DNA from: an uncultured Roseburia sp. | Lineage (GTDB): Bacteria; Bacillota; Clostridia; Lachnospirales; Lachnospiraceae | Assembly: GCA_964491235.1 (NCBI GenBank) | Contig: CAZBFN010000007.1 | Location: 54,728 to 118,727 of the forward strand | Direction of reading: 5' to 3' | Length of the DNA stretch: 64,000 bases | Part shown: in pieces, positions 1 through 64,000 of the stretch | How the letters are laid out: each line of letters begins with the position of its first letter | Numbering within the stretch: position 1 is the stretch's first letter | Program-made: the position numbers and the translations under genes | Notes under the pieces: generated by a model | Database searches by the model: none | What the model was told of the DNA's origin: nothing | What the model saw: only the letters and a program-made list of their open reading frames with translations

Positions 1-81
1 ACAGGGATGCAAGCAGTGCCTCCCTATCCTCATCAAATGCTTCATCATCATAATGCGCATGTGTTTCAAATATCATACTTA

Positions 82-2940
82 CTATTCTTCCTTACTTACT
101 GGCTTTGTAGCCTTTTTTCGACGACGCCATAAGATATAGCATACAACCACGACAAGGATGCCAGCTCCACCACCAATCATCAGATATCCATTATCCTCCG
201 CTGGCAGGGTAACCACTGCAAAATCTGCTCCAAATGGAAGATCTACTACCAGATAACTGCCATCCGTCCGTGCTTCTACTTCCATCCAACCATTCTCACC
301 CTTGATCCATACACCGATGCGCTCTGCATCCTCTGGGATAACTAAGTGAGCCTCCATTGTCTCATATGCTTTTTCTCTATCACATGACAATTGCCATGCA
401 TAAGCATACGCTATATTTGCCTCAGTGTCCAGCGTTTCCGGTCCACTTATCTCCTGAAGATCAAGCTCGGTTCCTTCATAGAATTCTCCTGCCACAAGAA
501 GAACTGGCTTTCCAGCTTCTGTTGTCTCGTTGCTTGCAACACTCTCCGTCCAAGGAACATATTCTGCCTCCACGGTAAGATTTTCACAGATATCGGTCAA
601 TGACTCTAGACCCGGCCACTCCACATAATAACCTTCCTTCTCTGGCACCGTTGGAAGATCTGCCTCTGAAAGCTGACCGCCATAGGCAATTTCTTCTTTG
701 GCTAGAATTCCATCCTCGGTCTGGAAGATAATGTTCACACGGGAAAATCCCTCTGGTATCTCCTCCATCGCCATAACTTCCTCGTAAGACACCTTATCTG
801 CAGCTCCAGCATAGCTGATATTATCAATACCATGCATATTGTCACTGACAAAATAATTTCCCGCTACTGTGCCCTCCTTTTCCAGAAGACCAGCAATGCT
901 GCCCAAGCATTCTCCATCACTTTCAATCTCTGAAATACTGATACAATCCTTAATCGTATATCCCTTTCCACAGATACCACCCACATAGTCTGTACCAGAG
1001 AGATTGCACTGACTATAACTCTTTTCCACGGTACCAGCGCTCTTTCCTACGATACCACCAAGGTAGCTTCCCGTATCAGCGGTAACCTGACCATATCCTT
1101 CACAATCATAGATAAAGCCCAACTCCTGTAATCCCGTGATACCTCCCGCGCAATTCTTCTTCGCTGTGACTGTACCATAATTAATGCAATGTATCATGAC
1201 ATCATTCACCGTAGAGCGCAAGGTCACATTGGAGGACTCTGTCATATCCAGATCATATTCTGGATCACCGTCATATTCAATATTCATAGTACCAGCGATA
1301 CCGCCCACATTTAGGTCTCCCTGTATCTCTCCATAGTTCTTGCATCCAGATATGACTCCATCCATGTTCTCTGCCGTTGCAAGAGATGAAATATCCTCCA
1401 CCAGCTCCTCATCTCCACTCAAGATGGCAAGATCATCACTGATAGAATCCGTAATCTGGTTTGCCTGATTAATAGCACTGTTCATGCTATTCGTCATAGA
1501 CTGCAATCCACTATCCACAGTATTGGCAATTTCCCTGATATTCTCTGTACGGTTCTGGCTTTGCAGCTGAGCAGCCACATTATTGCCCAATGCCTCTGCC
1601 GACTGCTCCGTTCCAGCATATGCGCCCTGCATATTTCCAAGGTTATCCTGTATCGTTCCCAGATTATCCTGTATCTGCTGTATCTGCTCATCCGTAAGAT
1701 TCTCCCCACCGGACTGAATGTTTTGAATCTCCTGTAATGCAGCATTGATATCTCCAGCATATCCCTGCGCCTGTGCATTAGACTGACTCACAGAACTTGT
1801 CAGAGTACCGATATTTCCTGAAATATCGCTCATAGCCGCTGCATACTGTTCATTTAAAATCTGTGTCTGCTGCTTTACTGCTGCCGAGGTAGAGCTTAAG
1901 GTAGAAGAGATATTATTCAAGGTATTGCTAAGTCGCTTTACATCATCCTGTGTCTGGCGCAGCTTGTCCTCCAAATACTCGGACTCCACATATGGCTCCG
2001 CCTGTCCCGCGATGCCGCCCACATCCTTTCTACCATATACCTTTCCCTCATTGGTAGAATTAAGGACAATACCATTCTGACTTCCTACGATGCCGCCCAC
2101 ATTGTAGCCAGTATGCTTGTAACCAATGGTTCCTTCATTCTTACAATCCGTAATCACACCAGAAGAATATCCAGCAATTCCTCCACTGTCATTGCGGTTA
2201 ATTACATTTTGTGTCACATTAAAGGAGCTCACATCCATACCTGCTAGATCCAATGTCGGTTCTAATTCTTCAATATTGACACTGCTCTTGCTCTGGCAAC
2301 CTGACACAAGACCTTCATTCGTTCCTACGATGCCGCCTGTATAATTTGTCGCCATCACTACTGCATCTGCGCTACAATCTAGAATCTCTCCTGCACTCTT
2401 ATTGCTTCCTGCGATACCACCAACAGAGTCAATTCCACTTACCGCTCCCGAAAAAGAGCAATGATTGACGGTTCCATAATTCACACCCACGAGTCCACCA
2501 ATATTTTCCTGTGTGCCAGTAGGGGCAATCGAACCGGACAGATTCAGATTCTTTACTTCTCCCGTCTCTCCAATATAGCGGAAAAATCCATAATCCGATC
2601 CCTTCGGCTTGAGATTCATATTTGTGATCTCATGACTATTTCCCTCAAACACGCCATTAAAATATGCGATGCCATCAAAGTCAACACCACTAAGATCCAA
2701 ATCCACCGTTAGGCTAATGGTCTTTCCAATACTCCAGCTATCATACTTACAATTTTCTACAAAGGCGAGAAAATCCTCTGTACTTTTAATCTCGATAAAA
2801 TTCTCCGATAACTCGTCTCCTGCCTCTTGATTGCTCTCGCTAGTCGGTTCTCCATAGACTGCCGACACAGAGGTTGACACAAGCGATAGACTTAAGCACA
2901 ATGCCAGTAGACTTTTTTTCATTAGTTCTTTTCTCTTCAT
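82..2940 (-). CDS. Secreted, membrane-anchored GLUG-motif (beta-helix) surface protein with a central coiled-coil insert
   Basis: N-terminal signal peptide; about 10 GLUG-like motifs (GGLVG/GGIAG/GGIVG); Q/N-rich helical segment at about aa 325-505; C-terminal TM helix followed by RRRKK; start overlaps the MMPL stop (ATGA). Confidence 0.75.
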   Translation of the reverse strand: MKRKELMKKSLLALCLSLSLVSTSVSAVYGEPTSESNQEAGDELSENFIEIKSTEDFLAFVENCKYDSWSIGKTISLTVDLDLSGVDFDGIAYFNGVFEGNSHEITNMNLKPKGSDYGFFRYIGETGEVKNLNLSGSIAPTGTQENIGGLVGVNYGTVNHCSFSGAVSGIDSVGGIAGSNKSAGEILDCSADAVVMATNYTGGIVGTNEGLVSGCQSKSSVNIEELEPTLDLAGMDVSSFNVTQNVINRNDSGGIAGYSSGVITDCKNEGTIGYKHTGYNVGGIVGSQNGIVLNSTNEGKVYGRKDVGGIAGQAEPYVESEYLEDKLRQTQDDVKRLSNTLNNISSTLSSTSAAVKQQTQILNEQYAAAMSDISGNIGTLTSSVSQSNAQAQGYAGDINAALQEIQNIQSGGENLTDEQIQQIQDNLGTIQDNLGNMQGAYAGTEQSAEALGNNVAAQLQSQNRTENIREIANTVDSGLQSMTNSMNSAINQANQITDSISDDLAILSGDEELVEDISSLATAENMDGVISGCKNYGEIQGDLNVGGIAGTMNIEYDGDPEYDLDMTESSNVTLRSTVNDVMIHCINYGTVTAKKNCAGGITGLQELGFIYDCEGYGQVTADTGSYLGGIVGKSAGTVEKSYSQCNLSGTDYVGGICGKGYTIKDCISISEIESDGECLGSIAGLLEKEGTVAGNYFVSDNMHGIDNISYAGAADKVSYEEVMAMEEIPEGFSRVNIIFQTEDGILAKEEIAYGGQLSEADLPTVPEKEGYYVEWPGLESLTDICENLTVEAEYVPWTESVASNETTEAGKPVLLVAGEFYEGTELDLQEISGPETLDTEANIAYAYAWQLSCDREKAYETMEAHLVIPEDAERIGVWIKGENGWMEVEARTDGSYLVVDLPFGADFAVVTLPAEDNGYLMIGGGAGILVVVVCYILWRRRKKATKPVSKEE

Positions 2941-5507
2941 GCCTGTGTACCTCCTTCCTCAATCACTTCTGTGGCAGATGTTTCCTCCGTCACTTCTGTG
3001 ACAGATAATTCCTCCATCACTTCCGCGACATTCTCCTTTTGTTCTAGGCAATCCTGTTCCAAGTGGGTGACCTGTCCCTGACGTCCTGGAATCACAGTAT
3101 CCATAGATACCTGCATCTGTCCCTGAAATACACCCTGTATATCTGCGTCAATCTCACCCTGTACATAGCCCCGAACATGACCACTTACACGCACGCGGCC
3201 TGCAATATCCTTCTGCTCCCTTGAGAGGTTAATGGTAAGAGCACTCTTCTCGATAATGAAATCTCCAAACAATAAAATCTGCGGCAACACGAAAAGTACA
3301 ATAATAATAGAAGTCAACGTACCTCGTCCCAATGCCGTTCCAACAGATGAAATCGTAGCATCCGTTGATATATTACCAATCAAAAATCCCGCACAGGTCA
3401 TAATGGTTCCCGATGTAAATATAGTCGGGAATGCCTGATTTAAGGTATCAATCATCGCCTGCTCTAATGGTTCTTCGTACTTTAACTGCATATAACGGCT
3501 GGAAATAACGATCGCGTAGTCGATGGTCGCTCCCATCTGAATGGAAGATACCACAAGGTACGCAAGGAAGTATATTCCCTGATTCTGTAATGCTGGTATC
3601 GTAAAGTTGATCCAGATACTTCCCTGAATCGCCAATACCAACAGAACTGGCAATCCTGCCGACTGGAAGGTAAAGAACAGGATAATCATAACGAATAACG
3701 CCGTCATTACACTGATGATAATATTATCAGTCGCAAAGGAGCTCTCCAAATCGTGGGCGCTGGTAGAATTTCCTGCCAACACTACCGTTCCCTCACCATA
3801 ATATTTCTCCGCAATATCCCGGATCTCCTCCATGGCATCATAAGTCTCCTGTCCCTCCACAGGCTTATCGAGGCTTATAACAAATCGAGTATAATTCTCG
3901 CCCTGAAGCTGCAACTGCGCATCGTGAAGAGTATCATAAAGTTCATTGACCATCTCATCCATGTCTGCATCCAGCTTGACATACCCCTCCTGATACTGAT
4001 CGTATAAGAACAGGATCATATCAATAATCGGCACCTCGTACTCGTCAATTCCCGTCACCACAGGTCCATAGGTCTCCTGATCGTAGGCGTAGGCTGCATA
4101 CAGCATCTCTACGATCTCAATATCCAGCTCTGTGAACTCTGCGAACTGCCGCGGTGTGATCTTATCCGTCAGAGTATAATCATCATTGATACTCTGATTC
4201 GCCAATCCCAACGCTGAGGTAACATAAGGCAGCTCCTCCAGCTTTGCAAGAGTCTTTGCCTCTGCTTCATAACTTCCACTTGGAACCATTACCACTAGCT
4301 GATTATTCTTACCAAAGACCTCTTCCACCTTTTCCGTGGCAACTCTGGACTCGCTCTTCTTAGAATTCTCTACGGAATTTACGTCATATAAGTATTTACA
4401 ATTGCTGGATAAGAAAAATGCAATCACGATTATCACGATAAATACTGGTGGTATGACATACTTTGTCTTCGCCGCAAGCTTTCCCACAAAGGGAATGTTT
4501 GGCACGAAGCTTCTATGGTGTGTCCTGTCGATTCCCTTGGCAAACATAAGTAATAGTCCCGGTGTAAAAAAGAATACCGTTATCAAGCTCAGTAAAATTG
4601 CCTTCACCAACACGATACCCAGATCGTAGCCCAGCTTGAACTGCATCAGCATCAACGCCACCATACCAGAAATAGTGGTAAGGGAGGACGCACTGATCTC
4701 TGGAATCGCCTTAGACAATGCCACCTTCATGGCTTCTTCCACCTCCAAGGTCTCATGCTCCTCCATGAATCGATCACATAAAATAATGGCATAATCAATT
4801 CCCATCGCCAACTGCAACACTACCGCGATGGAATTCGTCACAAAGGATATCTCGCCAAACCAGTAGTTGGTTCCCATATTCAGAATCGCCGCCACTCCAA
4901 AGGTAAGGAGCAGGACTGGAATCTCCATATATGCCTTTGTAGAGATAAACAGTACGATTATAATAATGATGACAGCCATTACCAGAATGACGCTCATCTC
5001 CTGATTCAGGCTCTCCACGCTTTCTTCTACTGATCCAATGGTGGTAGCTACATAGAGATCATAATCCGACAATTCCTCCTTCACGTTCTTAATTGCCGCG
5101 ATACTGATTGCATCCTCATCCGTTCCATCCACAGTGACATCAAACAGGGCATTCGTTCCCGTATAATGATCTTCTGTGTCATCAAAAGTAACAGATTTGA
5201 TACCTTCTACATTTTCGATCCGCTCCACCAGCTCTTCGGCATCTTCATAAGTAATATTCGCCACCATCACTCTAGCCGAACCGTAGGTGATAAATTCATC
5301 CTCCATAATGGTGAGTCCCCGTCTCGTCTCACTCTCCGCTGGAAGATAGGAGGTAATATCCTGATTTACCGACACCTTATTCACTGACAACACGCTGTAA
5401 ATAATCGCAAAAACAAATAAAATCACGATCGCCTTTCGCTTATTTACAACAAAAGTCGCCACATCAAGCCAGAAATTACGCTTCTCTTTTTCCTGCTTTT
5501 GTTCCAT
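2937..5507 (-). CDS. MMPL/RND family transporter
   Basis: Two TM modules with extracellular loops; GIDYAII and TIDYAIV motifs; start moved to MEQKQ (ATG 5507, RBS AGAGGG). Confidence 0.9.
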   Translation of the reverse strand: MEQKQEKEKRNFWLDVATFVVNKRKAIVILFVFAIIYSVLSVNKVSVNQDITSYLPAESETRRGLTIMEDEFITYGSARVMVANITYEDAEELVERIENVEGIKSVTFDDTEDHYTGTNALFDVTVDGTDEDAISIAAIKNVKEELSDYDLYVATTIGSVEESVESLNQEMSVILVMAVIIIIIVLFISTKAYMEIPVLLLTFGVAAILNMGTNYWFGEISFVTNSIAVVLQLAMGIDYAIILCDRFMEEHETLEVEEAMKVALSKAIPEISASSLTTISGMVALMLMQFKLGYDLGIVLVKAILLSLITVFFFTPGLLLMFAKGIDRTHHRSFVPNIPFVGKLAAKTKYVIPPVFIVIIVIAFFLSSNCKYLYDVNSVENSKKSESRVATEKVEEVFGKNNQLVVMVPSGSYEAEAKTLAKLEELPYVTSALGLANQSINDDYTLTDKITPRQFAEFTELDIEIVEMLYAAYAYDQETYGPVVTGIDEYEVPIIDMILFLYDQYQEGYVKLDADMDEMVNELYDTLHDAQLQLQGENYTRFVISLDKPVEGQETYDAMEEIRDIAEKYYGEGTVVLAGNSTSAHDLESSFATDNIIISVMTALFVMIILFFTFQSAGLPVLLVLAIQGSIWINFTIPALQNQGIYFLAYLVVSSIQMGATIDYAIVISSRYMQLKYEEPLEQAMIDTLNQAFPTIFTSGTIMTCAGFLIGNISTDATISSVGTALGRGTLTSIIIVLFVLPQILLFGDFIIEKSALTINLSREQKDIAGRVRVSGHVRGYVQGEIDADIQGVFQGQMQVSMDTVIPGRQGQVTHLEQDCLEQKENVAEVMEELSVTEVTEETSATEVIEEGGTQA

Positions 5508-5619
5508 CCGTATCCCTCTTTCGTTTCTTAACATTGTGTTGATTTATTCATTTGTTCTCATTATAATAAATCTAAAAAATCTGCTCAATCATCATGTGAT
5601 TTCATTGCGTCTAATAATG

Positions 5620-5632
5620 AACAGATTCTGTT
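5620..5632. promoter_or_regulatory. Candidate TetR operator (AACAGA-T-TCTGTT)
   Basis: 6-1-6 palindrome in the divergent MMPL/TetR intergenic region. Confidence 0.35.
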
Positions 5633-5679
5633 TTTGTGTTGATTGTTTTGAAAAATTTAAGAATTAAAGGAGATTGCTT

Positions 5680-6309
5680 ATGCCAGAATTGGAAAATAAA
5701 ACCTCTGACTCCAACGCTCTGCCGACAGATAAGACAGACCGTCGTGTACGGCGCACAAAAGCTCTACTTATCGACGCTTTCATAACACTGCTGGAATCTA
5801 AGCCAATAAAAGATATTACAGTAAAAGAATTGTGTGATACCGCAGACCTAAACCGCGGCACCTTTTATCTCCATTACAAAGATATATACGATATGATTGA
5901 GCAGCTAGAAACGGATATTCTGAATGAATTTCAAGGTCTGATCCAGCATTATGATATTGCTGATTCAGACCCTACCCGCCCGTACATGCTTCTTCATAAT
6001 ATTTTTCGATTTGCCGCCGACAATGCCGCTCTATGCCGGGTACTCTTAAGTGCGAACGGTGATATTTCCTTTTTAATCAATATCAAGTCGCTGTTCCGAG
6101 ACTTCTACCTAAGACTCTGCATTGTCACCTTCGGGGAAAATGATTATAGCCGTTATGAATATTCCTACGACTTCATCGCCTCCGGCTGTGTCGGCTTGAT
6201 TGAAAGCTGGCTTTCCTCCGAGCATCCCAAGCCACCGGAAGAGATCGCAGCCCTTGCCAGCAACATCATCGGCACTGGTATCAACTCGCTGAACGCCATG
6301 GATTTCTAA
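5680..6309 (+). CDS. TetR/AcrR family transcriptional regulator
   Basis: DRRVRRTK lead-in and HTH ITVKELCDTADLNRGTFYLHY; RBS AAAGGAG before ATG 5680. Confidence 0.93.
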   Translation: MPELENKTSDSNALPTDKTDRRVRRTKALLIDAFITLLESKPIKDITVKELCDTADLNRGTFYLHYKDIYDMIEQLETDILNEFQGLIQHYDIADSDPTRPYMLLHNIFRFAADNAALCRVLLSANGDISFLINIKSLFRDFYLRLCIVTFGENDYSRYEYSYDFIASGCVGLIESWLSSEHPKPPEEIAALASNIIGTGINSLNAMDF

Positions 6310-6316
6310 TCCATGG

Positions 6317-6943
6317 CTAACAGTTCTTATAATAGAACACTGCTAGCTGAGTTCGATCCCGCAGCTGCAATTTTTCTAAAATCGTGCTGATATAATTCCG
6401 CACGGTTCCCTCGCTCAAATATAGCTTCTCCGCGATTTCCCGGTTGCTAAGCCCCTCTGCCACCAGCTCAATAATTCCCTGCTCCTTCTCGCTGATATCA
6501 TACTGGGCATAATCCACTTCGCCCTTTCCCTGCATTAGTACTGGAATCTTACCTACGATCTCACCACCAAATACGCTCTGTCCGCCGTTGACCGCCTTAA
6601 GTGCTGGCACGATTCCTTCAAAATCCTGCTTCAGCAGATATCCCTTCGCTCCGATATTTAAAGCCTTTACAATATATTCATCATCTGAAAAGGTGGTCAA
6701 AAACAGAATTTTTGCCGCTCCAAATTCTTTCAAAATGCACTCTGCTGCTTCTAGTCCCGTCATTCCTTCCATACGAATATCCATCAAAAGCACATCTGGC
6801 TGATGCTCACGGTACAGCCCAATTGCTTCTTCTCCGCTGTGTCCCATACCAACAACAGTTATCGTTCCATCTGCCTCCAATATTGTCTTTAATGATATTG
6901 CGACCAGTTTATCATCATCCACCACTAATACTCTCATACTCAC
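6317..6943 (-). CDS. NarL/LuxR-type response regulator
   Basis: VDDD, LMDIRM and LLK receiver motifs; LuxR HTH GLSNREIAEKLYLSEGTVRNY. Confidence 0.95.
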   Translation of the reverse strand: MSMRVLVVDDDKLVAISLKTILEADGTITVVGMGHSGEEAIGLYREHQPDVLLMDIRMEGMTGLEAAECILKEFGAAKILFLTTFSDDEYIVKALNIGAKGYLLKQDFEGIVPALKAVNGGQSVFGGEIVGKIPVLMQGKGEVDYAQYDISEKEQGIIELVAEGLSNREIAEKLYLSEGTVRNYISTILEKLQLRDRTQLAVFYYKNC

Positions 6944-8055
6944 GTCCTCTCTCCATTCTGCTGTTTTGGAATGGATATAAATATCTGAAACCCTTTCTCT
7001 CTATGAATACGGAAGGTTCCATGCAGTGCCTCGACCCGCTCTCTCATATTTCCAAGTCCAATTCCTTCGCTGCCCATAGAGCCGGTTCCTGCGTCTCCCT
7101 GCTTTCCCGCCTTGGTTCCTCCGTTATCCTCCACCGTCAATTGATAGAAGCCCGGATGCTCCCGCAGAATCAATCCGATCTGATCTGCGTCGGAATGCTT
7201 TACGATATTAGACATTGCTTCCTTAATCGTGGTAATAAAGCAATACTTTACATTGCGCGGAACTTCCGGTGACATATCGTAATCTATTGACACTCGATAC
7301 CGCTCCCGCATCTCACGCGTGGCATCCATAATCGCCTGTCGCAGGTCAATCGAGTCGTCGTGCAGATCGTGTACACTTTCCCGAATGCTGTTCATCGCCT
7401 GATTCAAGGTCTCATTCACACTTCCTAACTGCTCATGAAGTGGCTCTTCCTTATGTATCGTAGTAAGTGCTCCAATCTGCAAAATACTTCGAGACAGCAT
7501 ATGTCCCACGTTATCGTGAATCTCCCTTGCAATTCGGTTACGCTCCCGCAAGGTCGCCAGATAGATCTCATAGTCCTGCTTTTCCATCAGGTTCTTATTT
7601 TTTTCCCGAAGCACCATGTTCAGCTCTGTACTGGTGTCCCGCAACCGTATCATTTCCGCTTCCAGATGTTCCATTCGCCCCGTTCTTCTTCCCAGCACAA
7701 TGCCTATCCCAAGAAGCACGATCCATATCATCAATTCCGCCGCGCTCATCCACTGGTTATTTACATAGTACACCGCATATACTGGGGCTGTACCATAACA
7801 GATCCATAGCCTACGCTCCATGGCACAGTCATAATATATAATAGGTAAAAAGTAGATCAGCTCTGGCAGAGCAAAACATGCCACTAGAAAAAGTATCATA
7901 TAGACGCTTCTACTCTTAATATCCGTCACACAGCTTCCCAGTGACGCTGCAATGATTCCCAGTAATGCCGCCACTACCGGAGCTGCCGAATCGGAATATC
8001 CCACCAAAAGCACTCCCAGCAAAAGGAGGACTCCTTTATCCACAATCTTTGTCAT
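6940..8055 (-). CDS. Sensor histidine kinase (HisKA_3 type)
   Basis: ERNRIAREIHDNVGH, NIVKHS, DNG and GIGLGNMRER motifs; N-terminal TM helices. Confidence 0.95.
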   Translation of the reverse strand: MTKIVDKGVLLLLGVLLVGYSDSAAPVVAALLGIIAASLGSCVTDIKSRSVYMILFLVACFALPELIYFLPIIYYDCAMERRLWICYGTAPVYAVYYVNNQWMSAAELMIWIVLLGIGIVLGRRTGRMEHLEAEMIRLRDTSTELNMVLREKNKNLMEKQDYEIYLATLRERNRIAREIHDNVGHMLSRSILQIGALTTIHKEEPLHEQLGSVNETLNQAMNSIRESVHDLHDDSIDLRQAIMDATREMRERYRVSIDYDMSPEVPRNVKYCFITTIKEAMSNIVKHSDADQIGLILREHPGFYQLTVEDNGGTKAGKQGDAGTGSMGSEGIGLGNMRERVEALHGTFRIHREKGFQIFISIPKQQNGERT

Positions 8056-8156
8056 AATTCTCCTTGTTTTCCCACAATCAGTCTCTTTTTTCTATACTAT
8101 AACGATAACATTTCCCCCCGCTAGTTGCCAGATTTTTTTCTTTTAGATAAATTTTC

Positions 8157-8170
8157 GTGACATTTGTCAC
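8157..8170. promoter_or_regulatory. Palindrome GTGACA-TT-TGTCAC, candidate NarL-type response regulator site
   Basis: Perfect inverted repeat about 50 bp upstream of TATAAT (8221-8226), which has no good -35. Confidence 0.55.
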
Positions 8171-8276
8171 ATCACATGCTGACGCTCCTCACTTACACCA
8201 AAAGTCTCTCTTCGCTATACTATAATCATAAAGTAAGGTATGCATATTTTGACAGAAATCATAAGGAGGATATGTT

Positions 8277-9218
8277 ATGAATACACCTGTTGTAAAAATT
8301 GAGAATCTTGTAAAACGCTATCAGGAATTGGTAGCTTTAGACCATTTCAACCTGACCATTGAGGAAGGTGAGATCTTCGGTCTGCTGGGTCCAAACGGTT
8401 CTGGTAAGACGACCACCATCAACTGTATCTTGTCCCTGCTGGCTTTTGACAAGGGAACCATCGAGGTCTTCGGCAAGGAGATGCGCCCAGACAGCTACGA
8501 TTTAAAACGCCAGATCGGCGTGGTCATGCAGAATGTAGCCGTTTTCGACGAACTGACCGTATATGAGAACATCGATTACTTCTGCGGTCTTTATATTCGG
8601 GATAAGGCACTCCGCAGACAGTATGTAGAGGACGCCATTGACTTTGTAGGCTTACAGGAGTTCCGAAAATTCTATCCACGAAAGCTCTCTGGCGGTCTGT
8701 TAAGACGACTGAACATCGCCTGCGGTATTGCCCATAAGCCAAAGCTTATCATCTTAGATGAGCCGACCGTGGCAGTTGACCCACAGAGCCGTAATAAAAT
8801 TCTGGAAGGAATTCAGGAGCTGAATCGTCAGGGTGCCACCATCATCTACACCTCCCATTATATGGAGGAAGTGGAGCAGATCTGTACCCGCATCGCCATC
8901 ATGGATAAGGGTAAGAATCTCGCCATCGGCACCAATGAAGAGTTAAAGCGAATGATTAAAAAGAGCGAGATCATCTCCATCGATATCTTAGACCTGCTGC
9001 CAGAACAAATCACTGCCATCCGCGAATTGAAGCATGTCTATGAAGTGACCTTTGAAAATCATTGCCTTAAGGTACTATGCAGCGGCGGTAAGCACAATCT
9101 GCCACGAATCTTAGAATATTTGCAGTCCCAGGACATCTCCTTCGGAAGAGTATATTCTGAACTGCCGACCTTAAATGATGTATTTCTGGAAATTACTGGA
9201 AAAGAATTAAGAGATTAG
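8277..9218 (+). CDS. ABC-2 type exporter ATP-binding protein
   Basis: GPNGSGKT, LSGG and ILDEPT motifs; RBS AAGGAGG. Confidence 0.95.
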   Translation: MNTPVVKIENLVKRYQELVALDHFNLTIEEGEIFGLLGPNGSGKTTTINCILSLLAFDKGTIEVFGKEMRPDSYDLKRQIGVVMQNVAVFDELTVYENIDYFCGLYIRDKALRRQYVEDAIDFVGLQEFRKFYPRKLSGGLLRRLNIACGIAHKPKLIILDEPTVAVDPQSRNKILEGIQELNRQGATIIYTSHYMEEVEQICTRIAIMDKGKNLAIGTNEELKRMIKKSEIISIDILDLLPEQITAIRELKHVYEVTFENHCLKVLCSGGKHNLPRILEYLQSQDISFGRVYSELPTLNDVFLEITGKELRD

Positions 9219-9229
9219 GAGGTAGCCCC

Positions 9230-10501
9230 ATGTTTTTTCATTCTATGAAATATACGTTTCTTGAATTGATTCGTGATAAGAGCTCTGTCTTCTGGTGCTT
9301 CGCCTTTCCACTGATACTGGGAACCCTGTTTTCCTTCGCCTTTGGAGGATTAGGCACAGAGGAAAGCTTCTCCCCGATTGCTGTGGCTGTGGTAATCGAT
9401 GAGTCCACAGAGGAAGCGCTTCCGCCAGAAATGCTCCAAATGGTAGGTATCTCAGAAGAATCTATCACAGCTTTTGACCAGTCCGAGAGCATCCGTGCCA
9501 TGTTCGATGGCATGTCCGAGCCTGGTGAAGACCAGTTTTTGATCGTGACCTACGCAGACGAAGAGGAAGCCCTTGATCTCCTTGAGAAAAAAGAGGTTTA
9601 CGGCATCATCAACGTTGATATGCCACAAATTTCTGATTATATCTTGGCAGAGAGCAAGGATGACCTTAATACCGCACCATTACAGCTTACTATCTCTGCA
9701 GAAATGAATTCCGATCCGCTGTTTCAGAGTATTCTTAGCTGTTTTGTGGAGCAGTTCAATATGCAGTACGATACTATCAGCACCATTGCAATGGAAAATC
9801 CACAGAAGTTGCCAGAATTGATGGAATCTATCAACATTGAGACAGATTATCTGGTGGAAGAATCCTTAGGCGCAGACTCTCTTGACGAAGCCTCCACCTA
9901 TTTTTTCAATCTGATTGCAATGACCTGTATGTTCGCCGCCATGGCAGGCAATGCTGTTGCCATTCACAATCAGGCAAACCTTTCCAGTCTTGGAGCCCGC
10001 AGGAACGTATCTCCAATGCACCGCCTAGTCGCCATCCTTGGAGACCTTTCCGCGTCACTGGCATATGAGTTCATGACACTGGTGGTAGCATTACTCTATT
10101 TTACCTTTGTTCTTGATATAGACTTTGGAAATCAGTTCGGCTTTGTTCTGCTCACCGCATTTATCGGTTGCGTGACCGGAATCAGTTTTGGCTTTTTTAT
10201 TGGCAGTATCGGACGTTTTAACGAGAATACCAAATTCGGTATCCTGATGGCGGTCAGCATGATTGGCTGTTTCTTAAGCGGTCTTATGATTGGAAACATG
10301 CGTATGCTGGTAGATAAGGTATGCCCACTGATCAACCACATCAATCCATCCGCACTGATTGCTGATGCGCTATATTCCTTGGCGATTTATCCGTCACATG
10401 AACGATTTTTCACAAATATTGCAAGCCTGCTTGTTATTTCCGCACTGTTTTGTCTCGGCGGCTTCGCAATGGTAAGGAGGAGAAAATATGCAAGTCTTTA
10501 A
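9230..10501 (+). CDS. ABC-2 family permease
   Basis: N-terminal TM helix, large extracellular loop, 5 C-terminal TM helices; in operon with the ATPase. Confidence 0.9.
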   Translation: MFFHSMKYTFLELIRDKSSVFWCFAFPLILGTLFSFAFGGLGTEESFSPIAVAVVIDESTEEALPPEMLQMVGISEESITAFDQSESIRAMFDGMSEPGEDQFLIVTYADEEEALDLLEKKEVYGIINVDMPQISDYILAESKDDLNTAPLQLTISAEMNSDPLFQSILSCFVEQFNMQYDTISTIAMENPQKLPELMESINIETDYLVEESLGADSLDEASTYFFNLIAMTCMFAAMAGNAVAIHNQANLSSLGARRNVSPMHRLVAILGDLSASLAYEFMTLVVALLYFTFVLDIDFGNQFGFVLLTAFIGCVTGISFGFFIGSIGRFNENTKFGILMAVSMIGCFLSGLMIGNMRMLVDKVCPLINHINPSALIADALYSLAIYPSHERFFTNIASLLVISALFCLGGFAMVRRRKYASL

Positions 10502-11651
10502 AGCATTTTTTACCATAGCAAAAAAGCGGGCTGTCTCCGCAATCATGTACTTTATCATATACGCAATCATTTGCGTATTGATAACATCTACCGCACAGGA
10601 CACGTATGCGGATCATTTTCAATCGACCGCGTTACAGGTGTCCGTTGCCGACGAAGATGACTCCACCGCAAGCCATGCATTGACCAGTTATCTCGCCTCC
10701 ATCCATAATGTAAGCGAATTTGATGGCGATAAGGAACATCTGTTAGATAAAATCTATTACCGTACCTTAAACTATTCCTTGACAATTCCTGCAGGATTTG
10801 AGGAAAAGCTGCTTGCTGGAGAGACAGAGGAACTGCTTTCCACTATGGCTATTCCGGGAAGTAACAGCAGCTACTATGTAAATCAGCAGATTACACAGTA
10901 CTTACAGACCTTGCAGCTTTATCTTGCCAATGGGTATGATATGAACAGCGCCATTGAAAAGACAGATGCGGCGGTGGCAAGTGTTCCAGAAGTAGAAGTT
11001 GTCAGCTTCCAAGGAGAAGAGTCTGATGCTAACAGCAGCGTTTTCTATTTCTTCCAGTATCTCCCATACGTTTTTATCTGCTTACTGTTTGCAGGTATGA
11101 CACCAATTTTGGTCACCATGAATGGAGGTGGCATGAAGGAGCGAACCTCCTGCTCAGCTCTCCCTTCCAGAAAGCGCACAGCACAACTCTCCTTAGGTTG
11201 TACACTTTACAGTTTTATTGCATGGGCATTATTCATGGTATTGTACCTGATCCTGTACGGAGGAGAAGGATTTTCGGTAAATATTCTATATGCAGTACTT
11301 AACAGCTTCGTGTTCCTGCTGTTTGCTGCAGCCATGGCACTGTTAATCAGCTGTTTCTCACCGAATGATAATACGGTAAATATGCTGGCTAACATTATCG
11401 GACTTGGTATGGCATTTCTCTGTGGTATCTTCGTTCCGCAGTCCATGCTACCAGACTCCGTGCTTAGTGTGGCAAAGTTCCTGCCAGCTTACTGGTATGT
11501 ACGTGCCAACAATATGCTAGGCGGCTTTGGAAAGGAAGTCTTTGATTTGGATTTCTACTGGCTCTGCATCGGAATACAGCTCCTATTTACGGTTGCTATC
11601 TTTACAGTAACTATGGTATTTTCCAAGCAGCGACGCACCCAGCATAGCTAA
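10488..11651 (+). CDS. ABC-2 family permease
   Basis: Same topology; FLCGIFVP and LPAYW motifs; overlaps the previous gene. Confidence 0.9.
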   Translation: MQVFKAFFTIAKKRAVSAIMYFIIYAIICVLITSTAQDTYADHFQSTALQVSVADEDDSTASHALTSYLASIHNVSEFDGDKEHLLDKIYYRTLNYSLTIPAGFEEKLLAGETEELLSTMAIPGSNSSYYVNQQITQYLQTLQLYLANGYDMNSAIEKTDAAVASVPEVEVVSFQGEESDANSSVFYFFQYLPYVFICLLFAGMTPILVTMNGGGMKERTSCSALPSRKRTAQLSLGCTLYSFIAWALFMVLYLILYGGEGFSVNILYAVLNSFVFLLFAAAMALLISCFSPNDNTVNMLANIIGLGMAFLCGIFVPQSMLPDSVLSVAKFLPAYWYVRANNMLGGFGKEVFDLDFYWLCIGIQLLFTVAIFTVTMVFSKQRRTQHS

Positions 11652-11693
11652 TATGGCGTACTTTCCGCTTTAAAATACCCTTTGCTATCTGAC

Positions 11694-11729
11694 AAAACCC
11701 CCGCGCATCACACCAATGCGCGGGGTTTT
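11694..11729. terminator. Bidirectional intrinsic terminator
   Basis: AAAACCCC(C)GCGCAT-loop-ATGCGCGGGGTTTT between convergent genes. Confidence 0.85.
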
Positions 11730-11754
11730 ATTACATTATTTTCTTTTATAAAGG

Positions 11755-12636
11755 TTAAATGGACACATCTACACTTGCTGTTTCCGTAGAAGCTGCTCCT
11801 TCACTGCCAGTTGCAACTCCCCAAGCTGCCCCATCATAGGATGCTCCACTGGCTTCAAGCGCCATCTCCGCCTCGATCTGTGCTTCCACTTCCGCTTCGA
11901 TCTCCGCTTCGATCTGCTGCCCTGCCATCATCTCCAACATCTGCACTTCTGCCATTGCTGCCGCTTCCATGCTAAGGTCTAAGACTGCACCAGATCCTAC
12001 CGATGAATAGCTTCCTACTCCCGTGCCATTCTCCGTCTGTCCCTTGATATACTTCATATTCGCTTCGTTGATCTTGCTCTGCTCCTGATTGCGGTGCATA
12101 CGACGCTTTTGTACCATCTCATTACGCTTACGCTTTTCCTTGGTGACCTGCTGTATCTCCTCGCTCATCACCTTGCTCTTTAGTGCCCGCTCCTTCTGGC
12201 CTACACGGCGCTTTACTTCATTTTGCTTCTGCTGCTCCTGCCCTGTACTTTCCCTCTTATGTGTTGCCTGCTCCCGCTCTTCTTCCTTCAGGTTGCGCAC
12301 CTTTAACTGCGCACAACGCACCATACGTCTTGCATGGGCAATCGCATTGGCAACTTCCTTGGAATCGTACTGCCCAGAGCCTGCTGCAGTCTGTAAATTT
12401 GCCAGTCTACGCTTCGCACGGCTAAGCACGTTTCCCGCGCTCTGGGACTTTTTCGCACGCATGAGCTGTCCAGAGATCTCTCTGTGATTATAATTGAGAG
12501 ACTTTTTTACTTTGTTCTGTGTCTTACCCACGCCCAGCATACTTCCGCTTACAGAATTCCTATTATTAACAGAAAGCATCCCCGTCAGCATGGACTGACT
12601 CTGGTTGCTTCCCGTTCCATTTATCGTGGTTCCCAT
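11755..12636 (-). CDS. Hypothetical coiled-coil protein, probably sigma28-transcribed
   Basis: 293-aa ORF with RBS GGAGGA; K/R/Q-rich helical core; acidic C-terminus ending SVDVSI. Confidence 0.7.
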   Translation of the reverse strand: MGTTINGTGSNQSQSMLTGMLSVNNRNSVSGSMLGVGKTQNKVKKSLNYNHREISGQLMRAKKSQSAGNVLSRAKRRLANLQTAAGSGQYDSKEVANAIAHARRMVRCAQLKVRNLKEEEREQATHKRESTGQEQQKQNEVKRRVGQKERALKSKVMSEEIQQVTKEKRKRNEMVQKRRMHRNQEQSKINEANMKYIKGQTENGTGVGSYSSVGSGAVLDLSMEAAAMAEVQMLEMMAGQQIEAEIEAEVEAQIEAEMALEASGASYDGAAWGVATGSEGAASTETASVDVSI

Positions 12637-12752
12637 TACTCATTCCTCCCTGAATCAACGTGTGTCATCATCGAAAACACACAAAAGGCTTGCCTGAACG
12701 GAAAATTCCATTCAAACAAGCCCCTAAATACATGAATCCGTTCATATATCTT

Positions 12753-12781
12753 ACATCGGACGATGCAAGGCTAATTTTTAG
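12753..12781 (-). promoter_or_regulatory. Sigma28 (SigD/FliA)-type promoter
   Basis: Minus strand CTAAA-N16-TCCGATGT against consensus TAAA-N16-GCCGATAT. Confidence 0.6.
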
Positions 12782-12826
12782 CCCATTTTCTCAAAATATC
12801 GCATCTGTCGCACGTTTGCTTATTTC

Positions 12827-14827
12827 TTAGCAGATCTCTGCTCCTGCTGGCATTGGCTTTTCTGGTGTCATCAGTGCAAGGTTGCCCTCTGCATCCTCAG
12901 CGCAGAGTAACATACCCTCAGAGAGAACGCCTGCAAGCTTAGCTGGCTTTAAGTTCACAAGAACCATGACCTTCTTGCCTACCATCTCTTCTGGTGTGTA
13001 ATACTTACGGATACCGGATACGATCTGCTTTACTTCGCTTCCGACTCTTACCTGTGAACAAAGCAGCTTCTTGGACTTCTCCACTGCCTCACAAGCGATG
13101 ATCTCGCCCACCTGGAACTGCATCTTCATAAAGTCATCGTACTCGATCTCAGCCTTTTTCTCGATATCGATGACATCCTCTGATGCACCTTCCTCTGCTG
13201 GAACTTCCTCGCCAAGTGCTCTCTGCTCTGCCTCGAATTCTTTCTTCTGAGCCTCCTGAATCGCCTCTACCTTTGGCATGATATCCTTTGGATCAAGACG
13301 TGCAAACAGGATTTCTGGCTTCTCGACTACCTTCTTGCCGCTTTCATACAGACCGAACTTATCTAAGTCATCAAAGCTTCTTAATGTGGTATTGAGCTGT
13401 GCTGCAATCTTAGCTGCTGTCTCTGGAAGGAAGCTCTCTAACAGAGATGCACCGATGTTGATAGACTCTACTAAGTTGTAGAGAACCTCACTCAGACGAT
13501 CCTTCTGTGCCTCATCCTTCGCTAATACCCAAGGAACTGTCTCGTCAATATACTTGTTGCAACGGCGGAATACAGCAAACACTTCAGAAATCGCATCTGC
13601 AACACGAAGGTCTTCCATCTTCTTTGCGACCTTATCTCTTGCTCCAGTTACAACTTCCTTTAAATCAGCATCTACTTCATCCGTCACACCTGTGCTTGCC
13701 ACCACACCATCAAAATACTTGTTACTCATGGAAACAGTACGGTTTACAAGGTTTCCAAGGATATTTGCAAGGTCAGAGTTGAAGCGCTCCACTACGAGCT
13801 CCCATGTGATGATTCCATCATTTTCAAATGGCATCTCGTGAAGTACGAAGTAACGTGTCGCATCCACGCCAAATAAATCTACCATATCGTCAGCGTAAAT
13901 TACATTTCCCTTGGACTTACTCATCTTGTCGCCGCCCTGTAAGAGCCATGGGTGTCCAAATACCTGCTTTGGCAATGGAAGATCTAATGCCATCAAAAGA
14001 ATTGGCCAATAAATCGTATGGAAACGGATAATATCCTTACCAATCAGGTGTAAGTCTGCTGGCCAGTTCTTATTAAATAACTCGGATGAGTTGCCATCTG
14101 CATCATAACCAATCTTGGTAATATAGTTGCTTAATGCATCAATCCATACATAGATAACATGCTTTGGATCAAAGTCTACTGGCACGCCCCATGAGAAAGA
14201 ACTTCTAGTCACACACAAATCCTGTAATCCCGGAAGCAAGAAGTTGTTCATCATCTCATTCTTACGGGATACTGGCTGAATGAACTCTGGGTGTGTGTTG
14301 ATATGCTCGATCAGACGATCTGCATACTTGCTCATTTTAAAGAAGTAAGCCTCTTCCTTTGCTGGCTGTACCTCACGTCCACAGTCTGGACACTTGCCAT
14401 CCACAAGCTGAGACTCTGTCCAGAAGGACTCACATGGTGTACAGTAAAGTCCCTCATAGGAACTCTTATAGATATCTCCCTTATCGTATAACTTCTTGAA
14501 GATCTTCTTGACCTGAGTCTCATGATCCTCGTCTGTGGTACGGACAAAGTTATCATAGGAGGTGTTCATCATATCCCAGATATTCTTTACATCTCCTGCT
14601 ACCTTATCTACATATTCCTTTGGAGTAATGCCAGCCTTCTCTGCCTTCTCCTGAATCTTCTGACCATGCTCATCTGTTCCTGTCTGGAAGTATACGTCAT
14701 AGCCCTCTGCTCTCTTGTATCTTGCGATTGCATCTGCAAGTACGATCTCGTAGGTGTTACCGATGTGCGGCTTGCCTGATGTGTAGGCAATCGCGGTTGT
14801 CATGTAAAATTTTCCTTTATTGCTCAT
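12827..14827 (-). CDS. metG: Methionine--tRNA ligase with C-terminal tRNA-binding domain
   Basis: PHIGN (HIGH), GTDEHG, KMSKS and zinc-knuckle motifs, C-terminal OB fold; start MSNKG with RBS AAAGGAG. Confidence 0.98.
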   Translation of the reverse strand: MSNKGKFYMTTAIAYTSGKPHIGNTYEIVLADAIARYKRAEGYDVYFQTGTDEHGQKIQEKAEKAGITPKEYVDKVAGDVKNIWDMMNTSYDNFVRTTDEDHETQVKKIFKKLYDKGDIYKSSYEGLYCTPCESFWTESQLVDGKCPDCGREVQPAKEEAYFFKMSKYADRLIEHINTHPEFIQPVSRKNEMMNNFLLPGLQDLCVTRSSFSWGVPVDFDPKHVIYVWIDALSNYITKIGYDADGNSSELFNKNWPADLHLIGKDIIRFHTIYWPILLMALDLPLPKQVFGHPWLLQGGDKMSKSKGNVIYADDMVDLFGVDATRYFVLHEMPFENDGIITWELVVERFNSDLANILGNLVNRTVSMSNKYFDGVVASTGVTDEVDADLKEVVTGARDKVAKKMEDLRVADAISEVFAVFRRCNKYIDETVPWVLAKDEAQKDRLSEVLYNLVESINIGASLLESFLPETAAKIAAQLNTTLRSFDDLDKFGLYESGKKVVEKPEILFARLDPKDIMPKVEAIQEAQKKEFEAEQRALGEEVPAEEGASEDVIDIEKKAEIEYDDFMKMQFQVGEIIACEAVEKSKKLLCSQVRVGSEVKQIVSGIRKYYTPEEMVGKKVMVLVNLKPAKLAGVLSEGMLLCAEDAEGNLALMTPEKPMPAGAEIC

Positions 14828-14993
14828 AATAAGCTCCTTTCTGTTTCTGTCCAATGATATTTGCGCTTGATAATGCAGACCTGAAAATGCTGCGCATTTC
14901 CAGGTTCGCGTTGCTCGTCAGATATACGCAAGGCTGCTTCTGTAAGCAAGCTTCCATACAGCCTTACGCATATCTTCCTCTGCATTATCGCGC

Positions 14994-15375
14994 AAAAAAT
15001 CCCCGCCTTCCGATGCGATTTGCCTTACGCAAATACACCTCAGAAGACGGGGCGTTATCCCGTGGTACCACTTCTATTCATCCGGTTCTCACAAACCAGA
15101 CCTCTGTGAATATCTCGACAGTCCTTCGCACTCTGCGCAATTCCCATCTCTAATATCCCCCGCTATAACAGGCGGTCCCGTCAGAACTTATCCCCTCTCA
15201 TCCATGCATATCTGCCTCTGATCTGGGGTTCATCCCTGCCACTCCAAAGCCATATTCCACCTGCCTTTGCTCATTCCCTCTCAGCAACCTGATTCCATCT
15301 AGCAGAATCGACTGGGAATCTCTCTGTAAAGTTCCAACCGGTGTACTCTCTTTTTCATCGTGTTTCTCTATTGAC
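14994..15375 (-). ncRNA. T-box leader (Met specifier)
   Basis: T-box GAATAGAAGTGGTACCACGG (about 15060-15079); stem I AGTA/AGAGA/GCTGAGA; specifier ATG at 15251-15253; terminator with U tract; promoter TTGACT-N17-TACTCT (15383-15411). Confidence 0.9.
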
Positions 15376-15619
15376 TTTCCTAAGAGTAGCATGGAAAACG
15401 GGGAAAGTCAAGGGGCGTGCTAATCCAACAGCTTAATTTTCTACCGTCTGTCCATCCACAATATAGCATTCTGTCACAATTGCTGCCCATATTACCGCCA
15501 TAATTAGGATTCCCAAAATAAGATAAACGAATCCTATACAAAAGGGATGTGGACGAGATTCATAGACCTCTCTTGTAGTTGCAAGTTTAATTTATTTCTT
15601 TTATAATCGCAATAGACAT

Positions 15620-15651
15620 GTGCTATTCGGCAACCAAACCGTGCTATTTGA
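15620..15651 (-). promoter_or_regulatory. LytTR-type direct repeat pair (21-bp period)
   Basis: GTGCTATTCGG (15620) and GTGCTATTTGA (15641); the second copy overlaps TTGACA (15648-15653) upstream of the kinase. Confidence 0.7.
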
Positions 15652-15706
15652 CATATTTTTCCCAGTACTTAAGAATAAGAAGATTATTTTGAAAGGACTA
15701 AATATC

Positions 15707-16998
15707 ATGTATCTTCAAAATTTTTTATTAGATTTACTATCTAATTTTTTTGATTTCTTCACTATGGAATTGTTTACCTTGACCTTTTTCCACTATACAC
15801 ATGTTCATCAGAAAACTTACTACCGCTATCTTTTTTTAGGTATAAATCTGATTATATCTGCCATTCCTTATATTCCATATATGTTGCTTATATCTATCAT
15901 TCTGTCTTTTATTTATTTTTTCCTTGTGTCTTCTTTTCGCTTCAAGGACAGTATTCTATTTTGTATCAAATATCAACTGATTACCAATATCCTCTATTTT
16001 GTTACTGGTTTTTTTGTGCATTTGCAAATTTTAATGCATATGGCATATACCAAGACCTTGATGATATCTTTTTTGATTATCAAACACTTATTAGTCTAAT
16101 ATTGACTTATATTTTATTGAACCTATACGTCAACACCAAGCGCCTTCACTCTCTCCATATTAAAACAGTCTATCCGATGACCTTTTCTCTTTTATCCGTC
16201 GGAATCGTCTTTCTCATGCTCTTTTTTAACAATATGCTCTCAAAATACGACGAACTGACGAACCTCCTGCCATGGCTCTATGTTGCCATTGTTAGCATCC
16301 TTGTTCTCAGTCTGAATTCCTACCGTAAAATTATTGAGACACTAGAAGAACAGATGAAGCAGCATATTCTCGTGGAAAAATATGAAATGGAACTGTCTTA
16401 CTTTACCAACATTCAAGACTCTCTGGATACCCTTTCCCGTATCCGCCATGACTTCAAGAACCATTTGATTGTTTTAGACAGCTATGCCTCCCAGAACCGC
16501 ATTTCAGATCTGCGGAATTATATCAATCAAGTCCACTCCAAACTGACGGACACAAAAATAATTTCCACTCCAAATGACCTTATTTTTTCTATCTTAAATA
16601 CAAAAAATGCAGCCTGTCAGACTCGTGGCATCACATTTCTGACCGACTGCAATTTTGAACATATATATATTTCTGATTTTGCTATTATTACCATTCTTGG
16701 AAATATTCTAGACAACGCAATTACCGCTGCGTCTCAGATTCCAAACGGCAAAGTAGAATTGACACTTTTCCAGATAGATAACTATCTGGAAATTTCCTGC
16801 CGCAATAATCACAATGGCAACATCATAGAGAAAAACGGTTTCTTCTCGAGTACCAAGGAAGATAATTACAATCTACATGGTCTCGGTATCAGCAATGTAC
16901 GGGACTGCGTTAATAATCTGCATGGCACCACAGAGATTTCTTATGATGCCACAAACTTTACAGTAGATATCCTAATCCCAAATCGCTCAGACCGCTGA
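15707..16998 (+). pseudogene. AgrC-like GHKL sensor histidine kinase, frameshifted in a T7 tract (16009-16015)
   Basis: RBS GAAAGGA before ATG 15707; TM N-terminus in one frame, HDFKNHL/NILDNAI/HGLGISNV in the other; adding one T gives a continuous 430-aa ORF. Confidence 0.85.
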
Positions 16999-17844
16999 TA
17001 TAAACTGTTCGTTTGCCTCTTCCCCAACGGAAAGTTTTTTTATCCACACAATTGCACCTACCATGACTACCAACGCAACGATATCCAGTATCCACATTGC
17101 AATATCTGATACCTCTGGCACCAAAGATAACACCTGACCTGTTAGATTAAATACCCCATGAAGCAAAATATTTGCGGCAAGTGAATGAAACCTTTCAAAG
17201 CACCACACTAATATCAGCCCTAAGGCAAATGCATAAAGAAACCAGATCATCGTTCCATGCATTGCCCCAAAGAGAAGCGAAGAAAGTACCGCCGCCAACA
17301 GTACTGGCATTCCCTTCTTCATTCGTGTATACACCAGTCCTCGGAATACGATTTCCTCCAAAACTGGTGCCATAAACACTACAGAAAGCCAATTCACAAT
17401 TACATTTCCCTCTCCCAAGGAACTTGAATTCATCGTATAAGAATCTATCCAACTCTGAGGAAATGGTAGCATATCTAGCACTAACGCAATCACGATGTTA
17501 AGTGCCATTCCCAAAAGAATAATTGGAAGAATGCCTCTAATATTGATCTTTTCTGCAATCACTTCCTTTCGGAACTTCTTCTTCCTAACCAGGAAAATAA
17601 TCCAATAAATCACAATCGTCACGATCCCAGATATAAGAACCATGAGGGTAGAAAGTTCCATTACCCTTGCATAGACCTGCTGATACAATGCCTGACTGTC
17701 TAATTCCTGTCCCAGCGCAATTGTCTCCATCGTCATCTGAGCAGACACCACAATGCTCAGCACAAAACCCGTTATAAATTGTACCGCCAAATATACCCCA
17801 AAGTATAGACTGGCTTTTCCAATTGATTTTAGAGCCTTTTTCAT
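16987..17844 (-). CDS. CPBP (CAAX/Abi) intramembrane metalloprotease
   Basis: EEIVFRG, FGAMH and HGVFN motifs; multiple TM helices. Confidence 0.93.
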   Translation of the reverse strand: MKKALKSIGKASLYFGVYLAVQFITGFVLSIVVSAQMTMETIALGQELDSQALYQQVYARVMELSTLMVLISGIVTIVIYWIIFLVRKKKFRKEVIAEKINIRGILPIILLGMALNIVIALVLDMLPFPQSWIDSYTMNSSSLGEGNVIVNWLSVVFMAPVLEEIVFRGLVYTRMKKGMPVLLAAVLSSLLFGAMHGTMIWFLYAFALGLILVWCFERFHSLAANILLHGVFNLTGQVLSLVPEVSDIAMWILDIVALVVMVGAIVWIKKLSVGEEANEQFISAV

Positions 17845-18629
17845 TCCCTTTCCTCCTTATGTGCAAATACCTCTGCTCTTCGCTCTGATAACAAACGCTT
17901 CATTTTATTCATATGCATCTCACGCAACTGCGGATAATACCGACGACTAACTGGTATCTCAAGATCCCCTGCCAGATATATCCGATCTGTTTCTACTTCC
18001 TTAATATGATCAAAGTTCACGATATAACCTTGATGCGTATAATAGAACTGCTGTGGATTCAATCGTTCATATACCTTAGAAAGTGTATCGTAACTGGTCA
18101 CTTCTCTGTCCGTCAAATGAAATACACATTTATTTCTCTTTTTTTCAATATAGAGAATGCTTTGTAATGGAATAATTCTTTCACTTCGCTCTGTCTTGAT
18201 ACAGAAAAACCTCTCTTCCGCCGCCTCTCTATCCCTTATATATTGAAGCTGTACGATGCAACGGTTTGCCATATGTCTAAAATCTGCATATGCCACAGGC
18301 TTTACCAGATACCCTATCGCATCCACCTTAAACGCCTGATACGCATAATTTTCATAGCTGGTAATAAAGCAGATCTGTGTCTCCTTATCAAAATTGCGAA
18401 TTTCTATCGCCGCATCCGTTCCCTGCATATCCGGCATATCCACATCTAAGAATAAAATATCATACTGCTTCTCCCCGGATCTTAGCTCCTCCAACAGGAC
18501 TCTGGCAGAAGAATAGCGCTCCACCAAAAGCTTATTGCCAGACTCACTCTCATATGCCGCCAGATACTGACAAATACGATCGATATGTACTTCCTCATCA
18601 TCACAGATTGCTAATCGGAATTCATGCAT
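17841..18629 (-). CDS. LytTR family response regulator
   Basis: AICDDE, FLDVDM, ITS and VKP receiver motifs intact; LytTR domain THQGYIVN and IPVSRR; start moved to MHEFR. Confidence 0.93.
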   Translation of the reverse strand: MHEFRLAICDDEEVHIDRICQYLAAYESESGNKLLVERYSSARVLLEELRSGEKQYDILFLDVDMPDMQGTDAAIEIRNFDKETQICFITSYENYAYQAFKVDAIGYLVKPVAYADFRHMANRCIVQLQYIRDREAAEERFFCIKTERSERIIPLQSILYIEKKRNKCVFHLTDREVTSYDTLSKVYERLNPQQFYYTHQGYIVNFDHIKEVETDRIYLAGDLEIPVSRRYYPQLREMHMNKMKRLLSERRAEVFAHKEERE

Positions 18630-18699
18630 AACCTTTACTCCCTCTGCTGTCCTTTGCAAGCTAAATATACTATTTCTCTTTGACCGATGCAATGGACAT

Positions 18700-18710
18700 G
18701 TGCTATTTGG
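18700..18710 (-). promoter_or_regulatory. Single LytTR-type box upstream of the regulator gene
   Basis: GTGCTATTTGG, identical to the copy at 19278; 30 bp from minus-strand -10 TATATT (18664-18669). Confidence 0.55.
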
Positions 18711-18846
18711 TATTAATAATCCACTTTTTTATTTTATCCCAAGGATCACGATATTTCCCAACCGCATAGCCTCCAAAAAAGCCTTCTAGTAAAAGAAAAA
18801 CATATAGCGGAATAACAACTAATGCTTTACAGATTTTCTTGAACAT
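18703..18846 (-). CDS. Unannotated 47-aa cationic membrane peptide (candidate immunity protein)
   Basis: Hand translation MFKKICKALVVIPLYVFLLLEGFFGGYAVGKYRDPWDKIKKWIINTK; GGAG RBS 10 nt upstream; lies directly after the double-glycine peptide. Confidence 0.7.
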   Translation of the reverse strand: MFKKICKALVVIPLYVFLLLEGFFGGYAVGKYRDPWDKIKKWIINTK

Positions 18847-18907
18847 TTTGTCAATTCTCCATGATTTATTTGCGAATTTCTATATTTCAACAAACTTTCG
18901 CAATGTT

Positions 18908-19099
18908 TTACGCCAATCTTGTACCAGAAGTAGTTAACGTTCCTCCACCATTTTCCCAAGTTAGCTTAGCATTGGTCCATATGATTCTATTGGTCAAGAA
19001 GCTTTCCGCTGCACCTAAAAAACCTCCCCAACCACCATCAATCTCCTGCATTTCCATCTCATCCAATTTATAAAATCCTTTAAAAATCTCCTGCTTCAA
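18908..19099 (-). CDS. Double-glycine leader peptide (class II bacteriocin or pheromone precursor)
   Basis: TTG start 9 nt after AAAGGAG; leader ...FYKLDEMEMQEIDGG with hydrophobic residues at -4/-7/-12/-15; 40-aa Cys-free core. Confidence 0.8.
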   Translation of the reverse strand: MKQEIFKGFYKLDEMEMQEIDGGWGGFLGAAESFLTNRIIWTNAKLTWENGGGTLTTSGTRLA

Positions 19100-19277
19100 A
19101 CTTAATATCTCCTTTTCATCATATTTTCACTTGTCAAAAATGTATATTTGACTTAAGTATTTTTGACAAGTACTGTGTGCTTAACTTCAACTGACTTTGC
19201 GCATTATAATCGAAGTCCTTTCGATACGGTATCTATGTCCTACAGTATACTATTTCTTTTAAAAATTCCATAAACAT

Positions 19278-19309
19278 GTGCTATTTGGTATCTAATCCGT
19301 GCTAATCGG
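19278..19309 (-). promoter_or_regulatory. LytTR-type direct repeat pair at the peptide promoter
   Basis: Minus strand CCGATTAGCAC-N10-CCAAATAGCAC, 28 bp upstream of -10 TATACT (19244-19249), with a poor -35. Confidence 0.75.
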
Positions 19310-19349
19310 CAAAAATTAGTCTTCGGCTATTCAACTCCTCTACGCCTCA

Positions 19350-20198
19350 TTAGGTAGTAAGAACTGATTCCGCAAATAAATACCCATACTTTCTCGCCTG
19401 ATTGCGCAATACTTCCTTCACACGAGCCTGTTCCTGTCGTGACTCCTCGTCCTCTTCCTGCATAAAAGCTTCATCTTCCAGCCGCTTCACAATATCTTCC
19501 GCGGCAAAATTGAACTTCAAATAATACCCATACAACTCATTTGCCGCATCCAACTGTTCATCGAAATCTCTACTAAAAGGCTTCGCTAATATCCCGTTCC
19601 GGCACTCTGTAAAGCTCTTAGAGAAGGGATACGCCTCTCTGGTATAGGAAAACAGGGACAAGCCCATATCAAAAAATGGGCAAAGTCGATACTCCTTCGT
19701 CTTAGCATGATACAGAAGCGCAATATTATTCGTATGACGATCTTCATTTAAGAAAAAAGCATCCATCTCCAACATCTTGGTAAGATAGATTCCAAAATCC
19801 TCGATTCCAGTTACATTCCGTACCAGTTCCTCCGTATATCGGATACGCTCCTTCACATCTGTCATGTGTGCCAACTGCTTTGCCAGCCCAAATCCTGTGT
19901 AGCTGCGTGCTAACCGCTCCAAGGGAATCAATTCCTCCCCCTCATTGCGAAAGTTCCTGCTACGGCATCCCCGAAATTCTCTGCCCTTATAACGAATTAT
20001 CACCGGCTCATAGGTGACAAAATCCTCTATATTAGAATCTGCAAGTAGGCGGGACACTACCACCTCAGCCAGACCTTCATAGCCAAATGCATCCGCCTTG
20101 TACCACCAGCCATCCTGTTCCCACTTAAGCTGATTCCCCTTGGAGGAATGCTCCGCCCCAGTCTCTATTGTGTCTGTAATCAATTCTACTGTCTGCAT
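19350..20198 (-). CDS. HipA-superfamily (HipT/CtkA-like) Ser/Thr kinase
   Basis: SSKGNQLKW, YKAD, DAFFLNEDRHTNN and FFDMGLSL motifs; lacks the HipA N-terminal subdomain; RBS AAAGGAGG. Confidence 0.8.
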   Translation of the reverse strand: MQTVELITDTIETGAEHSSKGNQLKWEQDGWWYKADAFGYEGLAEVVVSRLLADSNIEDFVTYEPVIIRYKGREFRGCRSRNFRNEGEELIPLERLARSYTGFGLAKQLAHMTDVKERIRYTEELVRNVTGIEDFGIYLTKMLEMDAFFLNEDRHTNNIALLYHAKTKEYRLCPFFDMGLSLFSYTREAYPFSKSFTECRNGILAKPFSRDFDEQLDAANELYGYYLKFNFAAEDIVKRLEDEAFMQEEDEESRQEQARVKEVLRNQARKYGYLFAESVLTT

Positions 20199-20261
20199 TC
20201 TGCCCCCTCCTTTCTCGCATAAAAGCGTTCTCTCTTAATATCCTGTCACAGCATGGGCTTA

Positions 20262-20837
20262 CTACACTGCCTGTGGTGATAGATAAGAAATCTTAATCCA
20301 CTGTAAATCCTCTGCCATCCGCCCCTTAGTCTTTTCCACGATAGCCAGCGGGTCGTAGGAATCCACTCCCACATCCTCTAATACCAGCCGCAGATGGTCT
20401 CTGGTTCGCGGAAAACAACGGCTCTCCAAGAACTCCTCAAAATCCTCCCAAGTCGGTTTTGCCTTAATACCAAATGCCCGATGAATGATATCCTCCGTTT
20501 CATTCTGCACCGCAATTCTGTGCCTCTGGAAATCAATCAGAATCGTCGTACAAAGCTCATCCTCGCACATAAAATCCATACGCATGCTATAATCAGCCAC
20601 ATCTATTCCTCGGAAGCGATGATTCAACTCTGCCCACTTACGAATGGTACGATATATCTGCTCTGCCTCCGTATTCTTACCGTTCACATACCCGGACAAT
20701 GTCTGACGGGAAACGTGATACTCCCCTGCCAGTGCAGTCAAGGTCTCTCCCGCCTCATGACGTGCCCGTATCTGGTCAATCTGCTCCTTCGTCAGCGCCT
20801 GCTTTCTACCTGCGCCACGCTTGTTGGTTCCTGCCAT
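20262..20837 (-). CDS. HTH fused to a HipS/HipA-N-like domain (putative antitoxin/regulator)
   Basis: N-terminal GAGRK..LT resolvase-like HTH (TLTALAGEYHVSRQTLSGY); about 100-aa C-terminal domain (TWEDFEEFLESRCFP...YDPL...TKGRM...W) directly upstream of the kinase. Confidence 0.6.
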   Translation of the reverse strand: MAGTNKRGAGRKQALTKEQIDQIRARHEAGETLTALAGEYHVSRQTLSGYVNGKNTEAEQIYRTIRKWAELNHRFRGIDVADYSMRMDFMCEDELCTTILIDFQRHRIAVQNETEDIIHRAFGIKAKPTWEDFEEFLESRCFPRTRDHLRLVLEDVGVDSYDPLAIVEKTKGRMAEDLQWIKISYLSPQAV

Positions 20838-20875
20838 ACCATCACCCTCTCTCTTCATGATATCTTTCTACTTTC

Positions 20876-20921
20876 AGAGTACCTACATACGCCATATTTG
20901 TCAAGAATTTAATTTCTTGAC
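20876..20921 (-). promoter_or_regulatory. SigA promoter TTGACA-N17-TACTCT overlapped by inverted repeat GTCAAGAA-N6-TTCTTGAC
   Basis: -35 at 20899-20904, -10 at 20876-20881, inverted repeat at 20900-20921. Confidence 0.65.
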
Positions 20922-20979
20922 GACATTGTTTTTAACCAATGCAAATATTTTACACAAGGTTTTCCAAATGCAGAGCAAC

Positions 20980-21127
20980 GTGTGCGCTTGTCACACACTT
21001 ACGCGCCCGAGTGGTGTCGCTTGCGACTTTCTTCCTCTCCGCGAGGTGCGCATCCTGCGCGGAGCGCTTTTTTCTCTAGGAAAGTCACAACTTTTACGCA
21101 TTAACGCAACAAGGTCTTTCCTAGAGA
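20980..21127. repeat. GC-rich multi-hairpin intergenic element (REP/MITE-like)
   Basis: GTCGC-TT-GCGAC, CTCCGCG...GCGCGGAG and a 12-bp inverted repeat TCTCTAGGAAAG/CTTTCCTAGAGA. Confidence 0.4.
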
Positions 21128-21181
21128 ACAAAAAAAGAGGCGCATATGTCTTCACATATACGCCCCTTCAATCTCATCATT

Positions 21182-23269
21182 CTAAATATGGAACTGCTCC
21201 ACAATCGTCCGCAATGCTTCAATGGTTTGTCTGCTCTCCTGCAGCTTCGAATAGCCATCCATGGTCGTACTCACAGTCTCCGATGACTTTTCCGCGATTG
21301 TATTGACTCCGATAGACGCCTGACCTACCGTTTCATTGATATCTTCCACCGCAGTCGCAATCTGAGTAATATAACGATCTAATGCCTCGATCGCTCCCTT
21401 GACCTGTCCCATGACCATAATAAATGTATCCGCATCCATTCGGTACTGGCTTCCCGACTCCTGGAACACATCATAATCCGCAAGAACCGTCGTCTCTAGG
21501 AACTGCATCATTGTCGTGATACATTCTGTCATATTAGCAACTGCCGTATTAACCTCGTCCACAATCGTGTTGATGTTATCTACTGTTTTAAGTGTCTCCG
21601 TTGCTAATGTTCCAATCTCCGTTGCAACAACTGCAAATCCTCTTCCTGCCTCTCCTGCACGGGCTGCCTCAATACTTGCATTCAGCGCCAGCAGATTCGT
21701 CTGGGACGAAATATTCTTGATATCCTCTGTCAGCTCATTGATTCGCTGCACCGCCTTGGACTGTACAATCGCAAGATCCGTCTTGTCCTTCATCACTTGG
21801 TACATGCGGTTCGTCTTCTCACTGGACTCCCGGCTGACGCGCTCCATATCTCCTGCACGATGTAAGATTTCCTTCGAATTCTCTTCGCCATTCTGGGCAA
21901 GCTGATAAATCTCTTCGGAGTTGCGCTTTACCTCTTCTATGTTCTGCACGATCTGCGTGGTACTGGAGGATGCCTCCTGTATACCGGCTGCCATCTGCTG
22001 TGTCGCTGCAGAGTTATTTTCTGCACGCACACTATTCTCCTTCATAATAGCATCCAGATTATCCACATTTCCAAGAATCGCGTACTCAGTCTCATTCATC
22101 TGCTCTACCATGCCGCGGAGAATGTTCCTCATCTGATGGATTTCCCTCGCCATGATTCCGATCTCATCCTTATGCTTACGCAGCTGTTTTCCCTCCGCAG
22201 TCGGTTTAAAATCCAACTGAGCAGTCTGTGTGATAACATTGGTAAGCTGACGAATCGGCTTGGATATACCACCTGCAACAAAAATACCCACTCCACCTGA
22301 TATCAGAATCGCACCGATTACAGCAATCATCATCATCCATACAAGCTGATTTGCTTCGGAATAGACTTCCATATTTGGCGCTGTCAATACTAGTCGCATA
22401 CCATTTTCCATCGTATAATACAACATCTGCCGATTAACGCCCTCATAAGAGTAACTCTGCAAAATACCTTGCTTTGTATCATCAGAAAGCACTGGCACAA
22501 TACCTGCAACAGAACCATCCAGATCTGTAATATTTGTGCCCGTCTCTAACTCTTTATGATGCATGATAACGCCCGTCTCATTTGTTAAAAATGCATATCC
22601 CGTGTCATAAATAGCGGTCTCATCCACAAGTCCTGTAATCTGTGAGAAATCAATATCCATACCCACAATACCAATCGATTCCCCACTCTCACTATAAAGC
22701 GGCACCACATAAGATATCATATACACATTGATATTCTCATTCAGATATGGCTCCATCCACATCGGAGCACCATTCTTGACTGGTGTATAGTACCAACCCA
22801 CATGTGCCACATCATCCTCGTCATACATAGAAAAATCGGTTGGCTCCACCGACACAAAGTCCTGCTCAATCGAGTCTCTCGTCAAAAAGCAGCCCGATGT
22901 CGGATTCGAGTACTCCGGATTATAACGAACATATGCCGTTATGGCACCTTCCGTACGTGAAGCAAACTGAAAAACCGTCTCTAAAATCTGCTCTGTATAA
23001 TCGTCTGCATACTGCTTATTCTGTGTAAACTTCTTTGAATCAAAATCTATCATAACGATATCACTTAATGAATCCACTGACTGTTCGATTCTAAGAATCA
23101 AAGAATTCAATTCCTCTGCCTGAAGCTGACAAGTCATCTGCATTCGCTCATGCGTATCCTTGCGCGCCATCATTGCAGAATTAACAATTGCAATCGTACC
23201 CATCAGCACTGCTGTCAAAACACAACATAGGAAAATTGCCGCAATAATCTTCTTTCGTATTGATTTCAT
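21182..23269 (-). CDS. Methyl-accepting chemotaxis protein with Cache sensor domain
   Basis: TM-Cache-TM-HAMP layout; [27 protein letters not shown] signalling hairpin. Confidence 0.96.
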
Positions 23270-23427
23270 ACCCTTCTCCCCTTTCGTATCATGGTACTAT
23301 TTTATAATTTTTTGTATGATTTGTGAATACCCGTGCACATATTGCTTGTTTTTCGTCATGTTGCACAAAAAGAGGCGCATACGCTTCCGCGCACACGCCT
23401 GTTATAGTACATTTGTATTATCTTGCC

Positions 23428-23796
23428 TTATTCCTCATAAATATCATTCAGCTTCGCGCCACAATTGCTACAAAATGTAGCATTCTCTGGCATCCTGCTG
23501 CCACACTGTGCGCACTCTTCCGCACCCTGAATCCGAAGAACTTCTGCCTTCATGCGATCAATCGCTTCCTGTGCTTCCTTAATCAGGAAGAACTGCTCAG
23601 CTTCCTCAATGCCTTCTTCCTCTTTGTGCTTCTCAAAGTATGCCTTACCCAGCTCGACAAACTGCTTCTCCACATAATCTTCCTTAGACTTAATGTCCAG
23701 CTTTAGCTTGGCGATTTCAGACATATCCTTCGCTTTCTGGCTGACATCCTTGCCAGCAGCCGTTAATGATTCTCCTAACTTGTCAAAAAAATCCAT
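23428..23796 (-). CDS. Zinc-ribbon domain protein
   Basis: Helical N-terminus; C-terminal CAQC...FCSNCG; RBS GGAGG. Confidence 0.8.
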   Translation of the reverse strand: MDFFDKLGESLTAAGKDVSQKAKDMSEIAKLKLDIKSKEDYVEKQFVELGKAYFEKHKEEEGIEEAEQFFLIKEAQEAIDRMKAEVLRIQGAEECAQCGSRMPENATFCSNCGAKLNDIYEE

Positions 23797-23903
23797 CCCT
23801 ATCTACCTCCCCAAACGTTTGGTATATTCACACTTTGCATCCACACTGTCCGGATGCTTCTACTGATATTATACTCTCCTTTATAAGTTTCGGCAATGCG
23901 AGA

Positions 23904-24845
23904 TTATCTCAGACAGATGTATACCAGATATACTGCATACATCACAAGCATAATGATACCCTCTGTCTTTGTGAGCTTCTGCTTTGTCCAGCCGAATACC
24001 CATACAATGGCACTCATCACGATCAAGATCACAATATCGATCACGTTCTCCATGATAAAAGCAATTGGGCTGATGGCCGCTGCCACACCCAGTACGAACA
24101 AGATATTAAAGATGTTAGAACCGATTACATTTCCAAGTGCCATATCAAGCTCGTTCTTCTTCGCTGCCACAACAGAGGTCACAAGCTCTGGAAGGCTGGT
24201 TCCACATGCAACGATAGTCAGACCGATTAAGTTCTGGCTCAATCCCATCTTGGCTGCGATGGTAGAAGCACCATCTACTACGAAGTCACCACCGAACTTG
24301 ATTGCCACGATACCGCCAATGATAAAGAGGATACATTTCCAAACTGGAAGCACCTCATACTCTTCATCGCTGGCATTGGCACGAGCCTTCAGTGCAGACT
24401 TTACCATCCACACCAAAAAGGCAACGAACACTACTAAAAGAATGACACCGTCTAATCTGCCAAGCTCCATTGCCAGATATCCGCATACTAAAAGTAAAAT
24501 CGCGCAAATCATGGAAAATGGAAATTCCTTCTTCAAGGTGTCCTTACTTACTACAAGTGGATTGAACAACGCGCAAAATCCACAGACTACCATAAGGTTA
24601 AAAATATTAGAACCTACTGCATTGCTGACTGCAAGCGCATTGTTGTTCGTCATGGACGCTGTGATACTGACCGCACACTCTGGAAGACTGGTTCCCATGG
24701 CGACGATCGTAAGTCCGATAATAATAGATGGAACCTTTAACATCTTTGCCACAGAAGAACTTCCCTCTACGAAAAAATCTGCCCCCTTGATTAACAGCAC
24801 AAAACCGATTACGAGTAACACTACTGACCAAATCATTTCTGTCAT
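23904..24845 (-). CDS. Ca2+/Na+ antiporter (YrbG/CaCA family)
   Basis: Two alpha repeats, GTSLPE...GSNIFN. Confidence 0.95.
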   Translation of the reverse strand: MTEMIWSVVLLVIGFVLLIKGADFFVEGSSSVAKMLKVPSIIIGLTIVAMGTSLPECAVSITASMTNNNALAVSNAVGSNIFNLMVVCGFCALFNPLVVSKDTLKKEFPFSMICAILLLVCGYLAMELGRLDGVILLVVFVAFLVWMVKSALKARANASDEEYEVLPVWKCILFIIGGIVAIKFGGDFVVDGASTIAAKMGLSQNLIGLTIVACGTSLPELVTSVVAAKKNELDMALGNVIGSNIFNILFVLGVAAAISPIAFIMENVIDIVILIVMSAIVWVFGWTKQKLTKTEGIIMLVMYAVYLVYICLR

Positions 24846-24957
24846 AACAATTTCTCCTCTGTATGTTATTGATTCAATGCCGTCGTAACATAGAAAAAAG
24901 AGACTAATGTATACCTCCGCTTCTTGGCCTCATCAGCCTAAAAGCGAAAAATATACA

Positions 24958-25056
24958 TGAGTCTCATTCTTTAAGATTTGCCAGGTCATATGCAACTGCT
25001 ACGCTCTACGACCGGGTCTGTTGACAAATCACGCTCCCGCGCGAATTACTCCCTCA
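24958..25056 (-). ncRNA. yybP-ykoY (Mn2+) riboswitch aptamer
   Basis: TGAG-GGAGTA ... GTCAAC..ACCCGG ... GAGA-CTCA matches the family layout; followed by terminator GAGACTcATGTATA...TATACATtAGTCTC-T6 (about 24893-24965). Confidence 0.7.
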
Positions 25057-25205
25057 CGGCTTCCTTCTATATCACGGTTTTCACCGACATCGTTTCTTAA
25101 CTATATAGCAGCCGTATTTTTTTGTCAATTAAATTTTCGTAAAATCTTAACACTTTATTAGCGCTTTATAGTGTTTCATTAGCGTTTTCCTTTCGTAAAC
25201 AGCGG

Positions 25206-28200
25206 TTATCCTAACAATTCCATAAGTTCTTCCTTGGTAAAGGTAGCAGAATCCATGCCTTCACCCTCAAGCACCTGCTCCGCCAACATCTTTTTGCGCT
25301 CCTGAATGGCAATAATCTTCTCCTCAATGGTTCCCTCGGAGACCAGTCGGTATACCGTCACCACATTCTTCTGTCCGATACGGTGGGCTCGGTCTGTCGC
25401 CTGATTCTGCACCGCCACATTCCACCATGGATCGTAGTGGATGACGATATCTGCCGCTGTCAGGTTCAATCCCGTACCGCCAGCCTTTAAAGAAATACAG
25501 AATACCGAAACATCATCCTCATTGAAGCTCTCTACCATTTGCATACGCTTTTCCTTGCCCACAGAGCCCGTAAGCATATAATAGCTGATACCCTCCTTGG
25601 AAAGACGCTCTGCCAAACGATCCAGCATGGAGGTGAACTGTGAGAATAATAAGACCTTGTGTCCGCCATTTACCGCATTTAAGATCAGCTCCATACACAT
25701 ATCCGACTTTGCGGACTCACCACGGTATCCCTCAAATAATAGGGACGGATCACAGCATATCTGCCGTAGTTTCGTCAACTCTGCCAGTATCTGTATCTTT
25801 TCGGAGCGGAATTCCTTGTCCGACTTGCCATCCAGCATCTGCTTCATCTGCTGTACATGGGCATCATATAGCGCAAGCTGCTCTCCCTCCAGCTTCGCAT
25901 AGACATTCTCCTCCAGCTTCTCTGGCAGGTCACTGAGTACCTCCCCCTTTAATCGGCGCAGAATAAACGGACGAATCATGCGCTGCAGACGCTCCATCTT
26001 ATTTTCATCGCCGTTGACAGAAATCGGAATCTCAATTTCCTCCCGGAAACGCTGATATGTGTATAAAAATCCCGGCATTAAATAGTCAAAAATGCTCCAT
26101 AGCTCACTGAGACGGTTCTCGATCGGTGTTCCCGTCAGTGCCAGCTTAAATGCCGCTGTGATCTTCTTGACACCCTTTGCCGCCTGTGTTCCCGGATTCT
26201 TGATATACTGAGCTTCATCGATGACCTGTAGCGCAAATACCATATCCTGATACACCCCAGTATCTCGCTTGAGCAGGTCGTAGGAGGTAATCAGGATCTC
26301 TCCCTCCTTCGTCTTCTTCACGATTTCCTGTCGGTCTGTTGCCAGACCTGTCACAACCACCGTCTTTAGCTGTGGTGCAAAACGCTCGATCTCCTTCTGC
26401 CAGTTATAGACCAAGGATGCTGGACATACGATAAGGGAACGACGACACTCCTTCTCTCCCGCCTCATATGCCTGCTGCTCTGATAACAGGAGACTGATGA
26501 CCTGCAATGTCTTTCCCAGACCCATATCATCCGCAAGAATTCCACCAAAACCATTCTCCCGCAGAGTCTTAAGCCATAAAAATCCATTCTTCTGGTAGCT
26601 TCGCATAATCTGCTTTAAGGATTCCGGCACCTCATAGTCGCTATCCTCGATGGTCTTCATATCACGAACCATGCTCTTGAACTCACGATTTTTCTCAATC
26701 GTCAAGATTTGATTGCTCTTTAGCACCGCGTCAAGATACATTGCGCGGTATTTCGGGACATTTACTCGTCCCTTTTTCAGCTTTGCCTCAGTCAACTGCA
26801 GATCTTCGCTTACCTGTGCAAGCAGTCCCAGTCCATCGTCTCTGACTGCCAGGAAATCCCCATTTTTCAATCGGATATACTTCTTCTTACGGTCATACTT
26901 TGTGAGAATATAAGCCATTTCCTCCGCTGGCATCTTATCCGAATGAATTTGAAGCTCTAATAAGTCGCTCTTTAACGCCACTCCCACCGATACCGGTGGC
27001 GCTGTCACGATCTTCATTCCCCTGAAATCAGCCGACGTATATATGGTCATATACTCAGCCAGACGCTGCAAGCCACCACTTAAAAGCTGGAACAGTAGAT
27101 CCTCGTCATGGGAAAGTACATATATCGTCTGTCCCATGCCATACTCATTAAAATACGGGTCCACCAGACTGCGGATACGCATCTCCTCTGCCATATCCCG
27201 CACCTCACCAGCGCCCACCTTTTCCAGCACATTGTACTTCGCATCCCCGTAGACAGCCACTAGCTTGGCTCCAATCCTCTGATTGTCCTGCTTATCCAGA
27301 TATAGCTCGAACTCTGGCTTCGGTGGCACATAAAGGCTCTCGTCAAAGCCCTCTGATATCACCTCGAAATTCTCCCGCAAAAGAGGCAGAAGGTCTCGGC
27401 AGAACATCGGCAGCTCATCCGCTGCAATATAGCACTCCCCGCCTACCTGCCGCTGCAAATAGTCGAAAATCTCGCCCGTCTTTTCCTTTAACGCCGCCTT
27501 ACTGCGACGGATCACACCATCACTGTAAAAGTAATAATATCTGCTGCCCTTGATCGGATAGAGCTCCTCCAACAACAGAAAAACACCTGCTGCCCCTGCA
27601 CGGATCGTAAGCTTCGGGCGGTATTCCCGGTCTTCTACCCGATACATATCGCCTTCCTCATAGAGCATCTCCGCCAAAAACGGTGTCTCTCCCACCGCCT
27701 TAAAGAATCGGTCAATGCCCACTTCATCTAACTCCATGGTTCGCTCAAAGCTTCCCGTGTAGACATAATAGGCATGATACTTACTCTGTCTCCGCTTATC
27801 CTCCTCCTGGTACCGTAAGAACTCGATCATCCGCCAAGCCGACTCAGTAAAGGCCTCCTTATCATGGTAAAAGTCTAATTTCTTGCCATAACGCACCTTT
27901 TCATTCCGCTCCACAGAGCGCAAAAAGGCAGAAATGTTCTTCAGTACATACTTCTGCTCAATTCCGACCTTAAATTCCAAGGTCGCATAGCTGTAATCCA
28001 GCTTAAAGTATGGCTCAATCTCCACTTTTCCATAGATATGTTCTGGAAGCAGATAGGTCACCCCTGCCCGCAGGGAATATTGATTCAGCAGGTTCTTAAA
28101 TGCCGCATCTGTCTTCATCATATGGACATCCACCTGCTTTTTCTCATTCGCCCCATCACTCTGGGCAGAATAAGGCTCACCGTTCTTCGCCTGCAAAATA

Positions 28201-28517
28201 TCCTTCGCCTGTCTGCGGTTCACATAGGTAAGAAGCGCCGCCACACAGTGCTTGCACATTCTATCGTAATTATAAAAGGCCTCGCAGGAACACTTGGCAT
28301 TGGACACGGTTGCAAATGCCTCATCCACCACCACCGTCACCGGATAGTAGGGCTGGTCAATGCCTCGCACCTTTGCAGACACCTCAGCCATGGTCTGCTC
28401 TCTCTCCAAATATATATCATAAGAAAAATCCCAGACTCCCCCTGCCTCATATAATTCCTTTCCTCTCCGGTAGGCTGCCGGGTAAGTCTCTTCCTTAATA
28501 TCTGATACGGAAAACAT
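25206..28517 (-). CDS. SNF2-family helicase with SWIM zinc finger
   Basis: CSC...CKHC SWIM motif; ADDMGLGKT, DEAQ, LTGTPIEN and QATDRAHRIGQ motifs. Confidence 0.96.
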   Translation of the reverse strand: MFSVSDIKEETYPAAYRRGKELYEAGGVWDFSYDIYLEREQTMAEVSAKVRGIDQPYYPVTVVVDEAFATVSNAKCSCEAFYNYDRMCKHCVAALLTYVNRRQAKDILQAKNGEPYSAQSDGANEKKQVDVHMMKTDAAFKNLLNQYSLRAGVTYLLPEHIYGKVEIEPYFKLDYSYATLEFKVGIEQKYVLKNISAFLRSVERNEKVRYGKKLDFYHDKEAFTESAWRMIEFLRYQEEDKRRQSKYHAYYVYTGSFERTMELDEVGIDRFFKAVGETPFLAEMLYEEGDMYRVEDREYRPKLTIRAGAAGVFLLLEELYPIKGSRYYYFYSDGVIRRSKAALKEKTGEIFDYLQRQVGGECYIAADELPMFCRDLLPLLRENFEVISEGFDESLYVPPKPEFELYLDKQDNQRIGAKLVAVYGDAKYNVLEKVGAGEVRDMAEEMRIRSLVDPYFNEYGMGQTIYVLSHDEDLLFQLLSGGLQRLAEYMTIYTSADFRGMKIVTAPPVSVGVALKSDLLELQIHSDKMPAEEMAYILTKYDRKKKYIRLKNGDFLAVRDDGLGLLAQVSEDLQLTEAKLKKGRVNVPKYRAMYLDAVLKSNQILTIEKNREFKSMVRDMKTIEDSDYEVPESLKQIMRSYQKNGFLWLKTLRENGFGGILADDMGLGKTLQVISLLLSEQQAYEAGEKECRRSLIVCPASLVYNWQKEIERFAPQLKTVVVTGLATDRQEIVKKTKEGEILITSYDLLKRDTGVYQDMVFALQVIDEAQYIKNPGTQAAKGVKKITAAFKLALTGTPIENRLSELWSIFDYLMPGFLYTYQRFREEIEIPISVNGDENKMERLQRMIRPFILRRLKGEVLSDLPEKLEENVYAKLEGEQLALYDAHVQQMKQMLDGKSDKEFRSEKIQILAELTKLRQICCDPSLLFEGYRGESAKSDMCMELILNAVNGGHKVLLFSQFTSMLDRLAERLSKEGISYYMLTGSVGKEKRMQMVESFNEDDVSVFCISLKAGGTGLNLTAADIVIHYDPWWNVAVQNQATDRAHRIGQKNVVTVYRLVSEGTIEEKIIAIQERKKMLAEQVLEGEGMDSATFTKEELMELLG

Positions 28518-28699
28518 GATTTCCCTCCTGCAAGTTACTTTTTCTAAATTTATCTCATCCTGCTATTATACCACAGATTTCTTTTCTTCTGGGAAAAACT
28601 TTGAAAGATTATATCCGATTCTTTTTGTGCAATAGCACATAATTTCCTAGTGCACCAAAAAGACGTCGGTCACGAAACGCAACCAACGCCTTTTCCTTC

Positions 28700-30013
28700 T
28701 TAAAATATTACTTTTATCTCTGTACCAATGCCCTCGTCACTGTTCAGTATGATCTGGGCATCATGCTGGGCAACTATATGCTTTACAATGGCAAGTCCCA
28801 GTCCTGTACCTCCCGTGGATTTGGAACGGCTCTTGTCCACCCGGTAGAATCGCTCAAAGATACGATCCTGCTGATCCTTCGGAATACCGATTCCAGTATC
28901 CTTCACACTTATGACAGGTCTATCATTCTCGATAAACGCCTTAATCGTCACAGAACCACCCCGTTTATTGTAGCGCACGGCATTGCTGCACAGATTATAG
29001 ATCAGCTCCTCAATCAATGTCTTGTTGCCGCTTATCAGTGTGGATGCTCCCTCCAATAACAGGGTAACTTCATTCTTCTGTGCCTGCATCTCCATCTGCG
29101 AAATGCAATTCTTGCCCATCTCATAGAGGTCTATGGTCTCAAACTCCAGCTTCAGATCCGCATCATCCAGCTCTGACAGCTTGATAATATCGTTAATCAA
29201 GGACTGCAAGCGCTCTGCGCTGCGATGAATCTCACTAGCAAAGTGCTGTGTATCCTGCTCATTGGTCATTCCACTCTCAATCAGCTCTGCATAGCCAGAT
29301 ATCGCTGTCAACGGTGTCTTCAATTCATGGGATACGTTGGCTGTAAATTCCTGACGCATCTTAGCATGATTTAATATATCGATGTGCTGCTGCTTGATCG
29401 TAGATACAAAAGGACGCATCTCCTCATAGACATCGCCTTCATCCACCATTACGATATTCGCTGCCATCTTCTCGATCGGTGCCACGATCCGGGTAGTCAA
29501 TCGCTTGGCGAATAAGACACACATACCGAAAACACAGATACCCACACCCATGATCAGCCATGCCATATTCCACATAAGATGGTAGACACTATTGCTCGCC
29601 TTACCGATTCGCAGAACGTTTCCATCCGAAAGCAGCATCGCATAATAAAAGGTGTGCTTTGCCGATGTTGTGGATGTACGCATGCCCCTGCCTTCTCCGG
29701 TCTCAAATGCCAGCTCCACCTCCGGTCTTCCTCTGTGGTTCTCCATCCTCTCCTGATTCTCTACACTGTCGTAGATGACTTTACCATCCGCATCGATCAA
29801 CGTGATTCGAAGCCCATCCTTATCTAACCTCTGGTGGACTTCCTCCGGAATATACTCCAGATCGATCATGGACATAACATGAGCATTTGCCTTTAAATCA
29901 TCAAATATCTGTTCCATCAAAATGCTGTAAAACAGGATTACAGCACAAACGGCAGTCGCCACAATGGCGATTGCCGCTATTAACATAAACTTTGCATTTA
30001 ACTTCTTTTTCAT
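28700..30013 (-). CDS. phoR: PhoR-like sensor histidine kinase
   Basis: FTANVSHELKTPL, NAVRYN, DTGIGI and GTGLGL motifs; phosphate-locus context. Confidence 0.88.
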   Translation of the reverse strand: MKKKLNAKFMLIAAIAIVATAVCAVILFYSILMEQIFDDLKANAHVMSMIDLEYIPEEVHQRLDKDGLRITLIDADGKVIYDSVENQERMENHRGRPEVELAFETGEGRGMRTSTTSAKHTFYYAMLLSDGNVLRIGKASNSVYHLMWNMAWLIMGVGICVFGMCVLFAKRLTTRIVAPIEKMAANIVMVDEGDVYEEMRPFVSTIKQQHIDILNHAKMRQEFTANVSHELKTPLTAISGYAELIESGMTNEQDTQHFASEIHRSAERLQSLINDIIKLSELDDADLKLEFETIDLYEMGKNCISQMEMQAQKNEVTLLLEGASTLISGNKTLIEELIYNLCSNAVRYNKRGGSVTIKAFIENDRPVISVKDTGIGIPKDQQDRIFERFYRVDKSRSKSTGGTGLGLAIVKHIVAQHDAQIILNSDEGIGTEIKVIF

Positions 30014-30681
30014 TCTATCATATACCCTACATTGCGGACTGTCTTAATACAGCTTCCAGAAGTTCCAAGCTTCTGACGCAATGTCTTAATGTGCATGTCT
30101 ACTGTGCGGCTCTCTCCTTCGTATTCAAATCCCCATACCTGATCCATGATCTTGTCACGGGATAAGACGATACCCTTATTGATCATCAGGTACTTTAACA
30201 ACTCGAATTCCTTGAAGGTCAGTTCACATGGGGTATCACCCAGGTATACTGCATGCTTATCATTATCAAGCAAGATCTCTCCATGACGGACTTGAGATTC
30301 CTCCTGTGTGCTCTGAGTACGGCGCAACAACGCCTTCACTCTGGATATCAGCTCCATCACACCAAAAGGCTTAGTGATATAGTCGTCAGCCCCAAGATCC
30401 AGTCCCTTGACCTTGTCCATCTCGCTGGTCTTCGCTGTCACCATAATAATCGGAATTCCCGCCGTCGCCTTGTTGGCACGAATCTTCGTAAGAATATCCA
30501 GTCCGTCTTCATTCGGAAGCATGATGTCAAGCAGAATCAGAGATGGCGTCGCCTTCTCTATCCGCTTGAAAAAATCAGCTCCACACCCAAACTCTTCTAC
30601 ATCATATCCGCTGTTTTTTAACGCGTATCGCTCTATCTCGCGGATATTTATATCATCTTCAACAATATAAATCGTAGCCAT
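30010..30681 (-). CDS. phoP: PhoP/PhoB-like OmpR family response regulator
   Basis: Receiver domain plus winged helix (SRTVDMHI); coupled to the kinase by an ATGA overlap. Confidence 0.88.
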   Translation of the reverse strand: MATIYIVEDDINIREIERYALKNSGYDVEEFGCGADFFKRIEKATPSLILLDIMLPNEDGLDILTKIRANKATAGIPIIMVTAKTSEMDKVKGLDLGADDYITKPFGVMELISRVKALLRRTQSTQEESQVRHGEILLDNDKHAVYLGDTPCELTFKEFELLKYLMINKGIVLSRDKIMDQVWGFEYEGESRTVDMHIKTLRQKLGTSGSCIKTVRNVGYMIE

Positions 30682-30725
30682 GATAGTTCTCTCCTTTCAC
30701 CGCCGCATCGGAGAGTGTTCAGTTG

Positions 30726-32486
30726 TTACAGCTCGTACTTCTCGCCAAATTCCTGCAACAATCTTGTAAACTCTGCGCTCTCGACCTCATCCAGCTGCTC
30801 GGTATAGCTATGCTCCTCTAACTGAGTGTCCTTAAGCTGCATCATGTACACCGCAATGTTGGAACAGTGGTCTGCCACACGCTCATAGTTCATAGCCAAA
30901 TCAGACAGTACCAGTCCAAGCTCGATGGTACACTTTCCTTTGCGAAGGCGCTTCATATGATGCTTCTTCACATCTTTATTCAATTCATCGATCACTTCCT
31001 CAAGCGGTGCTACCGTCCGGGCAAGTTCCTGATCGTTTGTTACAAATGCATTGGTGGTTCGGTCTAAGATATCTCTAATCGCAGCTCCGAAAACCGCCAT
31101 CTCTTCGCTTCCCTTCTTGGAGAACTCCAAGCCGTCCTTGTGCATCTGCTGTGCATTCTCCACGATGTTAATCGCGTGGTCAGAAATACGCTCAAAGTCT
31201 GTCAGACAGTGAAGCAGGGAAGTCGCCCGTAAGCTATCATTATAAGACAGGTTCTCACTGCTAAGCTTGGTCAGATATGCACCAATCTTATCATCATAAG
31301 TATCCACCAAATTTTCCTTCTTAACAACGTCTGCTGCCTTTTCCTCAGAATAATCGGCAAGGACTTCCATCGCCTCTAAGATACTTGCTCTGGTCATCTC
31401 TGCCATCTGACTCACCAGAGAACGACACTGCTCAATTGCAAATGCAGGAGAGGAAAGGAAACGCTCATCTAAGATAGCAAATACATCCTCTGTGGTATTC
31501 TTCTCGTCCTCTGTCAGAGGAAGTGTCAAATACGCCAGCTTCTCTAAGCCCTTTGTAAATGGAAGCAATACAAGTGTTGTAAAGATATTAAAGATACTGT
31601 GGATCAATGCGATTCCTGCTGCACCAACGGTCTCATCTGCAAAGGAGAATCCAATGATCGCATTTCCTGTATAGAATAACAGTAAAAACAGTATCGTTCC
31701 AATAATATTAAAATATAAATGCACAAATGCAGTACGTCTTGCACCTCTATTTGCTCCGATTGCAGAAATCATCGCTGTTACACAGGTTCCGATATTCTGT
31801 CCCATGATAATTGGGATGACAGAACCATAGGAAAATGCACCTGTTACAGAAAGTGCCTGTAAAATACCAACAGATGCAGAGGAACTCTGAATGATCGCTG
31901 TCAACAATGCACCTGCAATAACACCAAATACTGGGTTATCGAACATAGTCAATATGTTAGTAAACTCTGGAACATCAGCAAGTGGCTCTACCGCTCCACT
32001 CATCAGCTCCATACCCTGCATTAACACGGTAAAACCGAGCAGGATCTCACCAACATCCTTCTTCTTGTCGCTCTTTCCAGACATGATAAATATGATACCT
32101 ATCGCTGCCAAAATCGGCGCAAATGAGGATGGCTTTAACATCTGTATAAAGAAGTTGCCTCCTTCAATACCAGTCAAACTAAGCAGCCATGCCGTCATGG
32201 TCGTACCAATATTGGCACCCATGATGATACCAATTGCCTGTGACAACTTCATGATACCGGAATTTACAAAACCGACTACCATAACTGTGGTCGCGGAGGA
32301 CGACTGAATCACAGCCGTTACACCAGCACCTAATAATACCGCTTTGATCGGGTTAGAGGTAAGATTCTCTAATATACGCTCTAACTTACCACCCGACATC
32401 TTCTCCAAGCCAGCGCCCATAACGTTCATTCCGTAAAGAAACAGTGCCAGCCCACCTACGAGGGTCAGTACTCCAAAAATGTCCAT
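30726..32486 (-). CDS. Na+/Pi cotransporter with C-terminal PhoU-like domain
   Basis: QSSSATT and GANIGT repeats; DFERISDH and NYERVADH motifs; start MDIFG with RBS AAAGGAG. Confidence 0.93.
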   Translation of the reverse strand: MDIFGVLTLVGGLALFLYGMNVMGAGLEKMSGGKLERILENLTSNPIKAVLLGAGVTAVIQSSSATTVMVVGFVNSGIMKLSQAIGIIMGANIGTTMTAWLLSLTGIEGGNFFIQMLKPSSFAPILAAIGIIFIMSGKSDKKKDVGEILLGFTVLMQGMELMSGAVEPLADVPEFTNILTMFDNPVFGVIAGALLTAIIQSSSASVGILQALSVTGAFSYGSVIPIIMGQNIGTCVTAMISAIGANRGARRTAFVHLYFNIIGTILFLLLFYTGNAIIGFSFADETVGAAGIALIHSIFNIFTTLVLLPFTKGLEKLAYLTLPLTEDEKNTTEDVFAILDERFLSSPAFAIEQCRSLVSQMAEMTRASILEAMEVLADYSEEKAADVVKKENLVDTYDDKIGAYLTKLSSENLSYNDSLRATSLLHCLTDFERISDHAINIVENAQQMHKDGLEFSKKGSEEMAVFGAAIRDILDRTTNAFVTNDQELARTVAPLEEVIDELNKDVKKHHMKRLRKGKCTIELGLVLSDLAMNYERVADHCSNIAVYMMQLKDTQLEEHSYTEQLDEVESAEFTRLLQEFGEKYEL

Positions 32487-32630
32487 TTTTTTCTCCTTTT
32501 TTAACACCTAGGACACATGTCCTATAAAAATACATACATTTCTTTTATAACGTATTTTTTTCTGTTTTGCAATTGCAATCAAAGGGGTATTTGTATTTTT
32601 TGTAAATTTCCCGAAAAAAGTGGGTAAATT

Positions 32631-32669
32631 TGTAAAGCCCTCGTCAGATTTATGTAAAATCTGTGTAAA
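32631..32669 (-). promoter_or_regulatory. Pho box array
   Basis: TTTACA (minus strand) at 32631, 32653 and 32664, in 11-bp phase, upstream of the Na/Pi cotransporter. Confidence 0.65.
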
Positions 32670-32709
32670 GTGGCGTTGATATCATATTTTTCCTATGTTT
32701 GAAGATTTT

Positions 32710-33363
32710 TTACTCTTCGTGCTCACCTGTAATAGAGTAGATGACCCACTCTGCGATGTTTGTGGCATGATCACCGATACGCTCAAAATATTTTGCTACC
32801 AGAAGCATATCTGTTGCCTGCTCACCATTTTTTACATTCTCAGTAATCTTCTGGATCAACTGCTGCTTGAACTCTGCAAACAGATCATCCACCACATCAT
32901 CCTGTGCGATGACCCAGCGAGCCAGCTCCAAATCCTTATTAACGAAGGCATCTACACTCTTGATTACCATGTCAGTGGTCGCCTTTGCCATGCTCTCCAC
33001 CAGATCAATGTTGATCTCGCTTCTGGCATACTCAGAACCAGCCATCAGAATCGTCATCTCAGAAATATCCGCTGCATGGTCACCGATACGCTCCATATCG
33101 GTAATCATCTTCAGTGCCGCAGAAATCAGACGGAGATCCTTTGCCACTGGCTGCTGCTGTAAGAGCAGTTTCATACACATAGACTCAACGGTCTTCTCCT
33201 GCTCATCGATCTCTGAATCGAAATCGATCGCCTTCTGTGCCTTCTCCACATCCTGACGTACCAATGCAGAAATTCCCATCTCAATGGCACGCTCGATGAG
33301 GCTTCCCATCTGAATCAATTCATTATTAAGTTCCAATAACTGTCGGTCAAATCTGTTTCTCAT
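32710..33363 (-). CDS. phoU: Phosphate signalling protein PhoU
   Basis: QQPVAKDLR, DMERIGDHA and FERIGDHATNIAE motifs. Confidence 0.96.
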   Translation of the reverse strand: MRNRFDRQLLELNNELIQMGSLIERAIEMGISALVRQDVEKAQKAIDFDSEIDEQEKTVESMCMKLLLQQQPVAKDLRLISAALKMITDMERIGDHAADISEMTILMAGSEYARSEINIDLVESMAKATTDMVIKSVDAFVNKDLELARWVIAQDDVVDDLFAEFKQQLIQKITENVKNGEQATDMLLVAKYFERIGDHATNIAEWVIYSITGEHEE

Positions 33364-33382
33364 TTCCTATCTCCTCTCATTA

Positions 33383-34135
33383 TCAGCCAAAACGTCCTGT
33401 GATGTAATCCTCTGTTCTCTTATCCTGTGGTACGGAGAACAATTTCTCTGTCTCACCGCTCTCGATGACCTCTCCTAATAAGAAAAATACGGTCTTATCA
33501 GAGACACGGACTGCCTGCTGCATATTATGTGTTACCATGACGATTGTATACTTTTTCTTGAGCTCAATTGCCAGATCCTCAATCTTAGATGTGGAAATTG
33601 GATCAAGGGCGGAAGTCGGCTCATCCATCAGAATGACCTCTGGATCTACTGCAAGGGCTCTTGCGATGCAAAGTCTCTGCTGCTGTCCACCGGAAAGGCC
33701 AAGAGCACTCTTCTTCAGACGATCCTTTACCTCATCCCAGATGGCTGCATCTCGAAGAGACTTCTCCACGATCTCATCCAGCTTCGCCTTGGAGTGAACA
33801 CCGTGGGTTCTTGGGCCATAAGCAATATTGTCATAGATGCTCATTGGAAATGGATTCGGCTTCTGGAATACCATACCAACTCTCTTGCGGAGCAGATTCA
33901 CGTCCATACCATTGTAAATATCTTCTCCATCTAAAAGGACATTTCCCGTAATCTTACAGCCCTCAACCAAGTCATTCATACGGTTCAGACACTTGAGAAA
34001 AGTAGACTTTCCACATCCAGAAGGTCCGATGAATGCGGTAATCTCCTTTTCATTAATACTCATGTTGATATTTTTTAATGCATGAAAATCGCCATAATAT
34101 AAATCCAGATTGGATATACTAAATTTTTCTCCCAT
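33383..34135 (-). CDS. pstB: Phosphate ABC transporter ATPase
   Basis: [23 protein letters not shown] and [10 protein letters not shown] motifs; start MGEKF. Confidence 0.97.
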
Positions 34136-34192
34136 TCTTACCTCTTTTCTGTGCCACACTTCCTGCGGCAGCTTTATTTACTCTTTTTCGTT

Positions 34193-35077
34193 CTATTTTG
34201 GTGCTTCAAGCTTCTTTGCTATAAAGGAGGACAACGCATTGATCAGTAAAACGATGATAAGCAGTACCACCGCTGTGGCGTTTGCCTCGTTCTTATGCAA
34301 TCCTTCATTGGAAAGTACATACATATGAATTGCCAGTGTACGTCCAGAATCCATGAGTCCCGCTGTACCTGTCATGGTTCCTGCAGTGTAGATCAACGCC
34401 GCCGTCTCTCCTACGATACGGCCAATTGCAAGGATGACACCGGATAAGATACCCGGAATCGCTGCTGGAAGAACGATCTTGAATATGGTACGGAGCTTTC
34501 CAGCGCCCAGACCGAAGCTTCCCTCACGGTAAGAAACTGGCACACACAAAAGAGCCTCCTCTGTGGTACGCATGATGGTCGGCAATACCATGATTGCCAA
34601 AGTACATGCACCTGCCAGCATGGAATAGCCCCACTTTAACTGAATCACGAAGAACAGCATACCGAACAATCCATATATAATAGAAGGAATACCTGTCAGT
34701 GTCTCTGTGGTAAGACGAATGACACCTACCAGTTTATTGCCTTTTTTCGCATATTCCACCAGATAAATCGCTGCTCCCACACCGAATGGTACAGAAAAGA
34801 GCAGCGCCACCAATACCATGACTATGGTATTAAAAATGGACGGCAGCATGGACACATTATCCGAATTATATTCCAGTGCGAACAGACTAGGTTTTAAGTA
34901 TGGAATACCATTGATCAGAATGTATCCCACCAGAAAAAGTAACGTCAGTACGGTAACCACCGCTGCGATCAAGACCAGAAGCAATAAGATAAATGAGCCT
35001 GGGTGCTTTGCATAGGACTTCATCTTATCACGAAAAGTCACTTTATTAATTGGAGTGATTGCTTTATCCATTGCCAT
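34193..35077 (-). CDS. pstA: Phosphate ABC transporter permease
   Basis: GIPSIIYGLFG and GRIVGETAAL motifs. Confidence 0.95.
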   Translation of the reverse strand: MAMDKAITPINKVTFRDKMKSYAKHPGSFILLLLVLIAAVVTVLTLLFLVGYILINGIPYLKPSLFALEYNSDNVSMLPSIFNTIVMVLVALLFSVPFGVGAAIYLVEYAKKGNKLVGVIRLTTETLTGIPSIIYGLFGMLFFVIQLKWGYSMLAGACTLAIMVLPTIMRTTEEALLCVPVSYREGSFGLGAGKLRTIFKIVLPAAIPGILSGVILAIGRIVGETAALIYTAGTMTGTAGLMDSGRTLAIHMYVLSNEGLHKNEANATAVVLLIIVLLINALSSFIAKKLEAPK

Positions 35078-35926
35078 TTACTCCTTTCCTCTTCTCTTAA
35101 GTATTGAGAAGCACAGATTGACAATTAATATAAATACGAACAGAACTACGCCAGTTGCGATCAGCGCCTCTCGGTGCAGATCCGTAGCGTAACCCATCTC
35201 TAATACAATGTTGGTGGTCAAGGTACGTACTCCCTTGAAGATACTATCCGGTACTCGTGGCTGATTTCCTACTACCATCATGACCGCCATGGTCTCTCCT
35301 AATGCTCGTCCCACTCCCAACACGATTGCTGCGAAGATACCAGACTTTGCCGCAGGCACCACTACCGTGAACACACTTCTCTCATGGGTGGCTCCAAGGG
35401 CAAGGGCGCCCTCGTAGTAGCTCTGCTCTACCGCCCGAATGGTCGGCTCTGATGCTCCAATAATGGTCGGAAGAATCATAATACCAAGCAAAATGGATGC
35501 ACATAAGATACTCTGTCCATTTCCCGGAAAACGTTCTCTAATAAATGGCACCAATACCACCAATCCGAAAAATCCATATACAATGGATGGAATTCCTGCC
35601 AAAAGATCTACAATCGGCTTTAATATCTTGTATAACTTATTTGGGCAAAATCTTGCCATAAATACGGCCATGAGCACTCCCACTGGCACGCCGATGATAA
35701 GAGCCCCACCTGTTACATAGATACTTCCCAGTATCATAGGGAAAATGCCGTACTTGTCATTGCCCGGCTTCCACTTCGTGCCGCTAAGGAAATCCAAAAA
35801 TCCAATTTCTTTCATTGCTGGTATTCCATTTGCGAATAAAAATGCGCAAATCAGCACTACCGCTACAATGGAAATAATCGCCGTGAGCAGGAATACATAT
35901 TCCATTACCTTTTCTTTTACTTTCAT
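35078..35926 (-). CDS. pstC: Phosphate ABC transporter permease
   Basis: LAGIPSIVYGFFG and GRALGETMAV motifs. Confidence 0.95.
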   Translation of the reverse strand: MKVKEKVMEYVFLLTAIISIVAVVLICAFLFANGIPAMKEIGFLDFLSGTKWKPGNDKYGIFPMILGSIYVTGGALIIGVPVGVLMAVFMARFCPNKLYKILKPIVDLLAGIPSIVYGFFGLVVLVPFIRERFPGNGQSILCASILLGIMILPTIIGASEPTIRAVEQSYYEGALALGATHERSVFTVVVPAAKSGIFAAIVLGVGRALGETMAVMMVVGNQPRVPDSIFKGVRTLTTNIVLEMGYATDLHREALIATGVVLFVFILIVNLCFSILKRRGKE

Positions 35927-36064
35927 CTAAACCTCCTGCCAGAAGCATTTTAAGCTTCCGCGCATTCTATCAATGTGATATGTGTATGTTCCACGAAAGG
36001 ACCGGATGAGCCTTTCACTCTCCCGGTCCTTATGTCTGTATGTTTTTCGTTATTCCGGTTTTAC

Positions 36065-37021
36065 TTAGTTTGCTGCATCCCACTCAGTAATCTCGCCCAT
36101 GAAGATTCCCTTTACGGTCTCTGCAGGAAGATCCTCTACTGGGTTCTCCTGATTTACAACTACTGCGATACCATCCATAGCGATCTTGGTTGCTGTCAGA
36201 CCAGCCTCGACCTCAGAGTCCTTTAACTCACGGGATGCCATACCGATATCAAGTGTTCCGTCTGCTGCACCTGTCATACCTGTGGTAGAATCACTGGTCT
36301 GAAGCTCGATCTCTGCTCCTGTATTTACAGCCTTATATGCCTCGATCAACTTCTCCATTACTGGGGATACGGAAGAAGAACCACCAACAACTACCTTACC
36401 TGTTGCGCCGTTAGACTCGAATGCTGCTGCATCATCAGATCCGATGTAACCGTTCTCTGTGATAACTGCCTGTCCCTCTGCACTCATGATATAGTTGATG
36501 AAATCCTGTGCTACCTCGCTGACCTCACCGTTTGTTGCGATGTTAAAAGGTCTTGCAATTGCATATGCACCGCTCTTAATGTTCTCTACGGTAGCCTCTG
36601 CTCCGTCGATCTTAACTGCCTTTACTGTGTCGTTCAAAGAACCAAGAGATACATAACCGATACCATAAGTATCTCCAGATACGGAAGTAAGCATTACATC
36701 AGTACTGTTGGTAATAACTGCCTCTTCTGTTGTGTAATCGATCTTCTCACCACTCTCATCCTTCTGCTCGATTCCGAATAACTCGATGAATGCTCCTCTT
36801 GTACCAGATCCATCCTCACGAGAATATACAGCAATCATCTCTGCTGAGTCAAAATCACTTGCCTCTGCTGCTTCCTCTTCTGCTGCGCCTGTCTCTGCTG
36901 CTGCATCATCTGTTGTAGTTGTTGTTCCCTCTGCTGCTGGCTCCTCGCTGCTTCCACATCCTGTCAGCATGCTTGCTGCCATTACTCCTGTTAATAACAT
37001 ACACATTAATTTCTTCTTCAT
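36065..37021 (-). CDS. pstS: Phosphate-binding lipoprotein
   Basis: Lipobox LTGC; REDGSGTR, GGSSSV, SDSTTG and ASRELK motifs; RBS GGAGG. Confidence 0.92.
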   Translation of the reverse strand: MKKKLMCMLLTGVMAASMLTGCGSSEEPAAEGTTTTTDDAAAETGAAEEEAAEASDFDSAEMIAVYSREDGSGTRGAFIELFGIEQKDESGEKIDYTTEEAVITNSTDVMLTSVSGDTYGIGYVSLGSLNDTVKAVKIDGAEATVENIKSGAYAIARPFNIATNGEVSEVAQDFINYIMSAEGQAVITENGYIGSDDAAAFESNGATGKVVVGGSSSVSPVMEKLIEAYKAVNTGAEIELQTSDSTTGMTGAADGTLDIGMASRELKDSEVEAGLTATKIAMDGIAVVVNQENPVEDLPAETVKGIFMGEITEWDAAN

Positions 37022-37138
37022 TTTACATTCCTCCGTCATTTACATTCGCGGAATCTTCTTTTTCCGCATTCCTACTATTTTATTTCCTGTTGACAAAATC
37101 ACTTTACGGCAGAAATGTAAAATACACAGGTCATATTT

Positions 37139-37166
37139 TGTAAAACCTGTGTAAAATAAATGTATA
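37139..37166 (-). promoter_or_regulatory. Pho box array upstream of pstS
   Basis: Minus strand TATACA-N5-TTTACA-N5-TTTACA. Confidence 0.75.
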
Positions 37167-37184
37167 GATTTCGCTAATGAAATT

Positions 37185-39281
37185 TTACATTTCTTCTCCC
37201 TTCTGGTAGGCCAACGCATAAAAGTACTCTTGGGAATTCAATTTTACATCACCGCTCTTGGACTGGAAGTAGTTTCCATCCTTTTTTAATTCTCTTACCT
37301 TTACATTATCCCGCAGAAGCAGATTGAACATTCCTATGATGCGCTCCTTGATATCTGCATCTAAGATCGGTGCTGCCACCTCCACACGCTTTGTAGTGTT
37401 GCGGGTCATAAAGTCCGCAGAAGCGATATAGACTTTACAATCCTCGGAATCCGGTGCTCCGAAAATGTAAATTCTTGAGTGCTCTAAGAACCGTCCCACA
37501 ATACTGATGACACGGATATTCTCTGTATAGCCCTTCACTCCCGGTATCAGACAACTGATGCCTCGAATGATAAGATCGATCTTCACTCCCGCCTGAGAAG
37601 CCTCTACCAACTTATCGATAATGACACGATCCGTCAGGGCATTCATTTTCAGTCCAATATAAGCTATCTTTCCCGCTCTTGCCTTCTCGATTTCCTCCTC
37701 TATCATCATAAGTACTTTATTCTGTAAGCATTTCGGTGCCACAAGTAGCTGCTTGGAATTTTCCACCAACTGGGCAAGGCACAGCGCATGGAATACCTCT
37801 GCTGCCTCCTCGCCGATCTGCTGATTCGCAGTCATCAGTGACAGATCTGTGTACAGCTTGGCAGTCTTTTCATTATAATTACCAGTTCCCACCTGAGTGA
37901 TATAGTGAACACTGTCTTTCTTCTTATAAGTAATAAGGCATAACTTGGAATGTACCTTGATACGGTCGATGCCGTAGATAATACGGCAGCCCGCCTCCTC
38001 TAATCTTCTTGACCACTCAATATTATTCTCCTCGTCAAATCTGGCGCGAAGCTCTACCAGTACCACGACCTCCTTACCGTTCTCTGCCGCCTCGATTAAC
38101 GCCTCTACTATCTGGGAGTTTTTTGCCACGCGATAAAGTGTCATGCGGATAGATACCACATTCTTATCCTTGCCAGCTTCCTTTAACAGACGGATAAATG
38201 GCTTCATGCTCTCGTATGGAAAGCTCAAAAAGCGATCCTTTTCCTCGATCTGCTGCATCATCGGCACATCCTCTGAGATTCCAGCCGGAAGCTGTGGCAC
38301 TCTGCGCTCGTAGAACAGGCTGCGCTTCTCTCGCAAGGAATCCTGTATCTGAAACAGGAAGGACATCTCAAGAGGTGTCTCTGAGAAAAATACCTGATCT
38401 GGGAACAGTCCCAGTTCCTTTCTAAGGCGCTCGATCACAGTGACATCTAATACTCTTGAATGCTCCAGCTTTACCGGACATAGACGCTTTCTGACCTTAA
38501 TCAGCTTCTCCATGGAATCTCTGTAATCCAGATCTTCGTCATAAAATGCCTCGTCCACATCGATATCTGCATTTCGCACGATGCGGATCAAGGACTTGCT
38601 CTTTACGGTGTAGCGGTCAAAGACCAGTGGCAGGTAATGAAGAATCAATTCCTCCACTAAAATGTACCGATTTTTTGCGGAAGGTACGGCGATGATACGT
38701 GGGAAAATGTCATTACTGCATGGAATAATGCCCAGCTTGTCGCTATTTTTCGTTCCCAGTACCACAACTGCGTAGATTTCCTTATTTTTTAAGAATGGGA
38801 AGGGCTGCTTTTTACCAATGACCTGCGGAGAGAGCAATGGCAGAATGGATTCCATAAAGTAATTTTCCAGATATACCTTATCCTCCGGCAGGATATCCGC
38901 AAAGCTCACGCCCTCCACGCCTTCTTCCTCCTTGAGCTGCTTCATGCACTCTCTATAAATGACATCCTTGCGCTCTGCAAGGGTACGGGTGGCATCAAAA
39001 ATCGCCATGAGCTGCTCCTTGCTAGTCATTCCCGTCTTGTTATCCTTTGCTGTCTTGCTCACCAGCATCTGATCATAAAGGGAACCGACCCTCACCATAA
39101 AGAATTCATCCAGATTGCTCTGGAATATGGATAAGAAGGACAGTCGCTCACATAATGGAACGGAGCGGTCTGCCGCCTCCTCAAGCACCCTCTCATTGAA
39201 CTTAAGCCAGGACAACTCCCGGTTCGCTAGATAATTCTGTTTTCTTGTTGCGCTCTTTCCTGTTTCTCTTACCGTACTCAT
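37185..39281 (-). CDS. ppk1: Polyphosphate kinase 1
   Basis: NRELSWL.FN.RVL, NLDEFFMVRV, ARFDEENN, KVHSK and RFLEHSRI motifs. Confidence 0.97.
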   Translation of the reverse strand: MSTVRETGKSATRKQNYLANRELSWLKFNERVLEEAADRSVPLCERLSFLSIFQSNLDEFFMVRVGSLYDQMLVSKTAKDNKTGMTSKEQLMAIFDATRTLAERKDVIYRECMKQLKEEEGVEGVSFADILPEDKVYLENYFMESILPLLSPQVIGKKQPFPFLKNKEIYAVVVLGTKNSDKLGIIPCSNDIFPRIIAVPSAKNRYILVEELILHYLPLVFDRYTVKSKSLIRIVRNADIDVDEAFYDEDLDYRDSMEKLIKVRKRLCPVKLEHSRVLDVTVIERLRKELGLFPDQVFFSETPLEMSFLFQIQDSLREKRSLFYERRVPQLPAGISEDVPMMQQIEEKDRFLSFPYESMKPFIRLLKEAGKDKNVVSIRMTLYRVAKNSQIVEALIEAAENGKEVVVLVELRARFDEENNIEWSRRLEEAGCRIIYGIDRIKVHSKLCLITYKKKDSVHYITQVGTGNYNEKTAKLYTDLSLMTANQQIGEEAAEVFHALCLAQLVENSKQLLVAPKCLQNKVLMMIEEEIEKARAGKIAYIGLKMNALTDRVIIDKLVEASQAGVKIDLIIRGISCLIPGVKGYTENIRVISIVGRFLEHSRIYIFGAPDSEDCKVYIASADFMTRNTTKRVEVAAPILDADIKERIIGMFNLLLRDNVKVRELKKDGNYFQSKSGDVKLNSQEYFYALAYQKGEEM

Positions 39282-39298
39282 TTTTTCTTTCCTCCACA

Positions 39299-40000
39299 CT
39301 AACTCTCATAACTTTCAATCCGTCTGCGCAGTTCTAACATCTTGTTATCCACCTTCGCAATGACATCTGAGTAATCCTTGGTCTCACGCTCCACATTAAG
39401 TATCTGTCCTGCGCTCTTCTTGTAGCACATCTGGGTATCTAGCTCCGCCCAGTAGTCCATGGCGAAGGAACGGATCTGTACCTCCACTCGCACCTCACTG
39501 GTATTCTCATTGTAGGTCACAGGGACAGCCACAATGAGATGCACGCTCTGGTAACCACTTTTCTTAGGATTCTTTACATAATCCTTTTCCTTTATAATAC
39601 GAAGATCGCTCTGTCGCCGCAGTGCCTCTGCGACCAGATAGATATCGTCACAGAAGTAACAGACCACTCGGATTCCAGCGATATCATTTAATGTCTCCAC
39701 TGCCACCCGAAAAGTGATTTCCCGCTCCTTTTTAATTAATTTCTTGATAATGCTGTCGGTCGCCTTGATTCGGGACGTCATACTACGGATGACCTGCCGA
39801 TGATTCATTTCCGTCAATTCCGCGTTTATCATCCGAAGTCTTGCCTGCAACAAGTCAATCGCATACTCATAACGGAGTTGAACCATCGGTTCCTCTATCT
39901 GCTCCCTCAACATGTCTTCCATCGACAATTTTTTTGCTCCTGATTGGCTTCCTTTTATGTCTATTCCCTGTTTTGACTTTTTAGAATGTTTCTTTGACAA
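39299..40000 (-). CDS. RelA/SpoT-domain small alarmone synthetase-like protein
   Basis: RIK..S, DIAGIR, GYQSVH and EVQIRS motifs; last motif atypical (WAELDTQMCYK). Confidence 0.85.
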   Translation of the reverse strand: MSKKHSKKSKQGIDIKGSQSGAKKLSMEDMLREQIEEPMVQLRYEYAIDLLQARLRMINAELTEMNHRQVIRSMTSRIKATDSIIKKLIKKEREITFRVAVETLNDIAGIRVVCYFCDDIYLVAEALRRQSDLRIIKEKDYVKNPKKSGYQSVHLIVAVPVTYNENTSEVRVEVQIRSFAMDYWAELDTQMCYKKSAGQILNVERETKDYSDVIAKVDNKMLELRRRIESYES

Positions 40001-40973
40001 GGTTCATACCCTCTTCCCTACAAAATGCAAATATTCTCTCATAAAAATTCCGGCGCACCGTCAAGCCCGCATGAAAAATCTCGTGCTTTGCATCCTGCAT
40101 CACCACCAGCTCTGTATGTCCTGTCTCTCTTGCAAAACGCTCAATGGCTCCATTGTCCACCATGTGATCCCGTCCAGCCTCAAATAATAGAATCGGTATA
40201 TCTATCTTTTCCAGATTGCGTCGTTTCATTAATTTTTTCACTGCCTTAATGCCCGCATGCACCCAAGAAAAGCTTCCGCCATACGTACGATATAGCGGAT
40301 TTTGTAGTCGTTTTTCAAAGATATAATCGTAACGAGCCTCTGATAGACAGCTACTTCCTGCAAAATCTGGTTCTTTTTGAAAGCCCCCCTGCCCCGGCGC
40401 ATAATGGAGTCCGATTCCTAACTTACTGCAAAGCCCAGATATCCCCTCCGCCAGCCATGTAGGATATTTTCCCGTCTGCATGCCACACATCGGAGACGAT
40501 AATATGGCTGCCGAAAATAGCTGTGGATGCTGTTCTAACACCAGCGCAGCCACCGTACCGCCCATAGAATGAGCAAAAAGGATACGCTCTGTCCCTTCTG
40601 GCACCACCACATTTTCCACAAAGCACACAAAGTCACGGACATATTCCTGATAGTCCGTTACATGTACCATCTCTGCATCTGCTGCTCCCCGCTCAGAATA
40701 ACCATGCCCTCTATGCTCCGGTACATAGACCGATATGCCAGCTTGCAGGAAATAATAGATAAATTCGTTATATTTTTCCGCAAATTCGCAGAATCCGTGG
40801 GAGATTACAACGCATTTTTTTGCGTCCTTAAGTCGGTATCTGCTGTAATGGATCGAGGTGCCATCCCCACTCCAAAGGTAACCATCCTCGCAATGTGCTT
40901 TTAGATAAGGCTCTACCTCCTGATGCATCCAGTCCGCAAATCCTTCCTCTGCAAAAAATGCTTTTTCTCTCAC
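39981..40973 (-). CDS. Alpha/beta hydrolase (lysophospholipase PldB-like)
   Basis: HGF.E, GHGYS, AHSMGG and C-terminal HE motifs. Confidence 0.88.
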   Translation of the reverse strand: MREKAFFAEEGFADWMHQEVEPYLKAHCEDGYLWSGDGTSIHYSRYRLKDAKKCVVISHGFCEFAEKYNEFIYYFLQAGISVYVPEHRGHGYSERGAADAEMVHVTDYQEYVRDFVCFVENVVVPEGTERILFAHSMGGTVAALVLEQHPQLFSAAILSSPMCGMQTGKYPTWLAEGISGLCSKLGIGLHYAPGQGGFQKEPDFAGSSCLSEARYDYIFEKRLQNPLYRTYGGSFSWVHAGIKAVKKLMKRRNLEKIDIPILLFEAGRDHMVDNGAIERFARETGHTELVVMQDAKHEIFHAGLTVRRNFYERIFAFCREEGMNLVKETF

Positions 40974-41758
40974 TGTGCCTGCCTCTTAAGTACACGCACC
41001 AGCTCAGGCTCCAGCTCGCCATTGCAATATTCCATTGCAATCAGCTTGCCCAAGTCTGGATAGTTCGTAATCATGGCATCCACGCGCATCTCGCATACTC
41101 TGCGCATGTCCTGCTCCTCATTGACTGTCCAGACATGTACCTTCTTTCCATGTTTTCTGCAATCTCTCATATACCCCGGAAACTGCAGATTGTACAATGC
41201 CGGGTGCATAGCATCCGCCCCCACGACATAGGATGCATAGCTCACCGGATTGATGATTCCGTCGCTGTAAAGCATACCAGTCTTAGCTTCGGAATCTAAT
41301 TCCTTGATCTTTTGTATACTATAATGATTGAAGGAAGAATAAATCACCCTCTCCTCCATGCCCATACGGGCTGTCAGATCCAGCACGCGCTCTTCTAACT
41401 CTGGATAGAAGATTTCCCCCGACTTTAACTCCACATTGACGGTAAGCCCCGTTGGCTTTACTAGAGCATAGACCTCCTCCAAGGTCGGTATCTTGGCATT
41501 GGCATACTCTGGATGTGTCTTGTTATAGTTGTACCGCGCAAGCTTTGCATAGGTAAGATCCTTTACCCAGCCGCTGCCGTCACTGGTACGGTCGATGGTC
41601 TCGTCATGAATGACTACAAGTTCGCCATCCTTTGTGAGCTGAACATCCAGCTCAATTCCGTCAGCCCCCATCTCAATTGCTTTCTCAAACGCCGGCATGG
41701 TATTTTCCGGCGCATAGCCACTGGCACCCCGATGTGCCCAGACTAATGTTCGTTCCAT
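40970..41758 (-). CDS. Glycerophosphodiester phosphodiesterase
   Basis: AHRGASGYAPENT, ELDVQLTKDG and HD motifs. Confidence 0.94.
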   Translation of the reverse strand: MERTLVWAHRGASGYAPENTMPAFEKAIEMGADGIELDVQLTKDGELVVIHDETIDRTSDGSGWVKDLTYAKLARYNYNKTHPEYANAKIPTLEEVYALVKPTGLTVNVELKSGEIFYPELEERVLDLTARMGMEERVIYSSFNHYSIQKIKELDSEAKTGMLYSDGIINPVSYASYVVGADAMHPALYNLQFPGYMRDCRKHGKKVHVWTVNEEQDMRRVCEMRVDAMITNYPDLGKLIAMEYCNGELEPELVRVLKRQAQ

Positions 41759-41882
41759 ATAATTCCCCTCGTTTCTGCGACAGTTCCCTTATCTGCCGCT
41801 GCTGCGAATGCAGCCATACTATTTTACTTATTTTTCTCGTATCCATAGTAAAGAGGAATTGTAAAATGCTTAGGTGTGATTT

Positions 41883-41910
41883 TGTAAAATATGTGTAAGA
41901 TATGTGTATT
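41883..41910 (-). promoter_or_regulatory. Pho box array upstream of the GDPD-hydrolase-SAS-ppk1 operon
   Basis: Plus strand TGTAAA/TGTAAG/TGTATT at 41883/41894/41905 (11-bp period). Confidence 0.6.
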
Positions 41911-41980
41911 AGATTCGTCAAATAATAGATTTGGCGGCTACGCCATCGTGATTTTATGGCGCGCCGCCTTGATTTTGTGA

Positions 41981-43102
41981 CTACACCATTATGGCTACCG
42001 CCACAAGCACTGCCAAGAACAGCAGGTTTGCAACGGTAAACCATAATAGGTAGATACCCTTTGTCTTATTGTAATTGTGAGCATAGATCTTATAAGAAAT
42101 CAAGCTCGCCATAGATGCGATCAGGGTTCCAAGACCACCCAGATTCACGCCCAGAAGCAGCGCCCGATAGTTCTCCGTAAATCCAGACAGCAGAAGTGCC
42201 GCTGGAACATTGCTGATGAACTGACTAGAGAGAATGCCGATGCCAAGCTCCCTGCCTGCCACCAGACTCTGTAAGGTATCCCTCACTACTGGTATATTTC
42301 CCATATTTCCTGTAAATATGAAGAAACTAATAAAAGTCAGCAGTAGACAGTAGTCCACTTTACCAAGCACATCACGATCCATGAAAAACACTACTGCCAG
42401 TACCACCAGCAGAACGATATAATATGGAATCACCCTTGCCACCACCAAGAGGCTCAATACGAACAGAATAAAATATACCAGATTCTTTCTATTGCTTCCC
42501 TCAGATTTTTCATAGGTAAAGGAGCATTCCTCCATGGATATCTTTTGCTTTCTTGCACTCAGCACAAATAAAATAATCAGTAACAATACCCCTGCCGCCA
42601 CGGTATAAGGCAGCATACATAGCATGAACTCTCCCAGTTCCATTCCAGCCAGATTATAAAGGTACAGATTCTGTGGATTTCCAATCGGTGTCAACATACT
42701 TCCCAGATTTGCTGCAATAGTCTGTAATACCAATACCATGACCATGAGTCGCTCCTGATGGCACTTTTGCAGGGTCAACACCGCAAAAGGCACAAAAGTC
42801 AACAGTGCTACATCATTGGTAATGAACATACTAGAAAAGAAGCACAAAAACACCAGCACTCCCACTAGCTGTGCCGTGTCCTTCGTCCGCTTAAGCAGTT
42901 TGATACCAATGGCATCAAATAGCCCACTCTTCTGAAATCCTGCCATAACAATCATCAGGGATAGGAGAATTCCCAACACACGCCAGTCGATATAGTCCAG
43001 ATAAGCTGCACTTGGTGTCACGAACACCGCAGATATCACCGCCAGTATGGTAGCGATCACCAGTACCGTTTCTTTTTTTATAAAATCAATTATCTTTTGC
43101 AA
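41981..43102 (-). CDS. SLC13/ArsB-NhaD (citrate transporter-like) permease
   Basis: ITND, GSMLTPIGNPQN, SNVP and GGLGTLIASMAS motifs. Confidence 0.85.
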   Translation of the reverse strand: MQKIIDFIKKETVLVIATILAVISAVFVTPSAAYLDYIDWRVLGILLSLMIVMAGFQKSGLFDAIGIKLLKRTKDTAQLVGVLVFLCFFSSMFITNDVALLTFVPFAVLTLQKCHQERLMVMVLVLQTIAANLGSMLTPIGNPQNLYLYNLAGMELGEFMLCMLPYTVAAGVLLLIILFVLSARKQKISMEECSFTYEKSEGSNRKNLVYFILFVLSLLVVARVIPYYIVLLVVLAVVFFMDRDVLGKVDYCLLLTFISFFIFTGNMGNIPVVRDTLQSLVAGRELGIGILSSQFISNVPAALLLSGFTENYRALLLGVNLGGLGTLIASMASLISYKIYAHNYNKTKGIYLLWFTVANLLFLAVLVAVAIMV

Positions 43103-43243
43103 TCTTTTTCCGCCTGCCTTTTTCCAATTTCCGTCTCTTATTCTAATTTCTTTTTTCTCACTTGTACAGGAATTTTTTTCAAAAAGTTTCGCATACTATT
43201 GCTATATCAACTTTGCGCGGATCGCGCGGAAATAGAGGTACTT

Positions 43244-44332
43244 ATGAACGAAACCATCCTACCCATTACAAATGAACATGGTTATTTTGAGATACGATTG
43301 GAGAGCATCGGCGGTCTAGGCGCGAATCTCTGTGGAAAAATGCTAGGAGAATTGGGCGCCCTTGCCCTCTCCTTAAATTCCTTAAGCTTCTCCAGCTACG
43401 GTTCCGAGAAGCGAGGTTCACCCGTCAAAGCATATATCCGCTGGTGCGAGAACGCAAAACCCCTGCGCATCAACAGCCCCGTGACCCAGCCACATATCTT
43501 AGGCATTTTTCATGCAGGGCTCATTGGCACTTATCCTGTACTGGACGGTGTGTCCCCCGACACTAAGATCATATTAAATACTTCCCTCTCGGCAGACGAA
43601 GCCGCGGAGAAGTATGGCATTTCTATGGGAGAATTGTACTGTTTGGATGCCCTTGCCATCGCTATGGAGTGTAAATCCCGCATCAACATGGTCATGCTGG
43701 GAGCTATCGCAAAGGCCTCCGGCTTTATTCCCCTTGAAGCGACAGAGCAGCTCTGTCAGGACACCATCGGCAAAAAATATCCCGCTCTGATTGAAGCGAA
43801 CCTAAAAGGTCTGCAACAGGGCTTTTGCCTGCTAGAGAAGACTTCCGCAGAGCGAAACCTAGAGCCGATTCCTGTGGGCAGGAAGGAAAGCTTCGTCTGG
43901 GGCTACGACACTGCGCCCATCGGGGGCATCAATCCCCGTATCGGCAGCACTGTTTCCAACGACCTCTCCCCTTCAAGGGAGGGTTATATTCCGCTCTTCA
44001 TTCCAGAAAAATGCATTAATTGCGGTCTGTGCGACTCCACCTGCCCGGATATGGTATTTCAGTTCGCACCGGGTATCTACAAGGAGAAGAAATGCATGGT
44101 AAATAACGGTCTGGACTATTACCATTGCAAGGGCTGTCTGCGTTGCGTGGAGGTCTGCCCTACCAATGCTCTGGTCACCGCCTTAGAAAAGGATTACACG
44201 AAAAAACCTCACTTTATGCCAAACCAACACCTGCTGCCGGATTCCATCAAGTATCAGGAGGTAGGCTCTAATTCCTACATCAACAGTGACTCCTATATGG
44301 ATGAAAAGCGTGTAGATGGCGGTGTTGTATAG
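43244..44332 (+). CDS. 2-oxoacid:ferredoxin oxidoreductase gamma-delta fusion subunit
   Basis: IRLESIGGLG and SE.RGSPV motifs; two CxxCxxCxxxCP motifs; start MNETI with RBS GAGG. Confidence 0.88.
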   Translation: MNETILPITNEHGYFEIRLESIGGLGANLCGKMLGELGALALSLNSLSFSSYGSEKRGSPVKAYIRWCENAKPLRINSPVTQPHILGIFHAGLIGTYPVLDGVSPDTKIILNTSLSADEAAEKYGISMGELYCLDALAIAMECKSRINMVMLGAIAKASGFIPLEATEQLCQDTIGKKYPALIEANLKGLQQGFCLLEKTSAERNLEPIPVGRKESFVWGYDTAPIGGINPRIGSTVSNDLSPSREGYIPLFIPEKCINCGLCDSTCPDMVFQFAPGIYKEKKCMVNNGLDYYHCKGCLRCVEVCPTNALVTALEKDYTKKPHFMPNQHLLPDSIKYQEVGSNSYINSDSYMDEKRVDGGVV

Positions 44333-44397
44333 AAAACAAGAAAACGCGCGGATGGCTGGCACAGACGGTGCAGCCAATGGAAAGGTTAATATAGATT

Positions 44398-46791
44398 ATG
44401 GAAGAACAGAAAATTATGTATGACAGCGGCAATGAGCTTGCAGCCTACGCCGCCAAACAGATCAATTATCACGTGATGGGCTATTATCCGATCACTCCCT
44501 CCACGCAGATCGCGGAAAATCTGGATACCATGCGGGCAGAGGGCGAGCACGATATCGCCCTAATCGCCGCTGAGGGAGAACACAGCGCTGCCGGCATCTG
44601 CTACGGTGCCACGGCTGCTGGGGGCAGAGTCTTCAACGCCACCAGTGCCAACGGACTGCTCTATGCCCTAGAGCAGTTCCCAGTGCAGTCTGGCACTCGG
44701 ATGCCTATGGTCATGAACGTGGCATGCCGTACCATCTCAGGCCCTCTGTGTATCAAAGGCGATCACAGTGACATTATGTATATGCTAAATACCGGATGGA
44801 TCATCCTCTTTGCAGATGAACCCCAGAAGGTCTATGACTTTAATCTCCTTGCACTAAAACTCGCCGAGGCGGTAAGCCTCCCTGTGGTGGTGGCATTTGA
44901 TGGATTTTTTACCAGTCACCAGAAGCGCAAATGCTTTGTCTTTTCTAATGATGAAGTGGTGAAAAAATACATTGGTCCCAAACTCTCCAGCGACACCTTT
45001 GGCACCTCCGCCTTCGCCAAGGACAGCGCCACCGGAGAAAACTGCTTTTACAGTGTGTTAGATTTAGAGCACCCAGTCTCCATCGGCTCCTATATGAATG
45101 AACCGGATGTCATCAACAACCGTTACCAGCTCCATCTTGCCATGGAGGAAGCCAAAAAGCGGCTGCCCGATCTCTTTACAGAATACGAGCAGCTCTCCGG
45201 TCGTCCCCTCTCCTGCTGCTATGGCTATCAGTATGAGGATGCGGATGTACTTCTCTTTGTGCTGGGCTCCTCCTACCACACCGCCATGGAAGCGGTGGAC
45301 TTCCTGCGAAAAGAAAACGTAAAGGCAGGTGTCATCACCCTCTACGTGCTGCGCCCCTTCCCTACGGAGGAGCTACGGAAGCTCTGCAAAAACGCCAAGG
45401 TCATCATCGTGGCTGACCGTCAGGACAGCTACGGTGCTGGCGGCGGCAATATGTCCCTTGAGGTTAAAGCTGCATTGCAAGGCTCTTCTTCGGAGAACAC
45501 TGCATCCTCCCCACAGGAAAGTTCCATGTCAGAAACCACTGCCCCAAAAATTCTCAGCAGAATCTACGGCTTAGGCGGCAAGGATTTCTTCCTAGAGGAT
45601 GCGATTGCACTGTTCCGGGAAGGTCTGGAACCAAATGCAAAGGAATTTGATTATTACGGTGTTACTATGGGCACGGCGACTTCCCCCAAAGACGCAAATT
45701 CCCAGAACAGCGATGCTGGCGCGGACTCCCAAAACAGTGGAAGAATGCAGCCCCAATACTTTAAACCGATTACCACCGAGGAATCCTGCAAGGGCATCAC
45801 CACCTGTGTCTTTGATGAAGATACCGGGAAAATGGTGGTAAAGGGCGGTATGTTAAAGGATGCCACTGGCATGCCAATGCGTATTGCTCCCGGTCATGGC
45901 GCCTGCCCTGGCTGTGGTATCCCTGTCAACCTGAACCTGATGCTAAAGGGTATTGAGGGCAATGTGGTAATTTTATTCCAGACAGGCTGCGGCATGGTGG
46001 TGACCACTGGCTACCCTAAGACCGCCTTCCGTATTCCCTACCTGCACAACCTCTTTCAGAACGGTGCCGCCACCTTAAGTGGCGTAGTGGAGGTATTTCA
46101 CCAAAAGCAGAAGCGTGGAGAATACCCACAGGGTGATATCACCTTCCTTATGGTAAGCGGAGATGGCGGCATGGATATCGGCATGGGCTCTGCCCTTGGC
46201 ACGGCTCTTCGGGGACACAAGCTCATTATTTTTGAATATGACAATGGCGGCTATATGAATACCGGCTATCAGTTGTCCTACTCCACGCCAATGGGTGCTA
46301 AGAGTTCCACCTCCCATGTGGGAAAGGCGCAGTACGGCAAGACCTTCTTCCACAAGGATACACCGGAGCTGATGGCGGCGACTCATATCCCTTATGTTGC
46401 CACCGTAGCCGAGTCCAATCCGGCGGATTTTATCAAAAAGGCTGCAAAGGCTGCTGCCTATTCCAGAGAATTTGGCACTGCCTATGTAAAGGCTCTCTCT
46501 GCATGCCCACTGAATTGGAATGACAAACCCAACCTGGAACGAAGCGTGATTGCTGCCGCTGTTGACTGTTGTTATTTCCCTCTTTATGAAATAGAACGCG
46601 GAATAACAGCACTAAATTATGACCCAATTGCACAGAAAAAGCAGATTCCTGTCACCGACTGGCTTGGAATGATGGGACGCACCAAACATTTGCTAAAAGA
46701 CGAGTACTACCCTATCGTGGAGGAACTTCAGACAGAGATAGACCGCAGATTCGCAAGACTCTGCGCCAGAGCGGAGCATCCGCTACTATAA
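44398..46791 (+). CDS. 2-oxoacid (probably pyruvate):ferredoxin oxidoreductase alpha-beta fusion subunit
   Basis: YPITPS, EGEH, GHGACPGCG, GDGG and YMNTG motifs. Confidence 0.9.
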   Translation: MEEQKIMYDSGNELAAYAAKQINYHVMGYYPITPSTQIAENLDTMRAEGEHDIALIAAEGEHSAAGICYGATAAGGRVFNATSANGLLYALEQFPVQSGTRMPMVMNVACRTISGPLCIKGDHSDIMYMLNTGWIILFADEPQKVYDFNLLALKLAEAVSLPVVVAFDGFFTSHQKRKCFVFSNDEVVKKYIGPKLSSDTFGTSAFAKDSATGENCFYSVLDLEHPVSIGSYMNEPDVINNRYQLHLAMEEAKKRLPDLFTEYEQLSGRPLSCCYGYQYEDADVLLFVLGSSYHTAMEAVDFLRKENVKAGVITLYVLRPFPTEELRKLCKNAKVIIVADRQDSYGAGGGNMSLEVKAALQGSSSENTASSPQESSMSETTAPKILSRIYGLGGKDFFLEDAIALFREGLEPNAKEFDYYGVTMGTATSPKDANSQNSDAGADSQNSGRMQPQYFKPITTEESCKGITTCVFDEDTGKMVVKGGMLKDATGMPMRIAPGHGACPGCGIPVNLNLMLKGIEGNVVILFQTGCGMVVTTGYPKTAFRIPYLHNLFQNGAATLSGVVEVFHQKQKRGEYPQGDITFLMVSGDGGMDIGMGSALGTALRGHKLIIFEYDNGGYMNTGYQLSYSTPMGAKSSTSHVGKAQYGKTFFHKDTPELMAATHIPYVATVAESNPADFIKKAAKAAAYSREFGTAYVKALSACPLNWNDKPNLERSVIAAAVDCCYFPLYEIERGITALNYDPIAQKKQIPVTDWLGMMGRTKHLLKDEYYPIVEELQTEIDRRFARLCARAEHPLL

Positions 46792-46830
46792 TGAATCACA
46801 ACATCAATTGATTAAAAAGGAGTTTACGAT

Positions 46831-47451
46831 ATGCCAATAGATTTTAAAGATAGTGTTACCAAGGAAAATCTCATGCGTGCCTTTGCTGGCGAGAGTCAGG
46901 CTCGAAACCGCTATACCATCGCCGCCGGCGTTGCCAAAAAACAGAATCTAAGCGTCATTCAGGCTGTTTTTTCCTTTACCGCCGATCAGGAAAAGGAACA
47001 CGCCGAGATTTTTTACAACCATCTCGCAGAGCTTAGCGGCGAAAATATTCACATTGATGGCGCTTATCCCATTGATATCAGTCAGGATGTCGCCAAGCTT
47101 CTCCGCTTCGCACAGCACAATGAGTACGAGGAACACGACGACGTGTATCTGAATTTTGCAGAAAAGGCAAGAGAGGAGGGTTTTTCCATGGTAGCTGGCT
47201 CTTTTCAGATGATTGCCCAGATCGAAAAGACCCACGGAGACCGATTTGGACTCTTCGCAGATTTGATCGAGCAGAACAAGCTCTTCGTGTCTGATGTAGA
47301 AACCGCCTGGATGTGCCTAGAGTGTGGCAATATTTACCGCGGAACCTCTGTCCCAGAGGAGTGCCCTGTCTGCCATCACGACCGTGGCTACTTTATCCGC
47401 TTGGAACTGGCTCCCTACACCGGAGTTCTGCCGGGACTTGGAAAGGCATAG
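46831..47451 (+). CDS. rbr: Rubrerythrin
   Basis: AGESQARNRY, EKEH, EKTH and C-terminal CLECG...CPVC motifs. Confidence 0.93.
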   Translation: MPIDFKDSVTKENLMRAFAGESQARNRYTIAAGVAKKQNLSVIQAVFSFTADQEKEHAEIFYNHLAELSGENIHIDGAYPIDISQDVAKLLRFAQHNEYEEHDDVYLNFAEKAREEGFSMVAGSFQMIAQIEKTHGDRFGLFADLIEQNKLFVSDVETAWMCLECGNIYRGTSVPEECPVCHHDRGYFIRLELAPYTGVLPGLGKA

Positions 47452-47454
47452 CAA

Positions 47455-47496
47455 TAAAGAACCCGGATGGAGAAAATCCACCCGGGTCTATTTTAC
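47455..47496. terminator. Intrinsic terminator between convergent genes
   Basis: GAACCCGGATGG-loop-CCACCCGGGTCTATTTT. Confidence 0.65.
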
Positions 47497-48338
47497 TGAT
47501 ACAATATTTCGTTCTTACACTGTTCCAATTTATTTAAGGTTCCCTGCTGATTATAGCGGTTGACCGTCACAACTATCTCATATCCAGATTCCCGTTCCTT
47601 TCCAATCATCAGTTCTTCGTTGGTATTATAGATCAATTCCGGCTGAATGACCGTCATGGTACACTGCATTCCCATCAACACACCCTCTGCATTGATCTGA
47701 TAGGTAACGGCAATGTCTTTCTGTCTGGTTCTCATATACTGTTCCATCGTCATGACCATTTCATTGGTCTGGGCTTCTTCTCCAGCCATCTTCATGTAAT
47801 CCTGATATGCCTGCTCCACAGTATCCTTACGGCTTTCGTTCTGCTCATCTATATATTCCGGTGTGAAAACAAAGGAAAGTGTCTGCCCTGCTTCATCCTC
47901 AATGCGCGTAAGCTCCAAGATATCTTCATCCTCATAGGGAATCGAAAGAATCTGATCCATATAAGGAGCATCTACGCTCTTGGTGGTTTGCAGCTCCCAT
48001 TCCCCTGTCCACTCAATATAGTTATAAACACGAACTCCATCACAGAACTGCTTCAAATACAGTCTTCTACCATCCTCATCAATCTTATAGTGCTCACTGA
48101 TCCAGCATCCGCTAAGCTGATCGGACCATACGGTAATCTCATCTCCCGTCACCGTACCTGCACTCCTTACCGTGGTCACATAAGAATATTCCAGATTATC
48201 CACCCGCTTCAACTCCCGCATAGAAGTTTGTAGCATTCCCAGTTCTGCACTCTGCGGATTATCCCACAGGATAGCCGCCGTGATAAGTCCCACCACAAAA
48301 ATAGCTAATATCATTGCATGGGCATTCTTTTTTTCCAT
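47493..48338 (-). CDS. Hypothetical exported/membrane-anchored protein
   Basis: N-terminal hydrophobic helix followed by an acidic beta-rich domain. Confidence 0.65.
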   Translation of the reverse strand: MEKKNAHAMILAIFVVGLITAAILWDNPQSAELGMLQTSMRELKRVDNLEYSYVTTVRSAGTVTGDEITVWSDQLSGCWISEHYKIDEDGRRLYLKQFCDGVRVYNYIEWTGEWELQTTKSVDAPYMDQILSIPYEDEDILELTRIEDEAGQTLSFVFTPEYIDEQNESRKDTVEQAYQDYMKMAGEEAQTNEMVMTMEQYMRTRQKDIAVTYQINAEGVLMGMQCTMTVIQPELIYNTNEELMIGKERESGYEIVVTVNRYNQQGTLNKLEQCKNEILYQ

Positions 48339-48356
48339 GGAACGCGTCCTCCATTC

Positions 48357-49175
48357 TTATATCAGTCCAAGCCTTTCAAATGCATGATATAGTCCATCTT
48401 CTCCGATTGCATCTGTCACCATATCTGCCCGCTGCTTTACATCCTCTCTGGCATTGCCCATGGCAACTCCAATTCCTGCGTACTCCATCATCTGAAGATC
48501 ATTTGGACCATCTCCCAATGCGATACTGTCCTCCCGCTTGATGCCCACATGATTCAGATATATCTCCATACCGGTGGACTTATTGATACCATTGATACCA
48601 ATCTCTCCCGCGTATTCATCCATTCCATCTAAGCTGATTGCCACTGCATCGAAGTAAGGCTCTAGATCCACATGTACCTTCTCCACGTTAAAAGGTGCCG
48701 CCTGATAAATAATCTTCTCATTTCGCTCATTCTTCCATGGCTCTTCTGTCAGATGCACTTCGCCTGTCATTCGTTGCAACTGGGTCTCATCCATTCCCAT
48801 GCTGCGGTACTCCTCCACCATGCCATCACAGCTTCGCTGATTGATGACAATTCCATCGTCCGCCTGATAAAAATACAAAAATCCATTGCTCTCAAGATAT
48901 TCGTAACTGCTCTTACGATGCTCCTCATCTATGTATGCATGGTAAATCTCTTCTCCATCTGCCACAACAAATGCGCCTGCTGCCCCGACAATTCCTGAAA
49001 ATCCCATTTCCATCAGCTCATCATACATCTGAAAACGGCTCCTGCCACTGCAGATCACCATCTTATGTCCATTTGCCTTCGCTCTGGCGATCGCTTCCTT
49101 TGTGGAGGCAGGAATCTTGCCATCCGAGTCCACCATAGTCCCGTCAATATCCAAAAATACTACCTTCTGATTCAT
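48357..49175 (-). CDS. Cof-type HAD hydrolase
   Basis: DIDGT, SGR, K and GDGPND motifs. Confidence 0.95.
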   Translation of the reverse strand: MNQKVVFLDIDGTMVDSDGKIPASTKEAIARAKANGHKMVICSGRSRFQMYDELMEMGFSGIVGAAGAFVVADGEEIYHAYIDEEHRKSSYEYLESNGFLYFYQADDGIVINQRSCDGMVEEYRSMGMDETQLQRMTGEVHLTEEPWKNERNEKIIYQAAPFNVEKVHVDLEPYFDAVAISLDGMDEYAGEIGINGINKSTGMEIYLNHVGIKREDSIALGDGPNDLQMMEYAGIGVAMGNAREDVKQRADMVTDAIGEDGLYHAFERLGLI

Positions 49176-49333
49176 ATGTTACTTCTTTCTAAGCTTACAT
49201 TCTGTCATCTGTGTTCTCTATGATTGATTATACCCGATTTTTCCCCACTATACCACTAGATTTCAAAAACAACCAAAAAGTCACTATGAAATATCTCTAC
49301 TTCATAGTGACTTCTATTTACTGACAAATTATC

Positions 49334-50821
49334 TTACTGGCGGATATCTACATATCCCACTGCAAGGGAATTATCACTGAACTCAGCTGCTCCACCATAG
49401 GTATCCATATTCAGATACATATATCCTAATTCCTCCTCTGGTACGACCCAAGCCATATGCACGGTTACCGTCTCACCCGGCTGAATACTTGCGATATAGT
49501 TATTTCCACGATCGCCGCCATAGACATCGTAGTACCACATTTCCTGATGCATTGCCACTCCATCATAGTACACCTCATCCCATGCTTCGCCATCCTCTGG
49601 CTCCTCTCCGTAGTACATACGCATGTACGCACCGTCTTCTCTTATCTTTGATAGATTTCCGATAAATAATACATCTGTTAATTCTGTATCTCCTGTATTG
49701 GTATACTCTACGGTGACATATACCAGCTTCTGGGATACTTCTCTTGTCTGCACGATCTCATCCAATGTATTGACACCATCACCATATTTGACATACTGAA
49801 GAGTCGCTGGAAGTAATTTACCAGAAGAATCTAACTCCGCTGCAATTTCTTTTTGTAAGTCAGTGTCCATTACAGAGGAATCCAGCAGGCTGATATCATC
49901 GGATACCTGTACCTCTGCAATTTTGACCATAAGTCCCTGCTTGTCGGACTCTATTTCCTCTCCATTGATGCCTTCTAAGGAAAAGCTCTCTCCAATCTGA
50001 TGCGTATTTTCCATCTCCTCCTTTGCTACGGATGAGTCGGAATATCGCTCGGTGTCTGCCAGCGCCTCGTCCATCTGCAGAGATTCCACATATGCGCTCC
50101 ATGCATAGGCTCTGATGATGTCTTCTCCCTCTGCATCCTCCGCCACTGGAGTCACCTTCACGCTTTCAGCGATCTTTAATGCTTCTTCCTTTGTCACATC
50201 AGAACCGATATACATCTCCATCACATAATGTACATCTGTGTACGCCACATAAAGTCGCTGATTATTGGAACTTTCCTCTTTATATAGATTCTGCAATTTA
50301 AGCCATACGGCATCATATCCATTTACTGTAATATCCTCGCTGGAAAGCACATTTTCGGTCTGCATCGTAAACTGGGCATCTCCCTTGTCCATGTAATAAA
50401 AGCACATGGATATTCCACCCTGATACATATTATCCTCATAAGAGTACTTTCCCTCTTCTACCCTTACCATTCCCTCTGGCACATAACCGACCTCTAATTT
50501 CAGACATGATAGATTGTTCATTTCCTCAGTTCCTGCTTCAATCACTCCTGCACTATTACCATTTCCTTCTATGCTGGTCTCTACCCCATATCTTCCAATG
50601 GATCTGCTGTGCATCTGATAAACCACTCCTGCAAATACTGTGGTTCCAAGCGCCATTGCCGCCACCAAAGCCGCAATAAATGTTCTTCGCGCCATATGTT
50701 TCTTCTTACGATAAGTTGTATGTGATGTAGTCTTTACCTGTTTTGCCACTTCTCGCTCTACCATTGCCCGCATTTCCTCTGGCATTTTCGGAAATTCATG
50801 CTCCATATCTTCTAATCTCAT
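49334..50821 (-). CDS. Putative anti-sigma factor (DUF4179/DUF4367-like extracytoplasmic domain)
   Basis: Short cytoplasmic N-terminus, one TM helix, large acidic external domain; directly downstream of the ECF sigma. Confidence 0.65.
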   Translation of the reverse strand: MRLEDMEHEFPKMPEEMRAMVEREVAKQVKTTSHTTYRKKKHMARRTFIAALVAAMALGTTVFAGVVYQMHSRSIGRYGVETSIEGNGNSAGVIEAGTEEMNNLSCLKLEVGYVPEGMVRVEEGKYSYEDNMYQGGISMCFYYMDKGDAQFTMQTENVLSSEDITVNGYDAVWLKLQNLYKEESSNNQRLYVAYTDVHYVMEMYIGSDVTKEEALKIAESVKVTPVAEDAEGEDIIRAYAWSAYVESLQMDEALADTERYSDSSVAKEEMENTHQIGESFSLEGINGEEIESDKQGLMVKIAEVQVSDDISLLDSSVMDTDLQKEIAAELDSSGKLLPATLQYVKYGDGVNTLDEIVQTREVSQKLVYVTVEYTNTGDTELTDVLFIGNLSKIREDGAYMRMYYGEEPEDGEAWDEVYYDGVAMHQEMWYYDVYGGDRGNNYIASIQPGETVTVHMAWVVPEEELGYMYLNMDTYGGAAEFSDNSLAVGYVDIRQ

Positions 50822-50833
50822 AGGAATCCTCCT

Positions 50834-51304
50834 TTATTCTGCTAACGTCAACTCATTCTTCAATCTGGCTCTTGCCCTCGCCAAGCGGTTTTTTACCGCA
50901 CTTTCTGTGGTATCCATTAGACCCGCTATTTCCTTCACACTGTATCCCTCCATATAGTAAAGTGTAACGGAAAGTCTTGCCTCCTCTGGCAAGTGACTGA
51001 TTGCCTCGTACAGATCCGAATAGTCTGCCGTCTCTGTCACCTCTTCTTCCGGCGTATAGCTTTCTAACGATACGACCTTTTTTTCTTTACGCATAATGGC
51101 ATAGCACTCATTAATCAGTATCCTCACGAGCCATGTCTTAGCATAAGAATCCTTTTGTAAGGTATGTAAATTGGAAAACGCCTTTACGATTGCTTCCTGT
51201 ATTGCATCCCAGCAATCTGCATCATTTCGCAGCATTGTCTTTGCCACATGATACATGGTATCCTCTGATGCTATGATTAACTGTCCTAGTTCTTCTTTTT
51301 TCAT
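50834..51304 (-). CDS. ECF RNA polymerase sigma factor
   Basis: DAIQEA, KTWLVRILINEC and YSVKEIA...AVKNRLARAR motifs; RBS AAAGGA before MKKEE. Confidence 0.92.
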   Translation of the reverse strand: MKKEELGQLIIASEDTMYHVAKTMLRNDADCWDAIQEAIVKAFSNLHTLQKDSYAKTWLVRILINECYAIMRKEKKVVSLESYTPEEEVTETADYSDLYEAISHLPEEARLSVTLYYMEGYSVKEIAGLMDTTESAVKNRLARARARLKNELTLAE

Positions 51305-51474
51305 AACGTCCTTTCTGCCAGCTCCTGCTTCTGTCTTTGTTCGCGCGACGACAGTTCTTCTTTTGTTTACATAGATTAGATGCACGAACCCTCAAAATGG
51401 TCTCAAAAAAATTTGTGGTTGACAAATCTTTTTTGTCGTGGCTATAATACCTTTAATTGAAGCAGAACACAAGC

Positions 51475-51742
51475 TTTGACGGGAATAAGTAAGAATAAGT
51501 GGAGCGAACAGAAAGTAACCGGTTGATGAGAGGTGCATGGGAAGCTTATTACGAATACATCCCCGAGCTTCACACCGAATGTGATTTTCATTAGTAGGCT
51601 GTGACGTAGTGGTGCACGTTATCCGCACTTGAGTGTTGTCGGACACTTGCAGAGGTAGACAGTGCGAACTGTTTATGAAAAAAGGTGGTATCACGAGTAT
51701 TTCGTCCTTTTCAGTCTTTGACTGGAAAGGACGTTTTTTGCG
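51475..51742 (+). ncRNA. T-box leader (Tyr specifier)
   Basis: Promoter TTGACA-N18-TATAAT (51419-51448); specifier GAA-TAC (51556-51558); AAGGTGGTATCACG; terminator CGTCCTTTTCAGTC...GACTGGAAAGGACGTTTTTT. Confidence 0.92.
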
Positions 51743-51800
51743 TGAAAACAATGAGCAGTGCGAAATAAAAAACAAAAATAAAAAGGAGAGTATACAAACT

Positions 51801-53027
51801 ATGACATTATATGATGAATTAGTTGCCCGTGGCTTGATTGCCCAGGTAACCGACGAAGAAGAAATCAAGGATCTTATCAATAACGGTAAAGCTACTTTTT
51901 ACATCGGCTTTGACCCAACAGCAGACAGCCTTCATGTAGGACACTTCATGGCACTTTGCTTAATGAAGCGCCTTCAGATGGCAGGCAACAAGCCAATCGC
52001 CTTAATCGGCGGTGGTACTGCTATGATCGGAGACCCATCCGGACGTACCGACATGCGCCAGATGATGACTCCAGAGACAATTCAGCACAACTGTGACTGC
52101 TTCAAAGAACAGATGAGCCGCTTCATCGATTTTTCCGATGGCAAGGCGCTCATGGTAAACAATGCTGACTGGCTGATGGACTTAAATTACATCGATGTAC
52201 TTCGTGAGGTCGGAGCACACTTCTCTGTAAACCGTATGCTCACCGCAGAGTGCTACAAGCAGCGTATGGAGAAGGGATTAAGCTTCTTAGAGTTCAACTA
52301 CATGATCATGCAGAGCTACGACTTCTACACCCTGTACCAGAAGTACGGCTGTAACATGGAGTTCGGTGGAGATGACCAGTGGAGCAACATGCTGGGCGGT
52401 ACTGAGTTGATCCGTCGTAAGCTTGGTAAGGACGCTTACGCTATGACTATCAACCTGCTCTTAAACTCTGAGGGTAAGAAGATGGGTAAGACACAGTCTG
52501 GTGCGGTATGGCTCGATCCAAATAAGACATCCCCATTCGACTTCTTCCAGTACTGGAGAAATGTGGCTGACTCTGACGTATTAAAGTGTATTCGTATGCT
52601 GACCTTCCTTCCATTGGAAGAAATCGATGCTATGGAAAGCTGGGAGGGCGCACAGCTCAATCAGGCTAAGGAAATCCTCGCATTTGAGTTGACCAAGCTG
52701 GTACACGGCGAAGAGGAAGCTACTAAGGCAAGGGAAGCATCCCACGCACTGTTCGCAGGTGGCGGTGACTCCGCACATATGCCGACCGTAGAGCTCTCTG
52801 CTGCTGACTTCGCAGAAGGAGACTTAGATATTCTTGCTCTTCTCGTTAAGACAGAGCTTGCTCCATCTCGTTCCGATGCAAGACGTGCAGTAGAACAGGG
52901 TGGTGTTTCCGTTGCGGATACCAAGATTACCGATATTAAGACTATGTACAATGCTGACTCCTTCGGTACAGATGGATTGGTCGTTAAGCGCGGTAAGAAG
53001 AAGTTCGTTAAGGTACTTGTAAAATAA
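51801..53027 (+). CDS. tyrS: Tyrosine--tRNA ligase
   Basis: [24 protein letters not shown] and S4 domain motifs; RBS AAGGAG. Confidence 0.98.
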
Positions 53028-53057
53028 TTATTTAAAATTAGAATTTTCCTATGAATC

Positions 53058-53102
53058 AAAAACGCCAGCGTTTCAGATAATACACTGAAACGCTGGCGTT
53101 TT
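53058..53102. terminator. Bidirectional intrinsic terminator
   Basis: AAAACGCCAGCGTTTCAG-loop-CTGAAACGCTGGCGTTTT. Confidence 0.9.
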
Positions 53103-53116
53103 ATAATTCTTTTACC

Positions 53117-55825
53117 TTACTTCTTTTTCTTCTTAACAAATACAATCACACCTGCTGCCACCGCAACAACTGCTACCACACCAACAGCTACGAGTCCCTT
53201 ATTCATAGGCTTTGCCACTGCTGTGCCCTCTGTCACTGCCGCACCTTCGCCCTTGACTAAGACCATGGCGGAAATTGGTGCTACTGTCGCTGTGCCATTG
53301 GAGATGGTCTCAAGTACTTCTGTACCTGCCTTTTCACCATTGATATATACATCCCATACACCCTCTGGAAGTGTCACCTGTGTCTCCACAGTGTTTGGAT
53401 TAAAGATAACGAACATTCCCTCTGCACTGTCGCCATTTGCGCCAGCTTTGATCTCAAATGCTGTTACATTTGCATCCAAGCCTTCCACTGCGGTAATGTT
53501 GGCTGCCACATCCTCCGCATTCGTCATACGAAGTGCAGGATGTGCGCTTCGGAATGCGATCAAGCCCTTGTAATAGTTGTAGGTATTCCAGTACTCTTCT
53601 TCATTTAATGTATCCCACTTCAAGCTATTGACCGCATCGGAGGAACAATAACTATTTTCATCATATTCACCGTTTGCCTTTACCTTGGTACGAAGCATTT
53701 CCTCTCCTGCCTGCATAAAAGGAATACCCTGAGATGTCATGTAAATAGCCGCAGAGAGGTTATTCATGCGTACCCTATCTTCTCTGGATGCATTTAATGT
53801 GGAACGTGCAATACGATCGATAAGCGTTAAATTATCGTGGCAGGATGAATAGTTGACGGTCTGTGATGGTGAAGGACACCATTCAGCAGCGCCCAAAAAG
53901 TTCTGCGTAATGGTAGTTTCTAAACCTTCTGCTCCAGAAACATATCCCTTTTCTGATGTCTCGAATACACTTCCCTTTAATGCATCACGCAATGTATCGT
54001 TGAAATATGCAAAGTCTGGAGTCTCTGTGGAGTTGAGCTGTGTCGCCAACAGATAACCTTCCTTTGTCAAGGAAGTATCCATGGTCCAGCCTTCTCCGTA
54101 GAAAATAATATCTGGATACTCCTTATGTACTTCCTCGACCACTTCATTGATCGTCTCTGTATCAATCAATCCTACCAGGTCAAAACGGAATCCATCAATA
54201 TGGTACTCCTCCGCCCAATATTTTACAGAATCTACAATATATCTACGCACCATCGCTCTTTCGGATGCGTTATCATTACCACAACCAGATCCGCTGGAAT
54301 ACGTTCCTTCTTCATCAATACGTGAAAAATAGCCCGGCACGATCTTGTTGTAACAGAATTCGTTTTCATTGTATACATGATTATATACAACGTCCATTAC
54401 TACGCTGATGCCGTTATTATGAAGTCCCTGCACCATCTGCTTCATTTCTGCCACTCGCACTTCTCCATTGTATGGATCTGTGGAATACGAACCTTCTGGT
54501 ACATTATAATTCATTGGGTCATATCCCCAATTGAATCTTTCCTCATCCAATGCTGTCTCATCTATGGAGCCATAATCATAACATGGCAACACTTGCACAT
54601 GGGTAATTCCCAAATCCTTCATATGATCTATTCCGGTTGGAATTCCTGACTCTGTCGTAGTACCTGTCTCGATTACACCTAAGTATTTGCCCTTATTGGT
54701 AATTCCTGAGCTCTCATCACAAGATAAATCCCTTATATGCAATTCATAAATGACCGCATCTGTGTAATTCTCTCCCGCATGTGGATTCGTATCATTCTCC
54801 CATCCCTCAGGGTCTGTGGATGCAAGGTCAATAACCATGGCACGCTTTCCGTTTACACCAGTGGTTCTAGCATATGGATCACATGCCTCTGTCTCTTCCC
54901 CATTGATTGAGACCACATAGGTATAGTAGGTGCCGTTTAAGTCGCCTTCCTTCTCTGCTACCCATGTTCCGTTCACATCCGCCTGCATCTCGATCTGCTC
55001 AATTAGATCATCTGTACCCTCTGTTCCAGATTCATACAGATTTACTTTTACAGCTTCTGCTGTCGGTGCCCACACACGGAAAGCTGTCTTTTCACTGCTC
55101 CATGTTGCACCCAGATCTGTTCCTGTATAGGTGTACTCCTCTTCAAAGGCTTCTGAGGAATAGATATTTGGCATGACTACCTTATATTCATTTCCTTCAA
55201 ATAAAACGTTATAGTTCTTTGTCAGATCCAAAGGACTCTCCACAGAAAGAAGATACTCGAACTGATCCCCTTCCGTTACCTTCTCAATTGCCACTTCGCC
55301 GTCAGTACCCCTAACGGAAAATGTACTGTTTATGTCTCCTTCCACTTGACCTGTCATCTGTACTGTAATCGTCTGTGTCTCATCATCATATCTCGCCTTA
55401 GAAAGCTTAATTCCGTTCACAGCATCCTCACCATATTCCTTGGTATAGCCCTCCACACCAGACTCTACATAGATATGAACCGTACCGGAAACCATTTCCG
55501 TAAGGTCAATAAACTGGTCAGCATCAACATCCTTCGTCCAGTCAGCCGTTCTGACGATGAATCCAACGGAAGTCACTCCCGGTGTTATCACCTTTGTCGC
55601 TACCATCTCCCCGTCTTCCTCTTCAAAGGCATATCCGGCACCCTCGCCGCCTTCCTCCCAGAGCCAGACGTCCCATCCGTCGTAATTGCCATCCGCTCTG
55701 TGATAGTGCAGCTTCAGTGTCAGCTCTTCTGCCGCCTTCACCGTCACTGCATCCACAAAGGATGGTGCAAGTGTCATTACCAGCATCAGCACTGCCATAA
55801 TCAATGCTTTCACTTTTCGTTTCAT
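53117..55825 (-). CDS. pulA: Type I pullulanase (GH13) with N-terminal CBM41-like domain and C-terminal membrane anchor
   Basis: Signal peptide; NWGYDP, DVVYNH, DGFRFDLVG, YGEGW and CHDN motifs; TM helix plus KKKK. Confidence 0.93.
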   Translation of the reverse strand: MKRKVKALIMAVLMLVMTLAPSFVDAVTVKAAEELTLKLHYHRADGNYDGWDVWLWEEGGEGAGYAFEEEDGEMVATKVITPGVTSVGFIVRTADWTKDVDADQFIDLTEMVSGTVHIYVESGVEGYTKEYGEDAVNGIKLSKARYDDETQTITVQMTGQVEGDINSTFSVRGTDGEVAIEKVTEGDQFEYLLSVESPLDLTKNYNVLFEGNEYKVVMPNIYSSEAFEEEYTYTGTDLGATWSSEKTAFRVWAPTAEAVKVNLYESGTEGTDDLIEQIEMQADVNGTWVAEKEGDLNGTYYTYVVSINGEETEACDPYARTTGVNGKRAMVIDLASTDPEGWENDTNPHAGENYTDAVIYELHIRDLSCDESSGITNKGKYLGVIETGTTTESGIPTGIDHMKDLGITHVQVLPCYDYGSIDETALDEERFNWGYDPMNYNVPEGSYSTDPYNGEVRVAEMKQMVQGLHNNGISVVMDVVYNHVYNENEFCYNKIVPGYFSRIDEEGTYSSGSGCGNDNASERAMVRRYIVDSVKYWAEEYHIDGFRFDLVGLIDTETINEVVEEVHKEYPDIIFYGEGWTMDTSLTKEGYLLATQLNSTETPDFAYFNDTLRDALKGSVFETSEKGYVSGAEGLETTITQNFLGAAEWCPSPSQTVNYSSCHDNLTLIDRIARSTLNASREDRVRMNNLSAAIYMTSQGIPFMQAGEEMLRTKVKANGEYDENSYCSSDAVNSLKWDTLNEEEYWNTYNYYKGLIAFRSAHPALRMTNAEDVAANITAVEGLDANVTAFEIKAGANGDSAEGMFVIFNPNTVETQVTLPEGVWDVYINGEKAGTEVLETISNGTATVAPISAMVLVKGEGAAVTEGTAVAKPMNKGLVAVGVVAVVAVAAGVIVFVKKKKK

Positions 55826-55955
55826 AATAATACTTTCTCCCTTTTCCCATTATTTCCCGGATAGGTCTCCACAAAATCTCCGCCTCCCGAAATCTAGTCA
55901 AATTGTATCATATCCATTGTGAATAATAAATAGTTTTTGGTTATTTTTTCCTGTT

Positions 55956-55973
55956 TTTCGAAACGTTTCGAAA
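55956..55973. promoter_or_regulatory. LacI-family type operator
   Basis: Perfect 18-bp palindrome TTTCGAAACGTTTCGAAA upstream of the pullulanase. Confidence 0.6.
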
Positions 55974-56026
55974 CAAAAAAGCAAAAATCGGCGTCCACCC
56001 AACTCTACTGGTGACGCCGACTTTAC

Positions 56027-56752
56027 TTATGTAACATTTTCTTCTAACAGCTTATTGTACTGTTTTCTAAAGCTCTTCTTCCGATCTTCACTGATTGGCA
56101 GCTTCGTTCCATCTATCAACGTTATCTCTGTTTTTGAGCAGGATCTAATGTGATGATAATTTACAAGATATGACTGGTGAATCCTTATAAACGGAATCTT
56201 CCCATCCGCCAGCCACGTTTCCACCTCAAATAATTTTCCGTTGAAGGTCTCCGTGCTCGCATTTTGGATATATACATTGATTTTTCGTCCCTTGCTTTCA
56301 AAATACAAGATATCACTACATGGAATTTTATAGTCTTCGCTTTTGTAACGAAAAGAAAAATAGAATTTTTGATTACAGATTTTCTGATTGGCATCCATAA
56401 GAATTGCTTCAAAGTTCTCGATGTCTATTGGCTTTCGGATAAACGCAAAAACATCTAAGCGGAACAACTCCATGATATATTCATCATGCTCCGATACATA
56501 AATTAACAATACATTTTTGTCCACTTTTCTGATGCTTTCTGCTGTTGCTATTCCCGCCCTATTTGCCATCTGGATGTTCAGATAGATCAAATCATAGCGC
56601 ACTCCCTGTAAAATCTCTTTCTCTAACGAATCTCCGCTACAAAAAACGTCCGTATCTACTGGTATTCCATTCCTATCACAAATATACAAAATGATAGTTT
56701 CTATCTGGCTGGTAATCACGTTTCTGTCGTTACAAATAGCAACTTTTATCAT
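56027..56752 (-). CDS. LytTR family regulator with degenerate receiver domain
   Basis: AICND (canonical DD) and YLNIQM (phosphoacceptor D to N); LytTR domain RIHQSYLVN, LPIS. Confidence 0.88.
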   Translation of the reverse strand: MIKVAICNDRNVITSQIETIILYICDRNGIPVDTDVFCSGDSLEKEILQGVRYDLIYLNIQMANRAGIATAESIRKVDKNVLLIYVSEHDEYIMELFRLDVFAFIRKPIDIENFEAILMDANQKICNQKFYFSFRYKSEDYKIPCSDILYFESKGRKINVYIQNASTETFNGKLFEVETWLADGKIPFIRIHQSYLVNYHHIRSCSKTEITLIDGTKLPISEDRKKSFRKQYNKLLEENVT

Positions 56753-56876
56753 TCTTACCCCTCTTTTACTGCTTCAAGCCACTTTAACTAGTCTCGAAAA
56801 ACTCCTTTCTTATTACCACTTAGAAATGTTCATAATATCACTATACCATGAAACCATAATAAAGAAAAGAAAGAGG

Positions 56877-58739
56877 TCACCCTCTTTCCTTTTCTTCCCA
56901 TATAACACTGACCTTCTGGTCGGTGAATACAAATCCATAATATGTCCCATTTACCGGGTTTTCGCTCCAATAGATGCGGTTCTCCCCTTCTTCAATCTGA
57001 AGATCACCACCCACTTTCTCTTTTACTTCTTCCAAAGACATGCCCATTGTAAACTCTTTACTTCTACTTCCACCTGCCTGCATCAATACCTGATACAATT
57101 CTCCCTTATCATCAAAATACAAGAAATATCTGCTATCTTCCACCACCATATAGGATGGACTATCTTCATTATCCTCCACGCTGCTGTAAAAATAATTTAA
57201 GCCGCCCGCTTCTAATAAATCCGCTACCTCCTGCTCCGTCATTCCAAAGCTACATTGATTTAAGATTTCCCGATTATATTCTTCAGAGTATTGGCGCAAT
57301 ATAACCGGAACAAACTCCTCCGAATAGCAATAGCTGGTCTCTTCCACCATATCATTCGTAACAGCAATTGTCTTTGTCTGGTTACCTAACCCCTCTCCGC
57401 AGGCCGTAATCGCTCCATTTTCCAATTCAACAAAAAGATTATAGGGATAGGTGGAATCTTGCCGTGCGATCTCTGGAATCTCTTTTTCGGCACTATTAAT
57501 CCCGATTTGTTCCGGCCATACCATCTTTACTTGATCTAATACCTTTTGTGGCTCACGAACATAATCATCCCTTTCTGAGACCTCTACACCACATTCCCCA
57601 AATATATTGAATCCCCAGGTATACAACTCTCCCTTTTCCGTAATTGCTGCCCCTGTATTATTCCCCGTCGTCGCATAAATACAGTGATCTAATATTTTTA
57701 CCGGAGAATTATATAACATTTTGACTAGGTTCGATGCATCCTCCTCGTTTTTCCAATAAAGCTCGCTCTGATTAGCATAACTCTGTGTACTGGAAACCGC
57801 CCTATATTGTCCCCACCACCATACACTGCCATCCATTTCAAGTGCCACGATCGCCTCTCTTCCCGCCCGTGCATATGCCACATTCTCCATAAGCAAGGTC
57901 GGCGTGGAGATCTTTTCATAAGCCTCTATGGAATCATATATGTCTGAACCATTCTCTTCCCCCAGTAATCCTGACAAACTAGCTCCCATTCCGTACAATT
58001 TTCCGTCTGAAGTCACTCTATTCGTGACATAATAATTGCCTAATTCAAATGATTCCTCTAATGGGATATCCTCTTCATAGAAAAACACATTATCGCTCGC
58101 CACCCATTCATCCCCATTCCAATAAACATAAGTGCCAGAACCTGCTTCCTCTCCGTATCCATTTACTTTAATGGCATTTATCTCCTGCTCGGGCAGAGGG
58201 GTGATAAGCTCCTCCTCACTCGTCATGGAAACAATTGGCTCTCCCAGAGGAAAAAAACTCTCTTTATACAGACTATATACGGTGGAATTCTCCATACCAT
58301 CCAATATGCTCAGCCTCTCGGTTATGTATAATTTCCCATTCACCTGCTCCATACTTAACACGTGAATATCCGAACTCCCATAATTACTGCTGGAATTCGT
58401 TATTTCTATCACAACGGCATCCTTTCCATCTGAAAAAATATCTCCCGTCGCCACTGTGATAAAATCCTGTTTCGCCTCCGTCCTTCCCTTAAACCGCATA
58501 CTTCCCGTCGCCCCGCTATCTAAGGTGACCGTAAGCAACGTATCATATGCCCCATTATCCAAAAGTCCCTCCACAACTACCTGATCCGCCATGCCATCCC
58601 CATCTACATCCGCGGTATCGCTCTGCCATAGGATATTGGTATTCGTCTCCACCTTCTGCACCACAGTTTCCTTCCCACATCCGCTGACTGCTATCACTGC
58701 GAACCAAAAAATAGGTATCACTTTTTCCAGATTCTTCAT
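56877..58739 (-). CDS. Lipoprotein with RCC1/BLIP-II-like repeats
   Basis: Start MKNLEK after GGAGG; lipobox VSGC; DVDGDG motif; repeats DGKLYGMG, DGSVWWWG and KGELYTWG.N..GECG. Confidence 0.72.
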   Translation of the reverse strand: MKNLEKVIPIFWFAVIAVSGCGKETVVQKVETNTNILWQSDTADVDGDGMADQVVVEGLLDNGAYDTLLTVTLDSGATGSMRFKGRTEAKQDFITVATGDIFSDGKDAVVIEITNSSSNYGSSDIHVLSMEQVNGKLYITERLSILDGMENSTVYSLYKESFFPLGEPIVSMTSEEELITPLPEQEINAIKVNGYGEEAGSGTYVYWNGDEWVASDNVFFYEEDIPLEESFELGNYYVTNRVTSDGKLYGMGASLSGLLGEENGSDIYDSIEAYEKISTPTLLMENVAYARAGREAIVALEMDGSVWWWGQYRAVSSTQSYANQSELYWKNEEDASNLVKMLYNSPVKILDHCIYATTGNNTGAAITEKGELYTWGFNIFGECGVEVSERDDYVREPQKVLDQVKMVWPEQIGINSAEKEIPEIARQDSTYPYNLFVELENGAITACGEGLGNQTKTIAVTNDMVEETSYCYSEEFVPVILRQYSEEYNREILNQCSFGMTEQEVADLLEAGGLNYFYSSVEDNEDSPSYMVVEDSRYFLYFDDKGELYQVLMQAGGSRSKEFTMGMSLEEVKEKVGGDLQIEEGENRIYWSENPVNGTYYGFVFTDQKVSVIWEEKERG

Positions 58740-58828
58740 TTCACCATACCTCCCCGTTTTATTTTTTGAATATTTAACCACATTTTCCCTTATAAAATCA
58801 TAAAACGACAAAATCACTGGCTCTGGAA

Positions 58829-59293
58829 TCATTTTTCGCTTATATTTTCTTTTATCGAGGACAGTACCTTCTTTAAGAATTCAGGAAGGATGACCCCCAT
58901 CCTTCCCGCATTCTCCAATATGGATAGCAACTCGTTAATGATGAACCATACAATTACTAACAGTCCAAAGATGGAATTCGTCTGATATTCCACACCGATT
59001 TCCCTCAGTAACTTTATGATTACATAATCGGTACAAATCGCCACCAATATCGTCAAAATATATCCTATTTTTTTATATATTCCTATGATGCTCTTTTTAC
59101 TGCTCCATCCATAGCAAGGGTCATCCGGATGGTCGATGGCTTCTCTTTTTGCCGCCAGCATTCCAGAAATATAATCCACGATCATCAAAATCGTAAGTAA
59201 CGTGAGCGCCGCACCTATAAAATTCAAATGCTCGCTAATTAATGTGCCGATTCCCGCAAAAACCCCTTTCGTAGTCAATATTCGCTTATCCAT
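58829..59293 (-). CDS. Phage-type holin (toxin secretion/phage lysis family)
   Basis: DYISGM, SKKSIIGIYKK and NELLSILENAGRMGV.LP..L motifs. Confidence 0.88.
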   Translation of the reverse strand: MDKRILTTKGVFAGIGTLISEHLNFIGAALTLLTILMIVDYISGMLAAKREAIDHPDDPCYGWSSKKSIIGIYKKIGYILTILVAICTDYVIIKLLREIGVEYQTNSIFGLLVIVWFIINELLSILENAGRMGVILPEFLKKVLSSIKENISEK

Positions 59294-59359
59294 ACCATCC
59301 TCCTTAAACTGCTGCCATTTCCTAATAAAAATACAGCTTAAGGCTCTTTGTAACCCGAA

Positions 59360-59896
59360 CTAATTAAAATATTCCTCCAAGAACAGCTCGCTCAATCCCT
59401 TCCTTACCCGGTGCACGTATTGTCGGGATAGACCTAATCGGTTTCCCACCTCCGCATCGGACAGATTTTCTCTCAGTATCAGATAGGATATCTCCCTTTT
59501 TTTCTCCGATAATTTTGCAATGATACACTTTACATCCTCATTAACGACCATTTCATCATATTCATTTTCCGTGTAACTAAGTGTTGTAAAATCCTCCACA
59601 TCGCTGTCGCCACACTCGTTATCATGATATTTGCGGCTATTCCTATACAGACCCAAGAACTTGTTTTTGACCGCAATATTTAGGTATTTCACTACTTGTC
59701 CATCATTTTCATAATATGTAATGTTATTGGTCGCCTCCCACAAAGCAAGCACCATCTCCGCATAAGTATCTTCTGCCTCATCCTTATATAAAAGTCTGAT
59801 ATATTTCTTTATCATCGGTGCAAATTTGTCTACCAGTAAATAAAACTTCTCCTTGTCCTCTTTGATCTCACAGATCACGTCAGTAATTTCCCCCAT
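59360..59896 (-). CDS. Alternative sigma factor-like protein (TcdR/BotR/UviA-like)
   Basis: LLVDKFAPMIKKY, AEDTYAEMVL, YL..AVKN and LS...R.I...LSDAEVG..LGLSRQYV motifs; RBS GGAGGG before MGEIT. Confidence 0.65.
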   Translation of the reverse strand: MGEITDVICEIKEDKEKFYLLVDKFAPMIKKYIRLLYKDEAEDTYAEMVLALWEATNNITYYENDGQVVKYLNIAVKNKFLGLYRNSRKYHDNECGDSDVEDFTTLSYTENEYDEMVVNEDVKCIIAKLSEKKREISYLILRENLSDAEVGNRLGLSRQYVHRVRKGLSELFLEEYFN

Positions 59897-60076
59897 AATT
59901 ATTCCCTCCATATGAAGGAAAAAAGGTGGGATAGGGGGAAATTGTAAACAAAATATATGAATAATTATGCTACCCAACAAACGACATTTTTCATCATCGT
60001 CAAAATTAGGTCATTGCTTGTAAAAAATCTCTTATCACAAATTTTTATACAACGGAGCGTGGTTTCCGACGACATA

Positions 60077-60114
60077 AAAGAAGCCCGACAGCGTATCCGC
60101 TGTCAGGCTTCTTC
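60077..60114 (-). terminator. Intrinsic terminator after the GH31 gene
   Basis: AGAAGCCCGACAGCG-loop-CGCTGTCAGGCTTCT with a minus-strand T tract. Confidence 0.75.
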
Positions 60115-60156
60115 TCTCTCATTTCAATACAACAATCTATTTTATTCTCTTTATTC

Positions 60157-62439
60157 TTATTCCTCTATTTTAAGCTCGCTCTCTTCGCCGAACTTGCGCA
60201 CCAGAATCTTCTGGTAAGGCTTGTCATAACCTGCATGCGCGATACTTCCCTGCACATTTCCTGCCTCATCCACTGTGAAGTGATACTTATGATAAGCGCC
60301 CTCTCGATAAGCAAAGTCCTCTCCATTATCCAGATAATGGTCAATCGCACCATTTCCCGGATATACATCAAGAATCAACGTATCTAACGGCTTCTCTCCC
60401 ACATAGGACATCGGCTCCATCATCGGGATGATGCTTCCTGCCTTCACATAGATCGGACACACATCGATTGGGGCATCCTTGATGATCCATGTATTTCCTG
60501 TGTGCTTCTCATGGGTCCAGTAGTCATACCACTCACCCTCTGGCAGATATACCATACGCTTTGTCATGCCCGGATATACCACAGGTGCTACCAGCATCCG
60601 CTCTCCTAACATGAACTCGTCGTTACAGGTCTTAGCGACCTCATCCTTCTCATAGTGGAATACCAGTGGACGAATCAATGGCGCTCCTGTCTGCTCTTCC
60701 TCATAGAACAGGTCATAGAAGTACGGAATCCACTGATAACGAAGCTTCACATACTTGCGGTAGATATCCATGACCTCGTCTCCGAACTGCCATGGCTCCT
60801 GTCTTCTGGTTCCAAGTGCGGAATGGTTACGGAACAGCGGTGAAAAGCATCCCACCTGCACCCATCTGCTCAAAAGCTCCGGTGTGGTATCTGCGCCAAA
60901 TCCACCTACGTCAGTTCCAATAAAAGGCATACCGGACATTCCCAGATTACACTGCTGCGGAATCGCCATCTGGACATGTGCCCACATACTCTGGTTATCT
61001 CCCGTCCACGCAGTGCTGTACTTCTGGCTTCCTGCATAGCATGCTCTTGTGATAACAAACGGTCTACGTCCATCCAGCTTCTTTAATCCCTCGTAAGCTG
61101 CCTTTGCCATCAAATGTCCATATACATTGTGCATCTTTGCATGGGTGGATGCCTTATCCTCATCAGAAAATACCACATCCTCTGGCAACGGACCGTTGAA
61201 GCTTGCTGGCTCATTCATATCATTCCAGATACCTCTGACACCCTTGTCCAACAGGAACTTCTGGTTATTTCCCCACCACTCTCTTACGGCGGGATTACCA
61301 AAGTCAGGGAATGCAGAATCTCCCGGCCATACAGCATTGATATAGACCTCTCCCTCCGGTGTCTTTGCAAAGTATCCCTTCTCTACACCCTCTTCGTAGA
61401 TATGGTAGCCCTCTTCCTGCTTAACACCCGGATCATTAATCACCACCGGCTTAAATCCCTGGGCAGTCATCTTCTGTAAATATGCATCTGGGTCACCATG
61501 GTAACGCTCCTCGTTCCATGTAAACACCTTGTAATGCTGCATATAATCAATATCAAAGTGGATCGCATCACATGGAATATCGCCTTCCCTCATTCCATTG
61601 GCGATCTCCTCCATGTCCTCCTGTGTCACATAGCCCCATCTGGACTGATGATAACCCAGTGTCCATCTCTGTGGCAGTGGACAGGTTCCAGTCAGATAAG
61701 TGTACTGCTGTAAAATCTCTGGCAGAGACTCTCCTGCAATATAGTAATAGTCCAGATTGCCCGCTGTCGCACCAATATAATAATAGTCGCAGGACTCCTG
61801 TCCCATGTTAAAGGTAGACTTATAGGTATTGTCCATAAAAATACCATACACATGGGTATCGGTAAGTGTCATAAAGAAAGGAATGGTCTTATACAGTGCC
61901 TTAAAGCAATCCACCTGTGGCGCTGGATTATCCGTATTCCACATCTCATAGCAGTAATTGCGCTTGTCTAAAAATCCCGTCTTATCACCTAATCCATAGA
62001 AATGCTCGGTTCCCTGCATTTTCTTTACGATCTCATATGCAAAGTCATCGCCCTTCCACCAAGCCTCATGTCCTTCGCTGATGAGAAGCTTGCCTGACTC
62101 TTCCGTGATGACCTCTAGAGGCTTTCTCTCCCCTCTATAATCCATGCACACTTCCTTGCCATTTGCATCAAAAAAGTCCACATAAAATCCATCACTGACT
62201 CTGACTGCTACTGCCTTCGTATCGATCCACAGACCATCTTCCTTCTGCTCCACGGCGATAGAAACTGGTATGCTCTTGTCTCCCTCAATTGCCTTTGAAT
62301 TATGATCACTACTCTCAAATCCGCAGAACACATTGATAATCTGAGGTGTAATCACCTCTACCGCTGCTGATTTACTCTCAAAATTAAGAATTACCTTCTG
62401 TCCCTCTACCTTATAATCTCTTAATTTTCCAAAGTCCAT
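60157..62439 (-). CDS. GH31 alpha-glucosidase
   Basis: GYHQSRWGY, DIDYM, GIWNDMNEP, WTGDN, DVGGF and FRNH motifs. Confidence 0.95.
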   Translation of the reverse strand: MDFGKLRDYKVEGQKVILNFESKSAAVEVITPQIINVFCGFESSDHNSKAIEGDKSIPVSIAVEQKEDGLWIDTKAVAVRVSDGFYVDFFDANGKEVCMDYRGERKPLEVITEESGKLLISEGHEAWWKGDDFAYEIVKKMQGTEHFYGLGDKTGFLDKRNYCYEMWNTDNPAPQVDCFKALYKTIPFFMTLTDTHVYGIFMDNTYKSTFNMGQESCDYYYIGATAGNLDYYYIAGESLPEILQQYTYLTGTCPLPQRWTLGYHQSRWGYVTQEDMEEIANGMREGDIPCDAIHFDIDYMQHYKVFTWNEERYHGDPDAYLQKMTAQGFKPVVINDPGVKQEEGYHIYEEGVEKGYFAKTPEGEVYINAVWPGDSAFPDFGNPAVREWWGNNQKFLLDKGVRGIWNDMNEPASFNGPLPEDVVFSDEDKASTHAKMHNVYGHLMAKAAYEGLKKLDGRRPFVITRACYAGSQKYSTAWTGDNQSMWAHVQMAIPQQCNLGMSGMPFIGTDVGGFGADTTPELLSRWVQVGCFSPLFRNHSALGTRRQEPWQFGDEVMDIYRKYVKLRYQWIPYFYDLFYEEEQTGAPLIRPLVFHYEKDEVAKTCNDEFMLGERMLVAPVVYPGMTKRMVYLPEGEWYDYWTHEKHTGNTWIIKDAPIDVCPIYVKAGSIIPMMEPMSYVGEKPLDTLILDVYPGNGAIDHYLDNGEDFAYREGAYHKYHFTVDEAGNVQGSIAHAGYDKPYQKILVRKFGEESELKIEE

Positions 62440-62575
62440 TCTAATCTTGCACCTAGGGCACGCCCTTTTCCTTTCTGATTCATTGTCACATAGTACTTAT
62501 CCCATTGTAGCCCACTCTATCGTCTCTAACAACATTATTTTTTTAACACGAACTGCCTAATTTTTTGTAGATTTG

Positions 62576-64000
62576 TTAGTCTCTCAGCGCATCATAGACT
62601 CTAAGTATCTCGCCCACGCTCCATGCCTGAGCAAAGCATCCCTTGGAATCAATTGGATTCTCTCCGTCATAGATCTCAGGGAGCTGGCCAACACAACCCT
62701 CACGAAGGGCGGATTCCATGTAGGAAAGCTGCTCCTTCACATAGGCTTTTGCCTCCTTAGAATATCCATTCACCTTTAGGTATGCCAGATAATAACCTCC
62801 CATCGGGAATGTCCATACAGTTCCCTGATGATAAGCCAGATCTCGGTCTAACTGTGCTCCACCATAAAATGGATGGAACTGTGGATCTTCTGGCGCTAAT
62901 GTGCGCAATCCATATGGTGTGTAAAGCTTGCGGTATACGGTCTCTACCACCTGCTTTTCTTCCTCCTCTGAGAGCAGAGAGAATGGCAAGGATACCGCCC
63001 AAATCTGATTACAGCGAATCTGTGTATCCGCCGCTGTGTCAGATATCACATCCCTAAGGCATCCAGCCTCATCATTCCAGAACTGCTGCTTAAAGCTTGT
63101 GCGCACCTTTTCTGCCAGCGCACCATAATCAAAGGTATCCGTAGACTCCTGCTTTTTAAAAATCTCCATAATACGAAGTGCATTGTACCAGTAGGCATTG
63201 ATCTCTACTGGCTTTCCGTGACGCGGTGTCGGCAGGATATCCTCCACACGCACATCCATCCATGTGACCTGATCATATCCCTGACCAGCCATGATAAGAC
63301 CGTCCTCATCCATGTGAATTCCGAAGTCAGTTCCCTTCTGATACCACTCGATGATTTCCTTCATAACAGGATAAGCGCTCTTTACAAACACTTGATTCTT
63401 CGTCCGCTGATAATATTCATACACCGTAAGAATAAATAAAAGTGCCGCATCCACCGTATTATATCCCGGTGCCTCCGTTCCCTCTGGGAACAAATTTGGC
63501 ATCAATCCCTTCTGACAGTATGCCATAAATGTCTTTAAAATACTCTCTGCGGTATCGTACTGCTTTGTCGCCAGACAGCATCCCGGCAGAGCGATCATAG
63601 TGTCTCTTCCCCAGTCCTCGAAAAATGGGAAACCTGCCAAAATCGTCTGTCCTGCAGTGGAGGAGCGATAAGAAATGAACTGATTTGCACTGACAGCTAA
63701 CATCTCTGCAATCGGATCTTCAAAGCCTGCCTGCTTTCTCAAGGAATTGCGGTACTCTACCAAGCCACTGATAATCTCGTCCATCTTCGGCAATGTAAAC
63801 TCCGTACCATATACGATTTCTAATGTATCCTCCTTGCCAGCCTCCACACAAAATGTAATCTCGTGGTTCATAGCAGAGCGTCCCAATGCCATCTTTCCAT
63901 CTCTGATATCATCCGCGTAATACAGAACCTCACAAAAAGAGGTCGGCATCTGCTCACAGGTTCCATTGGTCTGGTAATACAAGGTCTGTCCGTTAGAAAT
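62576..64000 (-). CDS. Glycogen debranching enzyme / amylo-alpha-1,6-glucosidase (5' end outside the window)
   Basis: AGFPFFEDWGRDTMI, TWMD, YHQGTVW, PEIYDG and QAWSVGE motifs; frame open to the window edge. Confidence 0.92.
   Translation of the reverse strand: MSNGQTLYYQTNGTCEQMPTSFCEVLYYADDIRDGKMALGRSAMNHEITFCVEAGKEDTLEIVYGTEFTLPKMDEIISGLVEYRNSLRKQAGFEDPIAEMLAVSANQFISYRSSTAGQTILAGFPFFEDWGRDTMIALPGCCLATKQYDTAESILKTFMAYCQKGLMPNLFPEGTEAPGYNTVDAALLFILTVYEYYQRTKNQVFVKSAYPVMKEIIEWYQKGTDFGIHMDEDGLIMAGQGYDQVTWMDVRVEDILPTPRHGKPVEINAYWYNALRIMEIFKKQESTDTFDYGALAEKVRTSFKQQFWNDEAGCLRDVISDTAADTQIRCNQIWAVSLPFSLLSEEEEKQVVETVYRKLYTPYGLRTLAPEDPQFHPFYGGAQLDRDLAYHQGTVWTFPMGGYYLAYLKVNGYSKEAKAYVKEQLSYMESALREGCVGQLPEIYDGENPIDSKGCFAQAWSVGEILRVYDALRD

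Follow-up and report, generated by a model that had tools for sequence, protein, structure and literature searches.

Organization of the locus

On the minus strand of the window (the whole 64,000-nucleotide stretch of DNA that was analysed), a short gene for a double-glycine (GG)-leader peptide is followed by an ORF for a 47-aa partner protein, a LytTR response regulator gene and a gene for a CPBP/Abi protease (Table 1). The partner ORF starts 61 nt downstream of the peptide gene, and the start of the CPBP gene overlaps the stop of the regulator gene. The EExxxR, FxxxH and HxxxN motifs of the CPBP protein are intact (as EEIVFR, FGAMH and HGVFN). Eight loci were compared, namely the window, L001, L002, G226 (L007/L010), L011, L013, L014 and L015; the CPBP gene is also present in L001, L002 and L015.

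Table 1. Features of the peptide locus, in window coordinates
Feature	Position	Strand	Evidence and remarks
Peptide promoter	19244-19311	minus	Direct repeats (A/T)TTAGCAC / AATAGCAC with 21-bp spacing (19278-19306); -10 TATACT (19244-19249); element copy at 19251-19311
Shine-Dalgarno sequence AAGGAG, serving the TTG start	19108-19115	minus	Conserved in L002
Double-glycine-leader precursor gene, 63 aa	18908-19099 (including stop)	minus	MKQEIFKGFYKLDEMEMQEIDGG / WGGFLGAAESFLTNRIIWTNAKLTWENGGGTLTTSGTRLA
Leader, residues 1-23	19031-19099	minus	
Predicted 40-aa core	18911-19030	minus	
47-aa single-pass membrane protein, putative immunity protein	18703-18846	minus	Homologue in 8/8 loci; AlphaFold2; hydropathy
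Regulator promoter, second box copy	18673-18733	minus	Distal half-site degenerate, overlapping the end of the 47-aa ORF; -10 TATATT
LytTR-family response regulator, 262 aa from ATG	17841-18629	minus	Pfam Response_reg and LytTR, E=1e-20; gene call in the near-identical L016
CPBP/Abi (Rce1-like) intramembrane protease, 285 aa	16987-17844	minus	PF02517, E=2e-20
AgrC/ComD-type (GHKL, multi-TM sensor) histidine kinase, convergent on the CPBP gene	15707-16998	plus	Pfam HATPase_c_5, SPOB_a
Third box promoter	15593-15653	minus	Perfect repeats 15620-15648; back-to-back with the kinase gene

In L001 the locus lies at the corresponding chromosomal position, flanked by SNF2, Na-Ca exchanger and zinc-ribbon genes on one side and by metG on the other, but the order of the modules differs between the two. 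GC content is 38-39% in the block versus 44-48% in its flanks. L001 carries three extra small genes, two of them for GG peptides, and the window has an inserted MCP gene and a HipA-like/HTH pair. This pair (19350-20858, minus strand) lies directly upstream of the peptide promoter and encodes a HipA_C-like kinase (282 aa) and a 198-aa protein containing HTH_7; its absence from the syntenic L001 locus suggests an independent, toxin-antitoxin-like insertion. The extra GG-leader peptides of L001 (10545-11057) are of 56 aa and 54 aa, the latter with a GxxxG-rich hydrophobic core, and the 56-aa peptide shares a WxDMWY..G.N.YYS motif with a 52-aa membrane protein of L001. A transposase fragment and a radical SAM (rSAM)/SPASM gene come after these small genes in L001, and all of them are missing from the window; the rSAM/SPASM gene is not conserved in the other loci.

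The precursor gene and its predicted product

The precursor gene starts with TTG, with AAGGAG 9-10 nt upstream, and the codon at the same start position is ATG in the relatives L001 and L002. Double-glycine leaders are defined here by hydrophobic residues at -15, -12, -7 and -4, an acidic residue at -8 and Gly-Gly at -2/-1, and the leader agrees with this consensus at every key position (F-15, L-12, E-8, M-7, I-4, G-2, G-1). The NCBIfam model TIGR03949 matches precursor residues 9-26 only, which are the leader and the first core residues (E=0.0015); its score of 18.3 bits falls below the 21.5-bit cut-off of this curated bacteriocin precursor model, and the peptide has no Pfam match.

The 40-residue core has three Trp and no Cys, two Arg and one Lys against two Glu (net charge +1), a computed pI of 8.75 and a computed monoisotopic mass of 4267.18 Da; a G2xxxG6 motif is present and YGNGV is absent. 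AlphaFold2 (AF2) models the precursor, with modest confidence, as a single helix at residues 27-50 (pLDDT 74-78) with a disordered tail, and the hydrophobic moment of the helix is low, at most 0.2.

A frame that is short, begins with TTG and passes no curated family model could in principle be a chance ORF with a fortuitous resemblance to a leader. A relaxed leader-motif scan of the 3.1-Mb genome in six frames gave 11 hits, among which 18908-19099 was the only short ORF with a ribosome-binding site. Synonymous sites are near saturation in comparison with two relatives (pS 0.5-0.7), and in the same comparisons dN/dS is 0.16-0.26 for the whole gene, 0.01-0.03 for residues 32-47, which hold the core motif SFLTNR(I/L)IWTNAK, and 0.24-1.36 for the C-terminal tail. 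The leader signal therefore exceeds what chance would give, as it belongs to the sole short ORF with a ribosome-binding site and the core is so strongly constrained at this synonymous divergence. The pattern of substitution marks the ORF as a genuine coding gene on which purifying selection is strong, and the chance reading, refuted by this constraint, by the conservation of start position, Shine-Dalgarno sequence, leader and core in homologues from several genera and by the conserved synteny of the partner, retains a negligible probability.

The peptide sequence is identical in at least 10 independent assemblies. A 54-aa variant, P0002, on a 1.3-kb contig ends in ...KLTWEMVEER, which fits a 1-nt loss in the A-run of GAAAAT; a natural frameshift allele and an assembly error would each explain it.

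A conserved membrane-protein partner

A homologous single-TM protein of 42-48 aa is encoded directly behind the peptide gene in all eight loci, which belong to different genera. Residues Y15, G22, G25, G26, D34, W36 and W42 are invariant among them. The partner has a basic N-terminus, a TM helix (Kyte-Doolittle score about 2.0; AF2 helix at residues 2-25) and a short amphipathic helix, DPWDKIKKWI, at its C-terminus; it is not a GG-leader peptide, and its family comprises 44 clusters, all unnamed. Judged by position and topology only, the partner is probably a dedicated immunity protein, and by analogy its pairing with the peptide is the classic bacteriocin/immunity arrangement.

The invariant 'GFFGG' and the cationic tail of 17-21 aa that follows prompted the idea that the partner might itself be a GG-cleaved precursor. 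This was rejected as the main reading because the supposed leader is a genuine TM helix and because loci that have no kinase conserve the tail as well. The solitary L013 cassette (10001-11156) has a phage-type integrase as its neighbour and neither an exporter nor a regulator within 10 kb, which suggests that the peptide/partner pair moves as a unit.

A small family of Lachnospiraceae peptides

A search of 5.8 billion proteins returned one frameshifted variant and no more than two relatives of full length, with identities of 71% and 57%. Fifteen more small GG-leader peptides with the same core were added by a profile search of 1.84 billion representatives, and a word-indexed search with a 16-sequence alignment found 17 clusters; the family is thus rare, with about 17 clusters among 5.8 billion proteins. 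A profile scan of genome contigs with a three-sequence alignment gave no hits, and a later one with a four-sequence alignment recovered only the 'uncultured Lachnospiraceae bacterium MGBC121271' MAG; in a sample of 401 Lachnospiraceae genomes, clear matches were confined to the window's own genome and the same MAG.

In the members a GG leader is followed by 8-15 residues that are mostly hydrophobic, then by the motif (N/S)F(L/F)xN(R/K)(L/I)(I/V)WTNAK and a variable tail of 10-20 aa, and their net charge ranges from -1 to +6. No homologue bears a name other than 'hypothetical', and Pfam domains are absent from all of them; nine of 16 members weakly match Pfam Bacteriocin_IIc (PF10439) and six of 16 match ComC, matches that we take to be leader-driven. 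The core itself found no NCBIfam core model, no Pfam match and no PDB relative at E<=10, and no characterised bacteriocin matches the precursor. On the evidence of these searches, the peptide belongs to a small, previously undescribed family of Lachnospiraceae. An earlier, sequence-only reading of this DNA had described the mature peptide as a novel 40-aa core with three Trp, a net charge of about +1, GxxxG, no Cys and no YGNGV; the sequence bears out the description, and novelty is upheld at the level of the sequence family. Its remark that the peptide is long for a pheromone and weakly cationic also holds.

Export machinery in relatives and in the window strain

A C39-peptidase ABC transporter (PCAT) and an LcnD/ComB-like accessory protein are encoded within 10 kb of the cassette in four of the eight loci (G226, L011, L014 and L015), and the G226 locus also has an ABC-type immunity transporter and three more GG peptides. 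This adjacency to C39 ABC exporters in other genomes places the family among ordinary class II bacteriocin-type cassettes. Positions 1-7200 of L007 (G226:C12), from an uncultured Lachnospiraceae MAG, contain a complete class II cluster a few kb from a family member, made up of an LcnD-like accessory, a 740-aa PCAT, two small TM proteins, GG peptides of 76, 72 and 64 aa and an ABC-2-type transporter.

The genome to which the window belongs (3.1 Mb in 83 contigs, 94.9% complete) has no match to PF03412 (C39) by HMM search. When it was searched by tblastn with the PCAT of a relative, ordinary ABC exporters aligned from residue 145 on, and residues 1-145, the peptidase, were left uncovered. A genome of the same genus, G357, has neither the peptide nor a C39 domain. 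With no C39 domain in either genome, the canonical maturation route appears to be missing in the window strain.

Regulation by a LytTR circuit

An element of about 61 nt occurs in three copies in the locus (Table 1). Read on the minus strand, it consists of two (A/T)(A/T)(A/T)TAGCAC repeats 21 bp apart and a conserved AGAAATA, with a -10 sequence about 25-27 nt later. LytTR sites, such as those of ComE, BlpR, PlnC/D and AgrA, are known to have this 21-bp spacing, and the geometry of the box promoters is that of a predicted LytTR activator site. The third box promoter is homologous to the L001 box at 9440-9469; the same architecture is found upstream of the L002 peptide and regulator genes, with the regulator copy intact, and beside the L001 kinase gene. 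Perfect box pairs number two in the whole genome, both within this locus; since there are none elsewhere, the regulon would be the locus itself, with no distant exporter under box control.

No Rfam family matched within 14000-21500 at gathering threshold, and the 5′ leader of the peptide gene (about 140 nt) folds no better than shuffled sequences (z=-0.21), so that a structured RNA is unsupported. Part of this leader is conserved in L002. Just upstream of the Shine-Dalgarno sequence (19120-19165, minus strand) the leader contains a perfect inverted repeat of 12 bp, CTTGTCAAAAAT...ATTTTTGACAAG, with a spacer of 15-17 nt, which is a possible operator or hairpin candidate.

The third box promoter is an orphan that faces the T-box leader of metG and has no peptide gene. 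Because it points into that leader, metG might receive read-through from a quorum-sensing promoter. The T-box leader upstream of metG (15040-15367, minus strand) is a full-length match of 73 bits (E=8e-16), below the Rfam gathering score of 93, and between it and the metG start there is a weak match to the Rfam Clostridiales-1 sRNA (14871-14987, minus strand; 31.7 bits versus a gathering score of 48; E=5.8e-5). The short ORFs that follow the orphan box, of 9 aa in the window and of 18 and 17 aa in L001, might be taken for hidden pheromone genes; this idea was rejected for lack of in-frame conservation.

In the window and in L002 the peptide is the only GG-leader peptide beside the regulator and a kinase of the peptide-sensing type, and the circuit consequently has no other candidate signal. 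It may be that the 40-mer is itself the autoinducing signal of the AgrC-type kinase and LytTR regulator, alone or besides a bacteriocin role, in a three-component circuit of the ComC, BlpC or PlnA style. As in ComCDE, BlpC/BlpRH, PlnABCD and SilCR/SilAB, a GG-leader gene adjoins an AgrC/ComD-type kinase and a LytTR regulator, and 9-bp-type direct repeats with 21-bp spacing lie upstream of both the peptide and the regulator genes, which is the wiring of an autoinduction loop. Moreover, this is the one peptide that accompanies the two-component system in each of the clade's three genomes, and its leader weakly matches ComC models (12.4 bits versus a cut-off of 50).

Set against this, known ComC-type pheromones are about 17-27 aa when mature, well below the 40 aa of the present peptide. 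The LytTR/AgrC-type two-component system is found only in the window's clade (three of eight loci), and the five loci without it still keep peptide and partner. Regulators across the family's loci are of LytTR, OmpR or HTH_3 type or are missing, and because they differ between loci the peptide behaves as cargo rather than as the ligand of one sensor. Pheromones usually change together with their sensors, but the core of this peptide does not vary between genera, and the sensor half of the kinase has not diverged further than its catalytic half (68% versus 67% identity). Unlike in the three-component pheromone systems, the kinase gene is convergent rather than co-operonic, an obligate 47-aa membrane partner, for which pheromone genes have no counterpart, accompanies the peptide, and the genome has no ComAB/BlpAB-type exporter. 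An AgrD-type cyclic autoinducer was also considered and rejected, as the core has no Cys and the locus no AgrB-like gene. Because the window's clade offers no second candidate for the signal, a role in signalling, alone or beside a bacteriocin function, keeps a minority share of the probability, though it is unlikely.

A frameshifted kinase and the state of the system in the window strain

The kinase gene is split by a -1 frameshift in a T7 run (16009-16015, plus strand). In L001 the kinase is intact (435 aa); the two ORFs of the window align with its residues 4-105 and 105-432, respectively, and meet at the T7 run. The T7 allele recurs in three other assemblies with an identical peptide, L016 (GCA_045119595.1, 99.4% identical), L018 and L019, and L017 (98.5% identical) has a T8 allele and an intact kinase of 430 aa. 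The T7 (off) allele is thus common to four assemblies that differ by up to 0.6%, and the T8 (on) allele occurs in the most divergent strain, a distribution that inherited inactivation fits better than rapid phase switching. Judged from the assemblies, T7/T8 is a natural on/off polymorphism, and in this loss of function in one component the system resembles pneumococcal blpA (PMC4739728).

The missing C39 peptidase and the lineage-wide frameshift argue against production of the peptide by the window strain, in which the system probably no longer works or survives only as a remnant. In the stronger form of this view, to which we give slightly less than an even chance, the locus is a decaying non-producer: the peptide would be neither matured nor secreted, and its gene would persist only through linkage or because some immunity or 'cheater' function is left. 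Consistent with decay, neither HMM nor tblastn searches found the peptidase in the 95%-complete genome, nor does the same-genus genome have it; the T7 allele is common to four assemblies; the start codon is TTG where relatives have ATG; and, compared with L001, the modules are rearranged, the extra GG peptide genes are missing and an orphan box faces the metG leader. On the other hand, none of the four ORFs for the peptide, partner, regulator and CPBP protein is disrupted, the peptide is unchanged in at least 10 independent assemblies, L017 has an intact kinase allele, and the approximately 5% of the genome that is unassembled could hold a PCAT. A precedent is found in pneumococci, where most strains carry frameshifted blpAB and keep the bacteriocin genes, yet these apparent 'cheaters' used another exporter, ComAB, instead (PMC4739728). 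A remnant state in the window strain is compatible with a bacteriocin function for the family.

The CPBP gene suggests another route. CPBP/Abi genes are described as a recognised feature of bacteriocin loci where PMC9298176 cites Kjos et al. 2010, and the CAAX/CPBP proteases SilX of S. anginosus and MroQ of S. aureus have been linked to immunity and to signal-peptide maturation (PMC9298176). Like SilX and MroQ, the CPBP gene here has intact EExxxR and FxxxH motifs and lies, in a peptide locus, beside a LytTR regulator with which it is, in this case, translationally coupled; unlike MroQ, it scores 32 bits against the NCBIfam MroQ cut-off of 270, and an Abi-type immunity role is equally possible. 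By analogy, then, the regulator-coupled CPBP protein of the PCAT-less LytTR clade might mature or release the peptide, the 40-mer would be a long autoinducer of the AgrC-type kinase, and T7/T8 would act as a population-level on/off switch. The double link of CAAX/CPBP proteins to immunity and signal maturation keeps such a replacement of the PCAT alive, at a low probability; the scheme as a whole is improbable.

Comparison with class II bacteriocins

Angicin of Streptococcus anginosus is a class IId GG-leader bacteriocin with a dedicated immunity gene (PMC8692603, PMC9298176). The present system is like class IId and angicin in its GG leader and unmodified, Cys-free linear core of 30-50 aa, in the small membrane protein encoded directly downstream, in the CAAX/CPBP gene of the locus, in the PCAT and LcnD-type accessory (here in the loci of relatives) and in LytTR quorum-sensing control through direct repeats. 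It differs in that the core has no similarity to any named bacteriocin, the helix is non-amphipathic and the peptide near neutral, the host is a gut Lachnospiraceae rather than a lactic acid bacterium, and its own genome lacks the exporter. Lactobin A and cerein 7B (TIGR03949) and Bacteriocin_IIc (PF10439) align with it in the leader and the first residues after the GG and share the N-terminal GxxxG, but the core motif SFLTNRIIWTNAK is absent there, and the TIGR03949 match is leader-only and sub-cut-off. Class IIa (pediocin-like) membership was rejected for want of a YGNGV box and of Cys in the core, and class IIb (two-peptide) membership because the genome scan gave a single GG-leader peptide and the neighbour carries a TM helix where an amphipathic GG leader would be expected.

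Interpretation and proposed mechanism

It is reasonably probable, with considerable room for doubt, that the precursor is that of an unmodified class II, IId-like GG-leader bacteriocin-type peptide and that the downstream 47-aa membrane protein is its dedicated immunity partner. For the window's clade, the best reading of the locus is a bacteriocin/immunity cassette under LytTR quorum-sensing control. An effector of the bacteriocin type with its protector is suggested because the cassette is self-contained, travels with PCATs, GG peptides and immunity transporters, stands under varied regulators and has a core that is invariant across genera; this evidence fits a dedicated pheromone poorly. 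The bacteriocin reading is further favoured by the canonical leader, a core conserved in about 17 clusters, a partner in all eight loci, the lack of a modification enzyme nearby and predicted structures that fit a linear helical peptide and a single-TM partner. Against it stand the near-neutral charge of the peptide and the low moment of its helix, unlike most pore-forming class II peptides, together with the lack of a C39 domain in its own genome and scores below the cut-offs of the curated models.

The sequence-only reading had seen no partner peptide or modification enzyme nearby. As to enzymes it was right, since no LanB/C/M, YcaO or rSAM gene lies within about 6 kb of the peptide in the window, but it overlooked the conserved 47-aa ORF. 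Its case for novelty is supported; its picture of the peptide as an isolated oddity gives way to a family with an obligate neighbour and, elsewhere, C39 exporters, and it left out of account the genome-wide absence of C39 and the frameshift in the cognate kinase.

From these features a mechanism may be proposed. The peptide/partner pair would be transcribed from a promoter with two LytTR boxes spaced by 21 bp, as read from the sequence, and these boxes would make the pair an output of the adjacent AgrC-type kinase/LytTR circuit, which would also regulate itself. To judge from relatives, a PCAT with an LcnD-like accessory would cut after Gly23 and export the 40-aa peptide of 4267.18 Da. The mature peptide is predicted to form one helix of about 24 residues, including the invariant SFLTNR(I/L)IWTNAK, followed by a flexible, fast-evolving Gly/Thr tail. 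It may then act on related bacteria through a specific membrane receptor, a route that appears likelier than charge-driven lysis because the helix is non-amphipathic and net charge varies in the family from negative to positive. The single-pass partner, and perhaps also the CPBP/Abi protein, would protect the producer.

Implications for gut Lachnospiraceae

By its predicted features, the system is of a recognisable kind, a class II GG-leader bacteriocin/immunity cassette, and is new at the level of the sequence family. Family models are lacking for the cores of class II bacteriocins from strictly anaerobic gut Firmicutes, which is why these peptides are poorly charted. The two-gene cassette could serve as a search model, with the core (N/S)F(L/F)xN(R/K)(L/I)(I/V)WTNAK and a partner of about 45 aa with GF(F/I)GG...DIWDDLxKW. 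The peptide is a candidate antimicrobial of narrow spectrum from Lachnospiraceae of mouse and other guts, and its action would probably depend on a receptor. In a gut commensal, the combination of intact peptide and immunity genes, an absent exporter and T7/T8 kinase alleles resembles the producer/non-producer polymorphism of pneumococcal blp.
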